Source of the DNA: an uncultured Candidatus Saccharibacteria bacterium
GTDB lineage: Bacteria > Patescibacteriota > Minisyncoccia > Phycocordibacterales > UBA12088
NCBI GenBank assembly: GCA_964459075.1
Contig: CAYWKE010000005.1
Span: forward strand, 1-34,652
Direction of reading: 5' to 3'
DNA length: 34,652 nt
A program made the position numbers and the translations under genes. This document shows, piece by piece, positions 1-34,652 of this stretch; position 1 is the stretch's first letter; every line of letters starts with the position of its first letter. Below the pieces are notes generated by a model. That model saw nothing but the letters and a program-made list of their open reading frames with translations. It searched no databases and had not been told where the DNA came from.

Positions 1-476
1 AGTTCAATGCGGATATCTTCGAAGAGCCCAACAACATCCTCGATTTCGTGGGTGGTTACTACGGCATGACGCGAGCTGAGCGGAAGGCGCGTATCGATGA
101 GCTCGCTGACGCGTTCGATTTCGAGCCACACCGAAGGAAGAAGTTCCGGGAGCTCTCAGGTGGCTACAAGCGACGCGTAATCCTTGCGCGCGCAATGATG
201 CACGATCCTGATCTTCTCATACTGGACGAGCCAACGGCTGGGGTCGATGTGGAGACGCGGCGTGCGCTATGGAAGTACCTTCGCGAATTGAATGCGCGTG
301 GCAAGACCATAATCCTCACGAGCCACTACCTGGAGGAGGTCGAGGCGCTGTGTGATTCGGTCGCGGTCATTCACAAGGGGCGCATCGTACGCAACGCTAC
401 CAAAGATTCGTACGTTTCAGGCGGGCGAAAGCTCGAAGATGTGTACGTTTCGTTGACCGAAGAACCCATTTCCTAG
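1..476 (+). CDS. ABC transporter ATP-binding protein (YadG/ABC-2 type), 5'-truncated by the window edge
   Basis: Frame is open from position 3 (FNADIFEEPNNILDF...). Signature LSGGYKRR, Walker B LLILDEPTAGVD and H-loop LTSH are present. Confidence 0.92.
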   Translation, partial: FNADIFEEPNNILDFVGGYYGMTRAERKARIDELADAFDFEPHRRKKFRELSGGYKRRVILARAMMHDPDLLILDEPTAGVDVETRRALWKYLRELNARGKTIILTSHYLEEVEALCDSVAVIHKGRIVRNATKDSYVSGGRKLEDVYVSLTEEPIS

Positions 477-478
477 CT

Positions 479-1258
479 ATGTCAGATTTTCAACGCTCCA
501 TCGTCATCCCGCTCTACACACTTACGCATCAAGAGGTGAAGCGCTTCATGCGCGTGCCCTTGCAGGTCTTGGCCTCGCCGTGGATCAGTGCGCTCCTCTA
601 CATCTTCATCTTTGGGTACGTTATTGGCTCACAGATAGATGAGGTGAAGGGGATACCCTACATGGATTTCATCCTTCCTGGGCTCATGCTCATGCAGCTC
701 ATGACCGCGGCATTCATGGAGGGCTCATCCGGGCTCTACTTCAAGCGCTTCATCAAAACGATCGAGGAGGTCTTGGTCGCACCCATCCCCAACTGGATGG
801 TCATCGTGTCATTCCTGATAGCCGGTATCATTCGTGGGCTCATCGTTGCTGCCGGTATTTTGTGCGTTGCACTCTTCTTCTCCTCGACACCGCTCCACAA
901 TGTACCCTTGCTGCTCGGGTGGGCGAGCGCGGTCGCGGTCATCTTCACACTGTGGGGAATGCTTGTGGGGTTGTGGGCGAAGGGGTTTGAACAGCTCAAC
1001 GTATTCAACGTCTTCGTCATCATGCCGCTTACGTACCTCGGTGGGGTCTTCTACTCTATTGAGATGTTGCCTGAGCAAGCGCGATTGATCGTGCAGGTGA
1101 ATCCGTTCTTCTACTTCATCGACGGTATTCGCTACTCGATGGTGGGTGTATCAGAATCAAATCTCGTCTCCGGAGCACTCATCATTCTCGTGCTCAACGT
1201 GGTGCTGTTCGCGCTCGTGTGGTGGCTGTTCCGGATAGGGTACGGGATACGGGAGTAA
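479..1258 (+). CDS. ABC-2 type transporter permease (YadH-like)
   Basis: About 6 TM segments, motifs YMDFILPGL, EEVLVAP, GGVFYS and NPFFYFIDGIRY; lies directly after the ATPase. Confidence 0.9.
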   Translation: MSDFQRSIVIPLYTLTHQEVKRFMRVPLQVLASPWISALLYIFIFGYVIGSQIDEVKGIPYMDFILPGLMLMQLMTAAFMEGSSGLYFKRFIKTIEEVLVAPIPNWMVIVSFLIAGIIRGLIVAAGILCVALFFSSTPLHNVPLLLGWASAVAVIFTLWGMLVGLWAKGFEQLNVFNVFVIMPLTYLGGVFYSIEMLPEQARLIVQVNPFFYFIDGIRYSMVGVSESNLVSGALIILVLNVVLFALVWWLFRIGYGIRE

Positions 1259-1424
1259 GAGGGTAGCAATAAACGCAGCTTGACCTCCAACAAAAAAGTG
1301 GAGGCCTTGCAAAAATGAACGAGAGAAAGATAGCGGCAGGCTGACTGCCATGAAAGAACAAATAAAGTATAAATTGATTCTACTGATTCCTGCTGTCTTG
1401 GCAAGTGCTATACTAGGGTGACCT

Positions 1425-2081
1425 GTGGAAAAGTTTTTAGAGCGAATGTACCGGGTAGAAAAACTCCTCCAGAAACTCAAGGAGCTCTTTCCTGATGAGA
1501 ACCACACCATTTTGCGCTACGGGAACGATTGGGAGCTTCTGGTTGCGGTGCAGCTTTCGGCGCAGTGCACCGACGAGATGGTGAACAAGATCACCGACAA
1601 GCTCTTCAAGAAATATCGGACGCTTTCGGACTACGCGAACGTGACCCACGCTGAGTTCGCTGAGGACATTCGCTCCTCGGGCTACTACAATAACAAGGCG
1701 CGCAACATCATTGCCGCGGCGAAGCTCGTGCAAGAGAAGTTTGATGGGAAGCTCCCCCGCACCATGGAAGAGATGCTCACCATTCCCGGCGTGGCGCGCA
1801 AGACGGCAAATGTCGTTTTAGGGAACGCATTCGGCATCGTTGAGGGCATTGCGGTTGATACGCATGTGTTGCGCTTTGCGAAGCGCTTCAACCTCTCAGA
1901 CAAAAAGGACGCGGTGGGGGTCGAGCGCGATCTCATGGAGTTGCTTCCCAAAGATGAGTGGTACCTCTTCACCTACCGGGTCATCGCCTACGGAAGAACC
2001 ATTGGTCCCGCCAAGGGCTACGATCCGTCTAAAGATCCGCTCGCACAGGTATGTCCGCCACACGTCCTTGGATACCAGTAG
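1425..2081 (+). CDS. nth: Endonuclease III (HhH-GPD DNA glycosylase/AP lyase) lacking the 4Fe-4S motif; start may be ATG 1446
   Basis: LSAQCTD, HhH motif IPGVARKTANVVL with the catalytic Lys, and VDTH with the catalytic Asp. Confidence 0.92.
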   Translation: MEKFLERMYRVEKLLQKLKELFPDENHTILRYGNDWELLVAVQLSAQCTDEMVNKITDKLFKKYRTLSDYANVTHAEFAEDIRSSGYYNNKARNIIAAAKLVQEKFDGKLPRTMEEMLTIPGVARKTANVVLGNAFGIVEGIAVDTHVLRFAKRFNLSDKKDAVGVERDLMELLPKDEWYLFTYRVIAYGRTIGPAKGYDPSKDPLAQVCPPHVLGYQ

Positions 2082-2138
2082 TCTACAGGAAAGCATCCGA
2101 CCCTTGACAATCCAATTCTCCCAGTGGGTTCATCTCTC

Positions 2139-2176
2139 CGTGTCAAATTTTGCACGGTCGTGCAAAATTTGACACG
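2139..2176. repeat. Perfect inverted repeat, 18-bp arms, 2-nt loop (REP-like palindrome)
   Basis: CGTGTCAAATTTTGCACG-GT-CGTGCAAAATTTGACACG, read directly. Confidence 0.9.
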
Positions 2177-2257
2177 CTTTCTGTAGCCGAGTTCATTATC
2201 GGGCGTGGTGCTAAGACGAGCATGAAGTTAGGTGTGCACATCTGGTAGAATAGCGGC

Positions 2258-2944
2258 ATGGGTCGCCGATGCGCATTCTTTGATATTGATGGGACCGTGT
2301 TCCGTTCTAGCTTGCTTATCGAGTTGGTGAACTACTTCGTCGAGCAGGGGTTGTTCCCGCCCGAGGCGAAAGATCACTACCAGCGGCAGTTCATCGCGTG
2401 GCAGAACCGTCAGGGTTCGTACGAAGCGTACATCGATGCGGTCGTCGAGACCTTCATGACCCACATAAAGGGGCTGCACTACGGTGACCTTGTTGAGGCG
2501 GGCAAGGTCATCATGGCTGAGCATGGGAGGCATACGTATCGCTACACGCGAGATCTGACTATACAGCTGAAACGCGATGGCTACTACCTAGTCGCTATTT
2601 CGCAATCGCCGAAGACCGTGCTCGAAGAGTTTTGCAAAGGTCTTGGGTTCGATAAGGTGTACGGTCGCTTCTACGAATTAGGACCGTCGGATCGCTTTAC
2701 GGGCGAGGTCGGCGACCTCCACCTCATCGCAAACAAAGCGAACATCGTGCACCGGGTCATCGAGAAAGAGCACCTGACGTTCGCTGACTCGGTCGCGGTG
2801 GGCGACACCGAAGGAGACATCTCCATGCTCGAGCTCGTTGAGAATCCGATCTGCTTCAATCCGAACAAAGCGCTGTACGAATACGCAAAGCAGCAGGACT
2901 GGCGCATCGTCGTAGAGCGGAAGGATGTGATCTATGAGTTGTGA
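2258..2944 (+). CDS. HAD-superfamily IB phosphatase (SerB-like)
   Basis: Motif I FFDIDGT, motif II ISQS, Lys in ANK, motif IV GDTEGD. Confidence 0.88.
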   Translation: MGRRCAFFDIDGTVFRSSLLIELVNYFVEQGLFPPEAKDHYQRQFIAWQNRQGSYEAYIDAVVETFMTHIKGLHYGDLVEAGKVIMAEHGRHTYRYTRDLTIQLKRDGYYLVAISQSPKTVLEEFCKGLGFDKVYGRFYELGPSDRFTGEVGDLHLIANKANIVHRVIEKEHLTFADSVAVGDTEGDISMLELVENPICFNPNKALYEYAKQQDWRIVVERKDVIYEL

Positions 2945-2961
2945 CAGATCGCATTAAACCT

Positions 2962-3222
2962 ATGGAACACCGCAAACAACTCAAACGAAGCCGCACTGAC
3001 CGCATGATAGCGGGTGTGTGCGGAGGATTGGGCGAATACTTCGTAGTAGATAGCACCGCGGTACGACTTGCCTGCGTTGCGCTCACGGTCCTCACGGGGC
3101 TCGCTCCGGGCATTGTCATCTACATGCTCGCTATCTTCATTGTGCCTGCGGAGGATGCGGGACCGAAGGTCCGTGACGCAACGCCGGGTACGGGCTCGTG
3201 GCGTGAGTCGGGACGATGGTAA
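2962..3222 (+). CDS. PspC domain-containing membrane protein
   Basis: LKRSRTDRMIAGVCGGLGEYF...VRL signature followed by a TM helix. Confidence 0.88.
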   Translation: MEHRKQLKRSRTDRMIAGVCGGLGEYFVVDSTAVRLACVALTVLTGLAPGIVIYMLAIFIVPAEDAGPKVRDATPGTGSWRESGRW

Positions 3223-4076
3223 GTGAGCGGGAGAGAGATGTGTGGAGAAAGGGACGCGCCGCCTTCAGGCGGCGCGTCTGGACCTTCTACCGCACGCATC
3301 GACGTGACTTCCCCTGGCGCACACCTCACCTCAGGGAGCGGAAGGATGGCTCGATCGACCCGTACCGCATCCTCGTTTCTGAGATAATGCTCCAGCAGAC
3401 CCAGACCGCGCGGGTCGTTGAGAAGTACCGCGAATTCATCACACGCTTTCCAAGCCTGACATCGCTCGCCGAGGCCCCACTTGCAAATGTCCTTCGCGCC
3501 TGGCAAGGCCTCGGCTACAACCGCAGAGCGAAAGCGCTCCACGAGGCGGCAAAGGTGGTCGTGCGTGAGCATCGCGGCCGCATTCCCCGCTCGCGCGAGC
3601 AACTCCTCTCGCTCCCTGGCATCGGCCCCTACACCGCAACGTCAATCCGTGCCTTCGCCTTCAATGAGCCCGATCTCGCGCTTGAGACCAACATCCGCAC
3701 GGTTCTCCTCCACCACTTCTTTTCAGGTCGTGACCGAGTGGGAGATGATGAACTCCTCGCGTGTGCCGCAATCGTGTTCGACCTGCATCACCCGCGCGAG
3801 TGGTACACCGCACTCATGGACTACGGTGCCCACCTCAAGCGGCAGGGTATCAGGTTGAACGACCGCTCACCACACTACACGAAACAGGCAGCCTTCAAGG
3901 GGAGTGCGCGTGAGGTTCGCGGCGCCATTCTCGCACAGCTTGCTGCCACAGCTCGAACAGAGCGGCAGCTACGCACGCTCCCCTTTGCGCACACACGTAT
4001 CTTCGAGGCGCTCGAGAGCCTTGCGTGCGATGGGCTCATAGAACAACGGGGAAGGACGTGGCAGCTGTGCACTTAG
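3216..4076 (+). CDS. mutY: A/G-specific adenine glycosylase, short MutY-like form
   Basis: RDFPWR, PYRILVSEIMLQQT, WQGLGYNRRA and HhH LPGIGPYTA. No Fe-S cysteines and no C-terminal MutT-like domain. Confidence 0.85.
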   Translation: MVSERERDVWRKGRAAFRRRVWTFYRTHRRDFPWRTPHLRERKDGSIDPYRILVSEIMLQQTQTARVVEKYREFITRFPSLTSLAEAPLANVLRAWQGLGYNRRAKALHEAAKVVVREHRGRIPRSREQLLSLPGIGPYTATSIRAFAFNEPDLALETNIRTVLLHHFFSGRDRVGDDELLACAAIVFDLHHPREWYTALMDYGAHLKRQGIRLNDRSPHYTKQAAFKGSAREVRGAILAQLAATARTERQLRTLPFAHTRIFEALESLACDGLIEQRGRTWQLCT

Positions 4077-5284
4077 CGCGTATCCTGCAGTGGCAGCACG
4101 ATCAGCAGACCCACCAGCATGAACGCCCCGAAGAGGAGGAAGAGCGTAGGAAGCGAGACAACAAAGAGTGCGACCGAGGCCGAGACGGACCCCGCAAGGA
4201 AGGCGAGCGGGCGCAGCATACGAAAGATCGAGATGAGGTTCGTGTCTGAACCGTTGACCAATTTGAAGAAGTAGCTCTCTGTCGTAACTTCTACAAAACT
4301 CGCACCGACGCGATTGATGAAGAGGAGGGCGGCCCACGCCAACAGGGGCATCGCCGTGAAGGAGGGGATGAGCATGAGGGTGAGCGCGATGATGCCAATA
4401 CCGGTCATGAGTAGTTCTTTTTCACCGATGAAGTTGTCAGCGATCCAACCTGCAGGGTACTCAAAGATGACGTAGGCGGTCAGAGCGATCGCGAGGATGA
4501 TACCGAAGTCCTCCCACGTGAAGCCCAACTCCTGTACCAACAAGAGCGGCGTGTAGATGACGCTCCACGAGAAGAAGAGGCGCAGCAAGAATTGGGCGCA
4601 GAAAATGCGGCGTAGGTTGTGGTTCTTCCACAGCTCACCTACGGTATCACGCAGGTATAGTGGCCGGTAGGGCGGATCGCGAAAGTTCTGCGTCGCGTAG
4701 CCAAGGATGAACGTGAAGGGAATGAGGAAGAGTGAGGCCAGGAAGTAGACGCGCGTGTACTCCTCGCCGTCGCCCAGAATGAGAGCGAGCAGCAGTGGCG
4801 AGAGCACGGCTGCGATCGTCATTACCGTGAGGAATAAACCGCGCACGCTCCCGGTATCATCCTCTCCCTCCGCGTAGCTCTCCAGAAAGATATCCATGCA
4901 GTAGACCATCAACAGTGAGTTGAGCGAGACGAGTGCGTAGAGTGGAATGATGAGCCAGATGGCGCTTGCGGTGGCAAGCCCCAGAAGCACAAAGACCTGT
5001 GTGGTCGCCAGGAAGACCACGAGCCGGTGGTTGCCAAAGTAGCGCAGTACCGGGCCGATATAGTAGTAGGCAATGAGGCCAAGGATGGCGGCGAACGCGA
5101 AGATGAATCCCACGTACTGCGTGCCGACGAATCCCTCAAGGAACGAGGAGTGAATGTTATTGGTGAGGAAGAACTGGAACCCGTAGAGGAGATTCCCGGC
5201 GTAAAGGACCCCGTAGATCGCAGGACGGTGTCGTCTGCGCACGATGATGCGGCGACGTGTAAAGAGCCGGATGAGGACATCCAT
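4073..5284 (-). CDS. MFS transporter
   Basis: 403 aa with about 12 hydrophobic segments; AGWIADNFIGEK resembles MFS motif A. Confidence 0.82.
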   Translation of the reverse strand: MDVLIRLFTRRRIIVRRRHRPAIYGVLYAGNLLYGFQFFLTNNIHSSFLEGFVGTQYVGFIFAFAAILGLIAYYYIGPVLRYFGNHRLVVFLATTQVFVLLGLATASAIWLIIPLYALVSLNSLLMVYCMDIFLESYAEGEDDTGSVRGLFLTVMTIAAVLSPLLLALILGDGEEYTRVYFLASLFLIPFTFILGYATQNFRDPPYRPLYLRDTVGELWKNHNLRRIFCAQFLLRLFFSWSVIYTPLLLVQELGFTWEDFGIILAIALTAYVIFEYPAGWIADNFIGEKELLMTGIGIIALTLMLIPSFTAMPLLAWAALLFINRVGASFVEVTTESYFFKLVNGSDTNLISIFRMLRPLAFLAGSVSASVALFVVSLPTLFLLFGAFMLVGLLIVLPLQDTR

Positions 5285-5379
5285 GTTCCATCTATCCTAC
5301 CGCGTTGTGTCGCGTGGCCAAAAGAGGCTGTGCACAGTATGCTTATGAGACATTGATACAGAATGCTGTACCATACTAG

Positions 5380-6051
5380 ATGTTGGGGAACTGGTATTGT
5401 CAACTAAGAAACAAGGCGTATGGCAAGAAAGGGAATTCTAGGAAATTTCTTGATACAATTGATGGCGTGAAGGATGGAGCCGCAGAGCAACAACGTACGC
5501 CTTCAGGAGAAAACCTGAGCGAAGCTGGTCCGGACGAGGCTTTGGCACGAGCTGCCATTAAAGAGATGATGAGCGGCAGTGCAGGAGCTGAGATGTCTCA
5601 CTGGGTGAACAAGGTTGCTCGCGAGACCGGTGTTAGAGCAGAAGACGTTATTGCGTATGTTCAGGACTGCATTGCTCGGCAAACAGGTGATGAGAAAAAT
5701 TTGCGCAGCATCAATCCTGACTACCATGAAGGTCCATTGGGTACGCATGCAGAGATGATCCGTAGGATCGTGGGAGAGAGTGGTGAAGATCCATCTATAC
5801 ACCCTGAGAGCTTTTCCATGAGACTTCCTGATGATATTGCAGAGAAGGTGAATATTGCAACAACTCTCGAAAGAGTAGCTGCCGCGGTGGTCGGAATCGT
5901 CGATCGAGAACACATAAAAGAGTATGCCCGTGCCATGAAGAATAGGTCTCCTTCTGGCAACGTCGGTCTATCAGAAGGTGCAGCAGCTATTCCTGTTGAG
6001 GTCACTACAAAGATAGACGAACTACTTGCGGCATCCTCTCGCGCTGCGTGA
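5380..6051 (+). CDS. Hypothetical protein (start uncertain)
   Basis: 223-aa ORF filling the gap between MFS and rnj; visibly more A/T-rich than its neighbours; no recognised motif. Confidence 0.55.
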   Translation: MLGNWYCQLRNKAYGKKGNSRKFLDTIDGVKDGAAEQQRTPSGENLSEAGPDEALARAAIKEMMSGSAGAEMSHWVNKVARETGVRAEDVIAYVQDCIARQTGDEKNLRSINPDYHEGPLGTHAEMIRRIVGESGEDPSIHPESFSMRLPDDIAEKVNIATTLERVAAAVVGIVDREHIKEYARAMKNRSPSGNVGLSEGAAAIPVEVTTKIDELLAASSRAA

Positions 6052-6068
6052 TATTCGATGAAGTAGCG

Positions 6069-8090
6069 CTACACCCCGATCACGACCGGAATGACGATCG
6101 GGTGTTTGTGGGTCTTCTGGAGGAGGTAGTTGGCGAGGGTGTCGCCGAGGTTCTTGCGAATGAACTCGAAGTTGAGTGGGTTCATGTTGCGCGTTGAATC
6201 CTCGATGGTCTTCTTGGCGATGATGCGGGTCTCGGAGAGGAGGTCTTGGCTCTCACGCAGGTAGACAAAGCCGCGGCTGATGATGTCGGGCGACTTCTTC
6301 AAGCGGCCGGTTTTGGTGTTGAGGAGCGCGATGACGACGAACATGCCGTCCTCCGCGAGCGCCTGGCGATCTTTGAGGACCACTTCCTGCATGTCACCAA
6401 TGGCAAGACCATCGACCATGCGAATTGCTGACGGTGCTTTCACGTCGAGCTTGCGGAAGACCTTTCCGTGGTCAGCGACCTCGATGATCGAGGAATTGTC
6501 GGGAACGATGACGTTCTCGGGAGCCATGCCCAGCTCGAGCGCGAGGTCCTCATGCATGCGCAGGTTGAAGTGGCTGCCGTGAATAGGCATGAAGTACTGC
6601 GGTTTGACCTTGCGGTGAAGCCACTTGATCTCTTCGCGGTTGCCATGACCGGTCGAGTGGACGTAGACATCACTGGTACGGAACGAGATGATGTGCGCAC
6701 CTGCGCGGGCGATGTTGTCCTTGAGTCGCGCGACCGCACGTTCATTTCCAGGAACGATCGAAGCAGAGAGGAGCACGATGTCGCCCTTCTCGATGTGGAG
6801 GTTCTTGTGAGTCTTGTTGGCCATGCGCGAGAGGGCAGCGAATTCCTCACCTTGCGCACCGGTAGCAAGCACAACGATCTTGTCTTTGGGCATACCCGCG
6901 GCCTCGGCCGCTGAGACGAACATCTTGTCCGATACCTTGAGCATCCCGGCCTGTTTGGCTATCTCGATGTTGTTCTTCATCGAGCGGCCCTCAACGACGA
7001 TGCGCTTCTGGTACTTCTCGGCGCTGCCAACGATGGAGATCATGCGCTCCATCTGCGAGGCGAACGTACCGATGATGAGGCGACCGGTGGCTTCCTTGAT
7101 GAACGTGTCGAGGTTCTGGTGAACGAGCTTCTCAGGTGTCGACCAGCCTGGATTCTCGATGTTGGTCGAGTCGAGGAGCATGAGGAGGACCTTCAGATCG
7201 TCGAACACCTTGTAGTTCGCTTCCTCGCGCTCAGAAGGCACGCCGTCCTCGTGCTCGAGTTTGTAATCGGACGGTACGACGACCGCGCCGTCGGGGGTCT
7301 CGACGATGATGCCCAAGGAGTCGGGTATGGTGTGGGTCACCCCAAAGAAACGCACGGTCTGCTGGCCGACCTTGATGGTGTCGTTGGTCTCGACAACACG
7401 AATATCCAATGGTGGGATGTGGGGGAACTCGCTCTGGCGCTTCTTCACCATGATGGCGGTGAGGTTGCGTGTGTAGATCGGGGGCATGCCGATGCGGTCG
7501 ATGATGAAGGGGATGCCTCCGATGTGGTCGAGGTGACCGTGGGTGATGAACATCGCACGAACCCGGTCCTTGTTGTCCTCGAGGTACTTGGTATTGGGAA
7601 GGATGTAGTCGATACCGGGGGTCTCGACTTCCTTGAACTGGAAGCCGCAATCGGTGACAAGGATGTCGTTCCCGATCTCGATGGCGGTCATGTTGCGTCC
7701 GATCTCTTCAACGCCCCCCAAAGGAATTACGCGCACGACGCCTGGCGCGATGGCAGGGACAACGTCGTCCTTCTTCTGGGCGTTGCTTGCCATGGTGGAG
7801 CGTGTCGGCATTTTGCGCGGGGGCGCTGGACGACGCCCCTGACCCCCTGAGGAGCCACCTTTGACGAACTTACGTTCGTGGCTGTGAGGACGTCCCGTAG
7901 AGCTTCCGTGAGGACGACCTGACGAGGAGGTGCGACGTGCAGTGGGGCGCGGCGAGCCGCTGGCGTTCGCGGTGTTTCGACGTCCACTGCCTGCGGTACG
8001 CTTACGTGGTCCGCTGCGGCGCTGCGATGGGTCAAGTGGGCTGTATGAGCGCCTGCGTGGGCGCGCGCCCTGATTTTCTGCGGTAGACAT
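6069..8090 (-). CDS. rnj: Ribonuclease J with a long basic N-terminal extension
   Basis: IPLGGVEEIGRNM, MBL motif THGHLDHIG, GAQGEE, HSTGH, MPIHG and PDIISRGFVY. Confidence 0.96.
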   Translation of the reverse strand: MSTAENQGARPRRRSYSPLDPSQRRSGPRKRTAGSGRRNTANASGSPRPTARRTSSSGRPHGSSTGRPHSHERKFVKGGSSGGQGRRPAPPRKMPTRSTMASNAQKKDDVVPAIAPGVVRVIPLGGVEEIGRNMTAIEIGNDILVTDCGFQFKEVETPGIDYILPNTKYLEDNKDRVRAMFITHGHLDHIGGIPFIIDRIGMPPIYTRNLTAIMVKKRQSEFPHIPPLDIRVVETNDTIKVGQQTVRFFGVTHTIPDSLGIIVETPDGAVVVPSDYKLEHEDGVPSEREEANYKVFDDLKVLLMLLDSTNIENPGWSTPEKLVHQNLDTFIKEATGRLIIGTFASQMERMISIVGSAEKYQKRIVVEGRSMKNNIEIAKQAGMLKVSDKMFVSAAEAAGMPKDKIVVLATGAQGEEFAALSRMANKTHKNLHIEKGDIVLLSASIVPGNERAVARLKDNIARAGAHIISFRTSDVYVHSTGHGNREEIKWLHRKVKPQYFMPIHGSHFNLRMHEDLALELGMAPENVIVPDNSSIIEVADHGKVFRKLDVKAPSAIRMVDGLAIGDMQEVVLKDRQALAEDGMFVVIALLNTKTGRLKKSPDIISRGFVYLRESQDLLSETRIIAKKTIEDSTRNMNPLNFEFIRKNLGDTLANYLLQKTHKHPIVIPVVIGV

Positions 8091-8137
8091 GAATACGAGA
8101 TGTTAATGAAATAATAGGTGGTTACAAAGTAAGTTGG

Positions 8138-9865
8138 TCACCAGAGGTTCCACGATGGGCGGGTCCGCTGGTACCAGGTGTGAATGGTCATGAAGCGCTC
8201 TGCTGGGGTTGTGGCACCCATGATCGAGATGTTGCGAACATCGGACGGGGCAAGGTAGATGAGATCGGGAGAGTACAGGAAGAGTGCGGGGAGTTCGTTG
8301 TGAACCTCTTCAGCAAATGTGGTCAGCTCGAGGAGGCGTTCTGTGGGGTTCGTTGCTGCACGTGAGCGTTCAAGTGCTGCATCAACCGTGACGTTCGCAT
8401 ACTGTGCGATGTTCAGGCCCGGATCGTTCCGTTGACTTGAGTGCCAGAACGCAAAGAGGTCGAGCTCACGTCCAACAACCATGCCGAACAAGAGCGCATC
8501 AAATCGTCGCGGTCGAATAGTGCTCTGGGTGAGGTCGTTGCTGTCGAAGACTTCCAGCGTGACATCCACACCGAATGCGCGCCAGGTCTCTTCGAGGTAG
8601 GTCGCGGCACGCACGAGCTCGGGCGAGTCCGCGGTTGCGAGCGAGAAGGAGAGGCGGTCGAACTCAGTGTCGGTCTCACGTACCCAGATGCCATCGTCTC
8701 CCCGCTCCCACCCGCTGTTTTCAAGAAGCGTCTCTGCAGCATCACGGTCTGGTTCTGGAACGAGTGGGACATTCTCAAAAACACCAAGGGGCACCGGTCC
8801 TGCGATGGGAGTGGCGTAGCCCCCAAGCGCCTCCTGGACGAGCACATCGCGATCGATGACCCTGTCGAGTGCCTCGCGCACTTCGCTGCGCGCGAAAATG
8901 GAAGCTCGATTCACATTGAAGAACACTGTGAAGAGTCGGGGGAGCGGGGTCGAGAGGATATCGGCACGCACGCGCTCGTGTTGACTCAGAAGGGCGGGCG
9001 TTGCGCGCGCAAACGCATCGATCTGCCGTTCGGAAAGAAGCGAGAGAGCGTCCTCTTCACTGCGTGCAAGTAAGAACGTGAGATCGGTGAGCAGGGGCTC
9101 CCCAAGAACGTAGTTAGAGAACGCACGCAGGTCGTACTGGCGCGGAATGCTCGCATCATCTCTGCGAATCTCGCGGATGCGGTACGGGCCGGCACCCACC
9201 GGGTGACTATTGAGCTCTGAGAACGGGAACTCATCCGCGGCGATGTCCTCCCAGAGGTGGAGCGGCAAGATGCCGACCGTGGTGTTCTCGATGAAGGGAG
9301 CATAGGGCTCGGGAAGGTAGAATCGTACCTCACGTTCGCTGACCGCTTCAACGATGATACCTCCCCAGTTCACAAAGAGGGGACTTTTGATGGCGGGGTC
9401 TTGAATGCGCAAGATGGTGTGCACCACGTCAGCAGATGTGACCGGTTCTCCGTCATGGAAGGTCGCATCTTCACGAATGATGAAGGTGTACTGGAGACCA
9501 TCGTCGGTCACGCTGTAGCTTTCAGCGAGTGCGGGCGCGAGCCCATCAGGGGTTGCGGTCATGAGCCCTTCAAACACCAGGGCCGCGAGGTCTTGGTCTG
9601 CAAAAGAGAGCGCGAGGACCGGATTGATGAAGCGGGGAGTGCCGATCAGCGCCTCAGTGAAGCCGCCGCCGCGTGCCGGCACCTCTTCCATGAGGAACCC
9701 CGCACTACTGCGCACAATAAGCACGCCTGCACCTAACACAACGAGCGCAAGGACAAGCGTCTTCATTGCGCGAGGAAGGTGTCGACGACGGTGATGCGTC
9801 TCGAGTGGATACGACGAGGATGCCTGTGGGGTCGAATCGATGTGCTGTTGGTCGAGGAAGCTCAT
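8138..9865 (-). CDS. ABC peptide/nickel substrate-binding protein (SBP family 5, OppA/DppA-like)
   Basis: N-terminal TM anchor, PRFINPVLA, LAESYSV...YTF.IR.DATFHDGEPVTSADV and PVGAGPY. Confidence 0.88.
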   Translation of the reverse strand: MSFLDQQHIDSTPQASSSYPLETHHRRRHLPRAMKTLVLALVVLGAGVLIVRSSAGFLMEEVPARGGGFTEALIGTPRFINPVLALSFADQDLAALVFEGLMTATPDGLAPALAESYSVTDDGLQYTFIIREDATFHDGEPVTSADVVHTILRIQDPAIKSPLFVNWGGIIVEAVSEREVRFYLPEPYAPFIENTTVGILPLHLWEDIAADEFPFSELNSHPVGAGPYRIREIRRDDASIPRQYDLRAFSNYVLGEPLLTDLTFLLARSEEDALSLLSERQIDAFARATPALLSQHERVRADILSTPLPRLFTVFFNVNRASIFARSEVREALDRVIDRDVLVQEALGGYATPIAGPVPLGVFENVPLVPEPDRDAAETLLENSGWERGDDGIWVRETDTEFDRLSFSLATADSPELVRAATYLEETWRAFGVDVTLEVFDSNDLTQSTIRPRRFDALLFGMVVGRELDLFAFWHSSQRNDPGLNIAQYANVTVDAALERSRAATNPTERLLELTTFAEEVHNELPALFLYSPDLIYLAPSDVRNISIMGATTPAERFMTIHTWYQRTRPSWNLW

Positions 9866-10003
9866 GCGAACTCGTGTCGGTTCGGTGCTGTGGGGTACGC
9901 GCACACAACACTAGCTAACTGGCTACCGGCCAGCGCGGTTCTTCAATTGCGTGACGAAGGTGATGCGCGAACGCTCCGTACTTGAGTCCTGGCATGTCCA
10001 GGG

Positions 10004-10234
10004 CTAGAAGTAGAGTGCCGAGAACGCAGCGAGTACGTACAGGATAGCAAGCACGATGGTGGCCTGGAAGAGTGTTTTCTCAAACCCCCGCCTCGTGTAG
10101 TGCACCGAATCATCGCTGCCTCCGAATACGCCTCCGAGACCCGAACCTGTCGACTGCAGGATGATGGCCGCAATGAGGAGGAGTGACAGCGTGATCTGGA
10201 TATATGGCAATCCAGACGATATCAATTCCGTCAT
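10004..10234 (-). CDS. secG: Preprotein translocase subunit SecG
   Basis: Two TM helices flanking LQ..GSGLGGVFGG...TRRGFEK; ATG at 10234. Confidence 0.92.
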   Translation of the reverse strand: MTELISSGLPYIQITLSLLLIAAIILQSTGSGLGGVFGGSDDSVHYTRRGFEKTLFQATIVLAILYVLAAFSALYF

Positions 10235-10303
10235 GTTAGGGAGACTATACCGAAGTCGGGTCGGGTTGGCAAGAGGAAACATCGTAACCCCAGCTGACCC
10301 TGT

Positions 10304-10332
10304 TTGACACTCCTCTCCCCACTCACTATACT
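10304..10332 (+). promoter_or_regulatory. Sigma70-type promoter of groES-groEL
   Basis: TTGACA (10304-10309), 17-nt spacer, TATACT (10327-10332). Confidence 0.8.
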
Positions 10333-10376
10333 GTTCACGCTTTATCAGGGTTTAGGGTCTAACTCCACTATTCCAT

Positions 10377-10688
10377 ATGTCGAAGAACGCATCGAAGGCA
10401 GATGTGCAGATTCGCCCACTGGGCGACCGCGCGCTCATCAAACCCGAGAAGGGAAGCGAAGAGACGACCACCTCAGGCATCATTCTCCCCGACTCGGGTG
10501 AGGCGAAGCAGGATCGCGGTACGGTCGTTGCGGTCGGCCCCGGCAAGGTGGGCGACGACAACGAACTCATCCCGATGTCGGTCAAGCAGGGTGACACGGT
10601 CCTCTTCCAATGGGGCGACAAGGTCGAGTACGGAGGTGAGGAGTACTACCTCGTCACCGAGGGTAACATCCTCGCGGTCATCGACTAA
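10377..10688 (+). CDS. groES: Co-chaperonin GroES
   Basis: IRPLGDR, TTSGIILPD, GTVVAVGPG and VKQGDTVLF. Confidence 0.97.
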   Translation: MSKNASKADVQIRPLGDRALIKPEKGSEETTTSGIILPDSGEAKQDRGTVVAVGPGKVGDDNELIPMSVKQGDTVLFQWGDKVEYGGEEYYLVTEGNILAVID

Positions 10689-10729
10689 TGTAGTATTCGA
10701 CGTTACCAACTAACAGATATCCATTGTCT

Positions 10730-12397
10730 ATGGCAGCAAAAGAGGTTCTATTTGATAACGATGTGCGAGAGAAGCTCAAGCGTGGTGTCGACACGGTAGC
10801 GAACGCAGTGAAGGTCACTATCGGACCACGCGGACGCAACGTGGCGCTCGAAAAGAGCTTCGGTGGCCCGACCATCACCAACGATGGCGTCTCGATAGCG
10901 AAGGAGGTCACGCTCAAAGATAAGTTTGAGAACATGGGTGCCGAGGTCGTCAAAGAGGTGGCGACCAAGACCAATGATGCGGCCGGCGACGGAACCACGA
11001 CCGCGGTCGTGCTCACGCAGGCTATCATCGCTGAGGGCTACCGACGCACGGCGTTGGGAGCCAATCCCATGATGGTGCGTCGCGGCATCGAGGACGCAGC
11101 GCGTGACGTGGTCGAGGAGCTCAAGAACATGGCCAAGCAGATCAAGGGTAAGGATGAGATCAAACAGGTCGCCTCAATTTCTGCCGAAAGTGAGGAGATG
11201 GGCACCATCATCGCCGAGACCATCGACAAGGTTGGCAAGGACGGCGTGGTGACCGTTGAGGAGTCGCAGTCCTTTGGCATCGAGTCTGAGGTCGTCGAGG
11301 GATTGGAGTTCGATAAGGGCTACGTCAGTCCGTACATGATCACCAACGGTGAGCGTATGGAAGCCGAGTACAAGGATGTAGCCATCCTCGTGACCGACAA
11401 GAAGGTGGCGAACGTCAAAGAGATCCTTCCATTGTTGGAGAAGATCGCCGCGACCGGCAAGAAGGACATTGTCATTATCGCGGACGATGTTGAGGGTGAG
11501 GCGTTGGCGACGTTCGTCTTGAACAAGCTACGCGGGGCGTTCAACGTGCTTGCTATCAAGGCGCCCGGCTACGGTGATCGCAAGAAGGATATGTTGAGCG
11601 ACATCGCGACCACCATCGGCGCAACGGTCGTGTCGGACGACATTGGCATCAAGCTTGAGAGCGTTGAGCTCTCGATGTTGGGCACTGCGGGCCGGGTCGT
11701 TGCGACGAAAGATAAGACCATCATCGTGGACGGTAAAGGCTCAAAAAAGGACATCGAGGCGCGCGTGGCGCAACTTAAGACCCAGCTTGATCGCACAGAG
11801 AGCAAGTACGACCGTGAGAAACTGACAGAGCGCATCGCGAAGCTTGCCGGTGGTGTTGCGGTCATCCGCGTGGGTGCCGCGACCGAGACCGAGATGAAGT
11901 ATCTCAAGCTCAAGATAGAGGACGCGGTCAACGCGACCAAGGCAGCCATCGAAGAGGGTATCGTCCCTGGCGGTGGTACGGCGCTTGCAAAGATCGCGAA
12001 ATTGCTTGCCGGAAAGCGAGAAGGAAAGAGCGCGGTCGCGACCCACGACGCTGAGTATGAAGCAGGGTACGCGGTTCTGGTGAATGCGCTATCGGCGCCC
12101 CTGCGCCAGATCGCGTACAACGCAGGTCACCAAGATGATGCAGCGGTCGTGGTGGCACGAGTCGCTGAGGCGAAGGGTGCCGAGGGCTTTGACGCCGTCA
12201 CGGGTGCCTACGTCGACATGCTCGAGAAGGGCATCATCGACCCCGTGAAGGTCGAGCGCTCAGGTGTGCAGAATGCCGCCTCGGCTGCGGCAATTCTCCT
12301 GACCACCGAGGCGGCCGTCGCCGAGGAGCCAGAAGACGAGAAGCCTGCAGCTGCACCCGACATGGGTGGTATGGGCGGCATGGGTGGGATGTACTAG
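10730..12397 (+). CDS. groEL: Chaperonin GroEL
   Basis: VKVTIGPRGRNV, TITNDG, AGDGTTTA, KAPGYGDR and the GGM tail. Confidence 0.98.
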   Translation: MAAKEVLFDNDVREKLKRGVDTVANAVKVTIGPRGRNVALEKSFGGPTITNDGVSIAKEVTLKDKFENMGAEVVKEVATKTNDAAGDGTTTAVVLTQAIIAEGYRRTALGANPMMVRRGIEDAARDVVEELKNMAKQIKGKDEIKQVASISAESEEMGTIIAETIDKVGKDGVVTVEESQSFGIESEVVEGLEFDKGYVSPYMITNGERMEAEYKDVAILVTDKKVANVKEILPLLEKIAATGKKDIVIIADDVEGEALATFVLNKLRGAFNVLAIKAPGYGDRKKDMLSDIATTIGATVVSDDIGIKLESVELSMLGTAGRVVATKDKTIIVDGKGSKKDIEARVAQLKTQLDRTESKYDREKLTERIAKLAGGVAVIRVGAATETEMKYLKLKIEDAVNATKAAIEEGIVPGGGTALAKIAKLLAGKREGKSAVATHDAEYEAGYAVLVNALSAPLRQIAYNAGHQDDAAVVVARVAEAKGAEGFDAVTGAYVDMLEKGIIDPVKVERSGVQNAASAAAILLTTEAAVAEEPEDEKPAAAPDMGGMGGMGGMY

Positions 12398-12437
12398 AGA
12401 CGAGCAGACGTGCGGCGCTCGGTAACACAATTCGGAA

Positions 12438-12460
12438 GCGCCCCGCCTTCGGCGGGGCGC
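12438..12460 (+). terminator. GC-rich hairpin after groEL (probable terminator); identical 23-bp copy at 16760-16782
   Basis: GCGCCCCGCC-TTC-GGCGGGGCGC followed by a T-rich tract. Confidence 0.7.
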
Positions 12461-12698
12461 GTTCGTTATTCTATCTGCAGCACCTATACCGTGGATAAAT
12501 TCACTTGCTTTTTTTTGGGATAGCTTCACACTTCACCCTGTGAATAGGGGTTTATTATTCGTATTAGCACTCGTAACGCTTGCACTACCCGGCGGAGGTT
12601 CCTGCACGCGAAAGCCTTGCCTCCCTACCGACAGATACTGTTGAAGAGATCAAAGCGCCTTCTCGGGCGCGATATTTAGTTCATAATGTGTGACAAAT

Positions 12699-13724
12699 AT
12701 GAAGTATGTACATACGATGCTGTTTGCATTCGCTATGGTGTGCGCAGTTGGGACGGCTGTGTACGTTTCGGCGCAAACTGCACGTTCAGAGCATGAGCAC
12801 ATGGGGGTGAAGGTGCCATTTGAAGTCCGCTACCTGACGAAAGGTCAAGACGAGCGGAGTGCATCGATGGCTTCCGTCCAGAGTGGCGAGCAAAGAGTGA
12901 TTCAGCAGGAAGCCGATACAAGAAATGAGATGATGTTCCTGTCCCCGGATCGCCAGTACCTTGCCGTAACGTACAGTGGCGCAGATCATCTCGCTAGAAC
13001 GTACATTACCAATACGGAAGGTGCCCGTGTGGTTGCGGAGCATCTCGGTTATCCGGTCGGGTGGACACCAGACAGTCGCGAGGTGCTTCTATCTCGCTCA
13101 ATTGAATCCACGGGATACGAGCGGGAAATGTACCGCCTGAGTATTGACGGGGAGTATACACACACAGGGTTACCAAGCGGGGTGCACAGTGCAGCCGTAT
13201 CGCCAAAAGATGGAAGTATCGTGTATGGTCTGACTGACAGCGCAACGGACGATACTGACGTATATCTGCGCACCTCTCACAATACAGACATCCAAATTCT
13301 TGACGGAGCGGGCACCATCTACGCCTGGTTTCGCTGGTCGCCCGATGGTGAACGTATTGCACTCCTGAAGTCCGATCTCTATCTCACACCCGAAGAAAGC
13401 GAGATATGGATCATGGACGCTGATGGTGGGAATCGGGAGCGAATTGCAAACGTCGCCTGGTCGTATCCGCCTATCTGGTCGCCAGACGCTGGGAGAGTAC
13501 TCTTCTCACAAGGAGATACGGTGTACGAATATACCATGGACGAAAAGACGGTACGTACTGTGACTGACAACGCGCCGGTAGAGAGGGCGATACACCCCGT
13601 CTATGCGCCCGACGGTGAAACCATCCTCTTTAGTGATACCGAGCAGATATGGTCGATCCGCAATGGCAAACTCGAACTGATAACCTCAGGCTCTGGGAGC
13701 AAGCTCTTCCCGATCGCCTACTAG
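12699..13724 (+). CDS. Secreted TolB-like/PD40 beta-propeller protein
   Basis: Signal-like N-terminus; repeated SPD motifs (LSPDRQYLA, WTPDSREV, WSPDGERIA, WSPDAGRV, YAPDGETI). Confidence 0.75.
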   Translation: MKYVHTMLFAFAMVCAVGTAVYVSAQTARSEHEHMGVKVPFEVRYLTKGQDERSASMASVQSGEQRVIQQEADTRNEMMFLSPDRQYLAVTYSGADHLARTYITNTEGARVVAEHLGYPVGWTPDSREVLLSRSIESTGYEREMYRLSIDGEYTHTGLPSGVHSAAVSPKDGSIVYGLTDSATDDTDVYLRTSHNTDIQILDGAGTIYAWFRWSPDGERIALLKSDLYLTPEESEIWIMDADGGNRERIANVAWSYPPIWSPDAGRVLFSQGDTVYEYTMDEKTVRTVTDNAPVERAIHPVYAPDGETILFSDTEQIWSIRNGKLELITSGSGSKLFPIAY

Positions 13725-13727
13725 CCT

Positions 13728-14255
13728 ATGAACTACAAGACTGTACTGACTATCGTATTCGCCGTGCTTGCGCTCACGGTCGTGGTGCTCTTTATTCAAG
13801 TAGAGCAAGGATTTTACGCCCCAAAAGGCGTGGATGGGCAGCGTGCAACAAGCTCAGCACAATCTGGAGGAGAGATCGATCGGCCTGAGTTGAGTGGTCC
13901 AGAAGGCTGGGAAGAGTATTGGAATGATCAATGGAGGATGGCTTTCGCCTACCCCCAAACGTGGGAGCTGACTCCCGTTACTGATCCTAGAGGAAACATC
14001 ACGAGTGTTGCGCTTAGTGGAGATGGTTACGAACTCATTCTGGGAAGGGGAGCCGGAGGTCTTCCTGACAGAACGTGGGTTCAAACTACGACAACGCTCG
14101 ACAGCCTAGAAACAAAAGTGTGGGAGTACGTAACTGATTTGGGTAGTTATGAGATTGTGCTCCAAGCCGGGTCATACAGAATCCACGTTACACAAACTCC
14201 TCGTGACTCTAGAGAAGTGGTAGACAAAATCATCTCAACAATTTCCATCTACTAA
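13728..14255 (+). CDS. Membrane-anchored secreted hypothetical protein (PsbP-like fold suspected)
   Basis: N-terminal TM helix, W..Y.N...MAFAYPQTW pattern and C-terminal DKIISTI. Confidence 0.6.
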   Translation: MNYKTVLTIVFAVLALTVVVLFIQVEQGFYAPKGVDGQRATSSAQSGGEIDRPELSGPEGWEEYWNDQWRMAFAYPQTWELTPVTDPRGNITSVALSGDGYELILGRGAGGLPDRTWVQTTTTLDSLETKVWEYVTDLGSYEIVLQAGSYRIHVTQTPRDSREVVDKIISTISIY

Positions 14256-14272
14256 CTAATTCGAAACATGCT

Positions 14273-16315
14273 ATGAGACACGTTCCATTTGGGCTAGTAG
14301 TATTATCGTTTTTGATCGCATCTACAGCACATGCAAATTACTACACACTGCCAATTGATGAGGTGGGTGATAGCGACATCATCTACTATTCATGGTTTGA
14401 CCATGATACCTCTGCGTCCCGTGCAAGATATGATGGTGCAACTATATTCGAGTACAATGATCACAAGGGAATCGACTTTGCAACTGTGTACGAAGGGAAA
14501 GACATCTTCGCTGCTGCCAGCGGCACTGTGCGTGCAGCAGGGTGGGAGAATCCCAGTGATTACGGCCAAGGGTACGGGTACCGCATCTACCTCTACCACG
14601 ACGACCAATCTCAACGAACCGTCTACGCCCACTTGGCAACGACATCAACCACAACAAGTGTATCGCTAAACGACGAGTTTGCTCAAGGCGAGGTGCTTGC
14701 ATCTAGTGGAGATACCGGTGTGTCATCAGGACCCCACCTCCACTTCGGCATCTACGACTGCGACTGCACGAGTTCGTCCGAGCAGCTCGACCCCTTCGGC
14801 TGGTGGCAGAGCACGCCCGATCCCTGGCCGCACAATGACAATTGGTACCTCTGGACGACCGATCCGCCTTCATTCTTGATGGCAAGCACGGTTGACTACG
14901 ACATCACCGAAGATCAAACGTGGCGAGGCAACATTCTGATCGAGGGATTGGTGACCATCGACACGGGAGTGACGGTGACGCTCACGCCAGGAACGGTGGT
15001 TAAGTTCAGGGATACAAATGCACGGCTTGCGGTAGAAGGCGTGCTCAACGCAGAGGGTGTGACTCAACGGCCGATCTACTTCACGTCCTACCACGATGAT
15101 ACCGTTGGTGGCGATACCAACGAGAATGGTGCGAGTACCTCACCTGCTGCAGGTGACTGGAAGTTCGTGTACCTATACCCAGGCGCAGATGTGGATCTCA
15201 CGCACACGTTCGTGCGCTACGGCGGCGGCGGGCAAGGTGATCTTGGCACGAACATCTACAACGCCGGAGGCTCTCTTACTTTGACACACGCCACCCTCAC
15301 CGACGCACACAACAACGCTGTCCACACGTTCACCGGCACCACGACCTGTCACGAGTGTGAGGTGTACGACAACTGGACTGGAATGGTGCAGTACGGCGGG
15401 TCGCTCACGATCGACGAATCGTACATCCATGATAACGGCTACCTGGGCTTCTTTGCCCGAGGTGATGGGTCTCTGCAGGTAACCGACACCCATTTTGAGG
15501 ACCACAACCTCTACGGTGCCGGATATGTTTCCTTTTGGAGTGGGTTGGACTTCACCCACTCAGGCAACACCTCGCAGAGCACCGGTGGCACGTTCACCTC
15601 AAATCTGCACGGCTTCCTAACTGCTGGCTACGTGAATGGGACGGTGACGTGGCAGAAGGACGGCATGCCCTACATCGTGTACCCCTACGACGTCGACACC
15701 CAGCTCTACGGAACGAGCGTTCCTGGAGGTTCGACCTTGACCATCGATCCGGGCGTGATCGTGAAGTTCGCCTCCTCAAGCTCGTTTCTCAACGCGAGCG
15801 GCACCCTGATTGCCGAGGGCACCTCGCTCAGTCCCATCTACTTCACCTCGATCAAGGATGACGTAGGAGGGGATACGAACGACGACGGTGCAAGTTCGGG
15901 AAGCCGGGGGGATTGGCTAGGTATTGTGATCGGGCCGTTCAGTAGTAGTGGCTCTGGCTCTTTCACTCATGCGATCGTTCGCTATGGGGGAGGGTATGAG
16001 GCGAGCTCGGGCGAGGACTACGCGCAGATCTGGTCGCAGAACAACAGCACGCTCGACATCGCCAGCTCGACCATCACGGAGAGTGGGTACGTCGGCGTGT
16101 GGCACGATGACAGCGGGGGTACGACGAATATTTCATCGAGCAACCTTACGAATGTTGACTTCTACTACGGCTTCTATAGCGACCAAAGCGCGACTTCAGA
16201 TGCTGAGGGGAACTACTGGGGTGCTTCAGATGGGCCTCAGCCTGGCGGAAGTGGCGTGTGGATCGGGGGCAATGTTGACGCGATTCCGTTTGAGACAAGC
16301 GAAGTGATGTGGTGA
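14273..16315 (+). CDS. Secreted M23 metallopeptidase fused to right-handed beta-helix repeats
   Basis: Signal peptide; M23 zinc motifs HKGIDF, YAHL and GPHLHF; two internal copies of PG..VKF...G.L.AEG...PIYFTS..DD..GGDTN..G...GDW. Confidence 0.82.
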   Translation: MRHVPFGLVVLSFLIASTAHANYYTLPIDEVGDSDIIYYSWFDHDTSASRARYDGATIFEYNDHKGIDFATVYEGKDIFAAASGTVRAAGWENPSDYGQGYGYRIYLYHDDQSQRTVYAHLATTSTTTSVSLNDEFAQGEVLASSGDTGVSSGPHLHFGIYDCDCTSSSEQLDPFGWWQSTPDPWPHNDNWYLWTTDPPSFLMASTVDYDITEDQTWRGNILIEGLVTIDTGVTVTLTPGTVVKFRDTNARLAVEGVLNAEGVTQRPIYFTSYHDDTVGGDTNENGASTSPAAGDWKFVYLYPGADVDLTHTFVRYGGGGQGDLGTNIYNAGGSLTLTHATLTDAHNNAVHTFTGTTTCHECEVYDNWTGMVQYGGSLTIDESYIHDNGYLGFFARGDGSLQVTDTHFEDHNLYGAGYVSFWSGLDFTHSGNTSQSTGGTFTSNLHGFLTAGYVNGTVTWQKDGMPYIVYPYDVDTQLYGTSVPGGSTLTIDPGVIVKFASSSSFLNASGTLIAEGTSLSPIYFTSIKDDVGGDTNDDGASSGSRGDWLGIVIGPFSSSGSGSFTHAIVRYGGGYEASSGEDYAQIWSQNNSTLDIASSTITESGYVGVWHDDSGGTTNISSSNLTNVDFYYGFYSDQSATSDAEGNYWGASDGPQPGGSGVWIGGNVDAIPFETSEVMW

Positions 16316-16337
16316 TACAAGCATAAACAGATATCCT

Positions 16338-16724
16338 ATGTACAAAAACACACAGACGAGCATTGCTGGTATCACACTGTCGCTCGTGATCGGCACAGCA
16401 CTACTTGTGCTATTCACGATCATGGTTCAAGCTGAATCGCCGGAAGAAAGTGCACAGGTAGTGACTCCAGATCCTGGATCAGACTCGACTGAAACGGCCC
16501 TGCGTAGCTATGGGGGAGGCGGAGGGAGTGACGCATTTCTTCCTGCTGCGCGTGGCGTATCAACACCAGATGCCCGCGTACGTGGCCCCGGAGCTCCGCC
16601 GAAGGGATTGGGGGACTACCGAAGTTGGCGAGCCGAGGTTGAGCGCACGGGCGAAGGTCCCTATACAAGTGAGCTGGATCTGAGACCTACCGTCTCTGGT
16701 GCTGGCCAACTCGTGTTGCCGTAA
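16338..16724 (+). CDS. Hypothetical secreted protein
   Basis: Signal peptide ending VQA followed by a low-complexity region; last gene of the cassette. Confidence 0.5.
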   Translation: MYKNTQTSIAGITLSLVIGTALLVLFTIMVQAESPEESAQVVTPDPGSDSTETALRSYGGGGGSDAFLPAARGVSTPDARVRGPGAPPKGLGDYRSWRAEVERTGEGPYTSELDLRPTVSGAGQLVLP

Positions 16725-16759
16725 CGAATGGAGAAAACCAAGTGCCAATTCAACGACAC

Positions 16760-16782
16760 GCGCCCCGCCTTCGGCGGGGCGC
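16760..16782 (+). repeat. Second copy of the GC hairpin (terminator/REP-like)
   Basis: GCGCCCCGCCTTCGGCGGGGCGC, identical to 12438-12460. Confidence 0.85.
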
Positions 16783-16903
16783 TTCCGTCTTACACCTCAA
16801 CTATTGTTCAGCCACAAAGGGGTGGTATACTGAAAGCACCGTGTAGTGAATGAGTCGCTCATTATTCATTCACACATTATTTTTCGCTAATAGACTCTCG
16901 CGT

Positions 16904-17461
16904 ATGATTGCTGTGTTTATTCTCATTGGGGTTGTTGTTGTCCTTGGCCTGTGGGTCATGATGGCGTACAATCGCTTCATAACCCTCAACAATCGAACGG
17001 ATGAGGCGTGGGCAGATATCGACACGCAACTCAAGCGCCGCTACGATCTCATACCGAACTTGGTCAATACGGTGCAAGGCTACGCAACGCACGAGAAGGA
17101 TACACTCGAGCGAGTGACCGAGATGCGCGCAAAGGCCATCGACGCCTCGGGCACCGAGGGTCAGGCACAAGCTGAGAACATGCTTACCGATGCGCTCAAA
17201 TCACTGTTCGCGGTCGCCGAAGCGTACCCTGACCTCAAGGCCAACACCAACTTCCTTGAGCTCCAGCGTGAACTTGCCGACACCGAGAACAAGATCCAAG
17301 CTGCGCGTCGCTTCTACAACACCAACGTTCGCGACCTCAATACGGCCGTGCAGATGTTCCCCAGCAACATCGTAGCGAACGTATTCAAGTTCACCGAGCG
17401 TGACTTCTTCGAGCTGACCGAGGATAGTGCCGCCCGCGAGCCGGTCGAGGTGAAGTTCTAG
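16904..17461 (+). CDS. lemA: LemA family protein
   Basis: N-terminal TM helix, YN..., AWADIDTQLKRRYDLIPNLV, EAYPDLKANTNFLELQ and ENKIQAARRFYN. Confidence 0.95.
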   Translation: MIAVFILIGVVVVLGLWVMMAYNRFITLNNRTDEAWADIDTQLKRRYDLIPNLVNTVQGYATHEKDTLERVTEMRAKAIDASGTEGQAQAENMLTDALKSLFAVAEAYPDLKANTNFLELQRELADTENKIQAARRFYNTNVRDLNTAVQMFPSNIVANVFKFTERDFFELTEDSAAREPVEVKF

Positions 17462-17492
17462 CGATCCACGAGCACAGTGAGTTATTCCCACG

Positions 17493-17520
17493 ACACGACC
17501 CTGCAACTGCAGGGTCGTGT
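17493..17520. repeat. Perfect inverted repeat, 13-bp arms
   Basis: ACACGACCCTGCA-AC-TGCAGGGTCGTGT. Confidence 0.85.
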
Positions 17521-17532
17521 TATAACGTTCGT

Positions 17533-18504
17533 ATGGAAAGCAACACGTACCCGCAGTGCGATCAGCACGCCGTCGTACCACCTGAACAGGAGCCACCCAA
17601 GCGCATCGGTAAGTTTCGCGCGAGCTGGCTTCTGACCAAACAATCGTTCGCACTTCTGTGGGCCGACAAGGAAATGCTCTTCTTTCCACTCCTGGCCTGT
17701 TTCGCCTCGCTCATCTTCACAGGCCTCCTCATCACGTTCCTCATCTTCAACCTCGACCTTATCGAGCGGTTGAGCGAGGAGCAGGTGATGATAGCTGATT
17801 ATGTGGTCCTCTTCATCTCGTACGTTGCCTCCGCATTCTTTGTGACATTCTCCGGTGTTGGGGTGGCGTCCATCGTGCACGGACGCGTCTCGGGGCGCGA
17901 TCTCACGTTCGGTGACGGCTTCAGCGCCGCTGCGGCAAAAGTCGGGACCATTTTCATGTGGTCGTTGATATCGGCAACGGTTGGCATCATTCTCAAGTTG
18001 ATCGAACGGCAGAAAGTACTGGGAAGAATACTTGCCGCGGTCTTGGGTGTCGCGTGGGCTTTGATGACGTACTTTGTCATCCCCATAATTGCGCTCGAGC
18101 GTGTATCTGCGTGGCAAGGAACCAAGCTCTCGGCGAGCACCTTCAGGCGCATGTGGGGTGAGGTCTTGGTCACCAACTTTGGTATCGGTCTCTTTTTCAC
18201 TCTGGTCTTTGTGCTTGAGATCATCGCCTTCTTCGGCCTCATGGTAGCGGTATTCTCGGCACCAGATCCGAGTTTCCTTGCCGTGATCGGTCTTGCGGTT
18301 GCGTTCTTCCTCACACTCTTTGTGACCGCTCTCATCTCCACGACCATCGATGCCATCCTCAAAGTTGCGCTCTACCTGTACGCACGAGACGGCGTCGTTC
18401 CACAAGCGTTCAGTCCTGAATTGATCATAGGAATGGTGAAAGCGAAGAAGCCACCAGCGTCAATGTCGACAGCACCCACGTCTCACTCGAGTGTGCTATC
18501 ATAG
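17533..18504 (+). CDS. Multi-pass membrane protein (DUF6159-like)
   Basis: FRASWLLTKQSFALLWADKEMLFFP, YFVIPIIALE, S...FRRMWGE and ALYLYA; about 6 TM segments. Family assignment is from memory of motif pattern. Confidence 0.65.
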   Translation: MESNTYPQCDQHAVVPPEQEPPKRIGKFRASWLLTKQSFALLWADKEMLFFPLLACFASLIFTGLLITFLIFNLDLIERLSEEQVMIADYVVLFISYVASAFFVTFSGVGVASIVHGRVSGRDLTFGDGFSAAAAKVGTIFMWSLISATVGIILKLIERQKVLGRILAAVLGVAWALMTYFVIPIIALERVSAWQGTKLSASTFRRMWGEVLVTNFGIGLFFTLVFVLEIIAFFGLMVAVFSAPDPSFLAVIGLAVAFFLTLFVTALISTTIDAILKVALYLYARDGVVPQAFSPELIIGMVKAKKPPASMSTAPTSHSSVLS

Positions 18505-18510
18505 CCCTCA

Positions 18511-19110
18511 ATGGCTCAAGAAGAACTGTTCCAAGAGGGGTACGTCGAGGGGAAGATCTACCTCACCGGCATCATTTACCGCCTCACGGATCCCATTGAG
18601 TACCTCATGGTGAAGCCGGGTCGTTTCAAAGAAGCAGATGATGTCCACGTGCCGTGGATGATCCCCGGGGGGATCCTCTCCAGACGTGACCAGGTAGAGT
18701 TTCCTCGGGTGAACATCTCTGATCGGGCAGCAGGCACGGTGGAGCAGATCATCCGTGCGCACATTGTCACCACAATAGGGATCGAGATAACCGCTATTGA
18801 ATTCCTGCTCGATCCGAGTCACCGGCTCATGCCTGAGGTGCCAGTGATGGCATACTATGCGCGTTATGCGTCCGGGTTTCCGAATGAGGCGTTCGGCTAC
18901 CACAGCGATTGGTTCTCCTACGAGGAACTCCTTGATCTGAACGCCCACCAGGAGTCGTTGCGAGAGGTGAAGGCGCTTGATAACATCTTCCGCGAGCGCA
19001 ACATGTACCGCGAGATCGAGTCAGAGCTGACCGACCTGGTCGAAAAGCTTACTGCACTTGAGGGGTTCTACGGACGCATCGGCGCTCCTGATGAGACACA
19101 TTCGAACTGA
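18511..19110 (+). CDS. Hypothetical protein, possible degenerate Nudix fold
   Basis: YLMVK...WMIPGG without the REXXEE box; tightly packed between neighbours. Confidence 0.55.
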   Translation: MAQEELFQEGYVEGKIYLTGIIYRLTDPIEYLMVKPGRFKEADDVHVPWMIPGGILSRRDQVEFPRVNISDRAAGTVEQIIRAHIVTTIGIEITAIEFLLDPSHRLMPEVPVMAYYARYASGFPNEAFGYHSDWFSYEELLDLNAHQESLREVKALDNIFRERNMYREIESELTDLVEKLTALEGFYGRIGAPDETHSN

Positions 19111-19112
19111 AA

Positions 19113-20012
19113 ATGGCCACCCTCTACACACACCAGAGCGAGAACATTCGCAAGACGTGGTTTCTCATGGCCGCGTTCTTCATCGTGGTCATTGGTATCG
19201 CGTGGGGGGTGAGCTACTATTACGATAACCAGATCATTCTGTGGATCGCGGTAGGGTTTGCGCTCATTATGAACGTGGGAAGCTATTGGTACTCCGACAA
19301 GTTGGTCATTCGCATGACCGGCGCACAACCTGCTGACCCCAACGAGTATCGCGAACTCCACCGTATTGTGGAGAACCTCTCCATCACCGCCGGGCTCCCC
19401 AAGCCGAAGGTCTACATTATGAACGACCCGGCACCGAATGCATTTGCGACCGGGCGTGACCCGGAGCACGCGGCCGTCGCGTTCACCACGGGTCTCCTGC
19501 GTATCCTCGATCGCTCAGAACTAGAGGGTGTGGCCGCGCACGAGCTGGCCCACATCGGCAACCGCGACATGCTGGTGGCGACGGTCGCGGTCGTGCTCGC
19601 AGGTTTTGTCGCCATCATCGCAGACATCTTTATGCGATCGTTGTGGTTCGGTGTAGGAGGGGGAGACCGAAACAAAGGTGGGGGACTGATCGTCATCATC
19701 GGTATCGTACTTGCCATCCTGGCACCACTTGCGGCGACGATGATTCAAATGGCCATCTCACGCAAGCGCGAGTACCTGGCGGATGCCTCTGGTGCACTCC
19801 TGACCCGCTACCCTGAAGGGCTCGCCTCGGCGCTTGAGAAGATATCGAGCGCGGGCCGACCCATGCAGCGCACAAGCCACGCGACCGCGCACCTCTTTAT
19901 CGCGAACCCGTTCGGCCACGAGCGTGGCCTCATGTCAAAGGTCAACACGCTTTTCATGACCCACCCGCCTGCCCACGAGCGCATCGCCATTCTGCGGGGG
20001 ATGCAGGGGTAG
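19113..20012 (+). CDS. htpX: Zinc metalloprotease HtpX (M48)
   Basis: PNAFATGR, ELEGVAAHELAH (HExxH), SRKREYLAD and THPP. Confidence 0.95.
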   Translation: MATLYTHQSENIRKTWFLMAAFFIVVIGIAWGVSYYYDNQIILWIAVGFALIMNVGSYWYSDKLVIRMTGAQPADPNEYRELHRIVENLSITAGLPKPKVYIMNDPAPNAFATGRDPEHAAVAFTTGLLRILDRSELEGVAAHELAHIGNRDMLVATVAVVLAGFVAIIADIFMRSLWFGVGGGDRNKGGGLIVIIGIVLAILAPLAATMIQMAISRKREYLADASGALLTRYPEGLASALEKISSAGRPMQRTSHATAHLFIANPFGHERGLMSKVNTLFMTHPPAHERIAILRGMQG

Positions 20013-20079
20013 GGTTGCGAGATGCACAAGAGTTGTATAGTCTCTCATCAGAGATGAACTACCAAGGGAGTCGGCGGCA

Positions 20080-20700
20080 GTGGAAGATGAGGATTTCGAA
20101 CACCTAAGTCAGCAACAGCTCCGAAAACTTGTTCGAAAACAACGGAGTCAGTTGCAGAAAGAGCAAGCACGAAGAAAGCGGGCGGAACATGAACGCGATC
20201 ACGATCTGCTGACGGGATGCCTGACCCGTCGAGGGTTTGATCGAAGGGCACAAAGGCGTATCCGTATCGAGCGGCAGCGCTCACGCTCGAGCGGCATCGT
20301 TTTCTTCGATGTCGACGATTTCAAGTTGATCAACGATCGGCTTGGACACGAGGCGGGAGATGACTTCCTGACCCTTCTCGGTCGACGCTTGCGAGAGGAC
20401 TTACAGGAGTGCGAACTCATCGGAAGGAAAGGGGGCGACGAGTTCTGGATCCTTCTGTCGACAGGGGATCGATCCTATGCGGACATCACGGTGTGTCGCA
20501 TCGACGCTGTTCTTGAGGGCATTCGGCGTGAGTTTGTCGTCCTCTACGGTGAGAAAGCCATGAGGGGCGTACGTCTCACGGTGTCCGCCGGGGTATGCGT
20601 CTCGCGAAAGTATTCGCTCAGCAAGATGTGCGCACTTGCCGACAAGCGAATGTACGAGAACAAGTACAACAAAAAGCGAGAAGTGGAGCGGGCCTCATAA
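20080..20700 (+). CDS. Diguanylate cyclase (coiled coil plus GGDEF)
   Basis: HDLLTG, FFDVDDFKLINDRLGHEAGD, GRKGGDEF, TVSAG and ADKRMY. Confidence 0.9.
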   Translation: MEDEDFEHLSQQQLRKLVRKQRSQLQKEQARRKRAEHERDHDLLTGCLTRRGFDRRAQRRIRIERQRSRSSGIVFFDVDDFKLINDRLGHEAGDDFLTLLGRRLREDLQECELIGRKGGDEFWILLSTGDRSYADITVCRIDAVLEGIRREFVVLYGEKAMRGVRLTVSAGVCVSRKYSLSKMCALADKRMYENKYNKKREVERAS

Positions 20701-20726
20701 GCCCGCTCCCACTCATTTTTGACCTG

Positions 20727-20735
20727 TGCTATAGT
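20727..20735 (+). promoter_or_regulatory. Extended -10 promoter upstream of the tRNA-Ser locus
   Basis: TGCTATAGT ending 14 nt before the split tRNA 5' end at 20750. Confidence 0.55.
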
Positions 20736-20855
20736 ACGCCTCACGAATTGGAGAGGTGCCAGAGTGGTCGAATGGGCTCGCCCAGCACCAAGAGAACGTT
20801 GTCGAACTGGAGGATCGGAAGTACTACGTCCCAAACTCAACGAAATATTGTACAC

Positions 20856-20894
20856 TTGGTGCTGGGTATACCTGGAACGTATACCCAGCACCAA
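20856..20894. repeat. 39-bp palindrome: 16-bp arms around CTGGAAC; degenerate copy at 21048-21085
   Basis: TTGGTGCTGGGTATAC-CTGGAAC-GTATACCCAGCACCAA. Confidence 0.9.
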
Positions 20895-20897
20895 AGC

Positions 20898-20984
20898 GGA
20901 GGGTTCGCATAGTGGTCTAGTGCGCTCGCCTGGAACGCGAGTTGGGGTTCACGCCCCTCAGGAGTTCGAATCTCCTACCCTCCG
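20898..20984 (+). tRNA. tRNA-Ser(GGA)
   Basis: Acceptor stem GGAGGGT/ACCCTCC-G, D arm GCA..TGC, anticodon arm CTCGC-CTGGAAC-GCGAG, long variable arm GGGG..CCCC, T arm AGGAG-TTCGAAT-CTCCT. No encoded CCA. Confidence 0.95.
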
Positions 20985-21098
20985 CTTTGGTGCTGTGGCG
21001 AGTAGGCCGGAAACGGTCTCGGGAGTTCGAATCTACCTCCCTCCGCATTGATGCTGGGTATACCTGGACGTACATCCAGCACCAACGATAGTTGGTGC

Positions 21099-21143
21099 GG
21101 AGGGCGAGTTTGGGGGTAACGCCCCTCAGGAGTTCGGATCCCC
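21099..21143 (+). pseudogene. Decayed partial copy of tRNA-Ser(GGA) (D arm and anticodon loop deleted)
   Basis: GGAGG-GCGAGTTTGGGGGTAACGCCCCTCAGGAGTTCGGATCCCC, compared with the intact GCGAGTTGGGGTTCACGCCCCTCAGGAGTTCGAATCTCC. Confidence 0.7.
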
Positions 21144-21170
21144 ACGGAAGCCCTGTGAGGGCTTCCGTGG
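21142..21170. repeat. Perfect hairpin, 13-bp arms
   Basis: CCACGGAAGCCCT-GTG-AGGGCTTCCGTGG. Confidence 0.85.
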
Positions 21171-21371
21171 AATTCAAGACCTTGCCAGCCTGTTTCGAGT
21201 CCCGAGGGGCAAAGTAGTAAGCGACACGGAGTACAGCAGGCGTACTGTTTGATCTCCAACTCTTCACACTATTGAGCTAGTTCAAGGTAGTATGTACCCA
21301 TTCCATCAGCGAGAACCAGGTTCGAGGTAGACGCAGTACCCGGTTACCGACGATCTGATGCATTACTTCGT

Positions 21372-21950
21372 ATGAGAAAAGCGCTGCTTGTAAACGGCCA
21401 CCCAGGAGTACAGAGTCTCTCATCCGCTGCAGCCGCACGCGTGAAGCTAGCACTCGAGCGTTCAGATTGCAGCGTCGATGAACTGGATGCAAGCGCGTTG
21501 CCGTTGGCTGGTCATATTATTAAAGAGGCCTATCCTGATGCGTTCAGTGAGATCAGTCGTACACTGAATGACTATGCTATCATCGTATGTATCACACCAG
21601 TATGGTGGTATGGTCCAACAGCGGTCATGAAGAATTTCATAGACTGTGCATTGCAGGCAAAGAGACAGTTTGTGTATACGAAGAAGTACCGTTTTCTGCA
21701 ACCTATTCCAGAAGGTCTCATGAACAGAGACACGCGCGTGATCGTTATTACCACAAGTGGAGGCCCTGGCTCATGGTATCGATGGGGGCTAATGCCAAAC
21801 TATGGTTGGAAGATTCTCCGTGACAGTTTCGCTCTGTGTGGGGTGGCAAAAAGAAACATCACAAATTACCACTTTGGACCTGCTCGTGAGGGGGTTGAAC
21901 AGACCAAGATCGATAGGTGGCTACATGAACTCGAGACACTATCGTTCTGA
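21372..21950 (+). CDS. NAD(P)H-dependent oxidoreductase, flavodoxin-like fold (Flavodoxin_2/KefF-MdaB type)
   Basis: LLVNGHP...S, ITPVWWYGPTAVMKNFID and VITTSGGP; A/T-richer than flanking core genes. Confidence 0.85.
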   Translation: MRKALLVNGHPGVQSLSSAAAARVKLALERSDCSVDELDASALPLAGHIIKEAYPDAFSEISRTLNDYAIIVCITPVWWYGPTAVMKNFIDCALQAKRQFVYTKKYRFLQPIPEGLMNRDTRVIVITTSGGPGSWYRWGLMPNYGWKILRDSFALCGVAKRNITNYHFGPAREGVEQTKIDRWLHELETLSF

Positions 21951-22153
21951 ACCAGGAATGGTGTTGTTGGTTCCACGCTGTGCTTGATACGTCTCGGTGC
22001 GCCCTCGCGACGACACGCAGAAGTGTAGTGTGCAAGGTACGTATCCTAGCCCGTAGCAGCGGGGTGTCAGAGTGATCGAAGTGACGAGCGATGAGAACAC
22101 GACGGAGCACCTACTGCTCTCGTGGATGATTACGCATCACACGCACTTCACCG

Positions 22154-22173
22154 TCATACGATATATCGTATGA
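22154..22173. repeat. Perfect 20-bp palindrome
   Basis: TCATACGATATATCGTATGA equals its own reverse complement. Confidence 0.85.
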
Positions 22174-22266
22174 AATCTGTAGGGTACTGAGATCTCAGCT
22201 TCTTCTGAGCTAACATCACCTCTTGAGCTACCACCTCGAAATTCTCGATTGATCTGATGAAGGAGA

Positions 22267-22650
22267 TCAACACCCCCTATTTTCAAGCTCAGCAATGACC
22301 TCGTCCGCGATCTCGCGGTAGTTCGCTGTTGATTTTACGTAGAAGAGCGAGGCACCTGCAGCGCGGGCGCGCGCAAGGGTGTCTTCGTCACCAAGATTCG
22401 TGAGCATGGTGATAAGAGCAGGGTGCTCGGGTGCCCCAGAAATGTACCGCTCCACAAACTCGATACCATCCCCATCGGGGAGCATGACGTCAGCAAAGAT
22501 CACATCGAAACGGGCCGACGTTAACGCTTGCTCTGCGCTCTGAATGGTTTCCGCGTGGGTCACCTGAAAATACTGCTTGAGGTGCTCCAAGGCGAGGCCG
22601 GCGATGAATGCATCGTCCTCGAGCAAGAGCGCTGTGTATCCGTGTTCCAT
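22267..22650 (-). CDS. Stand-alone response regulator receiver domain
   Basis: LLLEDD, phosphoacceptor in ADVMLPDGDG, MLTN and YVKS. Confidence 0.88.
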   Translation of the reverse strand: MEHGYTALLLEDDAFIAGLALEHLKQYFQVTHAETIQSAEQALTSARFDVIFADVMLPDGDGIEFVERYISGAPEHPALITMLTNLGDEDTLARARAAGASLFYVKSTANYREIADEVIAELENRGC

Positions 22651-22658
22651 ATGCATGC

Positions 22659-22690
22659 ACTATACCATCCCCCCACATGGCTGGTATAGT
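22659..22690. promoter_or_regulatory. Back-to-back extended -10 elements for the divergent genes
   Basis: ACTATACCA (22659-22667; TGGTATAGT on the minus strand) and TGGTATAGT (22682-22690), 8 and 6 nt before the respective ATGs. Confidence 0.65.
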
Positions 22691-22696
22691 AGTGCT

Positions 22697-23131
22697 ATGC
22701 GGATATACTTTGCAGGCTCCATTCGAGGCGGGAAAGACGACCTCGAGATCTACGCCTCAATCATCGACTTGCTGAGTCACTACGGCATGGTGCACTCGGA
22801 CCACATGCAGGATTCTTTGAACCCGGCTGTGGGAAGTGAGCTCTCCGATAGAGAGATCTTCAAACGCGACCTGAAGGCATTGCACGAGGCGCAGGTTGTG
22901 GTCGCGGAGATCACGCAGCCGTCACTCGGTGTAGGGTACCAGATAGGTGTGGCGGAGGGTCTCGGCATACCGATCCTCTGTTTGTACCGAAACCTGCCCG
23001 ATCGACACGTCTCGGCCATGATGACCGGCAACGAGCAGTTGCTCCTCCGAACCTATACGAATTTGGTCGATGTGGAACGTATCCTAGAATCGTTCTTTGG
23101 GGAGCTGACCAGCGTCTCCGCAGCTTCCTAA
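22697..23131 (+). CDS. Nucleoside 2-deoxyribosyltransferase family / DNPH1(Rcl)-like protein
   Basis: MRIYFAGSIRGG, IFKRD, VVAEITQPSLGVGYQIG and VSAMMTG. Confidence 0.85.
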   Translation: MRIYFAGSIRGGKDDLEIYASIIDLLSHYGMVHSDHMQDSLNPAVGSELSDREIFKRDLKALHEAQVVVAEITQPSLGVGYQIGVAEGLGIPILCLYRNLPDRHVSAMMTGNEQLLLRTYTNLVDVERILESFFGELTSVSAAS

Positions 23132-23136
23132 GCACT

Positions 23137-25530
23137 ATGCGATGGATCGACGTACTGCGCGCTAATCGTCTCTACCTCGTCGTTGCCTTCACGGGAGCAG
23201 CGGTGTTGGCGGTCGAGACCTTGGCCTTCCGCGTGCTGGCACCCTACTTTGGGAATACGATCTACTCCTTCTCGAGTGTGGTGACGGTGGTCCTGGGCGC
23301 ACTGTCGCTGGGGTATTTGCACGGTGGTGTGCTCGCCGATCGAGTGGCATCGTACCGACAGTTCTTTGTCCTCATTGCCGCAGGTGGGGGCGCGACCCTC
23401 ATCTTTTTTACCCTTGCGCAGGTGCTCTTGCCGATGGTGCTGTCATGGGTGCCGTCGTTGGTGTGGGGCCCACTCGTGGGAGCAGCTCTGGTCTTTTTCA
23501 TACCTGCCTACGTGCTCGGTATGCTCTCACCGTACGCCATTGCGCTCATCTACCGTGAGCGTCCGGAGGTGGGCATTGGGCACGTTGCCGGGCGCACGTT
23601 CGCGTTCTCGACCGCAGGCTCGATCGTGGGCAGCGTGGGGACGGGCTTTTTCCTCATTCCCTACGTCAGCATCTCGACCTCACTCATTGCGATCTCGCTC
23701 TCGCTCATGCTTCTCGGCATGGTGGGTCTGGTCAGTTACGCTCGGGTACGACCAGGCGAGATAGCACTCATCATCATTGTTGCTGGCGCGAGTACGCTGA
23801 TGAGTGTGGCTGTTGGGACTACGCCCAGCTCGGTCTTCGTCAGTGGAGATCTTGTTTTTGCCGCAGATGGACGCTACGAGCGTATCGCCATCTACGACAC
23901 CACGCTGTTCAACCAACCTACTCGGCTCTTGTTACTCGATCGCTCGTACTCCTCAGGCATCAACCCGCTCACAGGCGGGTTGGTCTTTCCCTACACACGC
24001 TACATTGAACTCTACACCTCCTTGACCCCGGCTCCGGAACACATGCTGGTCTTGGGAGGGGGAGCCGCTACGGTCGGGAAGGTCGTGTACGACGCTGAAG
24101 CTCAGGTGAACGTGGATGTCGTTGACGTGGAGCCCCTGCTGCCAGAACTCTCGCGTGAGTACTTCGGTGTGCCTGATTCACCCCGACTCACGTACCACAC
24201 CGACGACGCACGTCGGTTCCTCCTGAGGGGCACGACGAGCTACGATGTGATCTTTGGTGATGTCTACTCGTCGATCTACTCCATTCCCTCACACGTCATG
24301 ACCGAAGAGTTCTTCACTCTCGTGCGCGAGCGTTTGTCGCCGGATGGTATGTTCCTTCTCAACGTCATTGCCACCTTAGAGCCCTACCCAGAATCGCTCC
24401 TGTACTCGAGTGTACGCACGCTTGAGGAGGTGTTCCCGAGTGTGACGGTCTTTGCTGTGACCGATCCTTCGAGTTACCGCGTGCAGAACATCATGCTCCT
24501 TGCGCTACCGTACGAGCCGGCGAGTTCAGTGGCCGACATGCTCCGTGATGGGGATGGACGCAGCGAACGCTTTGCAGACAACATAGTGCCGATCGACCAC
24601 CTCGACCTCACTCGCTATACCAGCTACACTGACAACTTCGTCCCAGTCGAACGACACAATGCCTTGATGCTCGCGCGCGACGGGCGGGTCGACCCGAGCA
24701 CGTTCAAGGGGCTTGCGGCGTACGGACACGTTCGCTCGCTCATGGCCCTGGGTCCGCGCTACCCGGGCAGCCAGGGGCGGTCTCAAGCGGTCGCGTGGCT
24801 CACCCAAGAGCTGTCGAGGTTGGGAATTGCAGAGGTCACGACGCAGCCATTCACCGCAACCGACTCACACGGTCGCACGTATAGCTACACGAACGTGATC
24901 GGTCGCATCAATCCGGGAGTGAGCGACCGGGTGCTCTTGGGGAGCCACTTCGACACCAAGAAGTTCGCTGACCGTGACCCGAATGACCCGACCGCACCCG
25001 TGCCGGGCGCTAACGACGGCTCATCGGGGGTTGCGGTCCTGCTTGAGCTAGCATCCATTTTTGCCCAGCGGGACATGGGTATCGATGTCGTATTCTTTGA
25101 CGGGGAAGAGGGATTTCCGCATGACGGTGAGGTCTGGGTGCCGCTCGGGTCGTCCCATTTCGTTGAGAACCTCGACGCATTCTACCCAACGACCCCACCA
25201 CGTCTCGTCATTGTTCCTGATATGGTTTGTGAGCACGGTGTCATGATCCCTGCTGAGGAGAGTTCGCATGTGTTTGGTGGGCAGTACTACGAGTCGTTCC
25301 TTGAACATGCGACACAGCGGTATCCCGATCACTTCACACACGAGACCACCTACCGCATATCGGACGATCACACCCCTTTTGGTGAAGCGGGCATACCGGC
25401 ATTTCTCATCATCGACTTTGACTATCCAGAATTCCACACGACCGAAGATACGCTTGAGCAGTGCTCACCGAGTAGCTTGATGGTCGTGGGCTCGACGATC
25501 GAGACCTACCTTGAGCAGCTTGCGTTCTAG
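23137..25530 (+). CDS. Membrane-fused spermidine synthase-like SAM-dependent domain fused to a C-terminal M28 peptidase/glutaminyl-cyclase-like domain
   Basis: About 7 TM segments (R.LAPYFG; GSIVGS.GTGF); LVLGGG, VDVEP, DDARRFL and YDVIFGDVY; then GSHFDTK, GANDGSSG, FDGEEG, DMV, DDH and FHT. Confidence 0.82.
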   Translation: MRWIDVLRANRLYLVVAFTGAAVLAVETLAFRVLAPYFGNTIYSFSSVVTVVLGALSLGYLHGGVLADRVASYRQFFVLIAAGGGATLIFFTLAQVLLPMVLSWVPSLVWGPLVGAALVFFIPAYVLGMLSPYAIALIYRERPEVGIGHVAGRTFAFSTAGSIVGSVGTGFFLIPYVSISTSLIAISLSLMLLGMVGLVSYARVRPGEIALIIIVAGASTLMSVAVGTTPSSVFVSGDLVFAADGRYERIAIYDTTLFNQPTRLLLLDRSYSSGINPLTGGLVFPYTRYIELYTSLTPAPEHMLVLGGGAATVGKVVYDAEAQVNVDVVDVEPLLPELSREYFGVPDSPRLTYHTDDARRFLLRGTTSYDVIFGDVYSSIYSIPSHVMTEEFFTLVRERLSPDGMFLLNVIATLEPYPESLLYSSVRTLEEVFPSVTVFAVTDPSSYRVQNIMLLALPYEPASSVADMLRDGDGRSERFADNIVPIDHLDLTRYTSYTDNFVPVERHNALMLARDGRVDPSTFKGLAAYGHVRSLMALGPRYPGSQGRSQAVAWLTQELSRLGIAEVTTQPFTATDSHGRTYSYTNVIGRINPGVSDRVLLGSHFDTKKFADRDPNDPTAPVPGANDGSSGVAVLLELASIFAQRDMGIDVVFFDGEEGFPHDGEVWVPLGSSHFVENLDAFYPTTPPRLVIVPDMVCEHGVMIPAEESSHVFGGQYYESFLEHATQRYPDHFTHETTYRISDDHTPFGEAGIPAFLIIDFDYPEFHTTEDTLEQCSPSSLMVVGSTIETYLEQLAF

Positions 25531-25538
25531 CGGAACAC

Positions 25539-25568
25539 GAACGCGCCGTCCTTGCGGACGGCGCGTTC
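25539..25568. terminator. Hairpin between the convergent fusion gene and rnpB (probable bidirectional terminator)
   Basis: GAACGCGCCGTCC-TTGC-GGACGGCGCGTTC. Confidence 0.65.
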
Positions 25569-25575
25569 ACATGCT

Positions 25576-26035
25576 GCTGGCATCGGTAAGCCGAATTCTG
25601 TTGCTGCACCTTTTTCGCCCCAGAGCATACCTGGATGCTCACTGGCAAAAAAGGTGCAGCAGGTGGCAATGTGTCTGGGACGTTCGTTGCCGAACGCCTC
25701 AAGCGGCACTCCCTGTGAAAGACGAATCGAAGATCCGTCGCGCGAAGCGCGCTTCACTTGGGCACGGCCTTGCACGCAGGTAGGAGTTTTGCCGTTTCAC
25801 CCCGTGCGTTACCGCACGGACTCTTCCGCAGCGTGTGCGGAAGCTGGCTGCTCTCGCAGCACAGCGTCTCTGCTCGCATCCCCTGGGTCACCCCGGACGG
25901 GTATTACCCGCTACCTTCCTCCGAGCACCTTTACGGTGCTTGGGCGTGTTCGGACTTTCCTCCCTGCACCTTTGTACGCACGAGCGAAACGAACTCACGA
26001 GCACGAAGGTGCAGGGCTGCCACCTGAGTGCCAAC
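25576..26035 (-). ncRNA. rnpB: RNase P RNA, about 460 nt, with extended helices
   Basis: The minus strand carries GAGGAAAGTCCGAAC, GGTGAAACGGCAAAACTC, GCAAG and 3' ACAGAATTCGGCTTA; P1 is GTTGGCA../..TGCCAGC. Confidence 0.93.
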
Positions 26036-26041
26036 GATAGT

Positions 26042-26069
26042 ATTATACCACAAAGAATTGTTGTGTCAC
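26042..26069 (-). promoter_or_regulatory. rnpB promoter
   Basis: Minus strand GTGACA, 16-nt spacer, TATAAT (with extended TG) ending 6 nt before the rnpB 5' end. Confidence 0.7.
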
Positions 26070-26157
26070 GTTCCTCCCGCAGTAGTCCAACGCACGACGC
26101 GCAGTAATCCTCACCCTGTGGAAAGCGAACGTTCGTAACTGGCAGTATACTGTGGGG

Positions 26158-28653
26158 ATGCAACCTTTTGAACAACATACTCCGTCCCGCGATACGTGGG
26201 ACACACCGTCGCGCGTACGGACCGAGGAAGAACCGTCACGCGCGGAGGCGACGAGGGGTCATTTTGACGTGCTAGCTTTTTGGGGAATTCTCGCCCTCAT
26301 AGCACTCATCCCTCTGTTCTTTCTACCAAGTGCGTCCGCACCGTTCCTCTTTGGTAAGCATGCATTCGCCCTCGTGGTAGTGGTAGCGACGTTCATTGTG
26401 TGGGGCATAGCACGTATGCAGTCGCAGCACATTCGGCTGCCACGATCACCGCTCTTTTGGAGTGTGTGGCTACTCCCTGGTGCGGCACTGCTTTCCTATC
26501 TCCTCTCACCGCTCGGAAGTACGTTCTTCGGCTCTGCGCTCGGGCCTCAGAGCACGGCGCTCTACCTCGTAGGCGCGCTCGGACTCTGTTTGGCAGCGCT
26601 TGTCATTGAGCGACGTGATGAGCTCCTCCTTGTGCTCGCTTCGTTTCTTGCCCCCTTCGCGCTCCTTGCGCTCTACCACACACTGGTGTATCTGCTCCCG
26701 GGGCCAAATGCACTGACGCTTGGGGTATTCGAAAACAAAATGACCGGCCCCTTTGGAACCGTGAATGATTGGGGTATGTTCGTGGGCCTCATTGCACTAC
26801 TGTCATTAGTGACGCTCGTTTCTGTATCGCTCGCTCGTATGCCCCTTATCATTACCCTGAGCGCACTCATCTCCTCTACGGCGCTGCTCACCGTGACCAA
26901 CGTACGCGTGGTCTGGTGGCTTGTGGCTGCTACAGCACTCGGCGCCCTGCTGCTGACCCTCTACCGAATGCAGAGCACTGGTGATCGGCACGCACTCGGA
27001 CTTCGATTCAGTGCCTCGTTGGGAGTGTTCGCCCTTTCGCTCCTCTTCCTCTTCGGGAACCAGGCGTTGACCGCATCGATCGCCGAGCGAGTCGGGGTCT
27101 CGCAGTTTGAGGTGCGTCCTTCGTGGCAATCCACCCTCACGGTCGGCCGCGCATCGCTGGGAGAGTATACGCTCTTCGGTGCGGGGCCGGGGACCTTCGC
27201 GCGCGTGTGGGCCCTCTACCGACCTCCTCAGATCGACCAGACCATTGCTTGGAACACTGACTTTGGAAGCGGGGTGAGCACCGTGGCGACCTCGGTCGTA
27301 TCGTTAGGTGTGGTCGGTTTGATCGCGTGGCTCGTGTTCTTCGCGTCGTTCCTGGTAAGCGGTGTGCGTACGCTCCTGCTTGCACCGGTCGCAGATCCTT
27401 TCGCGTACTTCCTCAACCTCGCGGCATTCGTCGGCGCACTCTATCTGTGGGTGCTGGCAAGTGTTGTGGTGGTCAGCGGGGTGCTGCTGCTGCTCGCCTA
27501 CCTGATGACAGGTGTCTACCTCGCGTCATTACGGCATCGTGCTGAGGTGCCTCGGGACATACACTTCTTGTTCACCCAGTACCCGCGCTTGGGCTTTATG
27601 AGCGTTCTCGGGATCACCGTTGGCATCATTGGAGGTGTCGTTTTGTCAGCAACCGCACTGCAACAGTACGTGGCTGCCCACACCTTTCAAAGTGCACTTG
27701 TGTTCCGCGCTGAGGGTGGAAGTCGCGAGGAGACCATCGCGCGAGTTGCTGATGCGGCTCGGTACAGTGAGGATGATCGGTTCTATCGGCTCGTGACCAC
27801 ACTCACACTCGAGCGGTTGCAGGGCCTCATCGCACAGAGCGCGAGCGACCCGACAGAAGAGCAGCAGGTGCAGTTCCGCGGACTCCTCGAGCGAGCCATC
27901 CTCAATGCCAACCGCGCGGTTGAGCTCGATGAGAGCAACTATCTCAACTGGATCGCGTTGGGGCAGGTGTACCGTTCCATCGCACCGCTGGGCATTGACG
28001 GCGCGTACGATAGTGCGGTGCGTGCTTTCAACGAAGCATTGGCACGTCGACCTGATTCTCCTACCATCCTCTTTGCACTTGCGGAGCTTGAAGCGGTCGA
28101 GGGGAACACTGATGCAGCCGAGGCGCTCTTGCGGCAGGCACTGACGCGTCGACCCAACTACACCGATGCTATATTCGCACTCGCGCAGCTCCAGATCCTC
28201 TCGGGGGATATCGCGGCCGCGGAAGAGTCAGTGGTGGCAGCAACACTCCTCAATCCGAACAATCCGCTCGTGTTCTTCCAGCTCGGTATCCTGCGATTCA
28301 GTCAGGGTGACTACGAGGGGGCGAGCGAAGCCTTGTCACGTGCGGTCGGCCTCGATCCAGTGTATGCTAACGCACGCTACTTCCTGGGGCTCTCCCGCTA
28401 CTACCTGGGGGATACGGAGGCAGCGATCGGACAGTTTGAGCGGGTCATCGCGACCAACCAGGAGATCACTGAGCTCACGAGTATCGTAGAGAACATGCGC
28501 GCAGGACTGGATCCCTTTACGGGAGAGCAGATCACACTTCCTCCTGAGGAGCCACAGCCCGACATCACCACCCTCAACGCTCTCCCGATAGCAGAACCCG
28601 ATCCTGAGATCATCTCGGAGCCCACGACCCCGGTCGCTCCCGAGGATGAGTAA
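26158..28653 (+). CDS. Polytopic membrane protein (O-antigen ligase/Wzy_C-like) with C-terminal TPR repeats
   Basis: About 12 TM segments, LFGAGPGTF and several TPR-like repeats (A...F..AL..RP; A..L.P.N...FQLG); ATG lies 6 nt after TATACT. Confidence 0.75.
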   Translation: MQPFEQHTPSRDTWDTPSRVRTEEEPSRAEATRGHFDVLAFWGILALIALIPLFFLPSASAPFLFGKHAFALVVVVATFIVWGIARMQSQHIRLPRSPLFWSVWLLPGAALLSYLLSPLGSTFFGSALGPQSTALYLVGALGLCLAALVIERRDELLLVLASFLAPFALLALYHTLVYLLPGPNALTLGVFENKMTGPFGTVNDWGMFVGLIALLSLVTLVSVSLARMPLIITLSALISSTALLTVTNVRVVWWLVAATALGALLLTLYRMQSTGDRHALGLRFSASLGVFALSLLFLFGNQALTASIAERVGVSQFEVRPSWQSTLTVGRASLGEYTLFGAGPGTFARVWALYRPPQIDQTIAWNTDFGSGVSTVATSVVSLGVVGLIAWLVFFASFLVSGVRTLLLAPVADPFAYFLNLAAFVGALYLWVLASVVVVSGVLLLLAYLMTGVYLASLRHRAEVPRDIHFLFTQYPRLGFMSVLGITVGIIGGVVLSATALQQYVAAHTFQSALVFRAEGGSREETIARVADAARYSEDDRFYRLVTTLTLERLQGLIAQSASDPTEEQQVQFRGLLERAILNANRAVELDESNYLNWIALGQVYRSIAPLGIDGAYDSAVRAFNEALARRPDSPTILFALAELEAVEGNTDAAEALLRQALTRRPNYTDAIFALAQLQILSGDIAAAEESVVAATLLNPNNPLVFFQLGILRFSQGDYEGASEALSRAVGLDPVYANARYFLGLSRYYLGDTEAAIGQFERVIATNQEITELTSIVENMRAGLDPFTGEQITLPPEEPQPDITTLNALPIAEPDPEIISEPTTPVAPEDE

Positions 28654-30327
28654 ATGGTACGAACGCTTACGCGATTACTGACCCAAGAAGTGCGCGGCCT
28701 CCACGAGGCGGCGTACTTGTTGGGTTCGTTCGCGCTCCTCTCACAGGTCCTTGCGCTCGTGCGCGACCGACTGTTTGCCGCGCAGTTCGGAGCAGGAGAG
28801 ACCTTGGATATCTACTACGCGAGCTTCCGCATCCCAGACCTCCTATTCGTCACGATCGCGTCGTTCGTCTCTATCTATGTTCTCATCCCGCTGCTCACCA
28901 AGAGTTTTAGTAAGGATGTAGAGGCGACCCGCGTGGTCCTCAACTCATCATTCACGGTGTTCTTCGGACTGCTGTTGCTGGTGAGTAGTGGCGCGTGGCT
29001 TGCAGCACCATACCTGGTTCCGTTCTTGATCCCAGGATTCTCGCCTGAGGCAACGGCAGAGGTCGTGACGCTCACCCGCATCATGCTGCTCCAACCAATT
29101 CTCTTGGGCTTTTCGAACCTGCTCGCATCACTCACCCAGCTCAAGGGACGCTTCGTGTTGTATGCGGTCAGTCCGCTTCTCTACAACGTCGGGATCATCA
29201 TCGGGCTCCTGTTCTTCTTTGATACGCTCGGCACCGCGGGGCTCGCCTGGGGTGTGGTTGTGGGAGCCGCTCTCCATGCGCTGGTGCAAGTCCCGTCGAT
29301 ACTCACTGATGGGTTGATGCCGCGTCCCGCTCTCCGTCCTCAGTGGCGTATTGTTCGCGAGGTGGCACTTCTGTCGCTACCGCGCACGCTCACGCTCTCT
29401 GCGCAGCAGCTGGTGCTCTTGGTATTCGTCTTTCTGGCAAGCTCAATGGCGGTCGGCTCTATCGCGGTTCTGCAGTTCGCTCACAACCTCCAGTCGGTGC
29501 CGCTCTCGGTCATTGGTGTGAGCTACTCTGTTGCGGCGTTCCCAACTCTGGCGCGACTGTTTACAGCAGGTGACGCGACCGCGTTTCGGGCACAGATCTC
29601 AAGTGCGATGCGCCACATTCTCTTTTGGAGTTTGCCAGCGATCGCACTCATCGTCGTGTTGCGAGCACAGATCGTACGCGTCCTCTTGGGCTCTGGTGCC
29701 TTCGATTGGGCTGACACGCGTCTCACTGCAGCAGCGCTCGCGCTCTTCTCAATCTCGCTTATAGCCCAAGCGCTTGTGATGCTGTTCGTACGAGGATTCT
29801 ATGCAGCAGGGAATACTCGCACGCCGCTTATCGCGAATCTGGTGTCGGCAGCTTTTTCTATTGGAACGGCGTTCTTGCTGCTTGGGCTCTTTGAGCGCTC
29901 CTCGGTGTTTTCCTCTACATTCACCGAGCTCTTGCGTGTTGACGACCTTTCTGGAACGGCAGTGCTGATGCTTCCACTCGCCTTCTCGTTGGGGAGTATT
30001 CTCAACGTGTTGCTTCTGGTCGTTCTTTTTGAGCGCACGTACGGCTCACTTGAGCGCATGTTGCGGCGGGTATTATGGCAGGGAAGTGTGGCGGCGTTGG
30101 GAGGCGCGATGGCAAGCTACATCATGCTCGCGTTCATGGATGACCTCGTGGATATTCAAACGTTCCTAGGTATTGCTTTGCAGGGCTTCGTTGCGGGCGT
30201 GGCCGGGCTTGCCGTGACCGCGTATCTCTTGAAGCTGCTTGGCAGCCGCGAACTCTCTGAAGCATGGCGTGCATTCACGCACAAGTTCTGGCGCGCACGA
30301 AGCGTGGTGCCGGAGGTGGAGGGGTAG
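28654..30327 (+). CDS. murJ: Lipid II flippase MurJ (MviN)
   Basis: LLSQVLALVRDRLFAAQFGAG..LDIYYASFRIPD, SPLLYNVGII, AAFPTLA and RGFYA.GNTRTP. Confidence 0.92.
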   Translation: MVRTLTRLLTQEVRGLHEAAYLLGSFALLSQVLALVRDRLFAAQFGAGETLDIYYASFRIPDLLFVTIASFVSIYVLIPLLTKSFSKDVEATRVVLNSSFTVFFGLLLLVSSGAWLAAPYLVPFLIPGFSPEATAEVVTLTRIMLLQPILLGFSNLLASLTQLKGRFVLYAVSPLLYNVGIIIGLLFFFDTLGTAGLAWGVVVGAALHALVQVPSILTDGLMPRPALRPQWRIVREVALLSLPRTLTLSAQQLVLLVFVFLASSMAVGSIAVLQFAHNLQSVPLSVIGVSYSVAAFPTLARLFTAGDATAFRAQISSAMRHILFWSLPAIALIVVLRAQIVRVLLGSGAFDWADTRLTAAALALFSISLIAQALVMLFVRGFYAAGNTRTPLIANLVSAAFSIGTAFLLLGLFERSSVFSSTFTELLRVDDLSGTAVLMLPLAFSLGSILNVLLLVVLFERTYGSLERMLRRVLWQGSVAALGGAMASYIMLAFMDDLVDIQTFLGIALQGFVAGVAGLAVTAYLLKLLGSRELSEAWRAFTHKFWRARSVVPEVEG

Positions 30328-30354
30328 CGACAAATAGGGTAGGATACCTCCACA

Positions 30355-32142
30355 ATGCAACGCATACGCAATTTTTCCATCATCGCCCACATCGACCACG
30401 GGAAGTCCACCCTGGCTGACCGCATGCTGGAGGAGACCAAGACCATCGAGGCCAGACAGATGAAAGACCAGCTTCTGGATTCGATGGAGTTGGAGCGGGA
30501 GCGTGGCATCACCATCAAGATGGCGCCGGTCAGGATGCTCCACGAAAAGGATGGTGAGCGCTACATCATTAACCTCATCGACACACCCGGGCATATCGAT
30601 TTCGCCTACGAGGTCAGCCGAGCGTTGAAGGCGGTCGAAGGCGTCGTGCTTCTGGTTGACGCAACACAAGGCGTACAGGCGCAGACACTCTCGGTACTTG
30701 CGATGGCACGCGAGCAGAACCTCCTCATCATTCCGGTCCTCTCGAAAGTGGATGCGCAGCACGCTCGGCTTGATGAGGTGAAGCTCGAATTGGCTTCCCT
30801 CATCGATTGTGACATTGACGACGTGTTTGAGACCTCAGGCAAGACGGGGCAGGGGGTGCACGAGCTCCTCGATGCTATCGTCGAGCGCGTACCCTCACCC
30901 GATTCTCGACACGAACACGATGAGTTTCGCTCGCTCGTCTTTGATTTTGAGTACAGCAATCACCGCGGGGTCATCGTCTATGTTCGCCTCTTTGATGGAT
31001 CGGTCAAGAAAGGCGATAAGCTGCGTTTCGCTGCTAGCAACGAATCCTTCACGGCGCTTGAGGTCGGGACCTTCTCACCGCGGCAGACACCGGTCGATGC
31101 GCTCTCAGAAGGGGAGATCGGCTACATCGTGACCGGCATCAAGGAGCCGGGTGTGGCATCGGTGGGTGATACGCTCCTGCTCGAGCGGGCGACCATTCCG
31201 CCGCTTTCCGGATACCAGCAACCTGTGCCGGTCGTGTGGGCATCACTCTACCCGGAATCCCAAGACGATTTCGTTCCCCTGCGTCAGGCACTCGATCGAT
31301 TGCGGCTCTCTGACTCCTCGCTCTCCTTTGAGGAGGAGACCTCGGGGGTTTTGGGGCGCGGGTTTCGCTGCGGGTTCCTTGGGATGCTGCACCTTGAGAT
31401 CGTGACCGAGCGCTTGCGCCGTGAGTTCGACCTTGAGCTCATCGTGACCGCGCCGTCGATCGTCTATGAAGTTGAACTTACGAACGGCGAGCGTCAGGTT
31501 GTGTACTCTCCCCACAAGTTCCCCGACCATGGACAGATCGCGAAGATCTTCGAACCGTGGGCCGCCGTGCAGATCATCGCACCACCCGAGTACACGGGAA
31601 TGGTCATGCCGCTACTACACGAACATGAGGGCGTTGTCCTCTCGACCGAAACACTTGCGGACGGACGGTCGCTTCAGGATATTGAGATGCCCCTGCGAGA
31701 GCTGATGCGCAACTTCTTTGATAAGCTCAAGAGCGCGACGTCAGGCTATGCCTCCATATCCTACAAGCTGGACGAGCTGCGCGAAGCGGACGTGACCCGG
31801 CTCGATGTTCTCGTTGCTGAGGAGCCGGTGCCGGCATTCACGCGTGTGGTTTCAAAGCGTCGCGTGCAGGAGGAGAGCGAAGCGGTCGTCGAGAGGCTGT
31901 ACGACACGCTGCCGCGTCAGCAGTTCGTCACCAAAATTCAAGCGCACGCGCTCGGACGCATCATCTCAAGTAAGACGCTTAGCGCCTACCGCAAAGACGT
32001 TACCGCTAAGCTCTATGGTGGCGACATCACGCGCAAGATGAAGCTCCTCGAAAAGCAGAAGAAGGGAAAGAAAAAAATGGCCGCTCGCGGCAAGGTAGAC
32101 ATTCCCCACGAGGTATTTATGAAAATGATGAAGGGAGAGTGA
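30355..32142 (+). CDS. lepA: Translation elongation factor 4 (LepA)
   Basis: IRNFSIIAHIDHGKSTLADR, ERERGITIK, DTPGH, GFRCGFLGMLH and YGGDITRKMKLLEKQK.GKK. Confidence 0.98.
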   Translation: MQRIRNFSIIAHIDHGKSTLADRMLEETKTIEARQMKDQLLDSMELERERGITIKMAPVRMLHEKDGERYIINLIDTPGHIDFAYEVSRALKAVEGVVLLVDATQGVQAQTLSVLAMAREQNLLIIPVLSKVDAQHARLDEVKLELASLIDCDIDDVFETSGKTGQGVHELLDAIVERVPSPDSRHEHDEFRSLVFDFEYSNHRGVIVYVRLFDGSVKKGDKLRFAASNESFTALEVGTFSPRQTPVDALSEGEIGYIVTGIKEPGVASVGDTLLLERATIPPLSGYQQPVPVVWASLYPESQDDFVPLRQALDRLRLSDSSLSFEEETSGVLGRGFRCGFLGMLHLEIVTERLRREFDLELIVTAPSIVYEVELTNGERQVVYSPHKFPDHGQIAKIFEPWAAVQIIAPPEYTGMVMPLLHEHEGVVLSTETLADGRSLQDIEMPLRELMRNFFDKLKSATSGYASISYKLDELREADVTRLDVLVAEEPVPAFTRVVSKRRVQEESEAVVERLYDTLPRQQFVTKIQAHALGRIISSKTLSAYRKDVTAKLYGGDITRKMKLLEKQKKGKKKMAARGKVDIPHEVFMKMMKGE

Positions 32143-32168
32143 ATACCGGACGTCGAACGTCCGGTATT
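32142..32168. repeat. Perfect hairpin, 12-bp arms, at the lepA stop
   Basis: AATACCGGACGT-CGA-ACGTCCGGTATT. Confidence 0.85.
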
Positions 32169-32169
32169 T

Positions 32170-32198
32170 GAGTATGAGGGAAGAGTATGGGTATGAGG
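32170..32198 (+). repeat. GAGTATG-type triple repeat module, copy 1 (copy 2 at 34173-34201)
   Basis: GAGTATGAGGGAAGAGTATGGGTATGAGG versus GAGTATGAGGGGTGAGTATGAGTATGAGG, 26/29 identical. Confidence 0.8.
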
Positions 32199-32254
32199 AC
32201 GGCTCGACTTTAGCCGCGCCGTCCTTTCCTTTTTCATCTTTCCTGTTTCCTTTT

Positions 32255-32374
32255 CTAAAACATCCCCGTAAACCCGGAGTAGACCACCACCATCGAGAGA
32301 ATGATAATGATCGAGAAGACGATCCAGACGTACTTGACGACCTTCTTGGTGCGCTTGTGGAAGAGTAGAGACAT
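32255..32374 (-). CDS. Small single-pass membrane protein, 39 aa, absent from the ORF track
   Basis: ATG 32374 to TAG 32255 gives MSLLFHKRTKKVVKYVWIVFSIIIILSMVVVYSGFTGMF: basic patch plus TM helix, host-like codon usage. Confidence 0.7.
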   Translation of the reverse strand: MSLLFHKRTKKVVKYVWIVFSIIIILSMVVVYSGFTGMF

Positions 32375-32472
32375 AGGTAGGGCTGTGGATAGTTATTTCT
32401 GTACCAGGGAGTATACTGAGAACAACGGAGAAGTGCAATGCGCGTTGCCTCCCCGTTGAACCCCACACAACG

Positions 32473-32859
32473 ATGCTCGAATTCTTCGAACGCAGGCGCT
32501 TTCGGCGCGTGCTCTATAGCTACCCGATCATTGGCGTGGTAGGACTCGTTGCTGTCCTCTTGCTGTTTCCTGCGTGGAGCGCATACAGCAATATGAATGC
32601 CACCGCTGAGAAGCGTGAGGACGTGGCTGCAGAATTGGAGCGGTTGTCAGCCCGCGAGGCCGCACTCCAAGAGGAGATAGATAGACTTGCGACCGAGCGA
32701 GGAGTAGAAGCGGAGATACGGCGTAAATTTGAGGTTGGACATGAAGGGGAGGAGCTCATCGTCATTGTTGGACTTCCTGACGCGCCACAGGTCGAAGAGC
32801 CGGAACCGACACAGCCTTCGTGGGGGGAGCGCATTCGCGGTTTCGTTCCGTTTCTATAA
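32473..32859 (+). CDS. Septum formation initiator (FtsB/DivIC family)
   Basis: TM helix followed by a coiled coil and GVEAEIRRKFEVGHEGEELIVI. Confidence 0.8.
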   Translation: MLEFFERRRFRRVLYSYPIIGVVGLVAVLLLFPAWSAYSNMNATAEKREDVAAELERLSAREAALQEEIDRLATERGVEAEIRRKFEVGHEGEELIVIVGLPDAPQVEEPEPTQPSWGERIRGFVPFL

Positions 32860-32879
32860 GCTGGGCCTCTCAGAGCAAC

Positions 32880-33800
32880 TCAGAACCACTCACGCTTCGC
32901 GAAGAGGTAGGCGACCGATGCTGAGAGGAGTGCGGTCCCGGTGAGGATGAACCAAAACGCACGTGGATCATCTGCAAGTGGCAGGTCGACGTTCATGCCG
33001 AAGAACGAGCCCACGATGGTGGGAAGCGTGAGGATGATGGTGAGACCGGTGAGTACTTTGATGATCTGATTCAAGTTGTTCGTGAGGATGGTCGTGTAGG
33101 TCGAGCGGATGTTGATGATGGTGGCTTCGAGCGTGCGGGCGGATTCGATGAGCTGCTCGTTGGAGAGCTGGAGATCCTCGATGAGGTCGATGTCTTCCTC
33201 AAAGAGCTCCAGGTGGCGCCCTTTGATGAGGGTCTTGAGGGCTGAATTGGTAGGCATAAGTGCAGAAATGAAGTCATTCAGGGTATCCTCAAGCGCAACG
33301 AACCCTACCACGTCTGCGCTCTTGATCTCACGCAGGTTGCGGCGATTGCGACGAACCTCACGACGAATGGTGAGGAGTGCTTTCGTGTAGCGCTTGTTCA
33401 TACCCAGCATCAGCTGGATTAAGAGCTTGGTCTTTTGGGTTGTGATGACGTACTCGCTTCCTGAGCTGAGTTTCTCGATGAAGCGTGGGGTTTCGCGAAC
33501 AACGGTGAGCACGAACGTGCCTCCAACCGCAATGAGAATGGGCGCGGTGGTCGTTTCCGTCCCGGTCTCGTAGACGTAGCGGGTGTAGAAGTAGGCAATG
33601 TTGTTGTCGAGCTCGAAACGGGGAACCTCAAAGGGGTCCACGCCATCCTTGAGCAGACTCACATCCAGGCCGTAGGTCTGAACCAGGCCGACCAATTCCT
33701 CCTCGGTCGGGTTTTCAGCATGGATCCAGATGCCGGGGCGATAGTCAGAGATCATTTCAAGTGTTTGGCCCTTGAGGGAACGAAAGTAGCGTGTCAGCAT
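32880..33800 (-). CDS. corA: CorA-family Mg2+ transporter
   Basis: WIHAENPT, NNLNQIIKVLT and PTIVGSFFGMNV (GMN motif), two C-terminal TM helices; ATG 33800 lies 7 nt after TAGAAT. Confidence 0.9.
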   Translation of the reverse strand: MLTRYFRSLKGQTLEMISDYRPGIWIHAENPTEEELVGLVQTYGLDVSLLKDGVDPFEVPRFELDNNIAYFYTRYVYETGTETTTAPILIAVGGTFVLTVVRETPRFIEKLSSGSEYVITTQKTKLLIQLMLGMNKRYTKALLTIRREVRRNRRNLREIKSADVVGFVALEDTLNDFISALMPTNSALKTLIKGRHLELFEEDIDLIEDLQLSNEQLIESARTLEATIINIRSTYTTILTNNLNQIIKVLTGLTIILTLPTIVGSFFGMNVDLPLADDPRAFWFILTGTALLSASVAYLFAKREWF

Positions 33801-33914
33801 GTGAGGTATTCTACCACGCATGTGGCTTTGGACAGCCATTCTTGCGGGGTGGGCTGTTGCGTGTGCTATACTAAAGTGACAAGATTTGTTAGTGAGGTGT
33901 AATCATTATTCGTT

Positions 33915-34163
33915 ATGGAGGAACAAACGACACCAAAGGTCATCATTTACAGCACGCCCACGTGCCACTTCTGTCACGCGGCCAAAGAGTTCATGGATGC
34001 GAACAGTATTGCGTACGAGGATAACGACGTTGCATCAGACGCCGATAAGCGCGCAGAGATGGTCGAGAAGACCGGTCAGATGGGCGTGCCGGTGATTGTC
34101 ATCGGCGAGGAGATCATGGTCGGGTTTGATGAAGGGAAGATGAAGGAGCTTCTCGGCTTGTAG
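33915..34163 (+). CDS. Glutaredoxin-like protein (NrdH/YruB type)
   Basis: IYSTPTCHFC (CxxC), GQMGVPVI and MVGFD. Confidence 0.9.
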   Translation: MEEQTTPKVIIYSTPTCHFCHAAKEFMDANSIAYEDNDVASDADKRAEMVEKTGQMGVPVIVIGEEIMVGFDEGKMKELLGL

Positions 34164-34172
34164 CCAAGAAGC

Positions 34173-34201
34173 GAGTATGAGGGGTGAGTATGAGTATGAG
34201 G
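34173..34201 (+). repeat. GAGTATG-type triple repeat module, copy 2
   Basis: Matches 32170-32198 and is followed by a GC hairpin. Confidence 0.8.
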
Positions 34202-34269
34202 GCGCGGGCGGCTAAGGCCGCCGCGCTTCGCTTGCGTTTTCCGCTGTTCTTGGGCATACAGGGGTGATT

Positions 34270-34377
34270 GCCCCCTGTAGCTCAATGGAGTGAGAAAGCT
34301 TGGGAAGCTTTTTCACCGGTCCCGTCCGAGGGACTGTGGCGGTCTCCCGGAACCGTCGAAGAGTGGGTTCGGTTCAG
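34270..34377 (+). pseudogene. Hairpin-expanded degenerate tRNA-Arg copy
   Basis: GCCCCC(T)GTAGCTCAATGGA, TCCCGTCCGAGGGA and GAAGAG-TGGGTTCGGTTC match, in order, the acceptor/D, anticodon and variable/T segments of the adjacent tRNA. Confidence 0.6.
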
Positions 34378-34409
34378 GATCGAACTGTAGTACAGTGTGT
34401 GAGCTACCT

Positions 34410-34481
34410 GCCCCCGTAGCTCAATGGATAGAGCTATTCCGTCCTAAGGAAGAGATGTGGGTTCGATTCCTGCCGGGGGCA
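34410..34481 (+). tRNA. tRNA-Arg(CCT)
   Basis: Acceptor stem GCCCCCG/CGGGGGC-A, D arm GCTC..GAGC, anticodon arm TTCC-GTCCTAA-GGAA, T arm GTGGG-TTCGATT-CCTGC. Confidence 0.93.
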
Positions 34482-34652
34482 CAAATTGATACTTCTTCGG
34501 AATTAAGGCAAGCAGACCGCCGCCGCGAAGCGGCGACGGAAGGCAGAAAACCTCGTCGCTTCGCGACGAAATGGCTGGGCGAGGAAACGGAAAAGTAGGC
34601 GGATTTGTTACGAACCGCATGGTTCGTTCCGATTTTTTGGACGAAGGAGGCA

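What the first reader, a model, noticed from the sequence alone, without database searches (positions are those of the whole stretch)
20750..21045. A tRNA nested inside a tRNA: intact tRNA-Ser(GGA) sits in the anticodon arm of a second, doubly interrupted tRNA-Ser
Seen, in order after a promoter: outer 5' half (20750-20781, ending CTCGC); insert A (20782-20871); CTGGAAC (20872-20878); insert B (20879-20997); outer 3' half (GCGAG, variable arm, T arm, acceptor; 20998-21045). Deleting A and B restores a full tRNA-Ser(GGA) cloverleaf with two mismatches. Its acceptor, D and variable arms differ from the inner tRNA, so this is not a simple duplication. Each insert is closed by the same inverted repeat. 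In A it is CCCAGCACCAAG...CTTGGTGCTGGG around 62 nt. In B it is CAGCACCAAAGC...GCTTTGGTGCTG, which extends the inner tRNA's acceptor stem by 12 perfect bp. The motif occurs seven times, in both orientations, in 20781-21101. Inference: either a palindromic mini-element that targets anticodon arms and carries a replacement tRNA, or an unusual precursor processed into one or two tRNAs. I know no described system with this layout.
Basis: partly seen in the sequence, partly recalled or inferred. Interest (0 to 1): 0.9.

Follow-up and report, generated by a model that had tools for sequence, protein, structure and literature searches.

The report
Working tRNA gene nested inside dead one
One working serine tRNA gene sits where the anticodon loop of an older, now broken serine tRNA gene used to be, and relatives show the same layout with a small DNA-cutting enzyme gene inside, which points to a selfish element that breaks tRNA genes and brings its own replacement.

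Summary
ARAGORN and Rfam find only the inner tRNA-Ser(GGA) at 20898-20985. Removing 20782-20871 and 20879-20997 in silico gives a second tRNA-Ser(GGA) cloverleaf with two mismatches. Independent contigs from two samples carry the same layout.

It is not a one-off. The nested layout recurs in relatives of the same order, in two or three layers. Half of the outer copies tested (3 of 6) no longer fold. The same genome has two nested tRNA-Pro loci.

The 14-bp leader/trailer helix around the inner tRNA is kept by compensatory changes (10 of 14 pairs). The genome has RNase III but no archaeal-type splicing endonuclease or RtcB.

In relatives, a small GIY-YIG endonuclease gene lies inside such loci. 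18 of 30 such genes are followed at once by a tRNA gene, and 10 of those 18 have a copy of that tRNA's 5' part just upstream of the ORF.

Best reading: a DNA-level replacement. A self-contained tRNA cassette, probably an ORF-less relic of a homing-endonuclease element, was inserted into the anticodon arm of an older gene whose halves are now relics. Splicing of the outer tRNA is unlikely. No RNA data were available, and no endonuclease trace remains in the window.

The parts
20727..20736 (+). extended -10-like word upstream of the outer tRNA (possible promoter of the whole unit)
   Evidence: Read by eye. Similar words precede the tRNA-Ser genes of relatives. The strict consensus scan found no promoter.
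20750..20781 (+). outer tRNA-Ser(GGA) 5' half (acceptor, D arm, 5' strand of anticodon stem); read as a relic
   Evidence: ARAGORN on the spliced sequence.
20781..20866 (+). hairpin A: 12-bp inverted repeat around a 62-nt spacer, with no ORF and no family match
   Evidence: I5; fold of the insert alone; no GIY-YIG trace.
20856..20894 (+). perfect 39-nt palindrome (16-nt arms) whose 7-nt centre (20872-20878) equals the anticodon loop of the tRNA; its right arm holds a -10-like word 12 nt before the inner tRNA
   Evidence: I4. In relatives the centre changes together with the tRNA's own loop (read by eye).
20884..20897 (+). leader of the inner tRNA, 5' strand of the extended acceptor helix
   Evidence: I2; covariation.
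20898..20984 (+). inner, intact tRNA-Ser(GGA), the only GGA serine tRNA gene found in the genome
20984..20997 (+). trailer of the inner tRNA, 3' strand of the extended helix
   Evidence: I2.
20998..21045 (+). outer tRNA-Ser(GGA) 3' half (anticodon stem 3' strand, variable arm, T arm, acceptor); read as a relic
   Evidence: D1/D2 repeat families.
21048..21085 (+). second, degenerate copy of the palindrome (the centre has lost one base)
   Evidence: D4, D5, I6.
21100..21143 (+). third tRNA-Ser fragment: first 6 nt of the acceptor fused to anticodon-stem 3' strand, variable arm and part of the T arm
   Evidence: D1: 21110-21143, 88% to 20942-20975.
21142..21170 (+). 13-bp perfect hairpin closing the locus; a similar hairpin follows the two nested tRNA-Pro loci
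   Evidence: I7.

Best explanation
This is a DNA-level gene replacement, not a spliced precursor. An older tRNA-Ser(GGA) gene (20750-20781 plus 20998-21045) was broken in its anticodon arm by a roughly 216-nt self-contained cassette. The cassette holds a hairpin, a palindrome that carries a copy of the 7-nt anticodon-loop sequence, and a complete tRNA-Ser(GGA) flanked by a leader and a complementary trailer. The inner tRNA is the working gene. The outer halves are relics that are decaying.

The leader and trailer extend the acceptor stem by 12-14 bp. This gives a double-stranded handle from which RNase III, then RNase P and 3' trimming, can free the tRNA from a longer transcript. That processing step is inferred.

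The cassette belongs to a family that recurs in this order of small-genome bacteria. In some relatives the insert also carries a small GIY-YIG endonuclease gene. The likely mechanism is therefore homing. The nuclease cuts an intact tRNA gene in a loop, and repair copies in the nuclease gene together with a whole or partial replacement tRNA. Repeated rounds give nested, Russian-doll loci. The window's copy would be a derivative that has lost the ORF. That last step is inferred, not shown.
For: Shown:
- Only the inner tRNA is called in the native DNA, and it is the only Ser(GGA) gene among the 34 tRNAs of the genome.
- The layout stands in contigs of two samples.
- The same nested layout occurs in G007, G037, G047 and G279. 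It also occurs with a Ser(TGA) pair in L115.
- Among the 30 best model hits from 151 genomes, 24 have 9 or more leader/trailer pairs, 11 have an upstream 5' copy, and 7 have both upstream and downstream copies. Four of the 30 were training rows.
- Outer copies decay. Spliced in silico, 3 of 6 still fold (window, L017, L021 middle layer) and 3 do not (L013, L037 middle layer, L115).
- Insertion into a once-intact gene: G297 has an uninterrupted tRNA 95-98% identical to both halves of G037's outer gene.
- The leader/trailer helix is kept by compensatory change. Of 14 pairs, 10 changed on both sides; 91.8% of cells pair, against 44-54% when slid; 0 of 500 shuffles reach this (7 sequences).
- RNase III is present.
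- In G000 the automatic count flagged stems of 10 or more bp in 2 of 34 tRNAs (Ser-GGA, Pro-GGG). A third (Pro-TGG) was seen by eye. All three are nested loci.
- GIY-YIG ORFs (Pfam 62 and 44.7 bits) lie between the outer 5' half and the inner tRNA in G051 and G064.
- 53 of 101 genomes hold such genes, with up to 6 copies.
- 18 of the 30 best are followed by a tRNA gene on the same strand within -3 to +127 nt.
- 10 of those 18 have a 94-100% identical copy of the tRNA's 5' part just upstream of the ORF.

Precedent: T4 SegB, a GIY-YIG homing endonuclease in a tRNA cluster whose site includes the T-loop motif (PMC2330249, abstract read).
Against: - The window's cassette holds no ORF, and a profile of five GIY-YIG proteins finds no trace in 20700-21250.
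- G000 gave no match to the tRNA-linked nuclease at E<=1e-8. Its one small GIY-YIG gene (33% identical) is not beside a tRNA.
- No nuclease activity or target site has been shown for any of these proteins.
- The window's layout differs from the clean single insertions of relatives. Here the loop appears to sit between two inserts, and I have no step-by-step account of how the palindrome with the loop copy arose.
- Only 4 of the 18 nuclease-linked tRNAs have a leader/trailer stem of 11 or more pairs, so stem and nuclease are not tightly coupled.
- The outer tRNA of the window still folds, with only two mismatches, so a function cannot be excluded from sequence alone.
- G297's intact gene is not at a syntenic site, so it is not a true empty allele.
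- No RNA data were available.
Confidence: 0.6

Rival explanations
1. Processed precursor. The whole unit is one transcript. The inner tRNA is cut out, the two inserts are removed, and the three outer pieces are ligated, so the locus yields two tRNA-Ser(GGA) molecules.
For: The spliced outer folds as a tRNA with two mismatches. Two other outers (L017, L021 middle layer) also fold after removal of the insert. The predicted fold places the whole insert on a long stem that continues the outer anticodon stem. The 7-nt centre of the palindrome matches the tRNA's own loop, in the window and in relatives.
Against: No EndA and no RtcB were found in a 96%-complete genome. Rfam finds no intron or ribozyme family. 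By my reading of the junctions there is no bulge-helix-bulge motif. 3 of 6 outers no longer fold. Outer copies elsewhere are cut down to 12-36 nt, or carry hairpins in their D or T loops, which fits decay and not use. Releasing the inner tRNA would cut the outer into pieces, and no bacterial ligation pathway for such pieces is known to me (recalled).
Confidence: 0.07
2. Local rearrangement without a mobile element. Tandem tRNA-Ser copies were reshaped by deletions, by template-switch extension of hairpins and by gene conversion. The repeats are by-products of replication errors at palindromes.
For: The locus is a chain of alternating inverted repeats around three centres. Inner and outer copies are often 100% identical over 14-72 nt in relatives, as duplication or conversion would give. 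In G000, 15 of 34 tRNAs have exact direct or inverted copies of their 3' end within 450 nt downstream. No enzyme gene lies at the window's locus.
Against: In the window, and in G037, the inner and outer tRNAs are of different sequence types (81.6% identical in the window). In L017 and L115 the two outer halves abut exactly when the insert is removed, which two independent deletions would rarely give. Cassette flanks are alike between genomes that carry different tRNA bodies. The link of GIY-YIG genes to tRNA genes, 18 of 30, is far above my rough chance estimate of about 1%.
Confidence: 0.2
3. Remnant of an integrase-type integrative element. A plasmid or phage integrated at the anticodon loop of the tRNA gene, as many do, and was later deleted down to its own tRNA and attachment-site repeats.
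For: Anticodon loops are classic integration sites (recalled). The palindrome with a 7-nt centre equal to the loop looks like a recombinase core site. A close pair of contigs diverges completely right at the 3' end of an outer tRNA.
Against: There is no duplicated loop at the two junctions, as a tyrosine recombinase would leave. There is no integrase gene in the neighbourhood, and only two tyrosine recombinase genes in the genome, on other contigs. Nothing like the insert flanks was found in the phage, plasmid or viral contig collections.
Confidence: 0.08
4. Assembly artefact that joins two tRNA-Ser loci or two strains.
For: tRNA genes are repeats that break assemblies. In run X2 the contig breaks at 20753-20776.
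Against: One contig in X1 spans the whole stretch, and one in X2 spans 20753-21500, each with 0 differences. The same layout occurs in other genomes and in two metagenome contigs.
Confidence: 0.02

Closest known systems
Phage T4 SegB and other free-standing GIY-YIG homing endonucleases ('intronless homing')
   Same: In relatives, a small GIY-YIG gene sits among or inside tRNA genes. The expected outcome is spread of the nuclease gene together with adjacent tRNA sequence. SegB's site includes a conserved tRNA loop motif (PMC2330249, abstract read).
   Different: These are cellular genomes of tiny bacteria, not phages. The nuclease gene lies inside a split tRNA gene, with a duplicated or replacement tRNA. 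Loci are nested in layers. The window's copy has no ORF. No activity has been shown.
Archaeal disrupted tRNA genes (multiple introns, split and permuted tRNAs)
   Same: A tRNA coding sequence is interrupted in or beside the anticodon loop, sometimes at several places, and inverted repeats close the inserts.
   Different: No bulge-helix-bulge motif was seen, and no EndA or RtcB was found. The organism is bacterial by gene content. The insert holds a complete second tRNA. Outer copies decay.
Integrative elements and islands that target tRNA genes and carry the displaced part
   Same: The target gene is broken yet an intact tRNA remains, because the incoming DNA brings the missing part. Partial tRNA copies mark the borders.
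   Different: The insert is only about 160-230 nt, or about 400 nt with the ORF. There is no integrase and no duplicated crossover segment at the junctions. A whole tRNA or its 5' part is supplied, rather than the usual 3' part.
Processing stems of rRNA operons and RNase III-excised intervening sequences
   Same: Leader and trailer pair to form a long helix at the base of the mature RNA. The helix is kept by compensatory changes, and RNase III is present.
   Different: The helix surrounds a single tRNA, and cleavage has not been shown.
'Fractured genes' with a free-standing endonuclease gene between two gene halves (PMC2677866; search listing and start of abstract only)
   Same: A homing endonuclease gene sits between the two parts of a broken host gene.
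   Different: There, the halves are rejoined at protein level by split inteins. Here, the host gene is an RNA gene and function is kept by a second copy.

Membership tests
Archaeal/eukaryal-type tRNA intron (endonuclease plus ligase splicing) | tRNA splicing endonuclease (EndA family) encoded | tested here: not met
   PF01974: 0 matches in G000 (96% complete); the control rings in 4 archaea.
Archaeal/eukaryal-type tRNA intron (endonuclease plus ligase splicing) | RtcB-type RNA ligase encoded | tested here: not met
   PF01139: 0 matches in G000.
Archaeal/eukaryal-type tRNA intron (endonuclease plus ligase splicing) | Bulge-helix-bulge motif at both exon-intron junctions | tested here: inconclusive
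   By eye on the junctions of the window and L017, the 4-bp central helix with two 3-nt bulges cannot be drawn. No dedicated BHB search tool was run.
Group I intron in a tRNA anticodon loop | Catalytic core recognisable (Rfam) and size of about 200 nt or more | tested here: not met
   Rfam at E<=1 finds only tRNA in 19500-22500. The inserts are 90 and 119 nt.
Free-standing GIY-YIG homing endonuclease element | GIY-YIG ORF at the locus | tested here: not met
   The window has no ORF and no profile match in 20700-21250. The feature is met in relatives: G051 and G064 (Pfam 62 and 44.7 bits), and G037 and G058.
Free-standing GIY-YIG homing endonuclease element | Non-random linkage of the nuclease gene to its target gene family, with several copies per genome | tested here: met
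   18 of 30 best loci have a tRNA gene within -3 to +127 nt on the same strand. 10 of those 18 have a 5' tRNA fragment upstream of the ORF. There are up to 6 copies per genome, and 53 of 101 genomes have a match. This was tested in relatives, not in G000.
Free-standing GIY-YIG homing endonuclease element | Site-specific cleavage of the ORF-less allele and biased inheritance | not testable with these tools
   Needs protein and crosses, or population data.
IS200/IS605-type miniature element (hairpin ends, Y1 transposase) | Y1 transposase in the genome, and element ends like those of the resident IS | tested here: not met
   Y1_Tnp is present in 2 copies, but its flanks share no cassette motifs. 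Y1_Tnp is found in 4 of 5 genomes with nested loci and in 3 of 5 without. No TnpB was found.
IS200/IS605-type miniature element (hairpin ends, Y1 transposase) | Many copies of the same element in one genome | tested here: not met
   The exact 10-mer of the repeat occurs at 4 places at the locus and 4 elsewhere, against 5 for the control.
Tyrosine-integrase integrative element at a tRNA anticodon loop | Integrase gene nearby and duplicated crossover segment at both junctions | tested here: not met
   The neighbours are GGDEF and flavodoxin-like genes. The genome has two PF00589 genes, on other contigs. The junctions show no duplicated loop.
RNase III processing stem | Leader-trailer helix conserved by covariation, and RNase III encoded | tested here: met
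   10 of 14 pairs changed on both sides; PF14622, 134.8 bits. Cleavage itself was not tested.

The most novel reading that the evidence does not exclude
Small-genome (candidate-phyla-type) bacteria host a family of selfish elements that home into the D or anticodon loops of tRNA genes. Each element is a roughly 90-aa GIY-YIG endonuclease gene plus a whole or partial replacement tRNA, sometimes wrapped in its own processing stem. Each invasion kills the resident gene and installs a new one, which can be invaded in turn. tRNA genes therefore become Russian dolls, and tRNA sequences are exchanged between lineages. The window holds a fossil of this cycle. The exact inverted and direct copies of tRNA 3' ends that follow about half of this genome's tRNA genes would be scars, or working parts, of the same process.
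Probability: 0.4. Interest if true: 0.85.

Novelty: new variant of a known kind. Interest (0 to 1): 0.72.

Why it matters
tRNA genes are among the most conserved genes and are usually thought of as passive landing pads for integrating elements. This locus and its relatives suggest an element that destroys and replaces the tRNA gene itself, over and over, in bacteria with very small genomes and single-copy tRNAs. If that is right, it has four consequences.
- It gives a route for horizontal replacement of tRNA genes.
- It explains odd tRNA fragments that confuse annotation of these genomes.
- It offers a set of small natural nucleases that may recognise tRNA-gene loops.
- It shows a bacterial way to keep an RNA gene working after invasion without any splicing.

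It also gives a directly testable case: nuclease, target and product are all defined by sequence.

Tried and rejected
- **RNA evidence.** No RNA holder is listed for the stretch, so expression and splicing could not be tested.
- **Pattern with 1 mismatch for the palindrome centre, 401 genomes.** It gave 36 hits, about as many as the reversed control. Only the exact hits (G000, G047, G279) lay beside a tRNA-Ser.
- **Metagenome scan for the relatives' palindrome.** It gave 2 contigs, both from lineages already seen. Viral contigs gave none.
- **Y1 transposase idea.** Rejected. TnpB is absent. An integrase is unlikely.
- **Rfam on ten other tRNA loci of G000.** It found tRNAs and sub-threshold noise only.
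- **Phage and plasmid collections.** Only the tRNA body matched, in 5 plasmid records.
- **Single-protein search of viral contigs with the nuclease.** No relative was found.
- **A GIY-YIG-like 'IGST' word that I saw by eye in one frame of the 62-nt spacer.** The profile does not support it (no locus frame among the top 15 hits, and control frames score higher).
- **Consensus promoter scan.** It found 0 sites.
- **Alignment A1.** It misplaced a 3-nt insertion of L037, so that row was dropped and 7 of 8 sequences were used.
- It failed because one reference (L028) had stops in frame. I repeated it without that protein: only a weak sub-threshold match to a group I intron endonuclease model.
- **Literature.** Searches listed no paper on nested tRNA genes or on tRNA-linked GIY-YIG genes in these bacteria. 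I saw only listings and abstract starts, except for PMC2330249, where I saw the outline and abstract. Supplements were not consulted.
- **Not solved.** I could not work out how the 39-nt palindrome with the loop copy arose. I also could not work out what the 3'-end copy modules do.
Full report
**What is there**

The window is contig C5 of an 893-kb genome in 57 contigs, 96% complete. The neighbouring genes are bacterial: a GGDEF gene at 20080-20700, LemA, M23, M48 and M28 peptidases, and a flavodoxin-like gene at 21372-21950.

- outer 5' half, 20750-20781
- 90-nt insert A
- a 7-nt loop sequence
- 119-nt insert B, holding a complete tRNA-Ser(GGA)
- outer 3' half, 20998-21045

ARAGORN and Rfam see only the inner tRNA, also with introns allowed. 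After in-silico removal of both inserts ARAGORN calls a second tRNA-Ser(GGA). It has one A.C pair in the acceptor stem and one G.A pair in the T stem.

The repeats are as described. I add four things:
- Positions 20856-20894 form a perfect 39-nt palindrome with the loop sequence at its centre.
- A degenerate second copy lies at 21048-21085.
- A third tRNA-Ser fragment lies at 21100-21143.
- A 13-bp hairpin at 21142-21170 closes the locus.

Outer and inner tRNAs are 81.6% identical. The inner is the closer to the intact genes of family relatives, at up to 87.5% against up to 83.9% for the outer.

**Assembly**

Contigs built by another assembler carry the layout without a difference: the whole 20400-21500 in run X1, and 20753-21500 in run X2. 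Both samples may be the source of the genome, so this tests the assembler rather than giving independent biology. The recurrence in other genomes is the independent support.

**Recurrence**

A DNA search in 61 relatives matched the tRNA body in 48. In three of them the match ran on into the flanks.

Reading those loci, plus one found by pattern, shows two insert types:
- In G037 (L017), in the inner layer of G279 (L037) and around the middle layer of G047 (L021), a single insert of about 160-170 nt lies inside the anticodon loop just after the wobble base. It consists of a hairpin, a leader, a complete tRNA and a trailer.
- In the window, in G007 (L013), in the inner layer of G047 and in the middle layer of G279, the insert has the window's form: hairpin, then a palindrome or near-palindrome holding the loop sequence, then leader, tRNA and trailer.

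G047 and G279 have three layers.

A record outside this sample (L115) has the first type in a tRNA-Ser(TGA). There the cut is one base further along the loop but after the same three letters, so the site looks sequence-defined rather than position-defined.

By eye, 10 of 19 tRNA-Ser(GGA) loci of relatives carry partial copies of the tRNA in their flanks, and 9 carry none.

**Not only serine**

In G000 itself two tRNA-Pro genes (on C7 and C29) have the same build: an upstream 5' half ending in the anticodon loop, then a leader, an intact tRNA and a complementary trailer of 15-16 nt, then further fragments with hairpins in their T loops. The automatic count flagged leader/trailer stems of 10 or more bp in 2 of 34 tRNAs (Ser-GGA, Pro-GGG). 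The third (Pro-TGG) I saw by eye, because ARAGORN's ends were offset.

The window's other tRNA, Arg(CCT) at 34410-34482, has a copy of its first roughly 20 nt about 140 nt upstream.

**Relic or precursor?**

Spliced in silico, 3 of 6 outer genes still fold (window, L017, L021 middle layer) and 3 do not (L013, L037 middle layer, L115). Elsewhere the outer copies are reduced to 12-36 nt or carry extra hairpins.

The genome has no EndA and no RtcB, and Rfam finds no intron or ribozyme family. I could not draw a bulge-helix-bulge motif at the junctions. Cutting out the inner tRNA would sever the outer one.

I therefore read the outer halves as pseudogene pieces and the inner tRNA as the working gene. 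It is the only Ser(GGA) gene among the 34 tRNAs found. No RNA run was listed, so this remains an inference.

**Insertion, not duplication**

G297, in the same family as G037, has an uninterrupted tRNA-Ser(GGA) that is 95-98% identical to the two halves of G037's outer gene, and the halves abut exactly. Its flanks are not syntenic, so it is an intact homologue and not an empty allele.

G037's inner tRNA is of a different sequence type. Cassette flanks are alike between genomes that carry different tRNA bodies.

Two near-identical contigs (L021, L197) differ by three clustered substitutions in the outer 3' half and become unrelated right after it. This marks a recombination border at the tRNA.

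**The leader/trailer helix**

In an alignment of 7 cassette tRNAs (8 were collected; L037 was dropped for misalignment), the 14 pairs that extend the acceptor stem are 91.8% paired. Ten of the 14 show changes on both sides. The figure is 44-54% paired when the partner is slid by 1-3 columns, and 0 of 500 shuffles reach the observed values. G.U pairs occur on the tRNA strand.

A model built from this alignment found full-length matches widely in 151 genomes of the order. Of the 30 best loci:
- 24 have 9 or more such pairs with at most one mismatch (4 of these 24 were training rows)
- 11 have an upstream copy of the 5' part
- 7 have copies on both sides

RNase III is encoded. In relatives the hairpins pair each with its own partner. 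Only in the window does the minimum-energy fold prefer pairing the first and last arms, which puts the whole insert on a stem that continues the outer anticodon stem.

**The likely driver**

In G051 (L222) and G064 (L228) the space between the outer 5' half and the inner tRNA holds an ORF of about 85-105 aa with a GIY-YIG domain (Pfam 62 and 44.7 bits). The same kind of ORF lies just upstream of the cassette tRNA in G058 and of the outer tRNA in G037 (6 of 52 scanned loci, which is 4 distinct genomes).

Searching 101 genomes of the order with the G051 protein found matches at E<=1e-8 in 53 of them. There are up to 6 copies per genome, and some have in-frame stops.

Of the 30 best loci, 18 have a tRNA gene on the same strand starting 3 nt before to 127 nt after the end of the match. 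These are Ser, Tyr, Ala, Gln, Lys, Glu and Asn genes. My rough expectation for such adjacency by chance is about 1%.

Of these 18, 10 carry a 94-100% identical copy of the tRNA's first 12-36 nt just upstream of the ORF. The layout is therefore 5' fragment, nuclease gene, intact tRNA, with the break in the D loop or the anticodon loop.

This is what a homing endonuclease gene that targets tRNA genes and carries the displaced part would leave. T4 SegB is a precedent: a GIY-YIG homing endonuclease in a tRNA cluster, whose 27-bp site includes the T-loop motif, and which spreads itself and the neighbouring tRNA genes (PMC2330249, abstract).

**What is missing for the window**

G000 gave no match to that protein. 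Its one small GIY-YIG gene, 33% identical, lies on C10 away from any tRNA. A profile of five such proteins finds nothing in 20700-21250.

The window's cassette is thus at best an ORF-less derivative. Only 4 of the 18 nuclease-linked tRNAs have long leader/trailer stems. I have no step-by-step account of the 39-nt palindrome. Its 7-nt centre changes with the tRNA's own loop between the window and the relatives, so it is related to the loop and is not a chance match. Its right arm has a -10-like word at the usual distance from the inner tRNA; that is my reading, and the scan did not support it.

**Other leads tested and dropped**

Y1 transposases, TnpB, integrases, and phage, plasmid or viral carriage of the cassette; details are under Tried and rejected.

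**Verdict**

My odds for the parts of the reading are as follows.

| Claim | Probability |
|---|---|
| DNA-level insertion of a tRNA-bearing cassette into an older tRNA gene, leaving relic halves | about 0.8 |
| The cassette descends from a GIY-YIG homing element | about 0.45 |
| The leader/trailer helix is a processing stem | about 0.6 |
| The outer tRNA is spliced | under 0.1 |

I found no description of nested tRNA genes or of tRNA-linked GIY-YIG genes in these bacteria in six literature searches. I file it as a new variant of a known kind: free-standing homing endonuclease elements, and tRNA-targeting elements that carry the displaced part.

Noticed in passing
G000 contigs, e.g. C11:25427-25661 (His), C25:1867-2341 (Gly-TCC), C7:17939-18213 (Ala), C2:28057-28344 (Ser-GCT): About half of the genome's tRNA genes are followed by a module of fixed build. 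It runs: a hairpin of about 46 nt; an exact inverted copy (18-20 nt) of the tRNA's T-loop, T-stem and acceptor 3' part; a core of 60-110 nt; then an exact direct copy (16-21 nt) of the tRNA 3' end. 12 of 34 tRNAs have a direct copy of 16 nt or more, 6 of 34 an inverted copy of 18 nt or more, and 15 of 34 either. The two copies close a fold with two inner hairpins that show compensatory changes between the Ala and Gly modules. There is no Rfam match. The same build is seen in relatives' Ser loci.
   Followed up: partly
window 34270-34482: tRNA-Arg(CCT) at 34410-34482 has a copy of its first roughly 20 nt (with one extra base) about 140 nt upstream, followed by a hairpin and T-loop-like scraps. 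This is a second relic-bearing tRNA locus in the same window.
   Followed up: partly
G000 C7:18453-18690 and C29:5900-6200 (minus strand): Two tRNA-Pro genes (GGG and TGG) are nested like the serine gene. An upstream 5' half ends in the anticodon loop. The leader and trailer extend the acceptor stem by 15-16 bp. Downstream 3' fragments have small hairpins inserted in their T loops, and one of those hairpins carries the same repeat motif as the window's locus.
   Followed up: partly
G000 C11:10560-11260: An IS200-like Y1 transposase gene (125.9 bits) is flanked by several GC-rich hairpins with a shared tail. It lies 420 nt from tRNA-Ser(TGA). A second copy sits at the end of C30. No link to the tRNA cassettes was found.
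   Followed up: yes
L021 versus L197 (metagenome contig): The two contigs are identical over the roughly 880 aligned nt upstream apart from four scattered differences about 400 nt upstream of the nested locus, which is itself identical up to the outer 3' half. They then differ by three substitutions clustered in the outer 3' half, two of them compensatory in the variable arm, and become unrelated immediately after the tRNA end. This marks a recombination border at the tRNA gene.
   Followed up: no
L017 about 1080-1412 (G037): Upstream of the split outer tRNA lies a GIY-YIG ORF whose last codons run into the tRNA. Before that ORF is an older 5' tRNA fragment with a GC-rich hairpin in its D loop. 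Similar D-loop hairpins occur in L013, L022 and L028.
   Followed up: partly
window 14273-16315: A 680-aa ORF combines an M23 peptidase domain with a right-handed beta-helix region. It is ordinary and is noted only for annotation.
   Followed up: no
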